Positions 1 through 64,000 of a stretch of 64,000 nucleotides of DNA are shown here, one piece after another. This stretch comes from an uncultured Eubacterium sp. (GTDB taxonomy: Bacteria; Bacillota; Clostridia; Lachnospirales; Lachnospiraceae): NCBI GenBank assembly GCA_947642745.1, contig CANRTU010000015.1, positions 5,571 to 69,570 of the forward strand, written 5' to 3'. The notes beneath the pieces are model-generated. The model was not told the DNA's origin, searched no databases, and saw only the letters and a list, made by a program, of their open reading frames with translations. Each line of letters opens with the position of its first letter. Positions within the stretch are counted from its first letter, which is position 1. The position numbers were made by a program, and so were the translations under genes.

Positions 1-1
1 T

Positions 2-1303
2 TCCGCCAGTGGGATGAAGGGTATCCGGCCGGTTCCGGAACCGGTCCCGTACAGGCTGTTCCAAAACGGCTCTTCGCCGTTTGCGCTCCTCCGTATCCGG
101 ATCCTTCAGTGTACGCTCCGGATAGAAGAGTTTGTTGCGGAACAGCGGTCCGGTTTCTGCCGCAGGCAGCTGTTTTGCTTCTTCCTCATCCGGAAGGCCG
201 GCATCCCCGACCGCCACATCGGAGTTGATGTCCAGAAGCCTCGGCTTTTTTCGCCCGGCTGCCGGAACGGCCCCGAAGAACTTCCGCCTTGCATGCGCAG
301 GACAGCATACCGGCATGACATCTTCCAGCCTGTTGTAACCCTGGTATCCGTCACACTGCGCCAGTCCATGGAATCCCTCCGGGAAGTCCTGTGCGCAGGC
401 TCCTTTACGGCTTGGCTGGTAATCATAGAGGGCGACCGGCGCGGGGCCATCATTTCCGGCTGTATATAACCACATACAGGATGTCTGCTCCGCGGTGCGT
501 CCCTTCTCACGCGGGACCCGGCATGCCGTCTCGTCCGCGTGCGCCAGGTCACGCTTTAAAAGTTCTTCATGCAGCAGGTTATAAACCGGATGGAAACAGT
601 TCCCGGCGACATAAATGATCCGGTTTGCCATGGTTTCCCCTGGCAGTGTAAATCCCGGCTGCTTCATCAGAAACTCCTGCCGGTAATAAGGCATTGCCGG
701 GCCGGTTTTTTCCATCGCGACATATGCGGCCATGGATGGGGAGGCCGGGCTGCGCGGGATCAAAGCGGCAGGCGCTTTGGATCCCGCGAATGTCCCGTCA
801 CCATCTTTTCCGCATTCCGGGCACCGCCATTTTTCCCGGTAATAATGGACCCGTTCCACCTTTGCGGGTGCGATCCGGAGTTCTTCCCGGACAAAAGTTC
901 CGGTTACATACCCCATCAGGGAATTACAGTATGGGCAGTGCTTATCTTCTTCCGGCAGAGGGATTACTTCTCTGCGGACCGGGAGATTTCCATACTGGTC
1001 TTCACGCGCAGCCTTTGCTTTACGTGTTGTTCTTTTATGGCTTTTTACAGCTATTGTCCCTGTTTCTCCGGCTTTTTCATCCTGTTTTGTTTTCCCGCTG
1101 CCCGTACCGAAGAGTTTTCGCCGGAATTCATTAAGTGTTTCCTGAAGACCGGCAATCGTTTCTTTCAGGTCTTTGACCGTTTCTTTCAGATCAGTGATCG
1201 CTTCATCTTTTTCATTTAACCGTTCAGAAAGCGTCCGGATCATAAGATCTTTTTGCTCCGGCTGACCGCGAAAAAGCATGTTCTGCCCTTCTGGATCCAC
1301 CAT
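2..1303 (-). pseudogene. tnpC: IS66 transposase TnpC, 5' part; frame open to the window edge but heavily missense-mutated
   Basis: Absent from the ORF track because it has no stop in the window. Hand translation from ATG 1303 gives a coiled coil, RRKLFG, CPYC..CPEC zinc finger, PYYRQE, HADET, MWLY, CDGYQGY and AHARRKF. Confidence 0.85.
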
Positions 1304-1587
1304 GAATCCCTCCCTCTTTTAAGATACATTTATTGTACCAGAAGGGCGGGACTATCGCAGATACCACCAAAAAACGGACCGGCATTGTGACAGATCAAAA
1401 GGAGCCTTTTTATCTTCAGAAATCAGCGGGTTTGGGAGTTTTTCTGTGAAATTATACACATCATTACGAAGTTGCGCATAACGATCCCCGGGCAGCCATC
1501 CCCATGATCCCGCATCTGTGGATATCTTCCGCCGGAAAGCGGTTCCGGCTATGGAAAAATTTTTTCAGAATCTGCATATCGCGCAAA

Positions 1588-1941
1588 TCAAAAATCTTTG
1601 CCTTTCACCGGCTGTATGGCTTTCGGCTGGTCAATGGAAAGCCCTTCCGTCAGCCAGCGGGACTCCCGCCTGGTCAGAGGCCCGGCTTCAGAAGCGTTGC
1701 GGGGCCACTGGAACTTCCCATTATCCAGGCGCTTCCGCGGGAGCACGAACCCGTCCCGGTCGGAGTAAAGTGCTTTCATCGTATTTTTCTTGCGTCCACA
1801 GAACAGAAAGACTGCATTGGAGAAAGGGTCCGTCTGGAAGTTATCCCGGATGACTGCCATGAGCCCGTCAAAGGATTTCCCCATATCCGTCCGGCCCGTG
1901 ACCAAACAGATTTTCTGTACTCCGGACAGATCGCCGGTCAA
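1588..1941 (-). CDS. tnpB: IS66 accessory protein TnpB, probably degenerate
   Basis: TDM.KSFDGL, FLFCGR, DGF..KRLDNGKFQWP and WL.EGL motifs. Confidence 0.9.
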   Translation of the reverse strand: MTGDLSGVQKICLVTGRTDMGKSFDGLMAVIRDNFQTDPFSNAVFLFCGRKKNTMKALYSDRDGFVLPRKRLDNGKFQWPRNASEAGPLTRRESRWLTEGLSIDQPKAIQPVKGKDF

Positions 1942-2324
1942 AGCTCCCGCAGAGCGGATACCGTATTATAGATCACATCCCTGCCAGCATTATGATTGAC
2001 TGCGGCTTTACAGCCATTAACCATGATCGTCAGTGCTTCACCCAATGATGCGGCATCTGCCGGCCGCGGCCTGATCGGATCAGGCATTTGCGCGTGGGAT
2101 TCCCCGGCAAGGGATAATGGTACGATCCCAGGCGGGGCATCCATCGCCGGTCCGGTTGTCCCCGGTACCACACACGCCTTCTTTCCCAGTCTTGTGACAG
2201 TATTATAAAAAGTACTGATGGAGATATCGTTCTGTTCACACCAGCCGCGGTCAGGGAATCCGCCGCTGCGGCATTCCCGGATCAGTGACAGCCATTCTTC
2301 ATCCGTCCTTCGCTTATTACGCAT
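1938..2324 (-). CDS. tnpA: IS66 accessory protein TnpA
   Basis: EEWLSLIRECRSGG...WCEQNDISISTFY HTH-like N-terminus; GGAGG RBS before ATG 2324; overlaps tnpB by 4 nt. Confidence 0.8.
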   Translation of the reverse strand: MRNKRRTDEEWLSLIRECRSGGFPDRGWCEQNDISISTFYNTVTRLGKKACVVPGTTGPAMDAPPGIVPLSLAGESHAQMPDPIRPRPADAASLGEALTIMVNGCKAAVNHNAGRDVIYNTVSALREL

Positions 2325-2626
2325 AAGTTGTTCCTCCCTAAAGTAGTAAATCACAGTGATTGACTACCTCTGATTACGAAAAGTGGAATGACGCGGCAGC
2401 ATCCAGAACTGAAAACAGATAAAGGAGTCATTTGCTGCTTATTTACTGTATTATCGCAGATTTGAAACAACATTTGGAACGGTATGTTATTCATCGCTTA
2501 CTCTTTATCTATAGTTTTGCAACCCCCTTTATTTATAACACAGACCACTTTTATTGTAACATAGGGGTTTCTTACATCTGAAGAAGTTCCCTTTTCCTGC
2601 AAATCAGAAGATTATTATTGTGACAC

Positions 2627-2671
2627 AAAAAAATTCTGCCTGGCAAAAATTAATTTACCAGACAGAATTTT
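2627..2671 (-). terminator. Rho-independent terminator of the large surface-protein gene
   Basis: AAAATTCTGTCTGGTAAA / TTTGCCAGGCAGAATTTT stem followed by a T run on the minus strand. Confidence 0.8.
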
Positions 2672-2707
2672 CAATTGAAATAGTTATCGAAAATTAATTT
2701 AATACTA

Positions 2708-5700
2708 TTATTTTTTAATAGTAAGCTCTACTGGAGCTTTCTTTTCAATAACTACCTCCTTATTATTCTTATCTTTTACTTTAAGAGTCGCTGTTACTGT
2801 TACTGTTACTTTTGTTCCTGACTTCACATCACTATCTATAATAGCTACACTACCATCATCCTTTACCTTCAGAACCTTCTCATTGGCAGATTCATATTTA
2901 TAACTTAATGTACCTGTTATGTTATCTTTTACAGTAACTCCCCCTGCTTTCTCTAAGTCATATACTGTTACAAAGTTGAATGTTGTTGCAACACCTGATG
3001 TAATATTAACATCTTTAGCTTTTAATTTACCCAACTCGGTAGCAAGATAGTCGGAATAGATATTTGTACTTGTCACAGTTTCATTCTCAAGTTTTACATC
3101 ACATCCATCTGTACTTACTACCAGATCTTCTAATGTCTTATTACTGTCTTTCTCCTGCTTAATAACCACTTCTACCTTATCTTTTTCGCTTACGATATTG
3201 CCAATAGGCTTTGACTCGGTTGTTCCACGCACTTCTATAGAATTAGCTCTCTTAACAAGAACGTTCTCCATAGTACCTTTATTAACTAATACCATCTTGC
3301 TGGCTGCATCAAGTATAAGGTTGTTAATTTCACCACTTACACCATTCTCAATTTTGGTACCACCACCGTCTGTAACAGTGAGTTTTTTAACCGTTCCATA
3401 ATTATAGAATGTGTTTTGTGAAAGATCTGCAATCCTTAATTCATCAATACTAATAGGATTAACACCAGTATCGCTACCAACCTGAAGGTCAGCATTTGGT
3501 ATATTAACGGTTACTATACCTTTTTTAGTTGGATCATTCTCATCTGACAGAATTGTAATTCCATTTCTACCGCCCTTTGAATTGATAATCTTCAGCGTAC
3601 CTGTATCAGCATAAGAAGCTGCTAAAGTTCCTCTCACCTTCAGCTCATTACCAGCCAGATCAATCGTAACTGGACGTTTAATATTTAACGTAGTTTTTTC
3701 TGGAATTGTGTAGTCAGTGCCTAACACAATTGTACGATATTTTTCATTATCCAGCGCTGCCTGAAGATCACTTAAAACACCACCTGCAAATTCGCCGGAA
3801 ACATTACCCCAGACATCATCGTTTGATGTATCAATTCCTTCGTATACCACAGCGGAATCACCTGTAACATTGGCATCATTGGTTCCATATTTATATGGAA
3901 GCGTAATTCTGCCTGTATCTCCTAACGTATTACCACTTACAGCTTTAATTGCAGAAGAAATACTGATAGACACTGGTTTTCCTACTTTCAGGCTAAAGTT
4001 ATTATTTTTACCAAGATCAATAGTTACACTATCAAAAGTATCTGCTTTGCCATTACTGTATCCTTCAATAAATCTGGAAACAGTTGCTGTCCTTGGCACT
4101 TCAACACCACTAACTGTATAGTTACTGTTAACCAAGGCACTGCTACCTAATTCTGTGTTAGACAGAGATTCGCTATATTTAATAAATAAATACCTGCCTT
4201 CTCCCTTGGTTTCACCGCTACTAATCAGACTACGTGTTCTGAATCTTTCGTAATTAGGTGTATCACTTACAGCTGCCCATACTACATGCAGACCGGTAGA
4301 ATCTACAACTCCTGCCTGTTCAAACGGGAAGCTTCTGGAACTAATGGTGTTCTCAACATCATCCGTAAGCGCAGTTACTGTTAATTCCCACTTACCTGCT
4401 GATAATGTCTTCTCTGGTAAGATTCTGATCCATGTATCATCTTCATACAGCCAGTCCTGAACAGCACCAAGAATTGTTTCTTTTGTTTCTGTATTGTAAA
4501 ATCTTGCTGTCGGCAGCGGAATACCACCACTGACACGCTGCTGGTTCTGACTCGGTGTAAACCAGTGACCATCCATCTGATTATTAGCAACCCGAAGCTG
4601 AACCGGCTCGTTAATCTGTACATGATAATACTTACCTACCTGAACACAATCAATTACTTCAGGACTCGTGTTATCCGGACTCAGCATCTTCTCATATCCG
4701 GTTGCTGTATTATCTGTAAGAGACATTACAATATCTTTGCTGTTTTCCTGTCCATTTTCATAATTGAATAATCTGTTCTTATCTACCTTCAGCTGGAATC
4801 TGTGATTCTTATAATAATTGTCACCAGTTGAATCAGTGTCAAAAATATATGTCCAGTCTTCTGTCAGTTCTACAATATATTCACCATCTACACTGGTCTT
4901 TCTGATAGTAATAGGATTTACTCCGGTTCCGTTCGGAGCACCACTAACTTTAGTTTCTACAAGTTCGAAATCATTCTTTCTTGCATCGTACATCTCTAAC
5001 CGGATCAACGGCTCTTTATCTGTTAATAAGCTCCTTAAATCATCTGATCCTAAGTCTTTCACTGGCTTGTTTACTACATTAGTATTACCTTTTGCAACCG
5101 CAATATCACCATTGAATTTAACAAGCCACTGCTCAGGAGACTGTACTGTAACAGTTCCAGCCGGTTCATCTTTGTTATCTGCTACATTGAAGTAAAATGT
5201 CTGTGTATGAATTACATTCATTTTAGCATCTGTTGCAGCTGCCCAGTCACCGATATCGGATACCTGCAGGGAATACAGATTATTTCCCTTGAAATACGTA
5301 GGTTTGCCATTGTCATCTGTTCCGAGTGTAATATATACTATATTACGCTCTGTAGCTTTATCAGATACTTCAGCTGTTGCACCGTTACTGAAGTCAGTCA
5401 GCTTCTGTCCGCTGATTCTGTAATTATCTTCATTTTCTGCTGAATAAATATTCCCAGCATTGTCCATGCCGTCTTTCAGAACCGCTTCAGAGAAAGTCAC
5501 TTTCAGCATTCTCATGCTTGGCTTTCCTGCCTTGTTTACAGCTTCCACATTGTATACGGCCGGCTGTGTTGCGTCTACCAGTCTGTCATATACAGTGTTA
5601 GATGTTGCTACATTATAGCGTTTGTCCTTAAATGTCATTTTGATTTCTGAATTGTCCCGTAAAGGTTTTGCCATCAGAATCTGAAGTGTTTTATTCGGTT

Positions 5701-7072
5701 CGCTGCCTGTAGATGCGTCGCCCTGAAGAATCGTAGCAACCTCACATGGGTTTGCATAGTTAACACCGTCTTTTACTTCGATCTCAACCTTATTTGCATT
5801 CAGCTTACCATCGCTGTTCAGGAACTCTTCCGCTTTTACTTCTTTATTGAAGTATGCAATAATACGGTCAGCTGTCTGAACAGTCATATGTGTTACCATT
5901 GCGCCCTGCTGAGCGTCAATTTCACCAGGATTTGGTGTCAGAAGAATACTTGTGGTAGACTTCAGACCAAGGATATCGCCATGTCCCAGCGCTGTTACAA
6001 CTTCACCTGTGATAACTGCTGTCGCATTGGATGTCAGGTTTTCAGATGTGAACATAACTGTAGCCACACCGTTACGTACTGCAACGGACTGTCCACCTAC
6101 ACTACCACGGGTTGTTGAGAATTTTACTTCCACGCCGTTTAAGTCTTCACACAGTTTACCTGTTCCATCATAAATCTTGAAACGAACCTGTGTATTGGAG
6201 CTGTTGTCAGCCTTCAGGTATGTAGCGTCGCTTTCCATAACTGCTACGTACTGATCTTCTGTAGTCAGTGATGTAAACTTACCTGTCAGCGCTCCCTGTA
6301 CTTTGCCGCCGCATGCCAGACCAGTAGCTGTCATTACATAGTCCTGACCCAGTTTCGCGCTGTTTGCCAGTGTCAGGGTAGCTACCAGTCCGTTTTCGGA
6401 AAGGATTGCGTCTTCTACTGCCACTTCAGCTGCTGTAGCGCCTTCCGCAACGTCTTCAGCGATCTTGAAGTTATCTTTGGATACGCTGTCTACCTTCTGG
6501 TTGAACACTACTTCTACAGTTGTTCTTGCCAGAGATTTAACAGTTGTCAGCGCCAGATCGCCATCTACCGGTGTTGTCGGATCTGTTGTACCGGTCGGTG
6601 TTGTTGCGCCTGTCGGATCTGTTGTTCCGGTCGGTGTTGTCGCATCTGTCGGATCTGTTACTGTTGTCGGATCTGTAGGTGTCGTGGTCTTAGGTTTAAC
6701 TGTTACTTTTGTCTTTAATACCTTCTGGTATTTGCTCTTTGCCTTCTTGGCAGCTTTACGGCTCGGGGACTGGATTGTTACACTGATTGTTGCTGTCCCC
6801 TTCTTCACTCCCTTAATTGTGAAAGCCTTGTTGTTTTTCTTTTTCGTTGTGCAGACTTTCTTTTTATTGGTAGCTACTTTCGTAATCTTCCAATCGGAGT
6901 TGTTTTTCTTTAATTTGAGTGTCTTTGTATTGCCTACTTTGACAGTCGCTGTCTTGGCGATGCCAACGGTGGCTGCCGCTGATGCTGTCATCAAATTAGC
7001 TGATGGCAGTGAGAATGCCATTGCCGCAGATAATGATACCGCCAGCACTCTCGTCATGAAACTCTTTTTCAT
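2708..7072 (-). CDS. Large secreted surface protein, S-layer-like, with tandem Ig-like domains
   Basis: Sec signal peptide (MKKSFMTRVLAVSLSAAMAF..ASA), Lys-rich N-terminal Ig-like domain, TDPT linker, repeated V.FN/FSE.V...NY Ig-like modules, GGAGG RBS. No SLH, CWB2 or LPXTG motif seen. Confidence 0.75.
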   Translation of the reverse strand: MKKSFMTRVLAVSLSAAMAFSLPSANLMTASAAATVGIAKTATVKVGNTKTLKLKKNNSDWKITKVATNKKKVCTTKKKNNKAFTIKGVKKGTATISVTIQSPSRKAAKKAKSKYQKVLKTKVTVKPKTTTPTDPTTVTDPTDATTPTGTTDPTGATTPTGTTDPTTPVDGDLALTTVKSLARTTVEVVFNQKVDSVSKDNFKIAEDVAEGATAAEVAVEDAILSENGLVATLTLANSAKLGQDYVMTATGLACGGKVQGALTGKFTSLTTEDQYVAVMESDATYLKADNSSNTQVRFKIYDGTGKLCEDLNGVEVKFSTTRGSVGGQSVAVRNGVATVMFTSENLTSNATAVITGEVVTALGHGDILGLKSTTSILLTPNPGEIDAQQGAMVTHMTVQTADRIIAYFNKEVKAEEFLNSDGKLNANKVEIEVKDGVNYANPCEVATILQGDASTGSEPNKTLQILMAKPLRDNSEIKMTFKDKRYNVATSNTVYDRLVDATQPAVYNVEAVNKAGKPSMRMLKVTFSEAVLKDGMDNAGNIYSAENEDNYRISGQKLTDFSNGATAEVSDKATERNIVYITLGTDDNGKPTYFKGNNLYSLQVSDIGDWAAATDAKMNVIHTQTFYFNVADNKDEPAGTVTVQSPEQWLVKFNGDIAVAKGNTNVVNKPVKDLGSDDLRSLLTDKEPLIRLEMYDARKNDFELVETKVSGAPNGTGVNPITIRKTSVDGEYIVELTEDWTYIFDTDSTGDNYYKNHRFQLKVDKNRLFNYENGQENSKDIVMSLTDNTATGYEKMLSPDNTSPEVIDCVQVGKYYHVQINEPVQLRVANNQMDGHWFTPSQNQQRVSGGIPLPTARFYNTETKETILGAVQDWLYEDDTWIRILPEKTLSAGKWELTVTALTDDVENTISSRSFPFEQAGVVDSTGLHVVWAAVSDTPNYERFRTRSLISSGETKGEGRYLFIKYSESLSNTELGSSALVNSNYTVSGVEVPRTATVSRFIEGYSNGKADTFDSVTIDLGKNNNFSLKVGKPVSISISSAIKAVSGNTLGDTGRITLPYKYGTNDANVTGDSAVVYEGIDTSNDDVWGNVSGEFAGGVLSDLQAALDNEKYRTIVLGTDYTIPEKTTLNIKRPVTIDLAGNELKVRGTLAASYADTGTLKIINSKGGRNGITILSDENDPTKKGIVTVNIPNADLQVGSDTGVNPISIDELRIADLSQNTFYNYGTVKKLTVTDGGGTKIENGVSGEINNLILDAASKMVLVNKGTMENVLVKRANSIEVRGTTESKPIGNIVSEKDKVEVVIKQEKDSNKTLEDLVVSTDGCDVKLENETVTSTNIYSDYLATELGKLKAKDVNITSGVATTFNFVTVYDLEKAGGVTVKDNITGTLSYKYESANEKVLKVKDDGSVAIIDSDVKSGTKVTVTVTATLKVKDKNNKEVVIEKKAPVELTIKK
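6568..6690 (-). repeat. Coding tandem repeat forming a Thr/Pro/Asp linker
   Basis: TDPTTVTDPTDATTPTGTTDPTGATTPTGTTDPTTP; repeated GTCGGATCTGT units in the DNA. Confidence 0.85.
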
Positions 7073-7137
7073 TTCATTTCCTCCTTAAAGATTTACCATA
7101 CTAAGTAACGTATGAGTTTTTGTGGTCTAAGTATACA

Positions 7138-7164
7138 ATATCGGTTTACGATTGTCCATGTTGA
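7138..7164 (-). promoter_or_regulatory. Candidate sigma28 (SigD/FliA) promoter upstream of the surface-protein gene
   Basis: TCAA-N15-ACCGATAT versus consensus TAAA-N15-GCCGATAW. Confidence 0.5.
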
Positions 7165-7493
7165 AATCCACTAAATTCGAGCTATTTTCCGGACATTTCT
7201 CGTAACTTTTGCCTCATTCCCATTCCAACCCTAATTTTTGCGGCGGCAGTCAGGATTTGCTCCTGTGTTTCTGCCATTGCCTCTAAATAATGAGAAGAAA
7301 CATCTTTCTGAAATATTGTACCCCTCAGATTCACTATATAGTTACGGCGGGCTCCGGCAAAAAAGTGGGGTGTTCAAAAAAAATTTTTTTAACTTTTTTA
7401 TTTTCCCGCAAAATCCGGTTCCAGAGCCCTTTTTATCAGTGTATCCGGCATGTGTCCGAAGCTTAAGTCCGGATGGCGCATACCGGTATTCTG

Positions 7494-8426
7494 TTATTTG
7501 TGAATAACGGTACCCTGGCCGCCCAGAATATCCGGGTCTGTATCGTCCAGTCTGGTGATAATTGTTTTGCGGATAGCGGAATTTCCGATGAAATCCAGAG
7601 CGGCCTGGATTTTAGGCTCCATGGAACCGGCTTCAAACTGTCCGGCTTCCAGATACTGCTTTGCCTTTGCCGTGGTCAGATCGTCCAGCGGTGTTTCCTG
7701 CGGGGTGCCATAATTTAAATACGCTTTCTGGACACCGGTGAGAATTATCAGTATATCGGCGTCAATCAGGGCCGCCAGCCTGGCCGCCGCCAGATCCTTT
7801 TCAATCACAGCGGAAGCTCCCCTTAAATAATTTTCCTGCTGGAGCACCGGAATGCCGCCTCCTCCACAGGCAATGACTACCTGGTCCGCCTCCAGCAGCG
7901 CCCGTACACTTTCGATTTCCACAATATCCGCCGGTTTTGGCGCCGCCACAATCCGGCGGTATCCGCCTTCCACCTTTGTGACGTGGTTTCCTTTTTTCTC
8001 TTCCGCTTCCGCCTCCTCAGCGCTCATCACCCGGCCGATAATTTTTGTGGGATGATAGAAGGCGTCGTCATAGGGATCAACCACCACCTGGGTCAGCACT
8101 GTGGATACGGTTTTGTAAATGCCCCGGTTTAAAAATTCAGTGCGGATGGCATTCTGCAGGTCATATCCGATATATCCCTGGCTCATGGCGGAGCAGACGC
8201 TCATGGGCGTGGACGTATATTCCGGATAGATCCGGCAGAATTCAGCCATGGCCATGTGAATCATTCCCACCTGCGGGCCGTTGCCATGGGTGATGACAGC
8301 CTGATAGTCGTCTTTGATGAATCCGGCCACTGCCCTGGCAGTTCTGGCGGCTGCGACTTTCTGTTCCGGAAGCGTGGTACCCAGGGCATGGTGGCCAAGG
8401 GCAATAACAATTTTTTTCTTTTTCAT
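7494..8426 (-). CDS. arcC: Carbamate kinase-like protein
   Basis: ITHGNGPQVG, MSQGYIGY, GYRRIVAAP, CGGGGIPV and GSMEPKI motifs. The N-terminal GGNAL motif reads GHHAL here. Confidence 0.85.
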   Translation of the reverse strand: MKKKKIVIALGHHALGTTLPEQKVAAARTARAVAGFIKDDYQAVITHGNGPQVGMIHMAMAEFCRIYPEYTSTPMSVCSAMSQGYIGYDLQNAIRTEFLNRGIYKTVSTVLTQVVVDPYDDAFYHPTKIIGRVMSAEEAEAEEKKGNHVTKVEGGYRRIVAAPKPADIVEIESVRALLEADQVVIACGGGGIPVLQQENYLRGASAVIEKDLAAARLAALIDADILIILTGVQKAYLNYGTPQETPLDDLTTAKAKQYLEAGQFEAGSMEPKIQAALDFIGNSAIRKTIITRLDDTDPDILGGQGTVIHK

Positions 8427-8785
8427 GGTTATACGAGATTCCTCCTTTGACTGTTAATTTTTATATTTTCTGGCGGACTGCCGGCTTCATGTATCCGGGC
8501 CCTGTGATAACTGCCTGTATACATGTATGCCTTTCCGCTCTGTCCTGACGTTTACTTTACCTTCCTGTTCTTTCCGGGGCCGGTCTGACCTGTTTCTTCT
8601 ATTTAATAATATTACATATTTATTCCAGATCCGGTTCCAGATCGTGCCTTAAAAATCATTGCTGCGATTCCACTCCCCACTTTGCGCCCTGAAGGGCATG
8701 ATACGGATCATTCATCACCGCTTTAATCAGCGCAGCCCGCTATACCCAGAAGGTACTACAATGCATTGCGCCATCCGTGCAGGCC

Positions 8786-10492
8786 TTATAAACCCGGAAT
8801 AACTTCTCCGGTGTTATCCCCGCCGCCCTTACGGACCAGCACTTCCTTTCCCTTAAACGCAAATCCGTATTTCCTGATCCGTTCCGGGGAAACGCCCCTT
8901 TTCCTCAGCACGGTCTCGTAACGCTTTTCCTCTATCTGCGCCAGGGCCCCGGCAGCCGTTTCCTCCAGGGTCCGCTCCCTTTCCGGACGGAACACCTTGA
9001 ATTCAATAATGATTCCGTTGTCCGTCCTGCTTTCCGGCACAAGCATAACGTCATACCTGCCGTCCCCGCTTTCCCTGTTGGACGTGATCCCGTAGATCTC
9101 CCCCAGGTCCGCCACCAGCCCCAGCACGAAGGCATGGTAGAAGTTTTCCCCGTGGTCCCTCCCGGTGTCGAAATAGCTGAACGTGGACAGGGTGATCTCG
9201 TTCATGTACCTGTTCATCCCGCTGACGTCGTCCGATAGCAGGGCTTCAGAAAACCGGTTGTAGCTGCAGTGCCTTCCCTCGAACCAGTCCGTGAACATAT
9301 CCCCGAACATCCGGTGCACCTCATGGTTTGTGACTGACAGCGTGTATTCCGGCTTCTTCCGGCGGTTCAGGCGGACTTCCTTTACCTTCAGGTAGCCCCC
9401 GGCCAGCAGCAGGCTCCAGACGGCCCCCTGCTTTCTGTCCAGCTGGCTGAACACAACCTCCTCGTCCAGCGCCGTACGAAGCTCCCCGCCACGCATCAGG
9501 TCCTCCATTATCAGCTTCGTTTCCGTATCGCTTTTCTGTAACAGATTACTGACAAGGGTATTGGAACTGGTGTTTGCCCAGTAGCTTTTAAACTTTCCCT
9601 TGCCAAGGAAATTGATCACAGACCAGGGATTGTAAATATGCGGGCATCTGCCGAACGTAAATCCGTCATACCATTCCTTTACCTGCTGTTTTTGATCCGC
9701 AAGCCCGTATTCCTCCAGGGCACGGAACACCTCCTCCTCCGTAAAACCAAACGCAGTCTCATATTTTTCAGACGTGGCCGTAACCACTTCCAGATTGTTC
9801 AGATCCGAAAACATGGATTCCCTGCCCACCCTCGTGATGCCTGTCAGGATGGCCCTTTCCAGGTACGGGTTCGTCTTGAACGTGGCGTTGAACAGCCCAC
9901 GGACAAAATCGGACAGCCCGTCCCAGTACCCTCTGGCACAGGCTTCCTGCATGGGCGTGTCATACTCGTCCAGCAGGATCACCGCCTTTTTCCCGTAATA
10001 CCCCTCCAGCAGGCAGCACAGCCTGTGCAGGGAAAAACCGGCGTCCGTGTCGTCCATGGTGGCGGATACCGCCGCAACGGCCTCCCGGTCCCGGCTGCGC
10101 AGGCGTGACATGTCCAGGTATCCGGGCAGGTCCTCATACAGGCTGGTGATGATGCGGCAGATCTTTTTCCTGGCTTCCACGAAACTTCCCGCCTTCACGC
10201 TGGCGAAGCTCAGGAAGATGACCGGGTACGTGCCCTGCAGCTTCCGGTACTTCTCCTCCTTCCAGATCTCCAGCCCCCGGAACAGGACGCTGTCCGGGTA
10301 TCTGGATGACAGGAACCGCTCCGTCATGCTCATGGCCAGGGTCTTGCCGAACCTTCTGGGCCTTGTGATCAGGGTGACATCATCCCCGCTTTCCCACCAT
10401 TCTTTGATAAAGCTGGTCTTATCCACATAAAACAGTTTATTTTCAATTACGGAAGCAAAATCCTGTTTTCCGATTGCCACTTTTCCCGGCAT
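8786..10492 (-). CDS. AAA-ATPase-like protein fused to a PD-(D/E)XK nuclease domain
   Basis: TRPRRFGKT Walker A, LLDEYDTP Walker B, YNPWS, SNRESGDGRYD..IIIEFK, QIEEKRY. Confidence 0.9.
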   Translation of the reverse strand: MPGKVAIGKQDFASVIENKLFYVDKTSFIKEWWESGDDVTLITRPRRFGKTLAMSMTERFLSSRYPDSVLFRGLEIWKEEKYRKLQGTYPVIFLSFASVKAGSFVEARKKICRIITSLYEDLPGYLDMSRLRSRDREAVAAVSATMDDTDAGFSLHRLCCLLEGYYGKKAVILLDEYDTPMQEACARGYWDGLSDFVRGLFNATFKTNPYLERAILTGITRVGRESMFSDLNNLEVVTATSEKYETAFGFTEEEVFRALEEYGLADQKQQVKEWYDGFTFGRCPHIYNPWSVINFLGKGKFKSYWANTSSNTLVSNLLQKSDTETKLIMEDLMRGGELRTALDEEVVFSQLDRKQGAVWSLLLAGGYLKVKEVRLNRRKKPEYTLSVTNHEVHRMFGDMFTDWFEGRHCSYNRFSEALLSDDVSGMNRYMNEITLSTFSYFDTGRDHGENFYHAFVLGLVADLGEIYGITSNRESGDGRYDVMLVPESRTDNGIIIEFKVFRPERERTLEETAAGALAQIEEKRYETVLRKRGVSPERIRKYGFAFKGKEVLVRKGGGDNTGEVIPGL

Positions 10493-10655
10493 TATCACAC
10501 CTCCTTCAAAACTCTCTGCCCAGACTGGTTATCAAAACCTGTGCCAGGGCGTATCCGGATATCTTTCCCATAATCCGCACCCGCCCTTTGTACCACGGAA
10601 AATATCATATATCCCGGGGGCATACAGGAAGGCGCAGGGCAGTTTATTATATGAT

Positions 10656-10754
10656 AAAAAGAGAATAGCCGCCACTACTATGTAAGTGACGGCTGGTGTA
10701 AAAATAAGCTAGCTATAAGCTGTCCGGCGCAGAACAGCGTTTATAGTTTCCTAT
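10656..10754 (-). ncRNA. Candidate ~100-nt sRNA, type I antitoxin-like
   Basis: Has its own promoter, a 5' hairpin, and terminator AGCCGTCACT-N8-AGTGGCGGCT-ATTCTCTTTTT. Confidence 0.5.
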
Positions 10755-10760
10755 ATTATA

Positions 10761-10789
10761 TTTATAGCATATCCTGGTACCGGACGCAA
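10761..10789 (-). promoter_or_regulatory. sigma70-type promoter of the candidate sRNA
   Basis: TTGCGT-N17-TATAAA with extended TG. Confidence 0.6.
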
Positions 10790-10830
10790 GAAGTTTTTTA
10801 CACTTCCTGCCAACTTTTATCAGATCTTTC

Positions 10831-10923
10831 GTTACTGTTCACACCAGGGTTTTGCATTTACTGCAAAACCCGTAAGAATGCGTAAATTCAGTTACTGTGA
10901 ACACCAAAGGTGTGAACAGTAAC
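10831..10923. mobile_element. 93-bp MITE
   Basis: Perfect 15-bp terminal inverted repeats GTTACTGTTCACACC / GGTGTGAACAGTAAC, flanked by the 8-bp direct repeat GATCTTTC (10823-10830 and 10924-10931). Confidence 0.8.
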
Positions 10924-11059
10924 GATCTTTCTGCACCGGCTGGCCCGGCGCCTGAAATAACAGATAACCGCAGCAGGCAGCTGCCCGTTCCATATGCCTG
11001 TTATCCACAGGTATGAAATCCGGGGCAGCCGCCTGTTATAAGGAGGTAACTGTCAGTTT

Positions 11060-13009
11060 TTAAGCATTCTTTTTACCAAGCACTACCTTTACTGTCTGCT
11101 GCTGGTAACCGCCTTCTCCGGCCCGGTAGATCTCGATTTCCACCTCAGAACCAGCTTCGTAGTAGGTAATCATATTCTGAAATGCCCGGTATGATTTTAC
11201 GGCTTTGCCGTCAAATTTTGTAATAATGTCTCCTCTCTGCAGACCATACTTCTCTGCCGCTGTTCCTTTGCTCACTTCTGTAATGCAGATGCCTTCCGGT
11301 ATATTGTAGGTTTGGGAAATTGTGGAGGTCACGTCCGCACCAACGATTCCAAGAAACGCAGCTTTATCGTCGTCCGTAACTACTTCCCGTTTAATCAGAT
11401 CCTCAATAATCGGCTTTGCCGTGTTGGATGGAATCGCAAAACCCATTCCTTCCACATCCGTATCAGAATATTTAGAAGAATTAATGCCGATCACTTCACC
11501 TTTATTATTTAAGAGGGCTCCGCCGCTATTGCCGGGGTTGATGGCCGCATCTGTCTGAATCAGCTCATTTGTAAAAGATTCCCTGGTCTTTTCATCCTGA
11601 ATGGTCACTTCACGGTTTAAAGCGCTGACCCATCCGCCAGTGACAGACTGACCATAGCCTAAAGCATTGCCAATGGCGATTGCCTGGGAACCTACTTTCA
11701 CATTATCTGAATCTCCCAGGGTAGCGATTTTAATCCTGGATAATGTTTCCTTTTCAATATCAGATTTGTTTACCTTTACGACTGCCAGATCGGAACTGCG
11801 GTCTGTGCCTTTGATTTCCGCACTCGCCGTTGTTTTATCCTCAAACTGGATCGTCAGCGTTGTAGAATACTCCACCCCCTGGCTGCTACTGCCGCTGTTG
11901 GATTCTACTACGTGATTATTGGTAACAATATACAGATAGTTATCGTCCTCTCCGATAATAACACCGCTGCCGGCGCTTGGCACCTCATAATTCTGGACCT
12001 GACCGAAGAAATTCTGGACCTGTACCTGACTTAAGTTTGTAATAGATACGATGGATGGCATACACGCTTCCACAATCGCTGAAACATCCGCTCCGGAGCT
12101 GGCAGGGGTAGCCGCTACATTTTCCCCGGAATCCGGAGCTGTCTGCTGTACTGTCTCCTTCTGTGTGTGCTCTGTTGTGGTTACCACTTCCTTTTTGTCT
12201 GTGCCAAGCAGACCGCCCGTCAGATATCTGGAACCTTCAAATACAGTGCCTGATACAAGTCCGAAAATTAATGCGATGGAAGCGCATTTTGCCAGTTTTA
12301 CACCAAAGTTCTGGCTGGCCCCGGCTGCTTTTTCCGCCCGTTTTCTGGCACGTTCTTCCCGTTTCTGTTTTTTTGCGTCGGTGTCTGTGGTATATCCCGC
12401 CTGGGAATCCCCATTGCCATAAATGCTGCTGTAGTCGCCGCCGTTCTGTGCACTGCCATAAGTACCCGTATTGCCAGCCTGCGTAGCGCCATATGCGCCG
12501 CCCTTGTTATACTGGCCGTTGTAACCGCCGCCCTGCTGGCTGCCAGGGGCGCCATATCCCGCGTTGTTGTGATACCAGCCATTCTGATCCGGCTGTGTGC
12601 CGCCATAACCCTGATAAGAACCGCTTCCATACTGGCTGTTGTCTCTGGCCGTACCATAACTGCTGCCGGCATTGTCTGTATATGCGCCTGCGGTATTTTC
12701 ATCCGCTCTCCATACGGTATACGGATTCTTGTGTTCCTGATTGATATAACTGTAGCCATAAGTGGAACTGCTTTCCTGACTGCCCTCGCCGGAAGCGGTA
12801 CCTTCTGTCTCTGTGCCAGTGGCGGTCACACTGTCTCCTGCTGTAGTATGGCTGTAGTCCGGCTCCATGTCCGCCGTTGTGTTTACCATAGTACTGTCAG
12901 AGTCTGCCGGAGCGTTTACATTTGCCATGTTTGTATTGTTCACATTGTTTTCATCTGAATGATTTCCATTTCCATCATTTCCATTGTAATTGTTATAAGT
13001 ATCGCTCAT
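11060..13009 (-). CDS. htrA: HtrA/DegP-type serine protease with PDZ domain
   Basis: VTNNHVV, SDLAVVK, IQTDAAINPGNSGGAL, a single TM segment and a C-terminal PDZ. AAGGAG RBS supports a start at 13009 rather than 13288. Confidence 0.92.
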   Translation of the reverse strand: MSDTYNNYNGNDGNGNHSDENNVNNTNMANVNAPADSDSTMVNTTADMEPDYSHTTAGDSVTATGTETEGTASGEGSQESSSTYGYSYINQEHKNPYTVWRADENTAGAYTDNAGSSYGTARDNSQYGSGSYQGYGGTQPDQNGWYHNNAGYGAPGSQQGGGYNGQYNKGGAYGATQAGNTGTYGSAQNGGDYSSIYGNGDSQAGYTTDTDAKKQKREERARKRAEKAAGASQNFGVKLAKCASIALIFGLVSGTVFEGSRYLTGGLLGTDKKEVVTTTEHTQKETVQQTAPDSGENVAATPASSGADVSAIVEACMPSIVSITNLSQVQVQNFFGQVQNYEVPSAGSGVIIGEDDNYLYIVTNNHVVESNSGSSSQGVEYSTTLTIQFEDKTTASAEIKGTDRSSDLAVVKVNKSDIEKETLSRIKIATLGDSDNVKVGSQAIAIGNALGYGQSVTGGWVSALNREVTIQDEKTRESFTNELIQTDAAINPGNSGGALLNNKGEVIGINSSKYSDTDVEGMGFAIPSNTAKPIIEDLIKREVVTDDDKAAFLGIVGADVTSTISQTYNIPEGICITEVSKGTAAEKYGLQRGDIITKFDGKAVKSYRAFQNMITYYEAGSEVEIEIYRAGEGGYQQQTVKVVLGKKNA

Positions 13010-13086
13010 AATAAGTCTCCTTTCTATCCTTCCTTTTTCTGTTGTATATGCCATGACTGATCCGGTTGTTTCCGGATGTGCTTCCT

Positions 13087-13184
13087 GTTGTCTGTTTCGT
13101 GTTGACTGTCTTGTGTTATTTGTTTCGTATTGTTTGTTTTCTGTTGTTTGTTTCGTGTTGTTTGTTTCGTGTTGTTTGTTTATA
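13087..13184. repeat. 14-bp tandem repeat, 7 copies, upstream of htrA
   Basis: Consensus GTTGTTTGTTTCGT; imperfect copies in register. Confidence 0.85.
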
Positions 13185-13263
13185 GATAGAAGTTTACCGT
13201 GAAATTGTGTTCCTTTTGTGTTTAAAATGCCAAAAAAAAGTGAAATTATGTGTCTTTCTGAAC

Positions 13264-13366
13264 ACAATTTCTCTGGGAGCCTTTCCAAATCAAAACAGAT
13301 TATTGAAGGTGTTGAATTTACAATGTATGATACAATTTCTCTGAAAGCCTTTCCAGATCAAAACAG
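13264..13366. repeat. 35-bp direct repeat pair separated by 33 bp
   Basis: ACAATTTCTCTGRRAGCCTTTCCARATCAAAACAG at 13264-13298 and 13332-13366, 3 mismatches. Confidence 0.8.
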
Positions 13367-13444
13367 GGGCTGTCACAGAAAGAAATCTGATACAGACCTG
13401 TCATTTCCAGTTTCTGTATGCAATTTCTTCATGTAACAACCCCT
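13365..13444. repeat. REP-like imperfect palindrome or terminator downstream of the protease gene
   Basis: AGGGGCTGTCACA ... TGTAACAACCCCT with inner pairing. Confidence 0.5.
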
Positions 13445-13472
13445 GTTATCCAGCACAGCGGCCGGTCCGGCG

Positions 13473-15737
13473 TCAGCCTGCGGTTTTCACACGCACTTTT
13501 GCGTTGCCGGACAGCCGTATCATCTCCCGGTATGCTGACAGGCAGCCCCGTGGAACGACGACTACCGCATGGTCCGGAATATTCCGGAAAGCGCCTTCGC
13601 CTACTGACTCCAGGTTTTTTGACTTAATCGTAATTCTGGTCAGATTTTTACAACCGGCAAAAGCATGATCCCCGATTTCTGTAACGTTTTTGCCTACTGT
13701 GACATTTAAAACTTTTTTATTTCCCCTGATACAGTTTTCCTCCATCATGGTCACCGCATAATCCAGTCCGCTGATACGCACTTTTGCGGGAACGATAACC
13801 ATAATCCGGTTCTTTGCCGTACATTTCGTATACCAGGCAGTGCCGTCCTTCCAGAAAATATAGCGCCCTTTGTCCACGGTTTTTACCATACCGTCTTCTG
13901 GCAGCTCCGGCTCCCCGGGATCATCCGGTTCCTGTGGATCATCTTCCCCCGGAGGATCTGTTTGCGCCGGATTCTGCGGAGTCCACACCGCATTTACTAC
14001 CGTGTTTCCAGTAATATTGCTGTAATCCCGGTCCCACTGCAGTGTATAGCCCTCCCGTTCCAGCACTGGGGCCGTGGCCGACGCACCATGGTATACTACC
14101 TGTGACTTACAGATTTTCCCTTCGCTGACAAAGGTAACTGTATACTGTGAGGCAGCCGGCTGCTGCTCTTTCTCCAGCGTGATCTTTGCCCTGGCGCTTT
14201 TGCTCCTGTCCGCCGCAGAAATGGCATACACATACAGCTCCCCGGAAGTCTCATCATTGCCGATATACAAAACGCCCTGTTCCAGTTTCGTATTGCTGGA
14301 ACTGTTGCCGCTTAACTGCCAGCTGATCTGCTGGGAAGGCTGGCCGGTTCCGGTAACCCAGGCCTGGAATTTCTGGCTCATGCCCGGACGCAGCTGACAG
14401 TCCTGAGGTGAGACCGTCACCCCGGTAACCGTTCCATACGGTGAGGAAGGACTGATACCCGGTATGCCTGTGGACGTATTGACAGTAAACGCCTTGAGAC
14501 ATACGTTTGAGCTGTCTGGTATCTGGCTGTCCGCCGTAGAAGACACCGGCACTGCCCGGTCATTTCCTGTCACCTCCACCTGCAGCTGCAGTACCGTGCC
14601 ATTGACCGGCAGGGGATCAGCCAGCCGGAACGTACGGTAACCGCTGCGGGCCATAGTACCGCTAAACTGGGTCAGTTCCTTTCCATTGACAAAAAAACGG
14701 TAGCTGGCGCCCGCCTTTACATAGGTGGCAAAGCCGGACAGACGTTCCGTGCCCCCGTCCAGCCGGTAAGTGCGGCTGTAACTGCTTCCCTGCATATATT
14801 CTGACAATCCCCGGTAATCAGTCTCATATACATGGTCATACAGACCGGAACGGCTGGTTACCTGTGAGACCGCAAACGCATCCTGAAAATAATTTTCATA
14901 TGAAATCCAGTAATAGCCTGTATTTCCATTGATACTGCACGTATCATTTCTGCCCCAGCTGTTTTTTACCAGAAACGCTCCCGGACCGGAAGGCTGGCCG
15001 GGCGTTGTCAGGGTATTGCGAAACCAGGCCGCCGGAAAAAAATCGTTCCAGCCTACAATCGTTACTCCGTGATTAACACCGGGACTGGAAGCCTGTGGAT
15101 AGTAATATGCCCCGTTTATCGTGGTCTGCAGCCGGTCAAAGGAATTAAACCAGACACTGACCCCTACGGCGCCATACTGTGTCACCAGATTTTTAATATC
15201 CCGGATATAATCCTGCTTCGCCTGCACGTCCTCCTTCTGATATGTTCCAAGATCTGTGGTCTCACTGACATAATAATCTGTAAGCGTTCCGTCCGCCTCC
15301 CTGCGGGGACCGCACTGGCTGCCCCTGGTCCAGTATGCCACGGCCTGGTGATAATTTCCGCCCCGGGTCAGATCCAGAAACCCATAAGACCCGCCGTTTC
15401 CCATCTGATAAATCATATCTGATTCACTAAAATCATTCTGTTCTGTCCGGCCTGTCCGCAGCAGATAAGATTCCATAACCGCATCCGCCATATACGCCCA
15501 GCAGTAACTGGTCTGCGCCTGATCCTCCACGTCTGTCACATATGCCAGATGCGCCACATCTTCATTATAGCTGGTCAGCGGCGATGACGATGGATATGAC
15601 TGCACCCCGGAGCGCAGCCCGGATTCCGGATTCTTACTGACAGCAGCTGCTGCCTGTAAATGTGTTGTACCTGTAAGCACAGATACTGACAGCACTGCCG
15701 CCAGGCACACCGCAAATATTCTTTTATCTTTTCTCAT
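13473..15737 (-). CDS. Secreted papain-like (C1A) cysteine protease with Ig-like, InlB-B-like and BspA-type LRR domains
   Basis: Signal peptide; DQAQTSYCWAY (Gln/Cys), NHGVTIVGW (His), FLVKNSWG (Asn), GYYWISY; C-terminal NVTEIGDHAFAGCKNL LRR. Confidence 0.85.
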   Translation of the reverse strand: MRKDKRIFAVCLAAVLSVSVLTGTTHLQAAAAVSKNPESGLRSGVQSYPSSSPLTSYNEDVAHLAYVTDVEDQAQTSYCWAYMADAVMESYLLRTGRTEQNDFSESDMIYQMGNGGSYGFLDLTRGGNYHQAVAYWTRGSQCGPRREADGTLTDYYVSETTDLGTYQKEDVQAKQDYIRDIKNLVTQYGAVGVSVWFNSFDRLQTTINGAYYYPQASSPGVNHGVTIVGWNDFFPAAWFRNTLTTPGQPSGPGAFLVKNSWGRNDTCSINGNTGYYWISYENYFQDAFAVSQVTSRSGLYDHVYETDYRGLSEYMQGSSYSRTYRLDGGTERLSGFATYVKAGASYRFFVNGKELTQFSGTMARSGYRTFRLADPLPVNGTVLQLQVEVTGNDRAVPVSSTADSQIPDSSNVCLKAFTVNTSTGIPGISPSSPYGTVTGVTVSPQDCQLRPGMSQKFQAWVTGTGQPSQQISWQLSGNSSSNTKLEQGVLYIGNDETSGELYVYAISAADRSKSARAKITLEKEQQPAASQYTVTFVSEGKICKSQVVYHGASATAPVLEREGYTLQWDRDYSNITGNTVVNAVWTPQNPAQTDPPGEDDPQEPDDPGEPELPEDGMVKTVDKGRYIFWKDGTAWYTKCTAKNRIMVIVPAKVRISGLDYAVTMMEENCIRGNKKVLNVTVGKNVTEIGDHAFAGCKNLTRITIKSKNLESVGEGAFRNIPDHAVVVVPRGCLSAYREMIRLSGNAKVRVKTAG

Positions 15738-15762
15738 ACAATCCTCCCGCCTTTTTTATGAT

Positions 15763-16962
15763 TCATCCCGGAGCCAGCGATTTTACAAACAGCTCTTCAT
15801 ACCGGGCCGTAATATATTCCCAGCTGTAATATTTCCTGATCCGTTCCCTTGCCTGCTTTCCCAGCTCCCGGATCTGCCGGCTGTCCATGGCATCCGCAGC
15901 GCCGATAAGCGCCGCAAGGCTGCCGGACTCCTTTGTCCAGTAGCAGGCGGCGTCTCCTGCTACTTCCCGGTTAAATCCCACGTCCAGCAGCAGATTCAGA
16001 TCTGTACGCCCCAGCGCTTCCAGCAGCCCCGGATTGGTTCCTCCCACTTCGTGTCCATGGAAATATCCATAGGCATGCTCCCGGATTTTCTTTAACAGAT
16101 CCTGGTCATATACTGTTCCCGCAAAGATAATTCCGGGGTCTTTATCAAAACCGGTGGTTTTCTTCAGTTTTTCCAGAAAACTGTCATTTACTTCCGTGAT
16201 CAGTACAAACGCTTTTTTCGTTCCGGACTTTCTGTATTCCCGGATCATTGTCTCGTAATTATTTTCCGGCACGAACCGGCCTACAACCAGATAATATTCC
16301 CCTGCCCGCAGTCCATGGGCATCATACCATTCCCGCAGCTTTCTGTCCGCATCCCCGGACGTTACCGGCTCCGTCTCCGCCCCATAGGCAATATATACCG
16401 TCTGTGGATGATACTGGCTGTATTCCCTGCGTATATAGGCGGCGATATTTTTACTGTCACATACCAGCAGATCCGCCTGCCGTACCATCAGCTTTTCGGA
16501 ATATTTCCAGTACCGGCGCACTGGCGGACTCCATTTTGCACGCAGAAATTCATGGCCGTCCGGATTGACATACAGGCTGCCGCCCATCTGACGAATCCGC
16601 CCGGCGAAGGGAGCCAGGAACGGACCGATGCGGCATGCCAGTATATAAAATACAGGATGTGGAATCTTCTTTTGCTCCGCATAGTTGATATAATAACGCA
16701 GCGCTTCCAGATCATACATAATCGCCCGGGCCGGGCCCAGTCTGCGCCACTGGAACGTAGTACAGCATGCCCTGTGATACTTAAAATGTATGTTCCAGAC
16801 GGCGTCGTCCGGGGGATCAGCGGCACAGGCCACATGATACTGTATCCGTTTATCGGTCTGGTACTCCGTCAGCTTGTCCACAAATGTCTCAAACCCTCCA
16901 TAATGTGCCGGAATCCCTTTACATCCTATTATAAATACATGCTGTAATTCCTGTTTCTTCAT
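15763..16962 (-). CDS. GT4 glycosyltransferase, RgpA/WchF-like rhamnosyltransferase
   Basis: GIPAHYGGFETFV, NPDGHE, VGRFVPENN and HGHEVGGTNP motifs. Confidence 0.85.
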   Translation of the reverse strand: MKKQELQHVFIIGCKGIPAHYGGFETFVDKLTEYQTDKRIQYHVACAADPPDDAVWNIHFKYHRACCTTFQWRRLGPARAIMYDLEALRYYINYAEQKKIPHPVFYILACRIGPFLAPFAGRIRQMGGSLYVNPDGHEFLRAKWSPPVRRYWKYSEKLMVRQADLLVCDSKNIAAYIRREYSQYHPQTVYIAYGAETEPVTSGDADRKLREWYDAHGLRAGEYYLVVGRFVPENNYETMIREYRKSGTKKAFVLITEVNDSFLEKLKKTTGFDKDPGIIFAGTVYDQDLLKKIREHAYGYFHGHEVGGTNPGLLEALGRTDLNLLLDVGFNREVAGDAACYWTKESGSLAALIGAADAMDSRQIRELGKQARERIRKYYSWEYITARYEELFVKSLAPG

Positions 16963-17001
16963 AAAATCAGCTCCCGCTTTCATAATATTCTGTCCCGGAC
17001 T

Positions 17002-18123
17002 TTATTCCGGCTGTTCTGTCACCGACTGCTTTTCCTGATCCTTCACGTAATGGTCTTCCGATACGCCTGTATCCTGTTCGTCGCCCGGCCCCTTACCAGT
17101 ATCCGCCGCAATCGCCTGACTATATTTCAAAACTGTGTTGGACGGCGTGTAATTATGATCGTTAAACAGATATCTGTGCAGCTCCCTTACATTCTGTTCC
17201 AGGTCACACGGCGCCACAATATATTTTCTGGACAAATCAAAGGTATATAATCGAAATGGAAATCCACAGGTTCCCACCAGTTCATAATTAAAAAGCTGGC
17301 TGGCCATGGAAATGAGCTGCATCTGGGTCAGGTCTGTACTGATATCCCCAAGCACCGTGTCTATGATTTTATTAATCGTAAGCAGTCCGGCCTCTTTCGT
17401 CTTCTCTATCATTTTGCTCAGCACTTCCCGCTGACGCTGGGCACGACGGAAGTCATTGACATCGTGACGGATCCTGCAGTATGCGGTAGCCTGCACCCCG
17501 TCCAGCGTCTGCAGTCCGGCATGTTCCACCATATTGGCTTCCCTGCCGGTATACGCAGCGGTTTCCGCCACATAGAGGTTGATTTCTTCCAGCATGGCCC
17601 CCTCTTCCACATTGATCTCCAGTCCTCCCAGCAGATCAATCACTTTACACAGCGCATTGAAATCCACAGACACATAGTCTTCAATGTCCAGATCCAGGTT
17701 CTGGTTCAGCATCCGGACTGCCTGCTGCGGCCCGCCGTGGTTATATGCGTAATTTGCTTTCCACAGATACTGGTCGTCCGTACCGCTTACATTCAGATAC
17801 GTATCCCGGTAAACCGATACGATTCTGACTTCTTTTGTATCGTTATTAATGCTTGCGATCATAATCGTGTCGCTATTGCCTGAGGTAAATACCCCGCTTT
17901 TTTCATTGTCCAGACCAAACACCGCAATGTTGGTATATCCTTTCAGAACTTCCTGTGTAGACTGCTGCAGATCCTCGTTTACCACATCTTCCGCTTCTAT
18001 ATTATCCACATGGCTGATTTTCTGAAATTTTGACCATACAAACAGCACGGCCAGCAGCGCCAGCAGCAGGATCATCTCTATAGTAAAAATTAATATTTTA
18101 CGCCCTTTTCTTTTACGCAGCAT
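17002..18123 (-). CDS. LytR-CpsA-Psr (LCP) family glycopolymer ligase
   Basis: N-terminal TM, GNSDTIMIASIN, SVYRDTY, YCRIR, DFRRAQRQR; RBS before ATG 18123. Confidence 0.92.
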   Translation of the reverse strand: MLRKRKGRKILIFTIEMILLLALLAVLFVWSKFQKISHVDNIEAEDVVNEDLQQSTQEVLKGYTNIAVFGLDNEKSGVFTSGNSDTIMIASINNDTKEVRIVSVYRDTYLNVSGTDDQYLWKANYAYNHGGPQQAVRMLNQNLDLDIEDYVSVDFNALCKVIDLLGGLEINVEEGAMLEEINLYVAETAAYTGREANMVEHAGLQTLDGVQATAYCRIRHDVNDFRRAQRQREVLSKMIEKTKEAGLLTINKIIDTVLGDISTDLTQMQLISMASQLFNYELVGTCGFPFRLYTFDLSRKYIVAPCDLEQNVRELHRYLFNDHNYTPSNTVLKYSQAIAADTGKGPGDEQDTGVSEDHYVKDQEKQSVTEQPE

Positions 18124-18215
18124 TCCAGCCTCCTTACTCTTATTTTTACCTGTTACTACAGGCAGGAACACTTTAAAAATACGTAATCTATCTGTTAAAA
18201 AATGGGATAACCTCC

Positions 18216-18266
18216 AAAAGCCCCCGGGACAATCCATGATGCGTAATCATAGGTTGTCCCGGGGGC
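18216..18266 (-). terminator. Terminator between the two LCP genes
   Basis: GCCCCCGGGACAA...TTGTCCCGGGGGC followed by TTTT. Confidence 0.7.
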
Positions 18267-18271
18267 GCATA

Positions 18272-19429
18272 CTATCTGGTCTGCGTATCTTCCGTACCTG
18301 TTCCGCCAGCGTCTGTATCCGTCTGCTGGCTGCTTTGTGTATAATTGTCCGCTTCGATACCAGTTACTGTTTCATCTCCGATTCCTTTTCCCGTTTCAGA
18401 TATAATATGGTCGCTGTAACTTTGTACCGTATTGGATGGCGTATAGTTGTAATCGTTAAACAGATAATGATGCAGCTCCGTTACATTTGTAACCAGGTCG
18501 CATGGGATGACCACGTCTCCTTTGGATTCCAGTTCCAGGTTGCAGAGCTTAAATGGAAATCCGGTAGTATCCACCAGTTCATAGTTAAACATCTGTTTTG
18601 CCAGGGAGAATAGTTCCCCGCCGGTAAAGCTGGTGCTGATATCGTCCAGTACGGAATCTATGATCTTGTTGATCGTTAAGATTCCCGCAGTTTTAGCCTT
18701 TGCCACCATCTTGGAAAGTACTTCACGCTGACGCTGGGCACGCTTAAAATCATTGCCTGTCGTATAACGGATCCGGCAGTATGCGGTAGCCTGTACCCCG
18801 TCCATTGTATATTTACCAGGCTCTGTAATCATGTTTGCCGGACGTTTGGTAATTTCCGCCGTCTCAGCAATGTAGTATTTAATCCATTCCGCCTCTTTTT
18901 CATCAATCTCGATTTCCACACCGCCCAGCAGATCCACCGCTTCCGCTACTGCTTCGAAGTCTACTACCACATAATCTTCAATATCCAGATCCAGATTACG
19001 GTTAAGCATACGGATAGCCGCTTCCACGCCGCCACTGTTGTATGCATAGTTTGACTTATGAAAACTGAAGGAACCGTCGCTGCTCGTATTCAGAAATGTA
19101 TCCCGGTATACAGATACGAGTCTCACCGCCTGTGTGTCGTTATTAATACTTGCGATCATAATAACGTCGCTGTTCCCGGCGGCATAATTGCCATTCGAAC
19201 GGTTGTCCAGCCCGAACACGGCAATATTGGTGTATCCTTTTAATACTTTCTGGGTCGTTTCATCCAGATCTGTATTCATAATATCTTTCGTTGCGATAAA
19301 ATCCGGATCACGGTTTAATTTCTGATACTTGGACCATACGTATAAAGCCGCCAGCACAACCAGCAGTAAAATCAGTTCTATGACAAATATAATAATCCTG
19401 CCTTTTTTCTTCTTTTTCTTTGCACTCAT
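18272..19429 (-). CDS. LCP family protein, tandem paralog
   Basis: Same motifs: NSDVIMIASIN, SVYRDT, DFKRAQRQR. Confidence 0.92.
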   Translation of the reverse strand: MSAKKKKKKGRIIIFVIELILLLVVLAALYVWSKYQKLNRDPDFIATKDIMNTDLDETTQKVLKGYTNIAVFGLDNRSNGNYAAGNSDVIMIASINNDTQAVRLVSVYRDTFLNTSSDGSFSFHKSNYAYNSGGVEAAIRMLNRNLDLDIEDYVVVDFEAVAEAVDLLGGVEIEIDEKEAEWIKYYIAETAEITKRPANMITEPGKYTMDGVQATAYCRIRYTTGNDFKRAQRQREVLSKMVAKAKTAGILTINKIIDSVLDDISTSFTGGELFSLAKQMFNYELVDTTGFPFKLCNLELESKGDVVIPCDLVTNVTELHHYLFNDYNYTPSNTVQSYSDHIISETGKGIGDETVTGIEADNYTQSSQQTDTDAGGTGTEDTQTR

Positions 19430-19463
19430 GTCTGCTTTCCCTTCTGCCTTTGTAACTTATACG

Positions 19464-19492
19464 AATATATAATAAATTTTTTTCAAAGTCAA
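19464..19492 (-). promoter_or_regulatory. sigma70-type promoter for the LCP gene
   Basis: TTGACT-N17-TATATT. Confidence 0.6.
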
Positions 19493-19557
19493 TATTTGCA
19501 TACCAGTTTTCTATTTTTTTATGAAAAATTTATAAAATTTTATCCGCCGCCTGCGTC

Positions 19558-20262
19558 CTAACGGCCCGCCAGCCGGTATAAAAATAACAGCCGGTTGCGG
19601 ATCATGACAGGTACCGTATTGGTCCCAAAGTCCGATACATTGTCCCCGTGTCTGCGGTAGTATAACAGAGGCTCTTTCAAAAATACCGTCCCGCCTTTGT
19701 GTTTATCGTTTAACACGCCGATCCACTGGTCATGCATCTGGATATCGTCCGGTATTGGCAGAATATATGGTTTTAAATCTTTGTGTATCGCCATACAGCA
19801 GCCGATAAATTTATTCCTCCATATATTGGACCACATCCCTGCGCCATATCCCCGGTATTCAAAAAAAGAAGGATATATGACGTTTTCCAGTCCGGCGTCC
19901 ATCACCACACAGTCATGAACTACCACATGGCACCTTTTTTCACGAAACGCCTGCATGACCCGCCTGACTTTATCCGGTTTCCATACATCGTCCTGATCTG
20001 AAAGGAAAATAAACGCACCGTCTGTATGGGCAACCGCACAGGCAATATTCTGCTTAATGCCCCTGCCCGGACCGTCCAGCAGCCTGATCCGCCCATCTGA
20101 CGCCTGGTACTGCCGGATCACGGAACATGTCTGGTCAGAAGAACCGTCATCGGAAATAACGATTTCATCCTGCGGCCCTAACTGCCCCAGAATCGAATCC
20201 AGCTGTTCCCTGATATATTTTTCACCATTATATACTGCCATTGCCACAGAAATTCTAACCAT
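19558..20262 (-). CDS. GT2 glycosyltransferase, RgpB-like rhamnosyltransferase
   Basis: YNGEKYIREQLDSIL, SDDGS, LSDQDDVW, HDQWI, YRRH. Confidence 0.85.
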   Translation of the reverse strand: MVRISVAMAVYNGEKYIREQLDSILGQLGPQDEIVISDDGSSDQTCSVIRQYQASDGRIRLLDGPGRGIKQNIACAVAHTDGAFIFLSDQDDVWKPDKVRRVMQAFREKRCHVVVHDCVVMDAGLENVIYPSFFEYRGYGAGMWSNIWRNKFIGCCMAIHKDLKPYILPIPDDIQMHDQWIGVLNDKHKGGTVFLKEPLLYYRRHGDNVSDFGTNTVPVMIRNRLLFLYRLAGR

Positions 20263-20305
20263 AACCAGTCAAATCTCCCTGAATTCCAAAACAGACAAAC
20301 ACTTC

Positions 20306-21715
20306 CTAATGCGCCCCTGATCCGGTCAGTACCACATACACGGTACGCAGCAGGATTTTCACATCCAGCGCCAGCGACCAGTCCGAAATATACTGCGTAT
20401 CCAGCGCCACCACCTCTTCAAAATCCGTAATATCGTTGCGCCCGCTCACCTGCCACATTCCGGTCAGCCCCGGCTTAATGCCCAGACGGCCCCAGTGATG
20501 GAGCTTGTACTTTTCTACTTCATCCACAGTGGGCGGCCTGGTGCCCACCAGACTCATTTCCCCTTTCAGGATATTCCAGAACTGGGGCAGCTCGTCGATG
20601 GAATGTCTGCGGATAAAGCGCCCGATCGGAATGATCCTGGGATCATCCGCCATTTTAAACATCATTCCGTCCATTTCATTTTCTGTCATCAGATGCTGCT
20701 TCTTTTCCTCTGCGTCCATATACATGGAACGGAATTTATAGATATGAAAAATCCGTCCGTTTTTCCCCACCCGCTCCTGGGAGAAGAAAACCGGTCCCGG
20801 AGACTGGATCTTGATAACCGGCGCAAAGATCAGAAAGGCTATGCCCGTAATTACCAGGCCGGCCAGACTGCCTGCGATGTCCATCAGCCGTTTCACAATA
20901 AATTCCCTCGGGGAGGCAATCCGCATACTGGTAGTAAGCACCATGTAGCTTCCACATTTCTCCAGTACTTTGTTCGGCATCATGGCCGTCTGTTTCACCA
21001 GATTATAGTGAACCGTCACGCCCATTTCCAGCAGTTCATTGGCCAGCGCCTCACTGGATTCCCTGGTATTGCCATTGATAAAGACCTCGTCTACCACATT
21101 GTCCTTCACATATTGGTAAAAGCTGTCCGCATTGGCCACCACCGGAATTCCCCGGATTGTTTCCCCTTTGCGTGGCTTGTCCGCAATGACTATGCCGGTC
21201 ACTTCAAAATCCCGGTATTCATCCCGTTCAAAGTCCCGGACACATTCTTCCGCATAACGGTTCATCGTCAGAATAATCATGGACGCTTTGCTCCGGTTTT
21301 TTTTGATCGCACTGCGCACAAACTGTTTGTATATACTGTGTACAACAAATTCATAACAAATAGATATCACCCAGAACGTAAACATACTTTCCCTGGAGTA
21401 TATGGCGGACATTTTCATGGCATACATATATACCAGCATGCCGACGAAAATCGTCGAGCAGGTTACCGTCACCTGCTGCAGCTCCGCCATAGCCTCCCGC
21501 TTAATAATCCGGTGATAAGGCTGTTCAAAAAAAACCACGCAGATGTCCAGCAGTACAAGTATTACAGCCAGACGCCGGTATGGCTCGCTGGCATAAGGAT
21601 TCATCCAGCCGTGGCGTACAATATATCCTGTTATAAAAGCCAGTTGGAGCAGCAGGATATCCAAAATCGTAAAATCCAGATGCTTGACCCAGCCGGTGTT
21701 ATCTTTTCTATACAT
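20306..21715 (-). CDS. Polyprenyl-phosphate sugar phosphotransferase (priming glycosyltransferase)
   Basis: Multi-TM N-terminus; KRLMD, YKFRSM, DELPQFWN, SLVGTRP, PGLTGMWQV. Confidence 0.92.
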   Translation of the reverse strand: MYRKDNTGWVKHLDFTILDILLLQLAFITGYIVRHGWMNPYASEPYRRLAVILVLLDICVVFFEQPYHRIIKREAMAELQQVTVTCSTIFVGMLVYMYAMKMSAIYSRESMFTFWVISICYEFVVHSIYKQFVRSAIKKNRSKASMIILTMNRYAEECVRDFERDEYRDFEVTGIVIADKPRKGETIRGIPVVANADSFYQYVKDNVVDEVFINGNTRESSEALANELLEMGVTVHYNLVKQTAMMPNKVLEKCGSYMVLTTSMRIASPREFIVKRLMDIAGSLAGLVITGIAFLIFAPVIKIQSPGPVFFSQERVGKNGRIFHIYKFRSMYMDAEEKKQHLMTENEMDGMMFKMADDPRIIPIGRFIRRHSIDELPQFWNILKGEMSLVGTRPPTVDEVEKYKLHHWGRLGIKPGLTGMWQVSGRNDITDFEEVVALDTQYISDWSLALDVKILLRTVYVVLTGSGAH

Positions 21716-21920
21716 GCTGCTCCTTTAAATTTCTCAGGTGGATATACAGCCAGCTGTCTGCGTAATCCTCCCGTTCTTTCTGTGTCATATCGCTATATTT
21801 ATCATATGTAAGTTTTGCCTGAAACATCTCCAGTTCTCCGCATTTGTAGCATTCCACATTCTTTCTGCGGGATACGGTACGCATCCATCCACATCTGGGG
21901 CAGATATATACTTTTATCAT
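21708..21920 (-). CDS. Small zinc-ribbon protein
   Basis: CPRC...CYKC in 70 aa; AAGGA RBS; overlaps the start of the priming transferase. Confidence 0.7.
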   Translation of the reverse strand: MIKVYICPRCGWMRTVSRRKNVECYKCGELEMFQAKLTYDKYSDMTQKEREDYADSWLYIHLRNLKEQHV

Positions 21921-22083
21921 GCAAAAATCCTTTCTATATCCATATGTTGTTCCGGGTACTTACACACCTTTTCTGACTCTTTCTTTTTTATTCTTTAGAA
22001 TCGCATGTCTTTTCTGACCATGCCTTTTTCTGCCGGCGGACAGACACAGCCTGTTCTGCCCGCTCTTGGTTCTTCCAGATTTT

Positions 22084-22875
22084 CTACGCCTCTTTTCTGA
22101 CTCTGTAGACTGTATAATTGTCGCTTTGTTTTACCGGCTCAATGGACAGCTGCGACAGATAGCTGTCCATATCATATTCTGTCCGGATCACCAGGTAATG
22201 AACTCCCAGCTTTTTAAGACTGCGCTTTAACTTTGCCGCATCCCCGTGGATGCCCTCATTGACTGCCGCAATGATCCGTTGCTGGAAGGGATATTTTTTC
22301 TGGTCATATCCGTGCTCCGCCTGATACAGATATGCCTGACGGGACACCGCCCAGCAGATCCGTGGCTCATACGTACGCACCTGATATTCCAGATACATAT
22401 CAAAGGCTGCCACCGGCTGCTTTTTCCGTTCCCTTCCCCAGTCCTCCATAATGGCGTCCGCCACTGTAATCGTATCCGGAGCCAGACCATATATGTTTAA
22501 CGGACGGGACAGGTTTTTCCGGCTGATAAACAGATTCGCCCCAAATCCCAGACAGAGCGCAAAAATCAGCGCCGCAGCCAGTATCCGTTTCTTCTGTCTG
22601 CTGAAAAACGCTTCTGTCAGCTGGTATGCGATTAAAAACAATACCGGCAGCATCCAGAAAAACCGGTAATAAGTCTTTGCCTCTGTTATCCGGCCCATCA
22701 GCTGGTAAGCCAGTTCGTTAAATACAAAAAGAATGGACAGTCCCAGCGCAATCACCGCTTTTTTTCCAGTTGTCCCGCCCTTTTTCCTGTCTGTATCATA
22801 AAGCAGACCCAGGCTGGCCGCAAATGCCGCCAGATACAGGGAATCCCCGTTATATTGCCAAAACATGTCCAGCAC
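22084..22875 (-). CDS. Membrane protein of unknown function in the glycan cluster
   Basis: Several TM segments then a soluble tail; co-oriented and tightly packed with neighbours. Confidence 0.7.
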   Translation of the reverse strand: MLDMFWQYNGDSLYLAAFAASLGLLYDTDRKKGGTTGKKAVIALGLSILFVFNELAYQLMGRITEAKTYYRFFWMLPVLFLIAYQLTEAFFSRQKKRILAAALIFALCLGFGANLFISRKNLSRPLNIYGLAPDTITVADAIMEDWGRERKKQPVAAFDMYLEYQVRTYEPRICWAVSRQAYLYQAEHGYDQKKYPFQQRIIAAVNEGIHGDAAKLKRSLKKLGVHYLVIRTEYDMDSYLSQLSIEPVKQSDNYTVYRVRKEA

Positions 22876-22878
22876 AGG

Positions 22879-23955
22879 CTACACCTCCACAACCAGCCAG
22901 TCGATGGCGTAAAAGAAATATACAGTAAGATAGCATATATTTGGCAGCAGACAGACTGCCATCCTGCCAATCAGTACCATATCCCGTCTTTTTTCCACCA
23001 GCAGATGGGCCAGCAGCATAATCGTAATTAACACTGGCACGATCACAATCGAAGACATGGATACTGCCACGCTGGCAAACGCCGCCAGAAATAGTTCCGC
23101 CCAGGTGCCCATATCCCTTTCGTTTTTCCATATCCGGTATAGCAGATACAGGATCATGGGCAGTACCACACTGGCACAGTAGGCCTTTGCTTCATATCCC
23201 CGCAGCATCAGAAACTGCCCTGCCGTATCATACACATCCCAGAACAGCGTAAGCAGGATCGTCAGCGTCACCAGCACTGCGGATTTTTTCCGGTCCCGCC
23301 GGAAGACTTCCATGGCAAAACTGTATACAATGGCATTTGCCAGCAGTACGCACTGCACGCCTGCCATATATTTCTGTAACAGCAGGGCGGAAATACCGGT
23401 CAGCCGGCTAATCCACGCTGTATTCATATAGAAAGAAGACAGTGCGTAACGCAGTTCGATGGTCTCCCGCAGCAGACCGGAATTGCCGTCGTACAGATAC
23501 ATGGTATCCGTCTCTACAGAAGTCGTCATATTTCCAATATAATAAGCAAAATCCCATCCGATATTGCGCTGCATCAGCACGGCTGTGATACATTCACAGA
23601 TCACCGCCGCTGTCATTAACGCCATCAGAAGGCGCACCGCCTTTGCCGGACGGACAGATGTGGCCGCTGCCGGAGACTGTCGTTTCTTTTCTTTACTTAT
23701 CATACAGGATGAAAGCAGCAAAAGCAAGACCAGGATGGCCAGCCATACCATTCCCAGCACATGCAGCTTCTGTCTGGTAAAAATCATAAATTCCGCCAGC
23801 ACCTGAAACAGGGCGAAATATAAAAAGAAACCGATACAGAACACTTCCGGCAGTACCGGACGCATCCGGTATCTGATGCATACTGCTTTTCCCAGAATGC
23901 CGTAAACCACAAAGCTTAACGCCAGTATACAGAAAACAAAAAAAAGTTGCGGCAC
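22879..23955 (-). CDS. Polytopic membrane protein (DUF6077-like, possible GT-C fold)
   Basis: About 9-10 hydrophobic segments; WDFAYY loop motif. Confidence 0.6.
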   Translation of the reverse strand: MPQLFFVFCILALSFVVYGILGKAVCIRYRMRPVLPEVFCIGFFLYFALFQVLAEFMIFTRQKLHVLGMVWLAILVLLLLLSSCMISKEKKRQSPAAATSVRPAKAVRLLMALMTAAVICECITAVLMQRNIGWDFAYYIGNMTTSVETDTMYLYDGNSGLLRETIELRYALSSFYMNTAWISRLTGISALLLQKYMAGVQCVLLANAIVYSFAMEVFRRDRKKSAVLVTLTILLTLFWDVYDTAGQFLMLRGYEAKAYCASVVLPMILYLLYRIWKNERDMGTWAELFLAAFASVAVSMSSIVIVPVLITIMLLAHLLVEKRRDMVLIGRMAVCLLPNICYLTVYFFYAIDWLVVEV

Positions 23956-23958
23956 TTC

Positions 23959-24699
23959 CTAATCCTCCGACATAAAATCATTGTACAGCGGCAGCACTTC
24001 CGCTGTACTGCCCTGCATTTTTACCTTTCCCTCATGAAGCCATAAGATCGTATCGCACAGCCGCTCCAGAGTCTCTGTGCTGTGGGATACGATAATCACG
24101 GTCCGGTCTTCATTGGTAATCAGCTGTTTCATCTTTTCATAACTCTTTGCCTTAAAACGGGCATCGCCTACGCTTAATACTTCATCAATCAGCATAATTT
24201 CTGTTTCCAGAATAGCGGTAATGGAAAATGCCAGTTTGGAATACATACCGCTGGAATACGTACGCACCGGTTTGTCAATAAACGTGCCAAGACCGGAAAA
24301 CTCTATAATTTCTTCCAGTTTTTCCGCCACCTGTTTTTCTGTAAAACCCAGGAGCATCCCGCTTAAATAAATATTTTCCCGTCCTGACAGTTTCTTCTGA
24401 AAACCGACACCGATGGATAGCAGCGATACCGTATAACCATGCAGGTCTATCGTCCCTTCATCCGCTGAAAAAATTCCCGCAATCGCCCGGAGCATGGTAG
24501 ATTTTCCGCTTCCGTTTTTACCTACTATGCCCATGATTTCTCCCCTGGGAACTTTAAACGACACTCCACGGACTGCCTCGTACACTTCGATTTCGGATTT
24601 TTTCAGACTGAACAGACTCTGTCTGATGGAAACTTTGTTCAGGCATTTATAACGGATTTTTAAATCCGATACTTCGATTGCGTATTCCTGTGTATCCAT
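23959..24699 (-). CDS. wzt: Polysaccharide ABC exporter ATP-binding subunit (Wzt/TagH-like)
   Basis: GKNGSGKST, YSSGM, IDEVLSVGD; 246 aa with no C-terminal extension. Confidence 0.9.
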   Translation of the reverse strand: MDTQEYAIEVSDLKIRYKCLNKVSIRQSLFSLKKSEIEVYEAVRGVSFKVPRGEIMGIVGKNGSGKSTMLRAIAGIFSADEGTIDLHGYTVSLLSIGVGFQKKLSGRENIYLSGMLLGFTEKQVAEKLEEIIEFSGLGTFIDKPVRTYSSGMYSKLAFSITAILETEIMLIDEVLSVGDARFKAKSYEKMKQLITNEDRTVIIVSHSTETLERLCDTILWLHEGKVKMQGSTAEVLPLYNDFMSED

Positions 24700-24720
24700 T
24701 CTGATTCCTTTCGCTGATAT

Positions 24721-25524
24721 TTATATGACTTTTACATAACTGTTTTCATGTTTATATATATTATGGACGCCGATAACGGAAAAAATAAGCCCGAGGATAA
24801 ACCATACAAGCAGCGGCGCCCAGTCCGGCATCGTCCGGTATATCAGCACTTTACGCATGGAATCCACCAGCAGCGCCATGGGATTACATTTCAGCAGCAG
24901 ACTATTATAAGGATACGGCACCCTCTTTTCAATAGAATAAATGATTCCGGACATATAAAAAGCCAGCTTGAGCACCACTGTGGTCACATTTGCCAGGTCT
25001 TCCACGTAAACGCCAAAATGAAGCAGCAGACTGCTGAAGGCAAACGTCACCACCAGCAGCATAAGCAGCAGCGGAAACAGCAACATCACTTTCCAGTCCA
25101 CAGGCACCTGATAGCCGATCATCATAATTACCACAATGGAAAACGCAATCGTCATTTTAAATCCATTCGTAATCATCCGCTCAAATACCAGAATAAATTT
25201 TGGCAGATATACCCTGGACACGATGGAACGGTTGGCTGTTACCAGCTTCACACTCTGCTGCAGACACCCGGAAAAGAAGTTCCAGCAGTTGAATCCGATA
25301 AAAATAAATACCGGAAGATATGGTTCCTTTTTCCGGAATACAACTAATGACACAAAGGAATAAACAATCATAAACAGCAGCGGATCCAGAATCCACCACA
25401 GCCAGCTTAAATGAGAATTAGCCACTTCTGATTTTAATGCGGATTTGGCCGCATATACCGTATACCCCCGGTATTTCTTTACATCCCTGATAAATCTGTT
25501 CAACTTTTTTCCCTCGTTTCTCAC
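24721..25524 (-). CDS. wzm: Polysaccharide ABC exporter permease (Wzm/TagG-like)
   Basis: LSWLWWILDPL, about 6 TM segments, NP motif; adjacent to wzt. Confidence 0.9.
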   Translation of the reverse strand: MRNEGKKLNRFIRDVKKYRGYTVYAAKSALKSEVANSHLSWLWWILDPLLFMIVYSFVSLVVFRKKEPYLPVFIFIGFNCWNFFSGCLQQSVKLVTANRSIVSRVYLPKFILVFERMITNGFKMTIAFSIVVIMMIGYQVPVDWKVMLLFPLLLMLLVVTFAFSSLLLHFGVYVEDLANVTTVVLKLAFYMSGIIYSIEKRVPYPYNSLLLKCNPMALLVDSMRKVLIYRTMPDWAPLLVWFILGLIFSVIGVHNIYKHENSYVKVI

Positions 25525-26348
25525 AGATACTTACGGAATCCGTTTAATGTATAAAACACCATATAATAAAATGACCTCACTCGTCCTATACCCAGACAGC
25601 GGTAAGAGCCATACTGCATCTGTGCTGATTTCCATTTATTTCTGGATTTTCCCCCTGCGCTGAGCCGGCATTTAAGCGCCGGTATATTGATTCCCCGGGC
25701 AGCCCCGTATTTTTTTAAAATTTTCAGCCACAAGATATAATCCTCATGGTATTCATCATGTACGAATCCGTATTCCCTGGCCACATCTGTACGCAGAAGT
25801 ACCGAACCGCAGGGAATCACGTTTGTTTTAAGCAGCTGTCTGTAAGTAACCCTTCCCGGTACCGGAATCTGTCTGCCCGTGGACGTTCCGTCCGGCCGCA
25901 CCAGTTCCCTGGCTGTAAAGCACAAAACCGCACCGGTTTTTCTGATACAGGCCATCTGCCGCTTCAGCTTGTCCCTGTCCCACCAGTCGTCCGCATCCAG
26001 AAATGCCACATAGGTTCCCCGTGCTTCCCGGATGCCCCGGTTTCTGGCAGCCGCCACGCCCAGATTTCTGGTCTGGCGCAGGTAACGGACCCTGGAATCT
26101 GACAGATACTTTTTTACGACTTCCGCTGTATGATCCCTGGAACAGTCGTCAATGACCAGCAGTTCAAAAGGCTGCCCGCAGCTCTGGTCCAGCACCGACT
26201 CTATGGCCTGTCCGATGTAGCGTTCCGCCTGCCAGGCCGGCATAATAACAGAAATCAATGGCTGCCGCTTCGTCTGTGTATGTTCCATAAATTTTTCTGT
26301 ACACTGTTTTTTATGATTTATATGCTTTCTATACCTGCAATCTTTCAT
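25521..26348 (-). CDS. GT2 glycosyltransferase (TuaG-like); start may be 26288
   Basis: ISVIMPA, IDDCSRD, AARNRG, AFLDADD, HEDY. Confidence 0.85.
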   Translation of the reverse strand: MKDCRYRKHINHKKQCTEKFMEHTQTKRQPLISVIMPAWQAERYIGQAIESVLDQSCGQPFELLVIDDCSRDHTAEVVKKYLSDSRVRYLRQTRNLGVAAARNRGIREARGTYVAFLDADDWWDRDKLKRQMACIRKTGAVLCFTARELVRPDGTSTGRQIPVPGRVTYRQLLKTNVIPCGSVLLRTDVAREYGFVHDEYHEDYILWLKILKKYGAARGINIPALKCRLSAGGKSRNKWKSAQMQYGSYRCLGIGRVRSFYYMVFYTLNGFRKYL

Positions 26349-26414
26349 CGTTTCCCAAAATGTCGTTAACTAATCATTAACCGTCCTGTGCTTTGTCTGT
26401 ATTTCATGGCTGCC

Positions 26415-27974
26415 TTACTGGCTCTGCAGGGAATCCCCCCGCTTTGCGGGACTGGCTGCCTTTATTTCTTTTTTCGTATCCGGATGTATTTCCGCTTTTA
26501 ATCCTATTTCCATGTCCGCTTCCTGTTTTTCCTCCGGCTTTGTATGTCCGGATTCTTTTTTCAGGGCGGTTTTCTGGCTGTCGTCCACGCCTTCCGATTT
26601 TTCTTTCTGAAAGAGAATTTTGACAGTGAGCAGAATCAGCTTGAGATCCAGCCAGAGGGAATAATTTTCTATATATGTCAGGTCCAGTTTGATTTTGTCG
26701 TAAGGCACAGTATTATACTGTCCATAGACCTGTGCGTATCCGGTAAGTCCGGCTTTCATTTTCAGACGGAAACGGAACTGGGGAATGCTCTTTTCATATT
26801 CCTTCGTAATCTCTTCCCGCTCCGGCCTTGGTCCTACAAAAGACATATCGCCCAGCAGCACATTAAACAGCTGCGGCAGTTCATCAAAATGAAGTCTGCG
26901 GATAATTTTTCCTACAGTCGTAATCCGATCGTCATGTTCGCTTGCCAGCCTGGCGCCCCGTTTTTCCGATTCCACAATCATACTGCGGAATTTATAAATC
27001 GAAAACGGTCTGCCGTCCTTTGTAATCCGTTCCTGCACATACAGCACCGGACCGCCGTCATATAATTTAATGGCCACTGCGATGATCAGCATCACCGGCA
27101 GTGTTATCACACAAAGTATCAGGGAAACAGCCAGATCCATCGTCCGTTTCCAGAACAACTGTCCAAACGTAAGACCCTGATTGCGGAACAAAAGCAGCGG
27201 CGTGTCAAACAGATCTATTTCCGTGGCGCTGGTAATCATAATATCCGAAATCTTCGGTACCGAATAACAGCGTATATCTTTCGCAAAGCAGAATTTCAAA
27301 AACAGGTTGCGCTCATGGGAAGGAATATCCCCGATAATAATTGATTCAAACTCTGGTATTTTTTCCAGAATCTTATCAATTCCCATGCTCAGATTCATCG
27401 TTTCTTTTACCAGGTACTTGTCTCCCCTGGACTGCAGCTTCTGAATCAGCGCTTTCGGGCTGATGGAACCATAAATCAGCAGCATCTCATGGGGCGGGTA
27501 CAGCCTTGCGTACACAGCCCGCATCATAAAAATCCAGAAGATGCCCACCACAATCTGCAGCACTGCCAGTACCAGTACCGGCGTAAGAAACCAGGAAAAT
27601 TTCCACTGGGCAATAAGCGCCAGCTGGAGATATTCCACAAAATTGGTGGCACATACAGACAGTATCTGGGAATACAGCACATCCAGATTGCGCAGATATC
27701 CGACACGGAAACCGCCCAGTACTTTCATAAACAGAATCAGCACTAACGCATAGAGCAGGATAATTGTCCAGTGTCCTCTGCGGTAAAAATAAAAACGCCT
27801 GAAATATTTTTTAAATTCAACCAGGTCTTTGTTGGCATAGAAGTTAAACCACAGCCACGCAAACATGGCCGTCTGTACCGCAACAATCAGAATCGTCCCT
27901 AACAGCATAAAAAAACGTTTGTATCTGGCATTCGTTGTTATATCCCTGTATACTGGTCTGTTCATTGGTCTCAT
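26415..27974 (-). CDS. Second polyprenyl-phosphate sugar phosphotransferase
   Basis: KRTMD, YKFRSM, DELPQLFN, SFVGPRPE, AGLTGYAQV. Confidence 0.92.
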   Translation of the reverse strand: MRPMNRPVYRDITTNARYKRFFMLLGTILIVAVQTAMFAWLWFNFYANKDLVEFKKYFRRFYFYRRGHWTIILLYALVLILFMKVLGGFRVGYLRNLDVLYSQILSVCATNFVEYLQLALIAQWKFSWFLTPVLVLAVLQIVVGIFWIFMMRAVYARLYPPHEMLLIYGSISPKALIQKLQSRGDKYLVKETMNLSMGIDKILEKIPEFESIIIGDIPSHERNLFLKFCFAKDIRCYSVPKISDIMITSATEIDLFDTPLLLFRNQGLTFGQLFWKRTMDLAVSLILCVITLPVMLIIAVAIKLYDGGPVLYVQERITKDGRPFSIYKFRSMIVESEKRGARLASEHDDRITTVGKIIRRLHFDELPQLFNVLLGDMSFVGPRPEREEITKEYEKSIPQFRFRLKMKAGLTGYAQVYGQYNTVPYDKIKLDLTYIENYSLWLDLKLILLTVKILFQKEKSEGVDDSQKTALKKESGHTKPEEKQEADMEIGLKAEIHPDTKKEIKAASPAKRGDSLQSQ

Positions 27975-28017
27975 AATGATTTCATCCCCGTCCGGTTTTG
28001 ATGCGCCTGTTTCAGTC

Positions 28018-29826
28018 TCAGTTTTTCGTCCGATCCGGCTTTATGGCTCTTTTTATGCTCCTGGCCACTTTCCAGAATCCCCTGCTTTTTAACATTTCAT
28101 TCTGCGCCATGGCCTGATGGTACTCTTCTTCTATCTGACAGATATTACGGAATCTGCGTTCCAGCAGATTTACCATTTCCCGGTACGGTACCAGCCCGCC
28201 GGTCACAAACTGTTGAAACCCGGCTTCCATCCGCTCATACAGCGCCGCTTCTTCCGGCGTAATTTCCACGGTTTTTAACAGCCGGTCCATGGACAGCTCT
28301 TCCTGCCCGGGATTTTCGTGGTTTAAAAAAAACAGCGTCCGGTAAATAATAAAATTCTGTGGAACCGGAAAGAAAAAGGTCCATTCATAATCTATCACAT
28401 GCCATCTGCCCTGATCATCCACCAGTATATTAGGCAGAATCAGATCAATATCGGAGACGCCGCTGCTTTGCGTATGCTCTGGAAACTCCTCCGTACAAAA
28501 TCTGCCAAACACCCCGGTAAATGGTTCCGTTACCATAAATGGCCCGGTATTTTTACTGCTTCTGATATATTGCACTATCCGGCGCAATATGTCAAAGACT
28601 TTTTTTATTTCACCCGCAGCCACCAGCTCCCGGACACTGGTCTGCAGTGCCCGCCCACGGATAAATTCAAATTCTGCGCAGGTTTCTCCTGTCAGCTGAC
28701 AGCGGTTAAATTCCAGATCTGTTCCGCCATACTGCTCCCGCAGCTTTTCGTAAGCCTGTGCGATACGGGCCACATGGGCGCCGCCCTCCCGGTACAGCGG
28801 GGATTTGCGCACTTTCCTCACGCCGGTTTCCGGATCTTCCAGCACATCCGTGCGGAGCGCATATGCCCGTCCCCGGTCGGATGCGTATCTGGTATAAATA
28901 ATCTCCTGCCGCAAAGCGCCACCGCCTGCGCTTTTTGACGCCACACAAAGCAGTGAATTGGAGAATAGTGGAAACTGTCCTTCCTCAATAACTGAATCAT
29001 ACACTTTCTGTTCATTGAACAGAACGAGCCGGTCGTCCCCATAATTGGCTATATTATAGTCCAGTTCTCCCTTTCCGGGCAGATAACGGTCAGAGTAAAT
29101 ATCCCTTGCGAAACGATAGTCCGGATAAGGATAATAAAACCGGGTCCGGGAATAGCCGGTCTCTGCCAGCAGCTGTTCCAGACCCTTGCGGGTATAAAGA
29201 CGGATTCCCTGTTTTTCCGTCCTGTTTTCCAGTCCCGCAAAATATTGCCCGGTATTGTTTTCTTTATTTCCCGCCCAGTACTTCAGTCCGAATTTATTAT
29301 CCAGGGCAATCAGCAGACTGCCCTGCTGCGTTAAATGCCCGCCCAGCTGCCGCAGCCATTCCTGCGCCCGGATTCCGGTCAGCGCACCGGCCAGCAGAAT
29401 CAGATCGTACTCCTGATCCAGCTGCGGTTCGCACTGTTCAAACGGCATGGCATAAATGACAAGCTCCCGGTCTTTATGGCGTGTGGCGTTGATCCTGCTG
29501 TAGTGGACGTTTTCCTCCTGACAGGTAACTACCGCGCCTTTCTGAAGCAGCACGGAAGTCAGCGCACCACATCCGGCTCCTGCTTCCAGCACCCTGGTCC
29601 CGGACGGAAGATCCAGCCATCCGATCAGGCTGCCCCTGGTCTCCGCCAGCTGGTACATGGCGTTATAATTTTTATTTCCGGTAATCCCGGCATGATACTC
29701 CTGCGGCGGATAGTTTTGTACGATTTCCTGAATCAGTACTGTATCCGGGTCCGGCTCCGGTATGGACGCCTGATCCGGAATATATACGACTGCTTTTCCA
29801 ATCTGTTCTTTTACCATATTTACCAT
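28018..29826 (-). CDS. SAM-dependent methyltransferase fused to a kinase-like domain and short coiled coil (WbdD-like)
   Basis: VLEAGAGCGALT SAM motif; DIDLILPNILV..WHVIDYEW kinase-like motifs; helical basic C-terminus. Confidence 0.7.
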   Translation of the reverse strand: MVNMVKEQIGKAVVYIPDQASIPEPDPDTVLIQEIVQNYPPQEYHAGITGNKNYNAMYQLAETRGSLIGWLDLPSGTRVLEAGAGCGALTSVLLQKGAVVTCQEENVHYSRINATRHKDRELVIYAMPFEQCEPQLDQEYDLILLAGALTGIRAQEWLRQLGGHLTQQGSLLIALDNKFGLKYWAGNKENNTGQYFAGLENRTEKQGIRLYTRKGLEQLLAETGYSRTRFYYPYPDYRFARDIYSDRYLPGKGELDYNIANYGDDRLVLFNEQKVYDSVIEEGQFPLFSNSLLCVASKSAGGGALRQEIIYTRYASDRGRAYALRTDVLEDPETGVRKVRKSPLYREGGAHVARIAQAYEKLREQYGGTDLEFNRCQLTGETCAEFEFIRGRALQTSVRELVAAGEIKKVFDILRRIVQYIRSSKNTGPFMVTEPFTGVFGRFCTEEFPEHTQSSGVSDIDLILPNILVDDQGRWHVIDYEWTFFFPVPQNFIIYRTLFFLNHENPGQEELSMDRLLKTVEITPEEAALYERMEAGFQQFVTGGLVPYREMVNLLERRFRNICQIEEEYHQAMAQNEMLKSRGFWKVARSIKRAIKPDRTKN

Positions 29827-29841
29827 AATAACGGTCTCTTT

Positions 29842-30405
29842 TTACTGCCGGTATGTCTGCGTAAATTCCGCCAGGCTGCCCCATGCCCTGTCCTTTGGAG
29901 ACATGATCAGCTCCATATCTTCCGGAACCGGCCAGTGGATTCCGATTTCCGGATCGTTATAGGCGATCCCGCCTTCATCATCCGGATGATAAAAATCCGT
30001 ACACTTATAGGCAAATTCCGCTTCTTCCGACAGCACCACAAATCCATGGGCAAAATCTTTTGGAATGTACATCTGTTTTTTATTTTCCGCCGATAAGATC
30101 TCCCCATGCCATCTGCCATAGGTGGCGGAACCTTTTCGCAGATCCACAGCCACGTCGAACACTTCCCCACGGATAACCCGTACCAGCTTGTCCTGCGGAT
30201 AATGGATCTGAAAATGCAGTCCCCGTAAAACACCTTTCACAGAGGAGGACTGGTTGTCCTGTACGAAGGACGCATCTATGCCAGCTTCTTTAAAGTCGTT
30301 ATAATTATACGTCTCCATAAAATATCCCCGGCTGTCTCCGAATACCGCCGGTTCTATCACATACAGACCTGCGATCTCACAGTCCGTCACTTTTATTTTT
30401 CCCAT
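29842..30405 (-). CDS. rmlC: dTDP-4-dehydrorhamnose 3,5-epimerase
   Basis: FGDSRGYFME, QDNQS, GVLRGLHFQ, FAHGF. Confidence 0.96.
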   Translation of the reverse strand: MGKIKVTDCEIAGLYVIEPAVFGDSRGYFMETYNYNDFKEAGIDASFVQDNQSSSVKGVLRGLHFQIHYPQDKLVRVIRGEVFDVAVDLRKGSATYGRWHGEILSAENKKQMYIPKDFAHGFVVLSEEAEFAYKCTDFYHPDDEGGIAYNDPEIGIHWPVPEDMELIMSPKDRAWGSLAEFTQTYRQ

Positions 30406-30430
30406 TTTTTATCCTTTCATCTGCGGCTTT

Positions 30431-31300
30431 TTACAATCCTTTTGAGATTTCTATCAGATATTTTCCGTATTCTGTCTTTAACAGCGGCTGGGCCAGCGCT
30501 ACCAGCTGCTCTTTGCCGATAAATCCCCGCTTGTAGGCAATTTCCTCGATACAGGATATATACAGTCCCTGCCGCTTCTGGCAGGCGGCCACAAAGTCTG
30601 CGGCGTCCAGCAGGGAATCGTGGGTCCCGGTATCCAGCCATGCGAATCCACGGCCCAGCTTTTCCACTTTCAGCTCTCCTCTTGATAAATATTCGTTATT
30701 GACGGAAGTGATCTCAATCTCGCCCCTGGCGGACGGCTTAACGTTCTTAGCAATTTCTACCACATCGTTGTCATAAAAATAAAGCCCCGGCACCGCATAA
30801 TTAGACTTTGGATGCTCCGGTTTTTCTTCGATGGACAGAGCTTTTCCACTGTCATCAAATTCCACTACGCCGTAATCCCTTGGATCCCTGACATAATAGC
30901 CAAAAATCACGGCGCCTTTTTCAATGGAGGCCGCACGCTGCAGAACCTGTGAAAAACTCTGGCCGTAAAAGATATTGTCCCCCAGCACCAGGGCAACCGC
31001 ATCCTTACCGATAAATTGTTCTCCTATGATAAATGCGTCCGCCAGCCCTCTGGGCGCCTCCTGCACCTCATAGCTCATACGCAGCCCCAGCTGCTCCCCG
31101 CCGCCAAATAATTCCCTGAATACCGGCAGATCCCGTCTGGTGGAAATAATCAGAATATCCCGGATTCCCGCCAGCATCAGCGTGGAAAGCGGATAATATA
31201 TCATCGGTTTGTCATAAACCGGCATGATCTGTTTTGAAATCGCCTTGGTCAGCGGATACAGCCTGGTACCGGAACCTCCGGCAAGTATAATTCCCTTCAT
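30431..31300 (-). CDS. rmlA: Glucose-1-phosphate thymidylyltransferase
   Basis: [33 protein letters not shown]. Confidence 0.97.
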
Positions 31301-31356
31301 ATAAATATTCTCCTGATAAATTTATCCTGTTACAGTTGTATTGCGGCATTTTTTTG

Positions 31357-31412
31357 CAGCTATTCTATTACAGCTGTTCTGTTACAGTTATTCTGTTACA
31401 GCTATTCTATTG
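31357..31412. repeat. 14-bp tandem repeat, 4 copies
   Basis: CAGCTATTCTATTA / CAGCTGTTCTGTTA / CAGTTATTCTGTTA / CAGCTATTCTATTG. Confidence 0.8.
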
Positions 31413-33953
31413 TAACAGTTCTATTCTGCGCAGTGAAAAATCCTGATAACGTCTGGTAAGGTTTGGATTGTAATAAGGGTCCCCGGCGCTGATCAGATCC
31501 GCCCAGCGGGTGGTGAATAATTCCACCTCCCGGTTGTAACGGGCCAGCTTGGCCGCCGTGTTTTCTGTTCCCCTGGATTTGTATTCATAATGGTACAGCA
31601 TGGCAAACGGATTATATACTACCAGTCTGCCCGTCTGCCGCACTTTGAGACAGTAATCAATATCGTTATAGGCGATCTGTAATTCCCCGTCCATACCGCC
31701 CACTTCTTCAAATACCCGCTTCGGGGTCATCATACAGGCCGCCGTGACAGCACTGTAATCCTGCGGACAGCAGATTCTGTTCTGGTAACCCGGATTTTCC
31801 TTTGGAAACCGCTGGAATCCCTCTCCACAGATACCCGCCAGCCCCACGATCACTCCGGCATGCTGCACCGTATCGTCAAAATAGAATAACCTGGCGCCGC
31901 AGACGCCCACATCCTCACGCATACAATAGCCCAGCATCTCTTCCATAAATCCCGGCGAAATGACTTCTGTATCATTATTCAGCAGCAGAATATACTCTCC
32001 TCTGGAATGGGCCACACCATAGTTGGTAATTTTCGCAAAATTATAGCTGTCTTTCCAGTATATCACCCGTACCCTGGAATCCTGCCTGCAGATTTTGTCA
32101 TAATATTCAAAGGTCTGTGGCAGAACACTGTTATTTTCTATAATTACAATTTCATAATCCGGATATGTGCAGTTTTTCAAAACAGACTGCACACAGGTGT
32201 CCAGATCGTCCACATGGTCTTTATTAGGGATATTGATGGACACCAGCGGGGTTTCCTTCCAGTGGTAACAGGTCCGGTAAATACCTGCCAGATCAGATTC
32301 TTCCACTGTGGCCGGAATACCCATCCGTTTGTAATGGGCGTCCAGAATCATTTTCGCGGCTGCCGTCTGTGTACGGCCCGTTTCTGCGGCAGACGGCTTC
32401 TCCGGAACGGATTCCCTGATATGGCACACTGCCCGTGTCAGATGTATGATCCGCTGCGCCATCTCCGCACTGCGCAGATAATAATCATAAGACGATTCCG
32501 TTCCCAGGTCCGGATTCCAGCATCCGCAGCGGAGCGCCAGATCTCCCCGTACCAGCACCAGATGTCCCAGATAATTCATGGCACGGAGCATATCAATGTT
32601 AAAATCTGATTTAAATACCGGCTCCATATATGTGCCGCTGTCCGCTGATATCTGATCTTCATCCGTATAGCACATATCAGCGTCCGGCTTCTGTGCCGCC
32701 AGCCCCATGCAGGCGTACAGCGCATCCGGTTCCAGCGTATCCCCGCACTCCAGGCGGGTAATCCAGACGTCTTCCGGTTCCTGTCTGTTTTGTCCCTGTT
32801 TCTTCAGATAACCGGCAATTTTATCAAATGCAGACATAATTTTCCAGTTATAATCTGCCTCTGTATGGTCAGCCTTTTGATCCGCCTCCCGGTATTCCAC
32901 TGTCAGGGGCACGATTTTACCCGCAGGTACATGCCGTCCTCTCTCCGCTCCTGTCTGAACGGTTTTTAATTTCTGTTTTAAATTTTCTGTTTCTGAACTG
33001 TTAACAGCGATGATCCATTTCCAGTTTCCATATGTCTGGGATGCCAGTGAAGCTGCTGTTTCTTCCAGCTCCGGGCACTCCCGGTACCCGGTTACCACAA
33101 ATACCAGCGGACGTCCCGTACTGTCCTGCGCCCGCTGCCGTGCCAGCTCCCTGTCAGAAGTCCTGTTTTTTTCCCGCCACTTCATGTAATTGCCGGTATC
33201 GCCAATCAGTTCGTATATTTCGTTGACAGCCCGTTTGCATGTTTTCGCCATACCGTTACGCTTCATAAAATAATGGGCTTTTTTTACATACAGCAGCACG
33301 CGGTTTTTATCTATGGCGGAAAAAGAATGACGCATAAAAGTCACGCCGTCTGTCAGATGCAGTATCATCCGTTTGCGGCCCCGCATAGGTACCCGGATGC
33401 TAAAACCGCAGTCTGGCAGATGCTCCGCCTCCCGGTATTCCAGTTCCACATCCGGTTTTGGAAAGCGTGTGATTTCACATTTCACCGGATTATTTCTGCT
33501 GTCTGTCACACGTATCCGGACTGGATTTTGTGATGCGGCCCAGCCGCCCAGCACACAGTCTGTTCCGGTAATCTGTACATCTGTAATACGGCATTCCAGC
33601 TGTTTTTGGAGTTTTACCAGCCCGGATACCGGCCGGTCATATACCACCGTACCGTCTGCAAGGTACAGACGCAGCCTGCGAAAATCCGGTAAATTCTCCG
33701 GCAGACTGATTATTATCACATATTCTTTTTTCACATTCTGGTCTAATTTGGCATACTTCTGCCGCACAGAGTCATCAGCGAATACAAGTGTCTGTATTTC
33801 CAGCGGCTGTTTGTCCAGACAGACCGTAAATCCGCCGTTTTCTCCCTCCTGGCGTACCCCGTCTGTCCCGTCATACCATCCCGTAAGCACGAAACGGTTT
33901 CTGTCTCCTGTATGAAAATGTCCTTTACGTATTACAAATTTACCATCAGCCAT
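31407..33953 (-). CDS. Multidomain GT2 glycosyltransferase, rhamnan-polymerase-like
   Basis: Degenerate first GT2 domain (YTDED, NYLGHL) and intact second one (LLLNNDTE, SAVTAAC, NDIDYC, DPYYNPNL). Confidence 0.85.
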   Translation of the reverse strand: MADGKFVIRKGHFHTGDRNRFVLTGWYDGTDGVRQEGENGGFTVCLDKQPLEIQTLVFADDSVRQKYAKLDQNVKKEYVIIISLPENLPDFRRLRLYLADGTVVYDRPVSGLVKLQKQLECRITDVQITGTDCVLGGWAASQNPVRIRVTDSRNNPVKCEITRFPKPDVELEYREAEHLPDCGFSIRVPMRGRKRMILHLTDGVTFMRHSFSAIDKNRVLLYVKKAHYFMKRNGMAKTCKRAVNEIYELIGDTGNYMKWREKNRTSDRELARQRAQDSTGRPLVFVVTGYRECPELEETAASLASQTYGNWKWIIAVNSSETENLKQKLKTVQTGAERGRHVPAGKIVPLTVEYREADQKADHTEADYNWKIMSAFDKIAGYLKKQGQNRQEPEDVWITRLECGDTLEPDALYACMGLAAQKPDADMCYTDEDQISADSGTYMEPVFKSDFNIDMLRAMNYLGHLVLVRGDLALRCGCWNPDLGTESSYDYYLRSAEMAQRIIHLTRAVCHIRESVPEKPSAAETGRTQTAAAKMILDAHYKRMGIPATVEESDLAGIYRTCYHWKETPLVSINIPNKDHVDDLDTCVQSVLKNCTYPDYEIVIIENNSVLPQTFEYYDKICRQDSRVRVIYWKDSYNFAKITNYGVAHSRGEYILLLNNDTEVISPGFMEEMLGYCMREDVGVCGARLFYFDDTVQHAGVIVGLAGICGEGFQRFPKENPGYQNRICCPQDYSAVTAACMMTPKRVFEEVGGMDGELQIAYNDIDYCLKVRQTGRLVVYNPFAMLYHYEYKSRGTENTAAKLARYNREVELFTTRWADLISAGDPYYNPNLTRRYQDFSLRRIELLQ

Positions 33954-34060
33954 AAGCAGAACCTTTATTTCCTTTATTTCCTTTATTTTTTTGGGTTAAT
34001 ATTCTGATTAGATTTATTATTATGATCCAGTTCCGGCTTAATTCCATTTATTACGTCTTT

Positions 34061-34132
34061 CAATTATTTACCTTATATTCATTCTTCGTAATATTTCTGG
34101 TATTCGCCGCTGGCAGCGTCTGCCAGCCAGTC
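34061..34132 (-). repeat. Degenerate duplicate of the rmlB 3' end
   Basis: About 72 bp matching 34159-34230, with a 32-bp identical core TTCTTCGTAATATTTCTGGTATTCGCCGCTGG. Confidence 0.85.
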
Positions 34133-34161
34133 CTGCTAATCAGACTACTGAACAGTGCCAA

Positions 34162-35244
34162 TTACTTACCTTTATACATTTCTTCGTAATATTTCTGGTA
34201 TTCGCCGCTGGTAGCGTTTGTCAGCCAGTCTTCGTTGGCAAAATACCAGGCAATGGTTTTCTTTATGCCTTCCGCAAACATCGTTTCCGGCTCCCAGCCA
34301 ATTTCTTTTCTGATCTTGTCCGGAGCAATCGCATAGCGGCGGTCATGACCTTTGCGGTCTTCCACATAAGTAATCAGGTCTTCGCTGATCCATTTTCTGC
34401 GTTCATCATCTTCCGGCAGCATTTCCAGCAGTGTGTCGATCATAATATGAATGATCTCAATGTTCTGCTTTTCATTGTGTCCGCCAATATTGTAAGTCTC
34501 GCCCAGCCGGCCCTGTTCCTGCACCATGTCAATGGCTTTTGCATGATCGTCCACATACAGCCAGTCCCGCACATTTTTTCCATCTCCGTACACGGGCAGT
34601 TTTTTACCATGCAGGGCATTGTTGAGCATCAGCGGTATTAATTTTTCCGGAAACTGGTAAGGCCCATAATTGTTGGAACAATTTGTTATATTAGCCGGGA
34701 AATGATAGGTGTCGATATAGGATTTCACAATCATATCCGCCGCAGCCTTGCTGGCGCTGTACGGACTATGGGGCGCATAAGGCGTTGTCTCATAGAAATA
34801 GCCGCCTTCCTCCTCCAGGGAACCATACACTTCATCCGTAGACACATGCAGGAATTTTTTATCCGCCTTAAAACTGCCGTCCGGCAGCTCCCAGGCTGCC
34901 TTTGCACAGTTAAGCACCACCGCTGTGCCAAGTACGTTTGTCTGTACAAAAATCTCCGGATTTGGAATGCTGCGGTCCACGTGGGTTTCAGCGGCAAAAT
35001 GCACGACCCTGTCAATGTCATGGTCAGCAAAAATTTTGCCGATGGCCTCTTTGTCACAAATATCCGCCCTGATAAACAGATAGTTGTCCCTGTTTTCCAC
35101 TGTTTTTAAATTTTCCAGATTGCCTGCATAAGTCAGCGCATCCACGTTAATAATTTTAATCTGGTTATCATATTTATGAAACATATAGTGAATATAATTG
35201 GAACCAATAAATCCGGCTCCGCCTGTTACTAAATAAGTTCTCAT
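34162..35244 (-). CDS. rmlB: dTDP-glucose 4,6-dehydratase
   Basis: VTGGAGFIGSN, HFAAETHVDRS, VSTDEVYG, YSASKA, NNYGPYQFPEKLIP. Confidence 0.97.
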   Translation of the reverse strand: MRTYLVTGGAGFIGSNYIHYMFHKYDNQIKIINVDALTYAGNLENLKTVENRDNYLFIRADICDKEAIGKIFADHDIDRVVHFAAETHVDRSIPNPEIFVQTNVLGTAVVLNCAKAAWELPDGSFKADKKFLHVSTDEVYGSLEEEGGYFYETTPYAPHSPYSASKAAADMIVKSYIDTYHFPANITNCSNNYGPYQFPEKLIPLMLNNALHGKKLPVYGDGKNVRDWLYVDDHAKAIDMVQEQGRLGETYNIGGHNEKQNIEIIHIMIDTLLEMLPEDDERRKWISEDLITYVEDRKGHDRRYAIAPDKIRKEIGWEPETMFAEGIKKTIAWYFANEDWLTNATSGEYQKYYEEMYKGK

Positions 35245-35395
35245 TCTGTTTTTCACCGCCGTTTCCGGCTGTTTCCTTTCTGAATTTATAATGGCGCAGC
35301 ATCAGCGGCACATCCGTAGTATCCTGCGTAATCCTTTGCTTTTATACTTCCCCCGGTTTTCCGGACTTATACAACAGACTGGTATCTGCTCTTTT

Positions 35396-36238
35396 TTATA
35401 AAATTGTCCGCATATAAGCTGTCAGCGCTTCCTTCCAGTCCGCCATCCGGTAATCCGTCGTCAGACGCAGCATCTGGTTGTCCAGCACTGAATAAGCCGG
35501 ACGTTTTGCGGGAGCCGCAAATTCTTCTGTGGTAATATATTCTACTCCGGTGCTCTTTCCCGCCTGCCGGAAGATTTCCACCGCAAAATCCGCCCAGCTG
35601 CAAAACCCTTCACAGGTACCGTGAAAGATGCCGTAATTTTCACCGGGTTCCAGCATATGAATCAGCCTGGCCAGTTCCACAGCGCTGGTAGGCGTGCCAA
35701 TCTGGTCTCCAACCACACGTACCCGGTCGTTTGTTCCGGCCAGACGCAGCATGGTTCCTACAAAGTTTTTACCTTCCCCATACAGCCAGGCTGTACGGAT
35801 AATAAAATACCGGTCCGCAAAATCCCGTACAAACTGTTCCCCGGCCAGCTTGGTAGAACCATAAACACTTACCGGTCCCGGCTGGTCTGTTTCCACATAA
35901 GGCCTGGTACCATCGCCGGAAAACACATAGTCTGTGGAGAGCTGTACCAGCTTCGCCCCGGTTTCCCGTGCGGCAATGCTTAAATTTCTGGGTCCGATGG
36001 CATTGGCAAGAAAAGCTTTATCGTATTCTGTCTCACATAAATCAACGGCTGTCATGGCGCCACAGTTCATAATCACATCCGGTCTGGTCTGGCGTACCAG
36101 GGCCATAACCGCATCCAGATCCGCCACATCCAGGCTGTCCAGGTCTGTATTGATGATTTCTGTCTGTTCTCCTTCGTATTCCCGGTTTAACGCACGTCCC
36201 AGCTGTCCGTTACAGCCGGTTATCAACAGCTTTTTCAT
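35396..36238 (-). CDS. rmlD: dTDP-4-dehydrorhamnose reductase
   Basis: ITGCNGQLG, STDYVF, YGSTKLAGE, RTAWLY, AKRPAYS. Confidence 0.95.
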   Translation of the reverse strand: MKKLLITGCNGQLGRALNREYEGEQTEIINTDLDSLDVADLDAVMALVRQTRPDVIMNCGAMTAVDLCETEYDKAFLANAIGPRNLSIAARETGAKLVQLSTDYVFSGDGTRPYVETDQPGPVSVYGSTKLAGEQFVRDFADRYFIIRTAWLYGEGKNFVGTMLRLAGTNDRVRVVGDQIGTPTSAVELARLIHMLEPGENYGIFHGTCEGFCSWADFAVEIFRQAGKSTGVEYITTEEFAAPAKRPAYSVLDNQMLRLTTDYRMADWKEALTAYMRTIL

Positions 36239-36241
36239 GTC

Positions 36242-36508
36242 CTATTCTCCTAATCCTGATTCAATCAGTTCTACCATTTCCCTGAGCGCTTTTTCTTCGT
36301 CGTCGCCTTCACAGATCAGCTCGATTTCATCCCCGCTTTTAATACATGCGCCAAGAACGCTCAGGACGCTCTTGGCATTCGCAATATTTTCTCCACCATA
36401 TTTAAACGTAATGACGGAGTTATAATCAATTGCGCTTTTGCACAGAAATCCCGCAGGCCTTAAATGCAGGCCTGTAGGATTTTTAATCTTTACTTTCTGA
36501 CTTACCAT
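36242..36508 (-). CDS. ptsH: HPr family phosphocarrier protein
   Basis: GLHLRPA (His15) and NAKSVLSVL (Ser46 region). Confidence 0.88.
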   Translation of the reverse strand: MVSQKVKIKNPTGLHLRPAGFLCKSAIDYNSVITFKYGGENIANAKSVLSVLGACIKSGDEIELICEGDDEEKALREMVELIESGLGE

Positions 36509-36519
36509 ACTTTTAACTC

Positions 36520-37869
36520 CTACAACATGATTTTTGTAATTAATTCTGCCAGACGGACAGCTTCTTCTTCGATTTCTTTCTGGTCTTTCCCTTCGATCAT
36601 TACCCGTACCAGAGGCTCCGTTCCGGATGGACGTATCAGAACCCGTCCTTCTCCCTGGAATTTTTCTTCCAGCTGCGCAATTGCTTCTGCGATCTCTGTA
36701 TATTCCATATAGTGCTCTTTTTTATGATTCGGTACTTTTGCGTTGACCAGCGCCTGAGGATAAACTTCCATTACAGCGGCCAGTTCGGAAAGTTTTTTCT
36801 TCGTGTCCACCATGACCTGCAGCAGATGCAGGGCGCTAAGCAGTCCGTCTCCCGTAGTATTTTCGTCCAGGAAAATAATGTGGCCGGACTGTTCTCCGCC
36901 TATATTATACCCATTTTCCCGCATATTTTCCAGCACATACCGGTCGCCTACTTTTGTCTTTTCCACATGAATGCCTTCCCGGTCACACATAACAGAGAAT
37001 CCCAGATTAGACATTACCGTAACTACAATTGTATCTTTTTTCAGTGTTCCCCGCTGTTTCATATAATTACCACAAATTGCCAGCAGCTGGTCGCCGTCCA
37101 CCAGCGTCCCGGTTTCATCCACTGCCAGTACCCGGTCCGCATCTCCGTCAAATGCGATTCCGATATCCGCTTTTTCGTAAACGACTCTTGCCTTCAGCTC
37201 ATCCATATGGGTAGAGCCACAGTTCGCATTAATATTTTTTCCGTCCGGATGAATATGGATCGGGATTAAATCCGCTCCCAGGTCCCGCAGCACTCTTACT
37301 GAGGTATCATAAGACGCTCCTTCCGCACAATCCGCCACAATCCGGATTCCATGCAGATCCACCGGCACACATTTCTTAATAAATTTAACATATTCATCCC
37401 GGATATCAAAGCGGTAATCAATCCTGCCCACGCCGGAACCTACCGGAAATTTAATATCTTTCATATGATTGCGGATCATCGCTTCGATTTCATCTTCCAG
37501 ATCGTCTGATAATTTATAACCGTCTCCGTTAAAAAACTTAATACCATTAAATTCCATAGGATTATGGGAAGCGGAAATCACCACTCCGGCGTCCACTTTA
37601 TGCCGCCTGGTAAGATAGGCAACCGCCGGCGTCGGCAGTACGCCCACGTAAATCGCATTGGCGCCTACTGAACAGATACCGGCCATCAGTGCGCTTGCCA
37701 GCATACCTCCCGAAATACGTGTATCACATCCTACGATCAGTGTCGGCTGATGCTCCTTTTCCCTGGTAAGCACATACGCTCCCGCCTGACCCAGATTCGT
37801 GGCCAGCTCAATGGTAAGCTCAGCTCCCGCCACACCTCTGACTCCGTCTGTTCCAAACATTCTGCCCAT
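36520..37869 (-). CDS. glmM: Phosphoglucosamine mutase
   Basis: FGTDGVRG, ISASHNP, FDGDADR, GGEQSGH, RPSGTEP. Confidence 0.96.
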   Translation of the reverse strand: MGRMFGTDGVRGVAGAELTIELATNLGQAGAYVLTREKEHQPTLIVGCDTRISGGMLASALMAGICSVGANAIYVGVLPTPAVAYLTRRHKVDAGVVISASHNPMEFNGIKFFNGDGYKLSDDLEDEIEAMIRNHMKDIKFPVGSGVGRIDYRFDIRDEYVKFIKKCVPVDLHGIRIVADCAEGASYDTSVRVLRDLGADLIPIHIHPDGKNINANCGSTHMDELKARVVYEKADIGIAFDGDADRVLAVDETGTLVDGDQLLAICGNYMKQRGTLKKDTIVVTVMSNLGFSVMCDREGIHVEKTKVGDRYVLENMRENGYNIGGEQSGHIIFLDENTTGDGLLSALHLLQVMVDTKKKLSELAAVMEVYPQALVNAKVPNHKKEHYMEYTEIAEAIAQLEEKFQGEGRVLIRPSGTEPLVRVMIEGKDQKEIEEEAVRLAELITKIML

Positions 37870-38105
37870 TTTCATTCCTCCAGCTTTTTCATATCTTTCA
37901 ATTATTTTCTTTTTTATTATTTATTTATCCTTGAAATATTATTTAATTTTCTTTTATATACCCCGGTATGGCCCGGATAATCCGGGAAGCGCCTGCCCTG
38001 TCTCTTTGCCTGAGCGGACTGCCGGTGGGCATGGCTTCTGTTGGCCGGGCCATGCCGGCAGCCGGGGTCAGCCTGTCATCCCAGCGAAAATGCGCTTCCG
38101 GTATC

Positions 38106-39482
38106 CTATGGACGATCCGCCCCGTCGTCTGTATCTGTATTTGTTTCTGTCCCTGTCTGGTCGTCCGCTATCGTATCCCCGATTCCTCCATTTCCGGGAC
38201 TATTGTTATCCGGATCGTTATCGCCAGTCCCCTGCCCGGTATCTGAATAAATCGTATATGATATCTGGTTATCCCCTGCAATATATTTGTTGTCCAGTAA
38301 CAGCTGCAGCTGTCCCACATGACTTCCGGCCATCTTTCCGCCTACATCAAGTACTGGATGCAGTTCCTGAATGGTCAGTGCGTCCAGATCATTTTTCAGT
38401 CCATAAATAACCATATCCACACTTTCACCATGAAACTCGATCCGGTATCCTTCTGGCAGGTTATCCACACTGATGTTTTGTGACGGCACTTTAAATACCC
38501 TGCGCTCCAGTTCTTCCACATCTACTTTTACGATAATGCTGGCTTCTTTGGAATTGCTCAGGGATACACCGTCTGGCAGATACTTGGTCAGGTCTACCTG
38601 CTGCTCAAACTTCTCATCCACATTATCCACACTGATTACATTTTCCGGTATTGTAATCGTACTGATGGAATTAAGTATTTCTGACCTGCCTTTAATCGTC
38701 ACTTCCGGCGGATCAGTTTTTACAGAAATTACTTCAAATCCGGAAGCCGGCTTTCCTGTGTAACTTGCCTTTACCGGAACTGTTTTTTCTGATATGATGT
38801 TTACCTTTACCGTCACAGCTTTCAGGTTTAAGGTAAGTCTGGTAGTATCAATCGCTTCTTCTTTATCATCCAGCAGCACTGGTACGACACCATCTGAAAC
38901 AGAGGTGCTCATACCGGAAATATCCACCACCGCTTTGACACTGTCAATTCTGGAAACCACTTCTTTTGGCCCGGATACTTTGAGCAGGTTCGGCGTCACT
39001 TCCATGGTTCCCAGCGCATATCCTTCCGCCGGCTTTCCCTGCGTCCCTGCCTGAATGACCAGCGTTGTGCTCATCAGATCTTCCAGGCTGACTTTTATTT
39101 CCTGTACACGTTTGGATATCGTCAGCTGGCTGGCATACCGCTGGGCGGTGATTTCCACCGGTACGATACTTTTATCCGTTCCCTGGATCAGCTGGCTCAT
39201 ATCCGCAACCGCCTTAAAATCCGAACTGCTCAGTTCCTGTATAATACTACGCTTTCCCAGTACATTAAACGTCACATAGGCAGATTCATTCTCAAACTCA
39301 AAATATTTGTTCATTGCGGTAACCGCATTTTCATTTTCAATGGTCACCGCCGCTGTAAACGGCTTATTAATGGTCGGATCACTGATATTTACCACCGCCA
39401 TCCACATGGCAACCGCAAACAGGAGCGCCAGTATTTTAAGGCCCAGATTATTTGTCAGCCTTTTTATTAATCTTCTTAACAT
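38106..39482 (-). CDS. cdaR: CdaR/YbbR-domain regulator of diadenylate cyclase
   Basis: N-terminal TM, repeated YbbR-like domains, position between cdaA and glmM. Confidence 0.88.
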   Translation of the reverse strand: MLRRLIKRLTNNLGLKILALLFAVAMWMAVVNISDPTINKPFTAAVTIENENAVTAMNKYFEFENESAYVTFNVLGKRSIIQELSSSDFKAVADMSQLIQGTDKSIVPVEITAQRYASQLTISKRVQEIKVSLEDLMSTTLVIQAGTQGKPAEGYALGTMEVTPNLLKVSGPKEVVSRIDSVKAVVDISGMSTSVSDGVVPVLLDDKEEAIDTTRLTLNLKAVTVKVNIISEKTVPVKASYTGKPASGFEVISVKTDPPEVTIKGRSEILNSISTITIPENVISVDNVDEKFEQQVDLTKYLPDGVSLSNSKEASIIVKVDVEELERRVFKVPSQNISVDNLPEGYRIEFHGESVDMVIYGLKNDLDALTIQELHPVLDVGGKMAGSHVGQLQLLLDNKYIAGDNQISYTIYSDTGQGTGDNDPDNNSPGNGGIGDTIADDQTGTETNTDTDDGADRP

Positions 39483-40350
39483 TTTTCAGCCTCCTTTGCA
39501 GTAATCTCAGGCGGGACTGTTCCACATCCGCATTCTGGATCAGCTTTAAATGTTCCCGCAGTCCGTCCTGTGTCAGCTCCCGGAAAATCCTCCCTCCTTT
39601 TGCTATGGATACTGCCCCGGTTTCTTCGGACACAATAATAGTCACCGAATCACTGACTTCGCTGATGCCGATTGCCGCACGGTGTCTGGTTCCCAGTTCT
39701 TTGCTGATGGCCAGGCTGTCAGACAGCGGCAGATAGCAGGTCGCTGACACGATTCTGTCCCCCCGGACGATAATCGCCCCGTCATGAAGCGGTGTATTTT
39801 TTTCAAATATGTTAATCAGAAGCTGACTGGTAAGTATGGAGTCCAGGGCAATCCCGGTACGTTCATATTCCGCCAGCACAATTTCCTGTTCTATGACAAT
39901 CAGCGCCCCGGTTTTCACTTTGCCCATTTCAAAGCAGGCTTTCACCAGTTCATTAATCGTCTTGTCACTAAACCGGCTCGTATCCGAAGCTGAGTCAAAA
40001 TCGAACAACGCTGATACAAACCGCTTTCTGCCCAGCTGTTCCAGCGCTTTACGAAGCTCCGGCTGAAAAATCACCGCCAGGGCAACAACCGCTACGTTTA
40101 CGGTTTTTTCCGCCAGCCACAGAATCGTGCTCATCTGAAAAAGAGCCGCAATCAGTATAAATATTAATATTACGATAATTCCCTTTAACAGCATCCATGC
40201 ACGGGTACCCTTGATCCATGCCAGTATATTATAAAATAAAAATGCAATAATCAGGATCTCTACTGCATCGGTGGGCGTCATCTTGGGCGGGGTGATCCAG
40301 TTCATATATTTTGCCGCAAATCCCTGTATTACACTCACCAGTGTCTGCAC
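39448..40350 (-). CDS. cdaA: Membrane diadenylate cyclase
   Basis: 3 TM segments, FQPELR, PLHDGA, GTRHRAA, VSEETG. Confidence 0.96.
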   Translation of the reverse strand: MQTLVSVIQGFAAKYMNWITPPKMTPTDAVEILIIAFLFYNILAWIKGTRAWMLLKGIIVILIFILIAALFQMSTILWLAEKTVNVAVVALAVIFQPELRKALEQLGRKRFVSALFDFDSASDTSRFSDKTINELVKACFEMGKVKTGALIVIEQEIVLAEYERTGIALDSILTSQLLINIFEKNTPLHDGAIIVRGDRIVSATCYLPLSDSLAISKELGTRHRAAIGISEVSDSVTIIVSEETGAVSIAKGGRIFRELTQDGLREHLKLIQNADVEQSRLRLLQRRLKNVKKINKKADK

Positions 40351-40385
40351 GTTGTCACTTCCCTTCCTTCTGATTTTCTTATGCT

Positions 40386-41417
40386 TCAGTATTCGTCGTC
40401 CGTATCGTCTTCATCGTCTTCATCCATATGGATATCCATATCCTTCATCAGCGCTTCTCTCGTAACGCCGTCTCTTTTTCCAGACTTATTCGCACTGATT
40501 TTCTTTACCGTCTTTCTGCCGGCCGGAACATACCGCTTTGGTACAGCCTTAACATAATAATAGTATTCGTCATCCTCAAACTGCACCCGTTCTGTCCTTG
40601 TATAATCCAGATTGAAACAAAAAAACTGTATAATAACAAGTATCAGTCCGCTGACTGCGCACCCTGCCGCCAGCATGGCCGACTGGTTCCGCATTCCGAT
40701 CTGCATGTATCCGATCACAAATACAAGAAACTGCGCCAGTACCCCTATCACAATGGCAAACGTCCATGAATAATCCACTGGAAGCCGGCGGATCAGATAA
40801 ACCAGCAGCATAATCATGACCGTAACCGCTACAGCCAGATACATCTCCCGGTTACCCGCAAACTGCCTGATAATATCCTGGAATCTGGCAATCAGTTCCT
40901 CCTCTCCTTCTGCCCGGACAGAGAGACTGGTAGCGCTGGCTGTAATTCCATCCAGATAATAATAAGTAATTATCCCGCAAACCGTAGGAAGTACCGCCGC
41001 TGGTGTCTGCAGCAGCCCGTTTGCCACCGGCATCACATATGGAATGCCCAGCAGACATGCCAGGGGCGTCAGCAGAGCGTTATACGCATACTGGGACGCA
41101 AACCGGAAGTATAGCAGATACATAATGACAAACAACACAAAAATAATAACACCTGCCTGCATAGATAAAGCATAGCAGTGCAGTGTAATCATTCCTCCCG
41201 CCGCCAGAAGCATCGCCGTCACCGGCAGAACAGAACATGCCAGCGCCAGAATCAGCACCAGTGGTACGCTGTGCAGCCGCAGCATATATCCAAGTCTGTC
41301 ATTAATCTGCCAGAATACGGTAAGCCCGAACAAAAATTTAGTAACCGGTACAATCCACACCCCGTATTTTACATAAAAGCCACGCAGCTTTTCCCTGAAT
41401 TCCAATAATCCTGTCAT
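40386..41417 (-). CDS. Polytopic membrane protein of unknown function
   Basis: Many TM segments; C-terminal DYTRTERVQFEDDEYYYYVKAVPK; good RBS. Confidence 0.75.
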   Translation of the reverse strand: MTGLLEFREKLRGFYVKYGVWIVPVTKFLFGLTVFWQINDRLGYMLRLHSVPLVLILALACSVLPVTAMLLAAGGMITLHCYALSMQAGVIIFVLFVIMYLLYFRFASQYAYNALLTPLACLLGIPYVMPVANGLLQTPAAVLPTVCGIITYYYLDGITASATSLSVRAEGEEELIARFQDIIRQFAGNREMYLAVAVTVMIMLLVYLIRRLPVDYSWTFAIVIGVLAQFLVFVIGYMQIGMRNQSAMLAAGCAVSGLILVIIQFFCFNLDYTRTERVQFEDDEYYYYVKAVPKRYVPAGRKTVKKISANKSGKRDGVTREALMKDMDIHMDEDDEDDTDDEY

Positions 41418-41497
41418 AGATCCTCCTTGCGGAACAGTAAAATCTCCTCCGGAACCGTATATGCCTGATACCCGGCAAGCCTGTCATACGCTCCTCC

Positions 41498-41941
41498 TTA
41501 TGGACGGGCAGTATCTTCCGTGGAACCATGCAGACCAGCGGCCGCACGCTCTTCCTGCTCTTTATACAGCCGTCCCAGATGTTTCAGCCTCCTCAGATGC
41601 CGCTTCTGGCTGCGTCTGCCCGCAGCGTAATGCATATTTGCGTATACAGCCACACCAATCAGATATACAATGAGAAAAAGCAGATACCGCACCAGTATGG
41701 ATATTCCAAATTGTATCACATCCATGGAAGGCAGTTCATGGATCAGCTCTTCCATATGGCAGACGCCCCACGCCAGCAGCATCAGTCCAAATGCCACTGT
41801 GGCGCAAAAAAAGCCTTTGATCAGATGCCTTCCCACAAAATCACGGCGGTAAAACCGCATGGCCCCGTGATATCTCTTCCCTTCCTGTTGTTCATAAGCG
41901 GCCAGTTTCGTCATCTCACAGACACGTTCCCTGTCAATCAT
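41498..41941 (-). CDS. Two-TM protein of unknown function
   Basis: 147 aa with two hydrophobic segments; co-oriented with the cda operon. Confidence 0.7.
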   Translation of the reverse strand: MIDRERVCEMTKLAAYEQQEGKRYHGAMRFYRRDFVGRHLIKGFFCATVAFGLMLLAWGVCHMEELIHELPSMDVIQFGISILVRYLLFLIVYLIGVAVYANMHYAAGRRSQKRHLRRLKHLGRLYKEQEERAAAGLHGSTEDTARP

Positions 41942-42156
41942 GCCATCCCTGCTCCTTTTATTATATTCACAGACCGTTACTGTTCACAATTTACAGAAAA
42001 GCCTCTATTTTCCATCTGTCAGCAACAGAAATAAAGCAGTAACAGCCGCATGGCACAAATAACCGTCATACCCCTTCTTGCCTGCTTCTTACCGGGATGC
42101 CCTGTCATGCATACGGACATCCTGCTCCTGTGGGTATATGCGGATTTACATCGCTG

Positions 42157-42322
42157 CCAGTGTACTGTATCATTGATACTCAGCCAAACCTCCCTGCTCA
42201 GGCTTCCATCGGACTGCGTTGCCTTCACTCAGCGATGCCACCGCATCGCCTCGTTCAGGCGCCTTGCCGCTGAAATCCTGTTCAGCGGAGTTTTGACAGA
42301 TATCAACGATACAATACACTAG
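42157..42322. repeat. 166-bp long imperfect palindrome, Clostridiales-1-like RNA motif or MITE
   Basis: Arms C(C/T)AGTGTAYTGTATCRTTGATA pair over about 22 bp; internal GGCAAGGCG / GGCAACGCAG loop motif. Family name is from memory. Confidence 0.6.
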
Positions 42323-42481
42323 CGATAGCCTTTTACAATAATATTTTTATTATAACACAGTCTTTTCTATATGAAAAGATTTTTTATGAACATAAAAAGT
42401 ATCCGGCAAAGCCGGATACTGCGCCTGCGGCGGTCTGCCCGGAGGACTCTTTGTTTTATATAAAGTAATGTTCTGTAACGC

Positions 42482-42525
42482 AAAAAAGAGAATGCCTGCT
42501 GTACAATGCCAGCCGCATCCTCTTT
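42482..42525 (-). terminator. Terminator after the yvyF-like gene
   Basis: AAAGAGGATGC...GCATTCTCTTTTTT. Confidence 0.6.
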
Positions 42526-42543
42526 CGTGGTTTTCAGGCGTTT

Positions 42544-42951
42544 TTAATTATCCAGAAAACGCATCCGGTTTCCGTCGGATTTTCTTTTTGGCTTATCAGC
42601 CCTCACCGGTTCACTATGTATCGCCTGATTCAGGTTATTGATTACTTTCCCTTTACACGCATCACAGTATTTGCCAAACTTGATCATTGTGCCACAGTTC
42701 ATGCACTCAATACCTACCGGAGAATCATCAGAAAATTTTAAACGTTCTTCACGTACCCATGTTTTCAGCTGCTTGACTGTAACCTCATTTGCCTCTGATA
42801 CTTCCGTCAGTGACGCAGTCGGATTCTCCCGGATAAAATCCTTCACCTCTTTGAATTTTTCTTCCAGTTTTTCCACACACGCCGGACAGATACCCGGCCC
42901 TGCCAGATAATTAAACAGGCGTTTACAGTTTTTACATGGCCTTACATCCAT
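42544..42951 (-). CDS. Flagellar operon protein YvyF-like
   Basis: CKNC..CPAC, F..VKDFIRENP, WVREERL, second Cys cluster; downstream of comF. Confidence 0.85.
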   Translation of the reverse strand: MDVRPCKNCKRLFNYLAGPGICPACVEKLEEKFKEVKDFIRENPTASLTEVSEANEVTVKQLKTWVREERLKFSDDSPVGIECMNCGTMIKFGKYCDACKGKVINNLNQAIHSEPVRADKPKRKSDGNRMRFLDN

Positions 42952-42981
42952 AATATATGCCCCTTTCCATATATAATTCTG

Positions 42982-43737
42982 TTACTGCCCCTGCCCTATG
43001 CTGATACACAAAAAGTATACTTCCGTCACTCCTGCCTGCTTTAATACAAGTGCGGCTGCGTCAATCGTACTTCCGGTCGTATAGATGTCATCAACCAGCA
43101 GGACTCTGTCTAATTTTACTACATTTCCGCCTATTTTAAAAGCATTTTTCAGATTATTTTTACGATCCCGGACAGAAAGCTGTTTCTGTGGCGTCGTATT
43201 CCTGATCCGCAGGAGAATTCCTGTACGGCAGGGCAGTCCGCAAAGCTGCGCAAAGCGCCTGGCAAAGGTTTCCGCCTGATTATATCCCCGCAGCCGCCGT
43301 TTCTGTTTTGACAGCGGCACCGGAATTATCTGCGTGATTTTCTGCTGTTTTACCCAGTCCCCGTACAGCCTTGCGGCTTCCGTGGCAAAAAACTCTGTAT
43401 AATCCCTGCGGTTACTGTATTTGTACCGGTATATGATCTGCCTCATCTGACCCTGGTATAGAAATACCGCCTTTCCCTGACGGAATTCATGATGCCTGCC
43501 GCCGCAGTCGCCGCAATATTCCTGCCAGGCTCCGGTTAACGGTTTGCCGCAGCTGTAACAGGCTGGCTGCTTCACATAGCGGATTCTGGAGAGGCACGCC
43601 GGACAGATCAGCGTATCGTACAACACCCGGTCGCAGACCGGACAGCGGTCCGGATACAGCTGCCGTACAAGCTGCCGCATATATTTTCTGCATATGTTTA
43701 ATAATAATTTTTCTTTAATCAATCGTCCTTTCCGCAT
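42982..43737 (-). CDS. comF: ComF family protein; start uncertain
   Basis: Double zinc ribbon, RGYNQA, VLLVDDIYTTGST. Confidence 0.92.
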   Translation of the reverse strand: MRKGRLIKEKLLLNICRKYMRQLVRQLYPDRCPVCDRVLYDTLICPACLSRIRYVKQPACYSCGKPLTGAWQEYCGDCGGRHHEFRQGKAVFLYQGQMRQIIYRYKYSNRRDYTEFFATEAARLYGDWVKQQKITQIIPVPLSKQKRRLRGYNQAETFARRFAQLCGLPCRTGILLRIRNTTPQKQLSVRDRKNNLKNAFKIGGNVVKLDRVLLVDDIYTTGSTIDAAALVLKQAGVTEVYFLCISIGQGQ

Positions 43738-43883
43738 CCCTGTCAGACAAAACGCCGCTGATATGCGCCGCTGCGGAATGCAATCATTTCATCCGGCAGG
43801 TTTTCCGGCATTACTCTTCTGCAGCCTTATATTCCCCGCTTTCAGCAAAAAACCAGCTCCGCCCGCCGGATATCAATACGTTT

Positions 43884-46133
43884 TCATACCGTTTCCTGCA
43901 TACGGGCGTTCTGCGCCTGTTCCAGAATACGGTCTTTTAATCCACTGTACCGTTTCTGTTCACTGATATTATCCACCATAGCCTCAAAGGTACGTTCATC
44001 GCCTACCAGGGTTACGCACTTTCTGGCTCTGGTAACCGCTGTATAGAGCAGATTACGGTTCATCAGCATTCTGGGACCGGCCAGTAGCGGTATCACCACC
44101 GCCGGATATTCACTTCCCTGGGATTTATGAATGGTAACCGCATAGGCCAGTTCCAGCTCCTCCAGCTGTCTGAACGGATATTCCACTATACGGCCCTCAT
44201 CAAATTCAATCGTAATCAGTTCTGTCAGATCATGAATACTGCGGATAATGCCCATATCCCCGTTAAAAATACCCATGCCTTTCTCTACAGCCAGACCGTA
44301 ACGGTTACGGATTTCCCATTCCGTCTGGTAACTGTTTTTTACCTGCATGACTTTATCGCCCTCCCGGAATATGATCCCGCTATGTTCTTTTTCCGCTTTG
44401 TCCGGTGACGGCGGATTAATATACTGCTGCAGTATGGTATTTAGGCGGGTCACTCCCAGCAGCCCTTTTCGCATGGGCGCCAGCACCTGGATATCAGCGA
44501 TACCGGCATCCACATACCCGGGCATTTTCTGGATCACCAGCTGCAGTACCACATTCACGATTTTGTCCGCATCATAACGTTTTAAAAAGAAGAAGTCACG
44601 GCTTTTATTGTCCAGCGTAATTTTTTCACCGCCGTTAATTTTGTGGGCGTTCATAATAATATCGCTCTGGCCCGCCTGACGGAAAATTTTGTTCAGGCGC
44701 ACGACCCGGTATTCTCCGGAATCAATGATATCCTTTAATACACTGCCCGGTCCCACGCTGGGCAGCTGGTTTGTATCTCCCACCAGTATCAGCCGTGCGG
44801 GCGGGGTAATTGCTTTTAACAGGGAATTCATCAGGGAAATATCCACCATGGACATTTCATCTATAATTATCGCATCCGCTTCCAGCGGATTGGACTCGTT
44901 GCGTTCAAAACCGGCTTCGCCTTCGATTCCTCCGCTGATTTCCAGCATCCGGTGAATGGTACGGGCTTCATAACCGGTGGTCTCACTCATACGTTTTGCC
45001 GCCCGTCCCGTAGGCGCCGCCAGCATAAAGTCCATGCCTTCCATTTCGAAATAACGGATAATGGAATTAATAATCGTCGTCTTCCCGGTTCCCGGTCCTC
45101 CGGTAACAACCAGCAGCCCGTTTCGCACCGCTTCACATACTGCCTGACGCTGCTGTGACTCCAGCACCATGCCGGTCTGTTTTTCAATTCTGGCTATTCC
45201 GGTATCCAGCTCTTCTTTTGCCACTTTATACTGATGATTCAGCTCCCGCAGCAGAAAGGCCACATTGTGTTCCATATTGTAATAGGGAGACGCAAAAAGC
45301 TGTACTTCCTTTTCGCAGGATACGATTACAATTCTGCGTTCCATTGCCAGATCAGTATAATGTTTTCCGATCAGGGCCGCATCAATACCCAGCAGCTCCG
45401 CTACCCGCCCGGTCAGTTCCTGCTGTGGCAGATACGTATGCCCTTCTCCGGCTGCCTGCATCAGCGTATATACGATACCGCTGCGGATACGGAAATCAGA
45501 ATCTGTACTGATTCCCGCACGGTGTGCGATTTCATCCGCAATTTTGAAACCTACCCCCCGGATATCATCCGCCAGCCGGTAAGGATTTTCCCGGATTACC
45601 CCATAGATCTGCGGCCCGTATTTCTGATAGATTTTCACGGCCAGATTCAGGGATATTCCAAACTGCTGGAGAAAAATCATGCCCTGACGCAGTTCTCTTT
45701 TTTCCATGATCTGAACCCCGATTTCCTGCGCCCTGCGTTCACTGATTCCCCGGATCTCCGCCAGCCGCTCCGGCTCCTCTTCCACAATACGGAACGTATC
45801 GCTTCCAAACCTGCGTACAATGCGTGCGGCCATGGCCGGTCCGATGCCTTTAATGGCGCCGGAACCCAGATACCGTTCGATGGCAGCCTCGTCCTCCGGC
45901 TCTTTTTCTTCGTATGTCTCCACCCTGAACTGTCTGCCGTATGAAGGATGGGCCGTATATCTGCCAGCAAACTCCACGATCATCCCTTCTGATACGCCGT
46001 TCATCATACCCACGCAGGTGAGTTCCCCATCATCGGTATGAAGCGTAAGCACCGTATAACCGTTTTCCTGATTCTGATAAATGAAATTATGGATGTATCC
46101 TGTGACTTTTTCCACTGTGGCTCCTTTTATCAT
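43884..46133 (-). CDS. recD2: ATP-dependent RecD2-like DNA helicase
   Basis: TGGPGTGKT, APTGRAAKR, IIDEMSM, GDTNQLPSVG, TIHKSQGSE, YTAVTRA. Confidence 0.95.
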   Translation of the reverse strand: MIKGATVEKVTGYIHNFIYQNQENGYTVLTLHTDDGELTCVGMMNGVSEGMIVEFAGRYTAHPSYGRQFRVETYEEKEPEDEAAIERYLGSGAIKGIGPAMAARIVRRFGSDTFRIVEEEPERLAEIRGISERRAQEIGVQIMEKRELRQGMIFLQQFGISLNLAVKIYQKYGPQIYGVIRENPYRLADDIRGVGFKIADEIAHRAGISTDSDFRIRSGIVYTLMQAAGEGHTYLPQQELTGRVAELLGIDAALIGKHYTDLAMERRIVIVSCEKEVQLFASPYYNMEHNVAFLLRELNHQYKVAKEELDTGIARIEKQTGMVLESQQRQAVCEAVRNGLLVVTGGPGTGKTTIINSIIRYFEMEGMDFMLAAPTGRAAKRMSETTGYEARTIHRMLEISGGIEGEAGFERNESNPLEADAIIIDEMSMVDISLMNSLLKAITPPARLILVGDTNQLPSVGPGSVLKDIIDSGEYRVVRLNKIFRQAGQSDIIMNAHKINGGEKITLDNKSRDFFFLKRYDADKIVNVVLQLVIQKMPGYVDAGIADIQVLAPMRKGLLGVTRLNTILQQYINPPSPDKAEKEHSGIIFREGDKVMQVKNSYQTEWEIRNRYGLAVEKGMGIFNGDMGIIRSIHDLTELITIEFDEGRIVEYPFRQLEELELAYAVTIHKSQGSEYPAVVIPLLAGPRMLMNRNLLYTAVTRARKCVTLVGDERTFEAMVDNISEQKRYSGLKDRILEQAQNARMQETV

Positions 46134-46221
46134 GACTCTGACATCATCTATTTTTGCGCATCTGTTTTTCTGATCTGTTTATTCTGATCTGAAAAACAGA
46201 TACGTTCCGGAAAATATCCTG

Positions 46222-46248
46222 AAAAAAGGACCGCATTAAGCAGTCCTT
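46222..46248 (-). terminator. Terminator after the FlgJ-like gene
   Basis: AAGGACTGC-TTAAT-GCGGTCCTTTTTT. Confidence 0.7.
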
Positions 46249-46252
46249 CTGG

Positions 46253-46609
46253 TTACTCTTCTTCTACAATTCCATAATTGCGCTTCATCTGCTTATACAG
46301 CTGCTGCGCAAGCGGCCCGCCAGACTGTTCTGTGGTCTGGGAGGCAAGGGTCTGGATGACGCCGTCTTTAAAATAATCTACCAGGTTAGCCAGAGAAGAA
46401 TCCCCTTCCTCGGTTTTCCCTACAGATTTGAACATTTCTTTGTATACCTGCTCCATAAAGTAGGATTCAAATTCTTTACATACTTCCTTTAACTCATCCG
46501 CTGAGGAATCAGAACCTACACCTTTTAATTTTCCGGACATCCCATTCCCGGATATGTCTGCGGCCGGTGTATTCAGGTATGTGTTGATACTATTTGTCAT
46601 CATGCTCAT
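46253..46609 (-). CDS. Rod-binding protein (FlgJ N-terminal-like)
   Basis: LKEVCKEFESYFMEQVYKEM...LAQQLYKQM; follows flgG. Confidence 0.8.
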   Translation of the reverse strand: MSMMTNSINTYLNTPAADISGNGMSGKLKGVGSDSSADELKEVCKEFESYFMEQVYKEMFKSVGKTEEGDSSLANLVDYFKDGVIQTLASQTTEQSGGPLAQQLYKQMKRNYGIVEEE

Positions 46610-46621
46610 TTGTCATTCCTC

Positions 46622-47434
46622 CTACCGCTTCAGGTTATTCGCCTGCTCCAGCATTGTGTCAGAGGTGGTAATGGCCCTGGAATTCAGTTCATATGCCCTC
46701 TGGGCAATAATCATATTAACCATCTCATCCGCCACCTGTACATTGGAACCTTCCAGATGACTCTGGGCAATTTTACTCTGCCTTAATCCCGGATTAGCCG
46801 CCTCATTCATTGGCGCACCGGAAGCATCCGTTTCCCTGTAGTATGTACCAGTTATCTTCTCAAGTCCGGCATCGTTGTTAAACTGCCAAAGACCTATCGA
46901 CTGGTTCATATCCACATACTCGTTTCCATTCATATAGGAAATCCTGCCGCCGCTGTCAATCGTCACCTGTTCCGAAGAAATCTCATCCGGTATGACAATT
47001 TCATTTCCATTGGAATCCATCACCTGATAGCCTTCTGAAGTGCAAAGCGTCAGGCCGTTGGCTCCCTGTGCCCAGACAAAATCACCATTTCTTGTATAAT
47101 AAATCTCATCGTTAATTCCACTGACCGCAAACAGGCCGTTTCCTTCAATAGCCAGCGCACTTTTGCTGTCCACGTTAAATATCGGGCCCTGTTCAAAACT
47201 GGACGTAATGGACGCCACCCTGGTTCCAAGACCTACCTGCGCGGAAATTGGTTTTTCTTCTCCGTTAGCCGTAGTCGTACGGGTCTGCAGGGTCTGGTAC
47301 AGCAGTGTTTTAAATTCCGGTTTTTCAGTTTTATAACCATTTGTGTTGACGTTTGCAAGATTATGCGAAATTGAATCCAGATTCGTCTGTTGCGCCCGCA
47401 TACCTGATGCTGCGGACCATAATGCTCTCATCAT
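46622..47434 (-). CDS. flgG: Flagellar basal-body rod protein FlgG
   Basis: SHNLANVNTNGYK, YTRNGDF, LEGSNVQVADEMVNMIIAQRAYELNS. Confidence 0.9.
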   Translation of the reverse strand: MMRALWSAASGMRAQQTNLDSISHNLANVNTNGYKTEKPEFKTLLYQTLQTRTTTANGEEKPISAQVGLGTRVASITSSFEQGPIFNVDSKSALAIEGNGLFAVSGINDEIYYTRNGDFVWAQGANGLTLCTSEGYQVMDSNGNEIVIPDEISSEQVTIDSGGRISYMNGNEYVDMNQSIGLWQFNNDAGLEKITGTYYRETDASGAPMNEAANPGLRQSKIAQSHLEGSNVQVADEMVNMIIAQRAYELNSRAITTSDTMLEQANNLKR

Positions 47435-47499
47435 AATTTGTAATCTCCTTCCACGGCATTCCATGCCACTCTTACGCCTTCCGTGGTCTGATTATTTAT

Positions 47500-47526
47500 A
47501 TATCGGCATATCCCATCTGTTAGATA
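47500..47526 (-). promoter_or_regulatory. Candidate sigma28 promoter upstream of flgG
   Basis: Consensus -10 box GCCGATAT; weak -35. Confidence 0.55.
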
Positions 47527-47651
47527 ACCGGCAGAAACTGTTAATCTGTTAATTTTTCAGTAAAACAATCTGACAGATCCGTTCCGCCTTCTTTCCAGCC
47601 ACATTTCACAAAACGCAAGATCCGGACACAGATACAGTTTCCGCTCTTTCA

Positions 47652-48455
47652 TTACGCCTTACCCACCTGATTAACCGCCTTTTCCAGCATGGAATCCATT
47701 GTATGGATCAGTTTCTGGTTGGATTCGTAGGCTCTGGCTATAGTAATCATCGTAACCATCTCATCCACGACCTTTACGTTGGACGCTTCGAGACAATACT
47801 GTTCAATCAGACCGGTAGCCGCTATGGCCTGACCGCCGTCTACCAGATCATACATATTCTCGCCATATTTGGACAGAAAATTATAATCTTCAAAATCCAC
47901 CAGTCCCAGCTGCCCCACAAGCTGGCCGTTCTGACGGATATATCCCAGTTTATCTATGGAAAAATCCTGATTCGGATCGAGCCGGATGTAATTGTTGGCG
48001 CCCGGATCAGCGTTCATGGCCCCGTTCATATTCAGTACGTAATCCCCGTCTTTTGTACGCAGAATACCGTCTGTACTGATTGTAAACGCACCGTCCCTGG
48101 TATATTTTACACTGGTGTTCCCCGCCTTATCTGTAAAAGAAATGGCAAAGAAACCGTTGCCGTCAATGGCGCAGTCATATTTATTATCTGTAACCTCAAA
48201 GCTGCCCTGGGTATAATCGGTATAGGTCTCGCCGATTTTTACTCCCAGATTAACATCCCCGATGCCTCTTGCCAGCCAGCCGGTTTCTGACGAATCTTTG
48301 ATTTTCAGCGCCAGCTGTGTATCGAAAGGCTCTGCGGTAGCCCCTTCTTTTTTATATCCGTTTGTATCCACATTTGCCAGGTTGTTGGTGATGACGTCCA
48401 GCCGGTTCATCTCATTGACCATACCTGTCCATGCGGTATATAAGCCCTTTACCAT
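47652..48455 (-). CDS. Flagellar hook-basal body rod protein (FlgF/FlhO-like)
   Basis: TNNLANVDTNGYKK, YTRDGAF, LEASNV..EMVTMI. Confidence 0.88.
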   Translation of the reverse strand: MVKGLYTAWTGMVNEMNRLDVITNNLANVDTNGYKKEGATAEPFDTQLALKIKDSSETGWLARGIGDVNLGVKIGETYTDYTQGSFEVTDNKYDCAIDGNGFFAISFTDKAGNTSVKYTRDGAFTISTDGILRTKDGDYVLNMNGAMNADPGANNYIRLDPNQDFSIDKLGYIRQNGQLVGQLGLVDFEDYNFLSKYGENMYDLVDGGQAIAATGLIEQYCLEASNVKVVDEMVTMITIARAYESNQKLIHTMDSMLEKAVNQVGKA

Positions 48456-48549
48456 GTGCCGTTCTCCTTTTTGTATAAACTGTTTTTATTTTACCACCGC
48501 TGCCATGGATTGTAAAGCTTTAAGATTGCAAAGCTTTAATTGCAGGACT

Positions 48550-49545
48550 TTAATCGTCATCCCGCTTTCCAGCCAGAAATTCCACAAACTTACCGGTTCC
48601 CACTGCCACACAGGTCATTGGTTCTTCCGCCGTCATCGTGTTAATACCAGTTTTTTCCTCAATCAGCTCTTCCAGTCCACGCAGCAGGGAACCGCCCCCG
48701 GTCAGCACAATTCCCCGGTCAGCCACGTCTGCGGCCAGTTCCGGCGGCGTACGCTCCAGTACACTGTGTACCGCTTCTACAATCTGGAGGGTAGCTTCCC
48801 GCAGCGCCTCTTCAGTTTCTTCTGAAGACACGGTCACTGTCTTTGGCAGTCCGGTTACCAGATTACGTCCCCTGACGTCTATTGTTTCCGGCTGTGCCAG
48901 CGGATAGCAGGTGCCGATTTTGATCTTGATGTCTTCAGCTGTCCGTTCTCCGATCAGAAGGTTGTGTTTCTTTCTCATATAACGGACAATGGCTTCGTCA
49001 AAGTCGTCTCCCGCAATCTTGATGGAGGTGCTTACTACTGATCCTCCCAGGGAAATAACGGCAATATCCGCCGTTCCGCCGCCGATATCCACAATCATAT
49101 TGCCGCATGGACGGGAAATATCAATTCCTGCGCCGATGGCTGCCGCTATAGGCTCTTCAATAATCAGTACTTCCCTGGCGCCTGCCTGGTAGGTTGCGTC
49201 TTCCACGGCCTTTTTTTCCACTTCCGTGACGCCGCTTGGCACACAGACACTGATGCGTGGTTTCCGGAAACTCTTCTTGCCAAGAGCTTTCTGTATGAAG
49301 TATTTAATCATCTTTTCTGTTACTGTATAATCAGAAATTACTCCCTGGCGCAGCGGACGGACTGCCACAATATTTCCGGGCGTCCGCCCCAGCATCAGCC
49401 TTGCCTCTTCACCGATTGCTTTTATTTTATTTGTATCACGGTCAAATGCTACTACGGAAGGCTCCTTTAATACAACGCCTTTGCCTTTAATATATACCAG
49501 AATACTGGCTGTCCCTAAATCAATCCCAATATCTGCTCCCATCAT
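48550..49545 (-). CDS. mreB: Rod shape-determining protein MreB/Mbl
   Basis: IGIDLGTA, EPSVVA, VDIGGGT, GIVLTGGG; mbl-flhO-flhP-like gene order. Confidence 0.95.
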   Translation of the reverse strand: MMGADIGIDLGTASILVYIKGKGVVLKEPSVVAFDRDTNKIKAIGEEARLMLGRTPGNIVAVRPLRQGVISDYTVTEKMIKYFIQKALGKKSFRKPRISVCVPSGVTEVEKKAVEDATYQAGAREVLIIEEPIAAAIGAGIDISRPCGNMIVDIGGGTADIAVISLGGSVVSTSIKIAGDDFDEAIVRYMRKKHNLLIGERTAEDIKIKIGTCYPLAQPETIDVRGRNLVTGLPKTVTVSSEETEEALREATLQIVEAVHSVLERTPPELAADVADRGIVLTGGGSLLRGLEELIEEKTGINTMTAEEPMTCVAVGTGKFVEFLAGKRDDD

Positions 49546-49902
49546 GTACAGATATCCCCTTTCATCTTATATATTTAAATTATTGTCGTATGATAATCAG
49601 CTCAGGACACGTCTGAAAACGCTTTTTGGTAAGACACGCTCCACAATATTTCCTTCGCTTTCGCCAGCAGACATGCCACCGTGCCAAAGCGAACGATGCC
49701 CATGATATGCTATATTCTATTTTTCCAGATTAACCTCTATTATATACAATAAATTCCATTTTTCATAGCATTTTTTTATTTTTCACAATTTCTTAAAGTT
49801 TTCGTAAGAATTGTTATGTTTTTTGTGCAATTTGTAAACGAATAAAACATAAGTATCACCCGCTCTGTATCCCTTACTGTCTGGCCGGTCTGAATCCCGG
49901 AA

Positions 49903-49958
49903 CGCATGACAGAAATCCCCGGCATAAGAACTGCCACACCTTCGTTTTCTGTCATGCG
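49903..49958. terminator. Inverted repeat downstream of fucO
   Basis: CGCATGACAGAAA ... TTTCTGTCATGCG. Confidence 0.45.
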
Positions 49959-50104
49959 CTCCCGAAATTCATTCCCGGTAAAACTGCCGGATATTCAAAG
50001 CGGGTGATACAGGAGCATATCTGCGTAATTTTTTACGAATGCGGGATGCTGACTGATGGAATGGCATGCCGGCATATTTCCTGGCAGCCGCTTATATCCG
50101 GATG

Positions 50105-51250
50105 TTACATAATTTTGCGGAACAAATTTTTCAGATCTTCCACATTCGTTTCTTTTGGATTTCCGGGACAGCATGCGTCGGCAAATGCGGATTCCGCCAG
50201 GAAATCCAGATCTTCCTCCCTGAGCGCTTCCAGCTTCTGCGGAATGCCCACATCCTGTGACAGGGTACGGACCGCTTCAATGGCAGCTGCCCGGTATTCA
50301 TCCTGTGACATGCCGTCTACGCCTTCCACGCCCATGGCTCTTGCGATTTCCCGGTATTTTTCACCACTGCAGGATGCGTTATACTCCATGACAATCGGGA
50401 GCATCATCGCACATGCCACGCCATGGGGCGTATCATATGTGGCGCCCAGTGTATGGGCCATGGAATGGGCGATTCCCAGTCCCACATTGGAAAATGCCAT
50501 TCCGGTCACGTACTGTCCCAGAGCCATTCCTTCCCGGCCCTTTTCATCATTTTGCACGGCCTGGCGCAGACTTTTCGCAATCAGGCGGATTGCTTCCAGA
50601 TTCAGACAGTCTGCCAGTTCCCAGGCAGCTTTTGTGGTATAACCTTCAATGGCGTGGGTCAGCGCATCCATACCGGTGGCGGCTGTCAGCCCTTGTGGCA
50701 TCGTAGCCATCATATCCGGATCTATAATGGCAATGTCAGGAATATCATTTGTATCCACGCAGACAAATTTTCTTTTTTTCTCCACATCCGTAATCACATA
50801 ATTAATCGTGGCTTCAGCCGCGGTACCCGCTGTGGTTGGCACGGCAATTGTAAATACTGTTTTGTTTTTTGTCTCCGCCACGCCTTCCAGGGAACGGACA
50901 TCCGCAAATTCCGGATTGTTAATAATAATGCCGATGGCCTTTCCTGTATCCATGGAAGATCCGCCGCCGATGGCTATCATGTAATCCGCACCGGATTTCC
51001 TGTATGCTTCCACACCGGATGTTACATTTTCAATGGTCGGATTTGGCTTTATGTCAGAATAAATTTCATATGCCAGGTTTTTTGCGTCCAGAAGATCTGT
51101 TACTTTTTTTGTCACCCCGGAGTTAACCAGATCCGGATCGGTAGCGATAAATGCCTTTTGCAGACCTTTTGATTCGATAATGCCCGGTATTTCCTGTACT
51201 GCCCCTTTTCCGTGATAAGATACTGCGTTCAGTACAAACCTGTTTACCAT
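50105..51250 (-). CDS. fucO: Iron-containing alcohol dehydrogenase, lactaldehyde reductase type
   Basis: GGGSSMD, PTTAGTAAE, MDALTHAIEG, HSMAH...PHG; RBS before ATG 51250. Confidence 0.85.
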   Translation of the reverse strand: MVNRFVLNAVSYHGKGAVQEIPGIIESKGLQKAFIATDPDLVNSGVTKKVTDLLDAKNLAYEIYSDIKPNPTIENVTSGVEAYRKSGADYMIAIGGGSSMDTGKAIGIIINNPEFADVRSLEGVAETKNKTVFTIAVPTTAGTAAEATINYVITDVEKKRKFVCVDTNDIPDIAIIDPDMMATMPQGLTAATGMDALTHAIEGYTTKAAWELADCLNLEAIRLIAKSLRQAVQNDEKGREGMALGQYVTGMAFSNVGLGIAHSMAHTLGATYDTPHGVACAMMLPIVMEYNASCSGEKYREIARAMGVEGVDGMSQDEYRAAAIEAVRTLSQDVGIPQKLEALREEDLDFLAESAFADACCPGNPKETNVEDLKNLFRKIM

Positions 51251-51500
51251 AATACCTTCCTCCTTTTTTATCCTGCTGCCGTTGCGGCCCGCCCGCATGT
51301 GATGCAGCCGGCAGTATTGTTCTGATAAAATCTGTTTCCCGGACGCTGCATACCTGGAAACAGATGATGTTATTTTAACATAATCCTGTTTTTCACACAA
51401 GAAGCGGCCCTGCTGATTGTCATGAAAATCCACCTTTGTCCCCAGCTGGTAAACAAACGTTCCGGATAGTCAAACATACGATCTCATGATATGATAGTAC

Positions 51501-51732
51501 ACGCAGGGAGCCGTATAATGCAACTGCGGCTGTTGCATCCCTGTAAAATCTTCGTCACTTTTTAACCACAGCTTTGCCAGAAGCAACAATGGCAGGGCAT
51601 CACCTCCTGAAACATTCAAAGACTGGATTTTATCATTTTTACCTCTCTGCGAATGGATCGGGAGCAGGAACCTGAATAAAAATCTTTCGCAAAAGCGTCC
51701 ATGTCTTCTTCCAGTTCATGGGCGTTTTTTGC
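51501..51732 (+). ncRNA. Candidate unannotated structured RNA, about 230 nt
   Basis: Extended -10 TGaTATGAT just upstream; nested or alternative helices at the 5' end; terminator GCGTCCATG..CATGGGCGTTTTTT. Confidence 0.45.
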
Positions 51733-51771
51733 GTCCTGACGGCCATGGCTCAGACAACCTTTAAAACCCTA

Positions 51772-51800
51772 TTGTATAATCAGTTAAAATGAGTTATAAT
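51772..51800 (+). promoter_or_regulatory. sigma70 promoter of the rib operon
   Basis: TTGTAT-N17-TATAAT. Confidence 0.65.
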
Positions 51801-51819
51801 AATGCTGGAAACAGAATAA

Positions 51820-51928
51820 CACTCTTCAGGGCGGGGCGCAATTCCCCACCGGTGGTACAGCCCACGAGCCGCAAGGCAGATCCGGCGCAATTCCGGAGCC
51901 GACAGTACAGTCTGGATGAAAGAAGATA
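51820..51928 (+). promoter_or_regulatory. FMN riboswitch (RFN element)
   Basis: TCTTCAGGGCGGGG..ATTCCCCACCGGTGGT..AGCCCACGAGC..GATCCGG..ATTCCGGAGCCGACAGT..AGTCTGGATGAAAGAAGA, upstream of ribD. Confidence 0.97.
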
Positions 51929-52018
51929 AACGAAAAGCGGATTTAGTATGCGGTTTTCCAAGCGGTTCCATATACGAAAATCCGGCTGGTTTCATGATCT
52001 GAATATCTTTTTTTATAT

Positions 52019-52062
52019 ATAAGAACCCTGGATACTATGATTTCCTGGTTCTTATTTTATTT
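52019..52062 (+). terminator. Riboswitch expression-platform terminator
   Basis: ATAAGAACC...GGTTCTTAT followed by TTTATTTT. Confidence 0.6.
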
Positions 52063-52114
52063 TGCCTTGCCGCCGGAACTTCCGGCAGATCAATTTCAAA
52101 AGGAGACAGGTTTT

Positions 52115-53221
52115 ATGACAGATGAATCATTCATGCGCATGGCCATCGGTCTGGCCAGAAAAGGTACCGGATATGTGAATCCCAACCCGCTGGTAGGCGC
52201 CGTTATCGTAAAGGACGGAAATGTCATCGGAGAAGGATGGCATGCCAGGTACGGGGAACTTCACGCAGAACGTAATGCGCTGGCAGCCTGTACCAGTTCC
52301 CCCCGGGGCGCAGATATTTATGTCACCCTGGAGCCATGCTGCCACTACGGAAAGACGCCGCCCTGTACAGACGCCCTGATTGAAAGCGGCATTGCCAGGG
52401 TATTTATCGGTTCCAGCGACCCGAATCCCCTGGTCAGCGGAAAAGGCGCAGCTATCCTGCGGGAACACGGGTTAGACGTCCATGAGCATTTCCTGGAAGA
52501 AGAATGCGACGCTCTCAACCCGGTTTTTTTTCACTATATACAGCATAAGACTCCTTATGTAGCGCTGAAATACGCCATGACCATGGACGGCAAAACCGCC
52601 TGCCATACCGGCGCCTCCCGCTGGGTAACCGGTGAAGAGGCCCGGCATGAAGTACAGAAACTGCGGCACCAGTATACCGGCATTATGGCAGGCATCGGCA
52701 CCGTATTGTCTGACGATCCCCTGCTGACCTGCCGGATCGAAAACGGCCGCAATCCAGTGCGTATTATATGCGATTCCCGCCTGCGGATCCCTGTGGACTG
52801 CCAGCTGGTCCGCACCGCAAAAGATATCCCGCTGATCATTGCCACCTGTGTGGCAGAAAGTGAAAAAAAGGACCGGCTCACTGCCGCCGGCTGCGAATGC
52901 CTTACCATCCGGGAAAGCGGCGGACATGTGGATCTGCCGGAGCTGATGGGTCTGCTGGGCGCACGTGGCATTGACGGTATTCTGCTGGAAGGCGGCGGAA
53001 CACTCAGCTGGTCCGCATTAAACAGCGGCATTGTGCAGAAACTATACACATTTATCGCTCCCAGATTATTTGGCGGCGCAGCAGCAAAATCTCCGGTGGA
53101 AGGACCGGGCGTCAGTGATCCGTCAGAGGCCTTCTTACTAAAACAGACCGGTATCCGCCAGTACGGCAGCGATCTTTGTATTGAAAGTGAGGTGATAAAT
53201 ATTTGTTCACCGGAATCATAG
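52115..53221 (+). CDS. ribD: Riboflavin biosynthesis deaminase/reductase
   Basis: PNPLVGAV, HAE, TLEPCCHYGKTPPC, LLEGGG; AGGAG RBS before ATG 52115. Confidence 0.96.
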   Translation: MTDESFMRMAIGLARKGTGYVNPNPLVGAVIVKDGNVIGEGWHARYGELHAERNALAACTSSPRGADIYVTLEPCCHYGKTPPCTDALIESGIARVFIGSSDPNPLVSGKGAAILREHGLDVHEHFLEEECDALNPVFFHYIQHKTPYVALKYAMTMDGKTACHTGASRWVTGEEARHEVQKLRHQYTGIMAGIGTVLSDDPLLTCRIENGRNPVRIICDSRLRIPVDCQLVRTAKDIPLIIATCVAESEKKDRLTAAGCECLTIRESGGHVDLPELMGLLGARGIDGILLEGGGTLSWSALNSGIVQKLYTFIAPRLFGGAAAKSPVEGPGVSDPSEAFLLKQTGIRQYGSDLCIESEVINICSPES

Positions 53222-53844
53222 AAGAAACCGGCTCTGTAGAGGGCATTCGTAAAGGCGCCCATTCTTCGGTACTGACGATCCGTGCCCGGGAAATTCTCTC
53301 TGGCACCAGACAGGGAGACAGCATTGCCGTCAACGGCGTCTGTCTGACTGTCACATCCCTTGGAAGCGGCAGTTTTACGGCGGACGTTATGCACGAAACC
53401 CTGAACCGTTCTTCCCTTGGACAGCTGAACGCCGGCTCTCTGGTTAACCTGGAGCGTGCCATGGCCGCTGACGGGCGCTTCGGGGGTCATATCGTATCCG
53501 GCCATATTGACGGCACCGGCACCATTGCCAATATCCAGAAGGACGATAACGCAGTCTGGTATACGGTCTGCGCACCGGAAAAACTGATGCGCTATATCAT
53601 TGAAAAAGGCTCCATTGCCATCGACGGCATCAGTCTGACTGTGGCGTCTGTGACAAAAACCAGTTTCCGGGTATCCGTGATCCCGCACACTGCCAGCCAT
53701 ACCACATTAAGCGGCAGAAAACCCGGAGACATTGTAAATCTGGAAAACGACTGTATCGGGAAATACGTGGAACGCCTGCTGGCCTTTGATCAGTCTGACA
53801 GCCGGATTTCCAGGGAATTTTTAGGAAAATACGGTTTCCTGTAA
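53203..53844 (+). CDS. ribE: Riboflavin synthase alpha chain
   Basis: MFTGIIEE (TTG start), GDSIAVNGVCLTV, GGHIVSGHID. Confidence 0.96.
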   Translation: MFTGIIEETGSVEGIRKGAHSSVLTIRAREILSGTRQGDSIAVNGVCLTVTSLGSGSFTADVMHETLNRSSLGQLNAGSLVNLERAMAADGRFGGHIVSGHIDGTGTIANIQKDDNAVWYTVCAPEKLMRYIIEKGSIAIDGISLTVASVTKTSFRVSVIPHTASHTTLSGRKPGDIVNLENDCIGKYVERLLAFDQSDSRISREFLGKYGFL

Positions 53845-53922
53845 TCCCCCGGATTATAAGAGAGAAAGGAAGCGCGCCAGAGCGTAATAAAAAAAGAAGA
53901 ACAATAAGAAAGGAAGATCATC

Positions 53923-55122
53923 ATGTCTGATTTTAACACGGTAGAAGAAGCGCTGGAAGAACTGCGCCAGGGCAGAATTATCCTGGTCACAGATGATGAA
54001 GACCGGGAAAACGAAGGTGATTTCATCTGTGCGGCGGAATATGCCACAACCGGAAACGTCAATTTTATGGCTACCTATGGTAAAGGCCTGATCTGTATGC
54101 CAATGGGAGAATCCTTGTGCCAGAAGCTGCATTTTCCACAGATGGTGTCTGATAATTCGGATAATCACGAAACAGCCTTTACTGTATCCGTGGATTATGT
54201 ACGCACCACCACCGGTATCTCTGCGGCGGAGCGGAGTATGACTGCCCTGCACTGTGTGGCGGACGATGCGAAACCGGAAGATTTCCGAAGACCCGGACAT
54301 ATGTTTCCGCTGCTGGCAAAAAAGAACGGCGTGCTGGAACGCAACGGCCATACCGAGGCTACCGTTGATCTGATGCGCCTTGCCGGCCTGAAAGAATGCG
54401 GACTCTGCTGTGAGATCATGAAAGACGACGGCACCATGATGCGCACGCCGGAGCTGATGGAACTGGCGGCAAAATGGAACCTGAAATTTATTACGATTGC
54501 CGCCATCCAGGAATACCGCAAAAAGCACGAAAAACTGGTCCATCAGGTGGCCGTCACCAGCCTGCCTACCAGATATGGGGATTTCAAAGCTTACGGCTAT
54601 ATTAACCAGTTAAACGGCGAGCACCATGTGGCGCTGGTAAAAGGCGAAATCGGTGATGGATGCGACCTGCTCTGCCGTGTCCATTCTGAATGTCTGACCG
54701 GAGACTGTTTTGGTTCCCTGCGCTGTGACTGCGGCCAGCAGTTTGCCGCCGCCATGACCCGGATCGAAAAAGAAGGACGGGGCGTGCTGCTATATATGCG
54801 CCAGGAAGGACGGGGTATCGGTCTGATTAATAAACTGCGTGCCTACGAACTGCAGGAAAAAGGAATGGATACGCTGGAAGCAAACCTGGCCCTTGGATTT
54901 GCCGGCGACCTGAGGGAATATTTTATCGGGGCGCAGATTTTAAAAGATCTGGGCGCCAGAACGCTGCGGCTTCTGACAAATAATCCGGACAAAGTATACC
55001 AGCTGAGCGATTTTGGCATGGAAATCAAAGAGCGTGTGCCGATCCAGATTGAAGCCACACCCCACGATCTGTTTTATTTGAAAACAAAGCAGTCACGCAT
55101 GGGCCATATTCTGAACTATTAA
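53923..55122 (+). CDS. ribBA: Bifunctional DHBP synthase / GTP cyclohydrolase II
   Basis: [44 protein letters not shown]. Confidence 0.97.
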
Positions 55123-55184
55123 CAGACTGTCCGGGATTTTTTCAGACAGATTTCAGAAGACTATGATAAATAAAGGAGAAAATC

Positions 55185-55667
55185 ATGAACGTATATGAAG
55201 GAAAAGTTGTTGCGAAAGATATAAAAATCGGAATTGTGGCAGCCAGATTTAATGAATTTATTGTTTCAAAACTGGTAAGCGGCGCATTGGACGGCCTGAC
55301 CCGCCACGATGTATCAGAAGACCAGATTGATATCGCCTGGGTGCCGGGCGCTTTTGAAATCCCTCTGATTGCTTCCAGAATGGCGAAATGTGGAAAATAT
55401 GACGCCGTTATCTGCCTGGGCGCTGTCATCCGGGGAAGTACAACCCATTATGATTATGTATGCAGTGAAGTATCCAAAGGCATTGCCAGTGTTTCATTAA
55501 ACAGCGATATACCGGTAATGTTTGGCATTCTGACTACGGAAAATATCGAACAGGCCATTGAACGTGCCGGAACCAAAGCCGGCAACAAAGGATATGACTG
55601 TGCGCTGGGCGCAATTGAGATGGTAAATCTGATTCGTGAAATAGATGGCGGACAGAGCAGACAGTAA
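55185..55667 (+). CDS. ribH: 6,7-dimethyl-8-ribityllumazine synthase
   Basis: [34 protein letters not shown]. Confidence 0.97.
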
Positions 55668-55691
55668 GGAACTATTGATTCAGATCACAGA

Positions 55692-55733
55692 CAGGGCTGC
55701 CGCATACAGATAAATTCTGTTGCGGCAGCCCTG
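55692..55733. terminator. Hairpin between convergent ribH and the MarR gene
   Basis: CAGGGCTGCCGCA ... TGCGGCAGCCCTG perfect 13-bp arms. Confidence 0.7.
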
Positions 55734-55778
55734 AAGCGTATCTGAAAAAGCTTTTCGTATCTGATTCTGGCAGCCGGA

Positions 55779-56222
55779 CTACAGATCATATTTCCGCCCG
55801 AAGTATTCCATCAGCCGTTCCAGCGCCTGCCGCAATACCAGACTCTCCTCCGTGCTGATATCATTCAGTACAAACGCAATCATATCCTGATGAAAACGCT
55901 CATGATGCCGGTAGGCATGTACTCCCCGGTCTGTCAGGGTAATATTCACTACCCGTTTATCCTGTTCACTCCGCTGCCGCTTTACATAATGTTTTTTTTC
56001 CAGGGAATCCACTGCTTTTGTCAGCGTACCTGTTGTTACCGCCATGATCCTGGCAATCTGAGACATTTTCTGAGGCTCTTTCATACCTATTGCTTCGATG
56101 ACATGCATGTCATTGTAAGTGATATCTGAAAACTCTTCGGTAATCAGTTTCTTTTCCTCAATCTCCATGATAAACTTAAAGAAATCTACCAGAAGCCTGT
56201 TCAATGTCCGCTCCGTTTCCAT
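55779..56222 (-). CDS. fabT: MarR family regulator, FabT-like
   Basis: DMHVIEAI, TTGTLT, RSEQDKRVV..LT..G...H..FH; located in the fab operon. Confidence 0.8.
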   Translation of the reverse strand: METERTLNRLLVDFFKFIMEIEEKKLITEEFSDITYNDMHVIEAIGMKEPQKMSQIARIMAVTTGTLTKAVDSLEKKHYVKRQRSEQDKRVVNITLTDRGVHAYRHHERFHQDMIAFVLNDISTEESLVLRQALERLMEYFGRKYDL

Positions 56223-56237
56223 TTCTGTGTTTCCTTT

Positions 56238-57209
56238 CTACCAGACCAGCACGGTGGCTCCCCAGGTAAGCCCCGCACCAAAACCTGCCAGTACAATCTT
56301 ATCTCCTTTATGTAATCTGCCCTCCCGGTTTACCCGGTCCGTCAGAATCGGTACACTTGCCGCAGAAATATTACCACATTCCTCCAGGCATACCGGAAAT
56401 TTTTCCAGCGGCTGGCGCAGGCGCTTTGCCACTGCTTCTATAATCCGCCGGTTGGCCTGATGAAGTAAAAACAGAGAAATATCTTCCGGCCGCAGCCCCG
56501 CCTGATCCAGAACCTGCATGATGCTGGCAGGAACTGTACGGACCGCAAACTTATAGACCTCCTGGCCATTCATCTGTACGTAAGAAGATATGCCCGTATC
56601 CGTATTTTCAGATACATAGGGATGCCGCAGCGGCCTGCCGCCGCAGGAAAGCACCATTCCTTTCGAACCGTCCGCACCCTGTACGGACGCCAGTACGCCT
56701 TCTTCGTCCGCACAGACTACCGCCGCCCCGGCGCCATCTCCAAACAGAACGCAGGTGGAGCGGTCTGTCCAGTCCATCAGTTTGGAAAGTGTTTCCGCAC
56801 CTACCAGCAGTATTTTGCGGTACATGCCGCTGCGGATATAGGCATCTGCCGTATTCAGGGCAAAAATAAAACCAGAGCAGGCAGCGCCCAGGTCACAGGC
56901 AGCCGCATGTACTGCCCCCAGTTCCCGTTGTACTTCGCAGGATAAAGGCGGCAGGACATGATCCGCAGATAACGTGGCCGCTATGATCAGATCCAGTTCT
57001 TCCGGCCGGACTCCGGCCTCATCCAGAGCCAGCCTGGCAGCCTCCACAGACATGCTGGTCGTTGTTTCATCCACCGCCAGATGTCTTGCGCCGATTCCGG
57101 TACGGCTGCGGATCCATTCATCCGACGTATCCAGAATGTTGCCCAGGTCATCGTTCGTTATCCGCAGCCCCGGAAGGCAGCTGCCGGTTCCACATATTCT
57201 TGCCCGCAT
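56238..57209 (-). CDS. fabH: Beta-ketoacyl-ACP synthase III
   Basis: AACSGF, LFGDGAGA, HQAN, GNISAAS, GFGAGLTWG. Confidence 0.95.
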   Translation of the reverse strand: MRARICGTGSCLPGLRITNDDLGNILDTSDEWIRSRTGIGARHLAVDETTTSMSVEAARLALDEAGVRPEELDLIIAATLSADHVLPPLSCEVQRELGAVHAAACDLGAACSGFIFALNTADAYIRSGMYRKILLVGAETLSKLMDWTDRSTCVLFGDGAGAAVVCADEEGVLASVQGADGSKGMVLSCGGRPLRHPYVSENTDTGISSYVQMNGQEVYKFAVRTVPASIMQVLDQAGLRPEDISLFLLHQANRRIIEAVAKRLRQPLEKFPVCLEECGNISAASVPILTDRVNREGRLHKGDKIVLAGFGAGLTWGATVLVW

Positions 57210-57222
57210 ATCGTTCTCCTTT

Positions 57223-59103
57223 TTAATACTGCCGGAACCGTTCATACCGTTCCCCGGCAAAATCTTCACCGCTCTTTCCTGCCTGCGAGGAGAGATAGTC
57301 TTTGAGTTTTTGTTTCATATATCTGGAAATGGCATCCAGGGTAATTTCATCCGCCCCGCCGTATTCCGGAATTACTTCCTCTGTTACCTTCAGCTCATGC
57401 AGATCCTGCGCTGTCAGTTTCATTACTTCCGCCGCTTCCTGCGCCCTGTTGCTGTCTTTCCACAAAATCGAAGAAAACCCCTCTGGCGAAAGCACTGAAT
57501 AAGTGGCGTTTTCCATCATCCACACCTGATTGCTCACTGCCAGCGCCAGTGCGCCGCCGCTGCCGCCTTCCCCGATCATCAGACAGATAACCGGCACTTT
57601 CAGGGCTGACATTTCATACAGGTTCCTGGCAATGGCTTCTCCCTGTCCCAGCTCTTCTGCTTCCATGCCGCAAAAAGCGCCGGATGTATTTACAAACGTA
57701 ACTACCGGCCGGTGGAATTTTTCCGCCTGTTTCATCAGACGCAGCGCCTTACGGTACCCCTCAGGGGAAGCCATTCCGAAATTCCGCTGCCGGCATTCTT
57801 CGATGGTACTGCCTTTCTGGATACCGATAACGGTCACCGGCTGGCCGTCCAGAAACGCCACGCCGCCTGTTACCGCCGGATCATCATGGTACTGTCTGTC
57901 GCCGTGGAATTCCATAAAATCATTGAAAATATGGCTGATATAATCCATGGCGGAAGGCCTTGTGACTTTACGGGCTGCCCGCACTTTGTCCCAGGCTGTC
58001 TGGTTCTGCGCCTGCACCATATGTTCCTTACTGCGTTCATCCGGCCTTGTGTCAATCTGGCTGTTATCTGTAAACGCATGAAAACTCCGGTTGCTGTGAT
58101 GAAATTTTAAAATCCTGGCCAGTGTCTGCTTTAAGTCTTTGCGCTCTACAATGGCGTCCGCAAATCCATGCTCCAGCTGGAACTCCGCCCGCTGGAATCC
58201 TTCCGGCAGTTTTTCCCCGATTGTCTGCTCAATGACCCTTGGCCCGGCAAACCCGATCAGCGCTCCCGGCTCCGCCAGAATAATGTCTCCCAGCATCGCA
58301 AAGCTGGCCGTTACACCGCCAGTGGTAGGATCTGTTAAAACCGGTACGTACAAAAGTCCGGTATCACTGTGTTTTTTTAATGCCGCCGCCGTCTTTGCCA
58401 TCTGCATCAGGGAAATAATGCCCTCCTGCATACGCGCGCCGCCGGAACAGCAGAAGAGAATGACCGGAAGCCGCATGGCCGTAGCCTTTTCCACTGCCAG
58501 CGCAATTTTTTCCCCTACCACGTGACCCATGCTGCCCATCAGGAATCTGGCGTCGCAAACGCCCAGCACGGCAGGTTCTCCGTCGATCCTGGCATAACCC
58601 ACGGTAACGCCTTCGTGCAGGTTCGTCTTTTCCCGTACAGCTGCCAGTTTTTCTTCATATCCCGGAAATTTTAACGGATCTGTCTCTTCCACATCTTCGA
58701 ACCAGGGTTCGAACGTACCCGCATCCACAACCATCCGGATACGGTTTTTTGTACGGACCCGGAAATAATAACCGCATTCTTTACATACGTATCTGCCTGC
58801 CACTGTCTCCGCTTTTGAGAGACTGGCGCCGCACTTTTTACAGGTAATCCAGTCGGGACTGGCGTTATCCCTGCCAGTGTCTTCCCGCTCTCCCTGCTGC
58901 TCTTCCTGCGTCTCCGGTTTCTTTTTTGAAGCAGTGCTTTTTCTCCGGAAAAACGTGCTTTCACGCTTCTGTACGCCACGTCCGTCCGCCGGCTGCGCAT
59001 CTTCCGGTACCGTTGTTGCGGATGCCTGCTCCTCCCAGCCGGGATTTTCGGTTTCTAACGCTTCATCCTGTTTTTTCCGGTTCCTGATTTTATTGATCCA
59101 CAT
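57223..59103 (-). CDS. accDA: Fused acetyl-CoA carboxylase carboxyltransferase beta/alpha (AccD-AccA)
   Basis: [27 protein letters not shown], then [24 protein letters not shown] in one frame. Confidence 0.92.
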
Positions 59104-59107
59104 AATT

Positions 59108-59545
59108 TTATACCCCGCTTCCAATTGCAAAGGTGATTTCAGCGGATGCCGCAAGTTTTCCGTTCACCATGGCGGTTCCTTTACCGATGCCGATGGGACC
59201 TTTTACTTTCACGATCTCCACATTCAGTTCCAGCACATCCCCGGGTATTACTTTCTGTTTAAATCTTGCTGACTGAATCCCCGCAAAGTAGGCTGTCCTG
59301 CCTTTCATTTCCGGCTGGGAGAGCATTGCCACGGCGCCTGCCTGCGCCATGGCTTCCACAATCAGCACGCCCGGCATGACTGGTTCTTCTGGAAAATGTC
59401 CGGCAAAATACGGCTCATTGTAGCTTACACATTTTCTGGCCAGGGCACGGACACCCGGCTCCAGCTCCTCGATGGTATCCAGCAGCATAAACGGCTGTCT
59501 GTGGGGAATGATTTCCATAATCTGGGATGCGTTTAATAATGACAT
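59108..59545 (-). CDS. fabZ: 3-hydroxyacyl-ACP dehydratase
   Basis: [27 protein letters not shown]. Confidence 0.96.
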
Positions 59546-59563
59546 ACTGTTCCTCCGGCTTTC

Positions 59564-60796
59564 TTATTCATATTTCGATACGATCAGTGTGGCATTGTGA
59601 CCGCCAAATCCCAGGGAATTGCTTAATACATGGTTTACCGGCTCTTCATACGGCTCCCTGCAGTAATCCAGATCCAGCTCTTCATCCGGTATCTGGTAAC
59701 CAGCCGTGGCATGAATATAGCCCTCCTGTATTTCCTTGACGCTGGTGACAAATTCTATGGCGCCGGCTGCGCCCAGCAGATGCCCTACCATGGATTTGGT
59801 GGAATTGATCCGGATATTTGCCGCATGACTGCCAAACGTCCGCTTAATGGCTCTTGTTTCAAACAGGTCATTATGATGGGTGGCTGTACCATGGGCATTG
59901 ATACAGGTAATATCTTCCGGCAAAAGCCCTGCGTCCGCAATGGCGTTTTCCATGGCTTTTGCCGCACCTGACCCGTCTTCCACCGGTGAAGTAATATGAT
60001 ACGCATCGGAAGTACATCCATAGCCTGTAACTTCCGCATATATTTTAGCCCCACGCTTTTTCGCATGTTCCAGCTCTTCCAGAATCACGACAGCCGCTCC
60101 CTCGCCCATGACAAAACCGCTGCGGCGTTTATCAAACGGCAGGGAACAGCACGCCGGATCGTCCTGTGTGGACAAAGCGGTCAGGGCGGTAAATCCTGCG
60201 ATTCCCACTGGCGTAACGCTGCCCTCGCAGCCTCCGGTAACCATAATATCCGCATCCCCATACTGAATGGTACGGAACGCCTCTCCGATGCTGTTGGTAC
60301 CTGTCGCACACGCAGTAACCACATTAATGCTTTTTCCTTTTAATCCATAGGCTATTGATACGTTTCCGGAAGCCATATTGGAGATCATCAGCGGTACAAA
60401 TAACGGATTTATTTTGGACGGTCCTTTTTCCAGCAGCTTTTTATGCTCCCGTTCCATGGCCTGCAGACTGCCAATTCCGGAACCAATGGCGCAGCCTGCC
60501 CGGAACGCATCTGTCTGCGACATATCAAGGGCCGCATCTTCCAGCGCTTCTTTTGCGGCAGCCATGGCGTACTGGCTGAACGGTTCCATCCGTCTGGCCG
60601 ATTTTGCGTCCATGTAATTTTTAGCGTCAAATCCTTTGACTTCCGCTGCCAGATGACATTTAAAACCGGAGGCGTCAAAATGGGTTATCGGCGCAAATCC
60701 AATATCTTTTCTTTTAATCCCGTTCCAGAATTCTTCCACACTTAAACCGATAGGTGTAATCGCACCCATTCCGGTCACTACCACTCTTCGTTTCAT
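59564..60796 (-). CDS. fabF: Beta-ketoacyl-ACP synthase II
   Basis: TACATG, NAHGTAT, STKSMVGHLLGAAG, GFGGHN. Confidence 0.96.
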   Translation of the reverse strand: MKRRVVVTGMGAITPIGLSVEEFWNGIKRKDIGFAPITHFDASGFKCHLAAEVKGFDAKNYMDAKSARRMEPFSQYAMAAAKEALEDAALDMSQTDAFRAGCAIGSGIGSLQAMEREHKKLLEKGPSKINPLFVPLMISNMASGNVSIAYGLKGKSINVVTACATGTNSIGEAFRTIQYGDADIMVTGGCEGSVTPVGIAGFTALTALSTQDDPACCSLPFDKRRSGFVMGEGAAVVILEELEHAKKRGAKIYAEVTGYGCTSDAYHITSPVEDGSGAAKAMENAIADAGLLPEDITCINAHGTATHHNDLFETRAIKRTFGSHAANIRINSTKSMVGHLLGAAGAIEFVTSVKEIQEGYIHATAGYQIPDEELDLDYCREPYEEPVNHVLSNSLGFGGHNATLIVSKYE

Positions 60797-60805
60797 GTTC
60801 CCTCC

Positions 60806-61546
60806 CTAAATAGCCATTCCGCCGTCCACGCACAGTACCTGTCCGGTAATATACGAAGCCTGGTCTGACGCAAGAAATAATACCGCACTGGCAATGTCCT
60901 CCGGCTGCGCCGTGCGGGCAAACGGAATCTGTGCGGTCAGCTGGCTCTTCACCTGGTCTGATAAATGGCCTGTCATTTCTGTTTCTACATATCCCGGCGC
61001 TACTGCGTTGACGTTGATCCCTCTGGAAGCCAGCTCCCTGGCCACACTTTTCGTCAGTCCGATCACGCCGGCTTTTGAGGCGCTGTAGTTTGCCTGTCCC
61101 GCATTGCCAAGCACGCCGGATACAGAAGTGATATTAACGATTTTGCCGCTGCGCTGTTTTAACAGGTATCTTGCCGCATGACGGATCGTATTAAAAGTAC
61201 CTTTTAAATTAATATCCAGCACGCTGTCATAGTCTGCTTCTGTCATTTTCATTAACAGCCCGTCCCTGGTAATCCCTGCGTTATTCACAAGAATATCCAG
61301 TCTGCCGCTGTCTTTTATGATCGTTTCGATCATTTGTTTACTGGCGTCAAAATCCGATACGTCACACTGTATGGCCACCGCCCTGCCGCCGTCTGCTATT
61401 ATCTGCGCCGCCAGAGCTTCCGCCTGTTCTTTTGAACCGTTATAATTGACATAGACAACGGCTCCATTTGCTCCCAGCATTTTTGCCACGGCGCTGCCAA
61501 TGCCCCTGCCCGCGCCGGTAACCAGCGCTATTTTATCTGTTAACAT
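60806..61546 (-). CDS. fabG: 3-oxoacyl-ACP reductase
   Basis: TGAGRGIG, NNAGITRD, NYSASKAG, VDGGM. Confidence 0.96.
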   Translation of the reverse strand: MLTDKIALVTGAGRGIGSAVAKMLGANGAVVYVNYNGSKEQAEALAAQIIADGGRAVAIQCDVSDFDASKQMIETIIKDSGRLDILVNNAGITRDGLLMKMTEADYDSVLDINLKGTFNTIRHAARYLLKQRSGKIVNITSVSGVLGNAGQANYSASKAGVIGLTKSVARELASRGINVNAVAPGYVETEMTGHLSDQVKSQLTAQIPFARTAQPEDIASAVLFLASDQASYITGQVLCVDGGMAI

Positions 61547-62447
61547 AAGCTTCCAGGTCCTCCGGTTTTTCTATATGATAAGCTTTTACATTCCGGTTAA
61601 TTTTTTTCATAAATCCGCTCAGGGTACGTCCCGGCCCGATTTCTACAAATTCGTCCGCCCCCTGTTCGATCAGCATCTCAATGCTCTGCTGCCAGCGGAC
61701 AGACGATGTAATCTGACGCTTTAACAGATCCCTGACCTGTCCGCTGTCTGTCACCGGCAGGGCTGTCACGTTAGATACGTAAGGTATTACAATTTCACGG
61801 ATCATGATCTCATCCAGGTCTTTTGCCAGCTTTTCTCCCGCTCCTTCCAGCATACCAGAATGGAATGGTCCGCTGACATTTAACGGCATTACCCGTTTTG
61901 CGCCGGCAGCCTTACAGCCTTCCCCAGCCTGATCCACCGCCTGTTTCTCCCCGGTAATGACAATCTGTCCGGGACAGTTATAATTGGCGATGGATACGAT
62001 CCCCTGTGTCTGTTCACAGACACGTTCAACCGCCTCCGCATCCAGACCAAGTACCGCCGCCATAGCGCCGCCTGTTGGCACCGCCTCCTGCATATAAATC
62101 CCCCGCTTTCGTATAATATAAAAGGCATCCGCCGGATCCAGCGCTTTGGACGCTACCAGCGCCCCATATTCGCCCAGACTTAACCCCGCAGTATAGTCCG
62201 GTTTTAAGCCGCACTGTTCCATTGCCATATAGATGGCTGTTTCCACGGTAAGCATGGCGATCTGTGTATATTCTGTAATATCCAGCTGGTCATTTTTTTC
62301 AAAACAGAGTGCGGGAAGATCCAGACCAGTTACGGCTGACGCCTGGTCAAACACCGCTTTACAGATGTTATAATTGTCGTAAAATTCTTTTCCCATGCCG
62401 GCGTACTGTGCGCCCTGGCCTGGGAACATATATACTGTTTTTCCCAT
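61533..62447 (-). CDS. fabD: Malonyl-CoA:ACP transacylase
   Basis: FPGQGAQ, GLSLGEY, ANYNCPGQ, VSGPFHS, EIGPG. Confidence 0.95.
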   Translation of the reverse strand: MGKTVYMFPGQGAQYAGMGKEFYDNYNICKAVFDQASAVTGLDLPALCFEKNDQLDITEYTQIAMLTVETAIYMAMEQCGLKPDYTAGLSLGEYGALVASKALDPADAFYIIRKRGIYMQEAVPTGGAMAAVLGLDAEAVERVCEQTQGIVSIANYNCPGQIVITGEKQAVDQAGEGCKAAGAKRVMPLNVSGPFHSGMLEGAGEKLAKDLDEIMIREIVIPYVSNVTALPVTDSGQVRDLLKRQITSSVRWQQSIEMLIEQGADEFVEIGPGRTLSGFMKKINRNVKAYHIEKPEDLEAYVNR

Positions 62448-62574
62448 AATCAGTTCCTTTCCTGGTATCGCAGCAGACAGCCGGGGACCAGCCATTGTTA
62501 TGTAATCTTCCGGACGCTTCCGGATGGGATGGCTTTGATGTTTCCGGTTTCTAAAAATCTGTCACAGATGCCGG

Positions 62575-63525
62575 CTATTTCCCGGATACTGTTTCTGCGT
62601 CTTCCCACTTTAACAGTTTTGTGGCGCTGCCCACGATTTCTTCTATAATTTCTTTACAGGTGCCTTCCTGCCGGACGAGTCCCGCAATCTGTCCCGCCAT
62701 CAGGCTTCCCTCTTTTACATCGCCTTCCATGACTGCTTTGCGCAGGGAGCCAAGAGTTAACCGTTCCAGTTCCTCCAGCGGCGTGCCTTTCTTTTCCAGT
62801 TTTAAGTATTCCCGGCTCATCTGGTTGCGCAGTACACGGATCGGATGACCTGTGGAACGGCCTGTGACTTCTGAATCTATGTCTTTTGCTTTGATGACCC
62901 GCTCTTTGTAAGCAGAGTGTACGATGGATTCCACAGCAGTAATAAACCGGGTTCCCATCTGTACGGCTTCAGCGCCCAGCATAAAAGCGGCGGCCATTCC
63001 CCTGCCGTCCGCAATGCCGCCGGCCGCAATAACCGGAATGCCTACGGCGTCCGCCACCTGTGGCACCAGCGTCATTGTCGTCTGTTCCCCGATGTGTCCG
63101 CCGGACTCCATGCCTTCCGCCACTACCGCATCCGCACCGGAGCGTTCCATCATCTTTGCCATGGCTACGCTGGCCACTACCGGAATGACCCGCACGCCGG
63201 CTTCTTTCCACATTGGAATAAATTTAACCGGATTTCCGGCGCCGGTTGTTACTACCTTTATCCCTTCTTCCACAACGATCTTTGCCACTTCCGGTGCGTT
63301 GGGATTCATCAGCATAACGTTTACGCCTACCGGCCGGCTGGTGAGCTTTTTCGCTTCCCGGATCTGCTCCCTCACAACTTCCGGCGGTGCGCTGGCCGCC
63401 CCGATAATGCCCAGACCACCGGCAGCCGATACGGCTGACGCCAGATGATATTCCCCTACCCAGGCCATACCGCCCTGTATGACGGGATATTCAATTCCTA
63501 ATAATTCTGTTACCCTGGTTTTCAT
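62575..63525 (-). CDS. fabK: Enoyl-ACP reductase II
   Basis: IQGGMAWV, EGMESGGHIG, AAGGIADGRG, QMGTRF, MAGQIAG. Confidence 0.95.
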   Translation of the reverse strand: MKTRVTELLGIEYPVIQGGMAWVGEYHLASAVSAAGGLGIIGAASAPPEVVREQIREAKKLTSRPVGVNVMLMNPNAPEVAKIVVEEGIKVVTTGAGNPVKFIPMWKEAGVRVIPVVASVAMAKMMERSGADAVVAEGMESGGHIGEQTTMTLVPQVADAVGIPVIAAGGIADGRGMAAAFMLGAEAVQMGTRFITAVESIVHSAYKERVIKAKDIDSEVTGRSTGHPIRVLRNQMSREYLKLEKKGTPLEELERLTLGSLRKAVMEGDVKEGSLMAGQIAGLVRQEGTCKEIIEEIVGSATKLLKWEDAETVSGK

Positions 63526-63545
63526 CTCTGCCACCTTTTTTGCTT

Positions 63546-63773
63546 TTATTCTACACCATGCTCTTTTAAATAGTTCATTATATCGCCTACTGTTGTAACG
63601 CCTTCCAGGTCTTCAGACGGAATTTCAATGTCAAAGCCTTCTTCCAGCGCAATCACCAGTTCAAAAATATCCAGGGAGTCCGCCCCAAGATCGTCCTTAA
63701 ACGTAGTCTGCTCTGTGATTTCCGCTGTGGTATTTAACTGTTCTTTTATAATCTCCGCAATTTTTTCTAACAT
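63546..63773 (-). CDS. acpP: Acyl carrier protein
   Basis: [18 protein letters not shown]. Confidence 0.95.
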
Positions 63774-63832
63774 CTCTGATCTCCTTTTCATTTTCTTTTT
63801 CCTGTATCTGGTTTGTTTTACATTTATTTTTC

Positions 63833-63877
63833 TTTGATTATCAAACTATTTGACTATCAAGCTATTTGACTCGCAAA
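63833..63877. promoter_or_regulatory. Three tandem FabT-type operator palindromes
   Basis: TTTGATTATCAAA, TTTGACTATCAAG and TTTGACTCGCAAA at a 16-bp period, just downstream of the -10. Confidence 0.7.
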
Positions 63878-63879
63878 GT

Positions 63880-63908
63880 ATCATAGTACGTCTGGAACAA
63901 TTTGTCAA
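63880..63908 (-). promoter_or_regulatory. sigma70 promoter of the fab operon
   Basis: TTGACA-N17-TATGAT. Confidence 0.8.
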
Positions 63909-64000
63909 TAGGGTTTGGAAAATCCGGCAGTATTATTTTCTGATTGTATTTCCGGATACAAATGTTATACTCTTTTATAAACACAGAACAACGAAAAGTT

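What the first reader, a model, noticed from the sequence alone, without database searches (positions are those of the whole stretch)
1..2501. IS66 copy with one-directional T>C/A>G, CCGG-creating hypermutation (reverse-RIP-like)
Seen: tnpC stays open for about 434 codons with no stop or frameshift, and CCGG occurs 11 times in the first 300 bp by hand count (roughly 2-3 expected from composition). Compared with IS66 motifs as I remember them, conserved residues are changed in one direction: Leu>Pro (QPEQK, SPASPS, KQPG, DFPEGF), Trp>Arg (MANRII, PVRDRFRNRPD), Gln>Arg (ACRVP), Tyr>Cys (SCMWLY), Ser/Glu>Gly (FGTGSGK), and TDMGKS and VLPRKRL in TnpB. Almost all are TGG>CGG, CTG>CCG, CAG>CGG or other A>G changes. 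This runs opposite to the usual bacterial GC>AT bias and to fungal RIP. Inference: either a context-specific mutator (for example Vsr-like T:G repair coupled to a CCGG methylase, adenine deamination or loss of mismatch repair) acts on unselected DNA, or a process that inactivates mobile elements by point mutation.
Basis: partly seen in the sequence, partly recalled or inferred. Interest (0 to 1): 0.8.

Follow-up and report, generated by a model that had tools for sequence, protein, structure and literature searches.

The report
T-to-C drive erodes insertion sequences
In a mouse-gut bacterium, a jumping gene has had about one in seven of its A/T letters turned into G/C regardless of damage to its proteins, following a sequence preference seen across the host's whole genome, likely because a repair enzyme that resolves T:G mismatches towards C is amplified when copies of the element recombine.

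Summary
Against 8 relatives, 214 of 261 private substitutions in this IS66 are T:A>C:G and 21 are C:G>T:A. They occur on both strands, at similar rates at synonymous and non-synonymous sites, with no frameshift. Contigs from four independent studies carry it.

It is neither CCGG-specific nor purely IS-specific. The preferred context is T-N-G (best CTNGG) plus TGCR. The same TNG>CNG preference saturates synonymous sites genome-wide (76-99% C), appears across the family, and predicts the IS rates (rho 0.73). Four other decayed IS3 copies show it; an intact one does not. mutS and mutL are intact, and a vsr lies beside a C5 methyltransferase predicted to recognise CGCG.

Host mutation alone leaves an excess: T>C runs about 5-fold faster per transversion than in non-IS repeats, and the IS gains CGCG (17 sites) in a genome that purges it. 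The element appears to exist in at least two mosaic copies.

Best reading (0.5): Vsr-type T:G>C:G repair, amplified by GC-biased conversion between copies. Rival (0.27): plain context-dependent mutation of dead foreign DNA. A RIP-like defence is unlikely. The scan noted similar IS patterns in three other genomes. Mechanism untested.

The parts
1..2501 (-). IS66 element, window part; the whole element is 2975 bp and ends 473 bp left of window base 1 (G000:C15:5097-8071). No 8-bp target duplication is recognisable.
2480..2501 (-). Left terminal inverted repeat (starts GTAAG), 21 of 22 nt matching the right repeat at C15:5097-5118
1938..2324 (-). tnpA-position ORF, 128 aa, no Pfam hit; AT>GC at 17/65 synonymous and 16/127 non-synonymous sites
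1588..1941 (-). tnpB (PF05717); AT>GC at 9/40 synonymous and 13/131 non-synonymous sites
1..1303 (-). tnpC transposase (PF03050, PF13005), first 434 of 567 codons; AT>GC at 41/257 synonymous and 85/594 non-synonymous sites over the whole gene; stop read through; only in-frame deletions (15 and 6 bp)
2708..7072 (-). Flanking 1454-aa secreted surface-protein-like gene (label inferred, no Pfam hit), AT-rich; does not share the CGCG gain (1 CGCG against 13 TGCG/CGCA). Context only.

Best explanation
This is a decayed IS66 that has accumulated one-way T:A>C:G changes in the same sequence contexts that dominate its host's synonymous sites, likely through strand-blind Vsr-type repair that resolves T:G mismatches to C:G, and likely amplified by gene conversion between near-identical copies of the element. 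Shown: (1) the direction and near-neutrality of the changes; (2) the genome-wide and family-wide TNG>CNG preference, best in CTNGG; (3) other decayed IS copies in the genome carry the same signature; (4) vsr, mutS and mutL are present. Inferred: (5) the repair enzyme is Vsr; (6) the TGCR component comes from the vsr beside the predicted CGCG methyltransferase, while methyl-C loss or restriction avoidance purges CGCG from single-copy DNA; (7) heteroduplexes between IS copies supply extra T:G mismatches, so T>C alleles spread and C>T alleles are removed, which ruins the transposase as a by-product rather than as a dedicated defence.
For: Synonymous sites in 1618 ORFs: C fraction 0.76-0.99 before AG, CG and TG (CGA aside, 0.69-0.73), against 0.09-0.60 in cold contexts; -1 C and +3 G are strongest. 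Ribosomal-cluster genes show it too. IS T>C rate per context tracks that equilibrium (Spearman 0.73, 59 contexts). YAG is 0.80-0.98 in 18 of 18 genus and 3 of 3 other family genomes sampled, and 0.18-0.33 in 6 of 10 genomes from other families. Other IS3 copies, T>C:C>T: C3 24:7, C76 25:9, C18 56:10, C84 19:7; intact C26 8:15. Excess over the host pattern: hot-context T>C per transversion is 54 (IS66), 50 (C18) and 74 (C3) against 11 in a non-IS repeat family, and cold-context T>C is 6.9 against 0.8. TGCG>CGCG is 9/20 in the IS against a 5-7% synonymous equilibrium (p=9e-7) and 0/118 in four non-IS families. Two copies of one IS3 differ 46 C-vs-T to 4. Multi-copy signs: IS depth is 1.2-1.7 times core depth in 4 of 4 runs; X1 shows alleles at 13 of 26.9 while its core rows are single-allele; X14 has 3 differences in 20 kb of core but 37 in 2.3 kb of listed IS contigs. 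Twenty mutated TnpC variants form three lineages sharing 49 AT>GC-type changes; 38 of 66 informative pairs are incompatible; the window copy shares tracts and one transversion with a sister lineage. vsr at C29 lies 2.6 kb from a C5 methyltransferase and restriction enzyme. That methyltransferase is in 0 of 21 congeners, and G000 has the lowest CGCG density of the genus genomes sampled (0.1/kb against 1.65-7.8). Its best plasmid match (56%) belongs to a system predicted to cut CGCG (PMC3632715, passages). E. coli Vsr repairs T:G in CTWGG and can stimulate CTAGG>CCAGG (PMC2715241, passages).
Against: No enzyme activity or methylome was measured. The TNG bias is also present in 6 sampled family genomes with no Vsr hit. 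Only one copy of this IS66 is in the assembly, so copy number rests on depth. Mosaicism in collapsed short-read contigs can be chimeric. The window's apparent tracts lose some T>C-type alleles as well as gaining them. Segregating variants are 63 up against 4 down, which a simple mutation bias predicts equally well. Four copies of an intact IS66 in congener G014, which has vsr, vary mostly GC>AT (12 of 19 sites, 3 AT>GC; my reading). Near-identical tandem duplicates next to the IS have no CGCG. No clean single-copy dead gene was available as a control, and the non-IS repeat baseline may be under selection or mis-polarised.
Confidence: 0.5

Rival explanations
1. Plain amelioration: the host has a genome-wide context-dependent T>C mutation bias (same likely enzyme), and a dead, AT-rich foreign element simply drifts towards it with no role for conversion. 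CGCG survives in the IS because untranscribed DNA loses methyl-C more slowly, or because selection against CGCG acts only on functional DNA.
For: The rho=0.73 match to synonymous equilibrium. The non-IS repeat family shows THG 12/39 and TGG 17/63 T>C. In the IS3 copies cold contexts are balanced or AT-ward. Genes in the ribosomal cluster have 0 CGCG at the listed sites. Segregating variants are 63 up against 4 down.
Against: It does not explain the roughly 5-fold higher T>C per transversion, or cold-context T>C 70/1109 against C>T 14/628. CGCG is depleted equally in intergenic DNA of all orientations. Going from 5% to about 50% CGCG would need a very large protection factor (inference).
Confidence: 0.27
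2. A dedicated defence that recognises repeats or IS DNA and edits it A>G/T>C (reverse-RIP, or an adenine deaminase).
For: Five decayed IS copies of two families carry the signature. The IS is the top CGCG outlier among all 2-kb windows of the genome. Core-gene differences private to the window lineage lean GC>AT (8 against 4) while IS variants are 22:1 the other way (the core polarity is by majority only and outgroups disagree at 2 of the 8).
Against: The context preference is that of the host's own genes and of the whole family. Changes are spread evenly along the element, lie on both strands and accumulate gradually across lineages. The intact IS3 and G014's IS66 copies are untouched. No candidate editing enzyme was looked for by name.
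Confidence: 0.08
3. The element decayed in another, GC-richer host and was imported later, by recombination or by mobilisation in trans.
For: Terminal repeats are intact. A genome of another family has the matching profile, with YGCG 0.96 and YGCA 1.0 (G029). The closest congener tolerates CGCG.
Against: Variants at 1-2% distance in this species' samples still differ by T>C (22 of 26 polarised). Unrelated IS3 copies here show the same pattern, including TGCG>CGCG. The flanks have the host's composition. None of 95 aligned relatives shows the drive.
Confidence: 0.08
4. Loss of mismatch repair (mutator lineage).
For: Mismatch-repair mutants of several bacteria are A:T>G:C-rich (recalled, not checked here).
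Against: MutS (893-aa frame) and MutL (753-aa frame) are intact with their motifs. There are no frameshifts beside 181 AT>GC changes in the three ORFs. The bias is family-wide.
Confidence: 0.03

Closest known systems
E. coli Dcm/Vsr very-short-patch repair and its effect on oligonucleotide frequencies (PMC2715241 and PMC4687349, passages; Merkl et al. 1992 seen only as a reference entry)
   Same: T:G resolved to C:G without strand discrimination; CTAG strongly depleted (0.05/kb); best context C-T-N-G-G; vsr next to a C5 methyltransferase.
   Different: Here the bias is near saturation at all TNG synonymous sites, spans a family, includes TGCR, and visibly wrecks whole transposases. The adjacent methyltransferase is not Dcm-like and is predicted to recognise CGCG. 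Eight of 10 congener vsr loci show no methyltransferase motif within 1.5 kb.
GC-biased gene conversion in bacteria (Lassalle et al. 2015, PMC4450053, abstract and outline)
   Same: GC-ward substitution linked to recombination that mimics or overrides selection.
   Different: That work is statistical, across genes and strains. Here the drive would act between paralogous IS copies, is strongly context-specific and has a candidate enzyme. Conversion between IS copies is itself mentioned as a possibility in PMC3914690 (passage), without a GC bias in the passages read.
Fungal repeat-induced point mutation (recalled)
   Same: Dense one-way transitions on both strands of transposons, damaging their genes.
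   Different: Opposite direction, creates no stops, gradual, and shares its context with the host's single-copy genes.
Amelioration of horizontally acquired DNA (recalled)
   Same: Foreign DNA drifts towards the host's composition.
   Different: The IS overshoots the host (CGCG 5.7/kb against 0.27/kb; GC 0.52 against 0.46) and changes about 5-fold faster than the non-IS repeat baseline.

Membership tests
IS66 | TnpC DDE transposase with zinc finger | tested here: met
   PF03050 E=8e-43, PF13005
IS66 | TnpB accessory gene upstream | tested here: met
   PF05717 E=2e-32
IS66 | TnpA upstream of tnpB | tested here: inconclusive
   ORF in the expected place and conserved in relatives, no Pfam hit
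IS66 | Terminal inverted repeats starting GTAA (recalled) | tested here: met
   23-nt arms, 96% complementary
IS66 | 8-bp target duplication (recalled) | tested here: not met
   Flanks printed do not match; this can follow age or rearrangement and does not bar the family label for the genes
VSP (Vsr) repair drive | vsr gene near a C5 methyltransferase | tested here: met
VSP (Vsr) repair drive | T>C enrichment centred on the methyltransferase site | tested here: inconclusive
   TGCR fits a predicted CGCG enzyme; no CCNGG/CCWGG methyltransferase was identified for the larger TNG component, and the second C5 enzyme is in a prophage with unknown site
VSP (Vsr) repair drive | Vsr nicks T:G mismatches in these contexts | not testable with these tools
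   needs biochemistry
GC-biased gene conversion | Locus has recombining partners | tested here: inconclusive
   Depth 1.2-1.7x, split alleles and mosaic variants, but collapsed contigs can be chimeric
GC-biased gene conversion | GC-ward substitution indifferent to protein damage | tested here: met
   tnpC 16.0% synonymous against 14.3% non-synonymous, p=0.53; all three ORFs 18.5% against 13.4%, p=0.03
GC-biased gene conversion | Single-copy neutral DNA lacks the excess | tested here: inconclusive
   Non-IS repeats and the prophage lack it, but neither is a clean dead single-copy control
Fungal RIP | C>T direction | tested here: not met
   214 T>C against 21 C>T
Fungal RIP | Signature confined to repeats | tested here: not met
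   Same context bias at single-copy synonymous sites
Mismatch-repair-deficient mutator | mutS or mutL lost or broken | tested here: not met
Mismatch-repair-deficient mutator | Excess homopolymer indels (recalled) | tested here: not met
   No frameshift in the three ORFs

The most novel reading that the evidence does not exclude
Lachnospiraceae carry a family-wide, enzyme-specific T:G>C:G drive (TNG>CNG) strong enough to set their codon usage (Gln CAG 91%, Leu CTG 62%, Pro CCG 54%). When an insertion sequence multiplies, conversion between its own copies turns that drive into a self-limiting ratchet that destroys the whole family without a single stop codon: a bacterial, reverse-direction functional analogue of RIP and a named mechanism for GC-biased gene conversion.
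Probability: 0.3. Interest if true: 0.85.

Novelty: new variant of a known kind. Interest (0 to 1): 0.6.

Why it matters
Why bacterial GC content sits above what mutation predicts, and whether GC-biased gene conversion is real in bacteria, are open questions. Here a context-specific GC-ward drive is visible at synonymous sites across a dominant gut family and, magnified, in transposons. It comes with a candidate enzyme and an internal marker (CGCG, lost in single-copy DNA and gained in IS copies), which makes the mechanism directly testable. It also means full-length, stop-free transposases in these genomes can be dead, so open frames overstate IS activity. I found no paper describing this in the library searches made; the library lacks most subscription and older papers, and no supplements were read.

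Tried and rejected
Assembly artefact: rejected. CCGG-specific process: rejected, because contexts are TNG and TGCR. Codon-optimality explanation of the synonymous bias: unlikely, as it holds on both strands and across codon boundaries and in ribosomal-cluster genes. Treating the IS differences as strain polymorphism: doubtful, since depth and X14 suggest paralogues. A faster overall rate in the IS than at core sites: not shown for X1, X2 and X6 (IS 1.0-1.4% against core 0.2-0.5% of all sites). Prophage control: 27 T>C against 34 C>T, no drive, but mostly divergence under selection elsewhere. C40 recombinase pseudogene (11 CGCG in 3 kb): relatives only about 73% identical, not polarised. C11, C48 and C81 IS3 remnants look similar in translation but were not counted; the C11 analysis stopped on a script error. 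HhH-GPD glycosylases are in 41 of 41 genomes, so uninformative. NucS gave only a marginal 40-residue hit. No PF01609 or PF01610 match in G000 (genome 88% complete). No second IS66 copy in the assembly or viral contigs. Polarity rests on majority consensus only, with no branch-by-branch assignment on a tree. The methyltransferase's likeness to M.BepI is recalled, not aligned; its restriction enzyme was not aligned to the plasmid one. PMC8410138 (passages) held nothing relevant; PMC5367854 (passages) confirms CGCG enzymes methylate the outer C; PMC6116569 (passages) shows Vsr enzymes acting on CTGG/CCGG and other substrates.

Full report
Setting. The window is G000:C15:5571-69570, from a 4.1-Mb, 111-contig assembly, 88% complete. 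Named relatives of the element are mostly Lachnospiraceae, and the runs holding it are mainly mouse gut metagenomes. The host's family is inferred from these, not given. The finding is an IS66 of 2975 bp, C15:5097-8071, with intact terminal repeats, tnpB and tnpC Pfam hits, and no recognisable target duplication.

Observation. At 2748 polarisable sites, 214 of 261 changes private to this copy are T:A>C:G, 21 are the reverse and 26 are transversions; seven relatives give 268:254. Both strands are hit and changes are spread along the element. In tnpC 41/257 synonymous and 85/594 non-synonymous AT sites changed, whereas GC>AT changes in the three ORFs are mostly synonymous (10/319 against 3/705). 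The few C>T changes therefore probably date from the active period (inference). There are no frameshifts. T>C and A>G cannot create stops, which explains the open frame. None of 95 aligned relatives shows the skew. Four runs from four studies carry the element at the same flanks.

Context. Rates using present-day flanks are T[A/C/T]G 69/173, TGG 36/116, TGCA 10/18, TGCG 18/47, TGCY 11/68 and other 70/1109; C>T in other contexts is 14/628. CCGG is one product among several.

The host has the same preference. Synonymous sites in 1618 ORFs are 76-99% C before AG, CG and TG (CGA aside), highest with a preceding C and a following G, on both strands. IS rates track this table (rho 0.73, 59 contexts). 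The bias is in 18 of 18 genus and 3 of 3 other family genomes sampled (14-20 kb each), in 3 of 10 genomes from other families (one more intermediate), and absent from 6. A non-coding repeat family shows it near equilibrium. Four decayed IS3 copies in G000 show it, while an intact IS3 does not. Much of the 'hypermutation' is thus the host's drive exposed on DNA freed from selection.

What the host pattern does not explain. G000 avoids CGCG (0.27/kb, observed/expected 0.09; 5-7% C at synonymous YGCG; equally low in intergenic DNA). Yet the IS holds 17 CGCG and is the top outlier among 2-kb windows. TGCG>CGCG is 9/20 with ancestral flanks against 0/118 in non-IS families. Relative to transversions, hot-context T>C is about 5 times and cold-context T>C about 8 times that of the non-IS repeat. 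Two copies of one IS3 differ 46:4 in one direction. IS variants are 22 T>C to 1 C>T among 26 polarised rows (28 IS rows of the 40 shown, 151 in all). Core rows private to the window lineage lean the other way, 8:4 (17 such rows of the 40 shown, 140 in all; majority polarity only, outgroups mixed).

Copies and conversion. IS depth is 1.61, 1.46, 1.66 and 1.23 times core depth. X1 shows two alleles at about single-copy depth each, while its core rows are single-allele. X14 is nearly identical in core (3 differences in 20 kb) but differs at 37 places in 2.3 kb of listed IS contigs. About 100 contig ends of G000 fall into four shared-repeat groups, so high-copy repeats are unassembled. Twenty mutated TnpC variants (15 of 26 members of one cluster, 4 of 4 of another, and one singleton) form three lineages sharing 49 AT>GC-type changes. 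Sixty-three more segregate against 4 reverse ones, and 38 of 66 informative pairs are incompatible. The window copy shares an N-terminal tract with a sister lineage, and X14 has the window's alleles there. These data fit recombination between copies but may partly be assembly chimeras. Against a universal effect, four intact IS66 copies in congener G014 vary mostly GC>AT.

Candidate enzymes. mutS and mutL are intact. One vsr lies 2.6 kb from a Type II C5 methyltransferase and restriction enzyme on C29. This methyltransferase is absent from 21 congeners at E<=1e-20 and present in one other family genome that is also CGCG-poor. Its best plasmid match belongs to a system predicted to recognise CGCG. 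Vsr hits occur in 16 of 24 family genomes and 1 of 16 others, often without an adjacent methyltransferase. The TNG bias also occurs in genomes without a hit, so Vsr as its cause is inferred from the motif's likeness to E. coli VSP repair, not shown.

Verdict. This is a real, strong, directional decay. The most likely account is Vsr-type T:G>C:G repair, genome-wide in this family, amplified in IS families by biased conversion between copies (0.5). Plain context-dependent mutation is the main rival (0.27). Both ingredients are known, so it is a new variant of a known kind; the scale, the family-wide TNG signature and the CGCG contrast were not found in the searches made. I had put conversion at 10% before looking at earlier scan notes; three notes on other genomes proposed it, which prompted the copy-number and mosaic tests. 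They are leads, not support.

Noticed in passing
whole genome G000 and loci L149-L171: Family-wide synonymous bias TNG>CNG (C fraction up to 0.99), shaping codon usage (CAG 0.91, CTG 0.62, CCG 0.54, CGA 0.02, CTA 0.02); absent in several other families of the order.
   Followed up: partly
L059:6655-10999 (G000:C29): Type II restriction-modification pair with a vsr and a Nudix gene nearby, predicted CGCG specificity. The genes look recently acquired (unameliorated) although genome-wide CGCG loss is deep, and they themselves contain CGCG sites.
   Followed up: partly
G000:C3:1749-3449, C18:60-1200, C84:14600-15761, C76:5960-6463, C11:2300-3500, C48:19258-19440, C81:283-471: Further IS3-family copies with the same Leu>Pro, Trp>Arg type changes; the first four were counted, the last three only seen in translation.
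   Followed up: partly
L042-L051: Eight of 10 vsr loci from congeners have no C5 methyltransferase motif within 1.5 kb (orphan vsr genes).
   Followed up: no
L001:2-1080 and 2629-3707: 99.4%-identical tandem duplicate of a 330-aa gene (transposase-like label recalled, no Pfam hit), GC-richer than its paralogue on C39 (105 C-vs-T against 29).
   Followed up: partly
G000:C40:21800-24800 (L142): Degenerate recombinase/mobile-element region, second-highest CGCG density in the genome; origin of the sites unresolved.
   Followed up: partly
G000 C3, C7, C23, C28, C40, C60, C79, C99: Dispersed roughly 550-bp apparently non-coding repeat family (10 copies analysed), very CCGG-rich; function unknown.
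   Followed up: partly
whole genome G000: Strong avoidance of GTCGAC (0.09), ATCGAT (0.15), GAGCTC and CTCGAG, suggesting past restriction systems.
   Followed up: no
window 2474-3030: The 3' end of the large surface-protein-like gene and its spacer differ by about 2% among runs X1, X2 and X6, well above core genes.
   Followed up: no
L060 (G000:C3:82000-97000): Prophage carrying a C5 and an N4/N6 methyltransferase; no T>C drive against its closest viral relative.
   Followed up: partly
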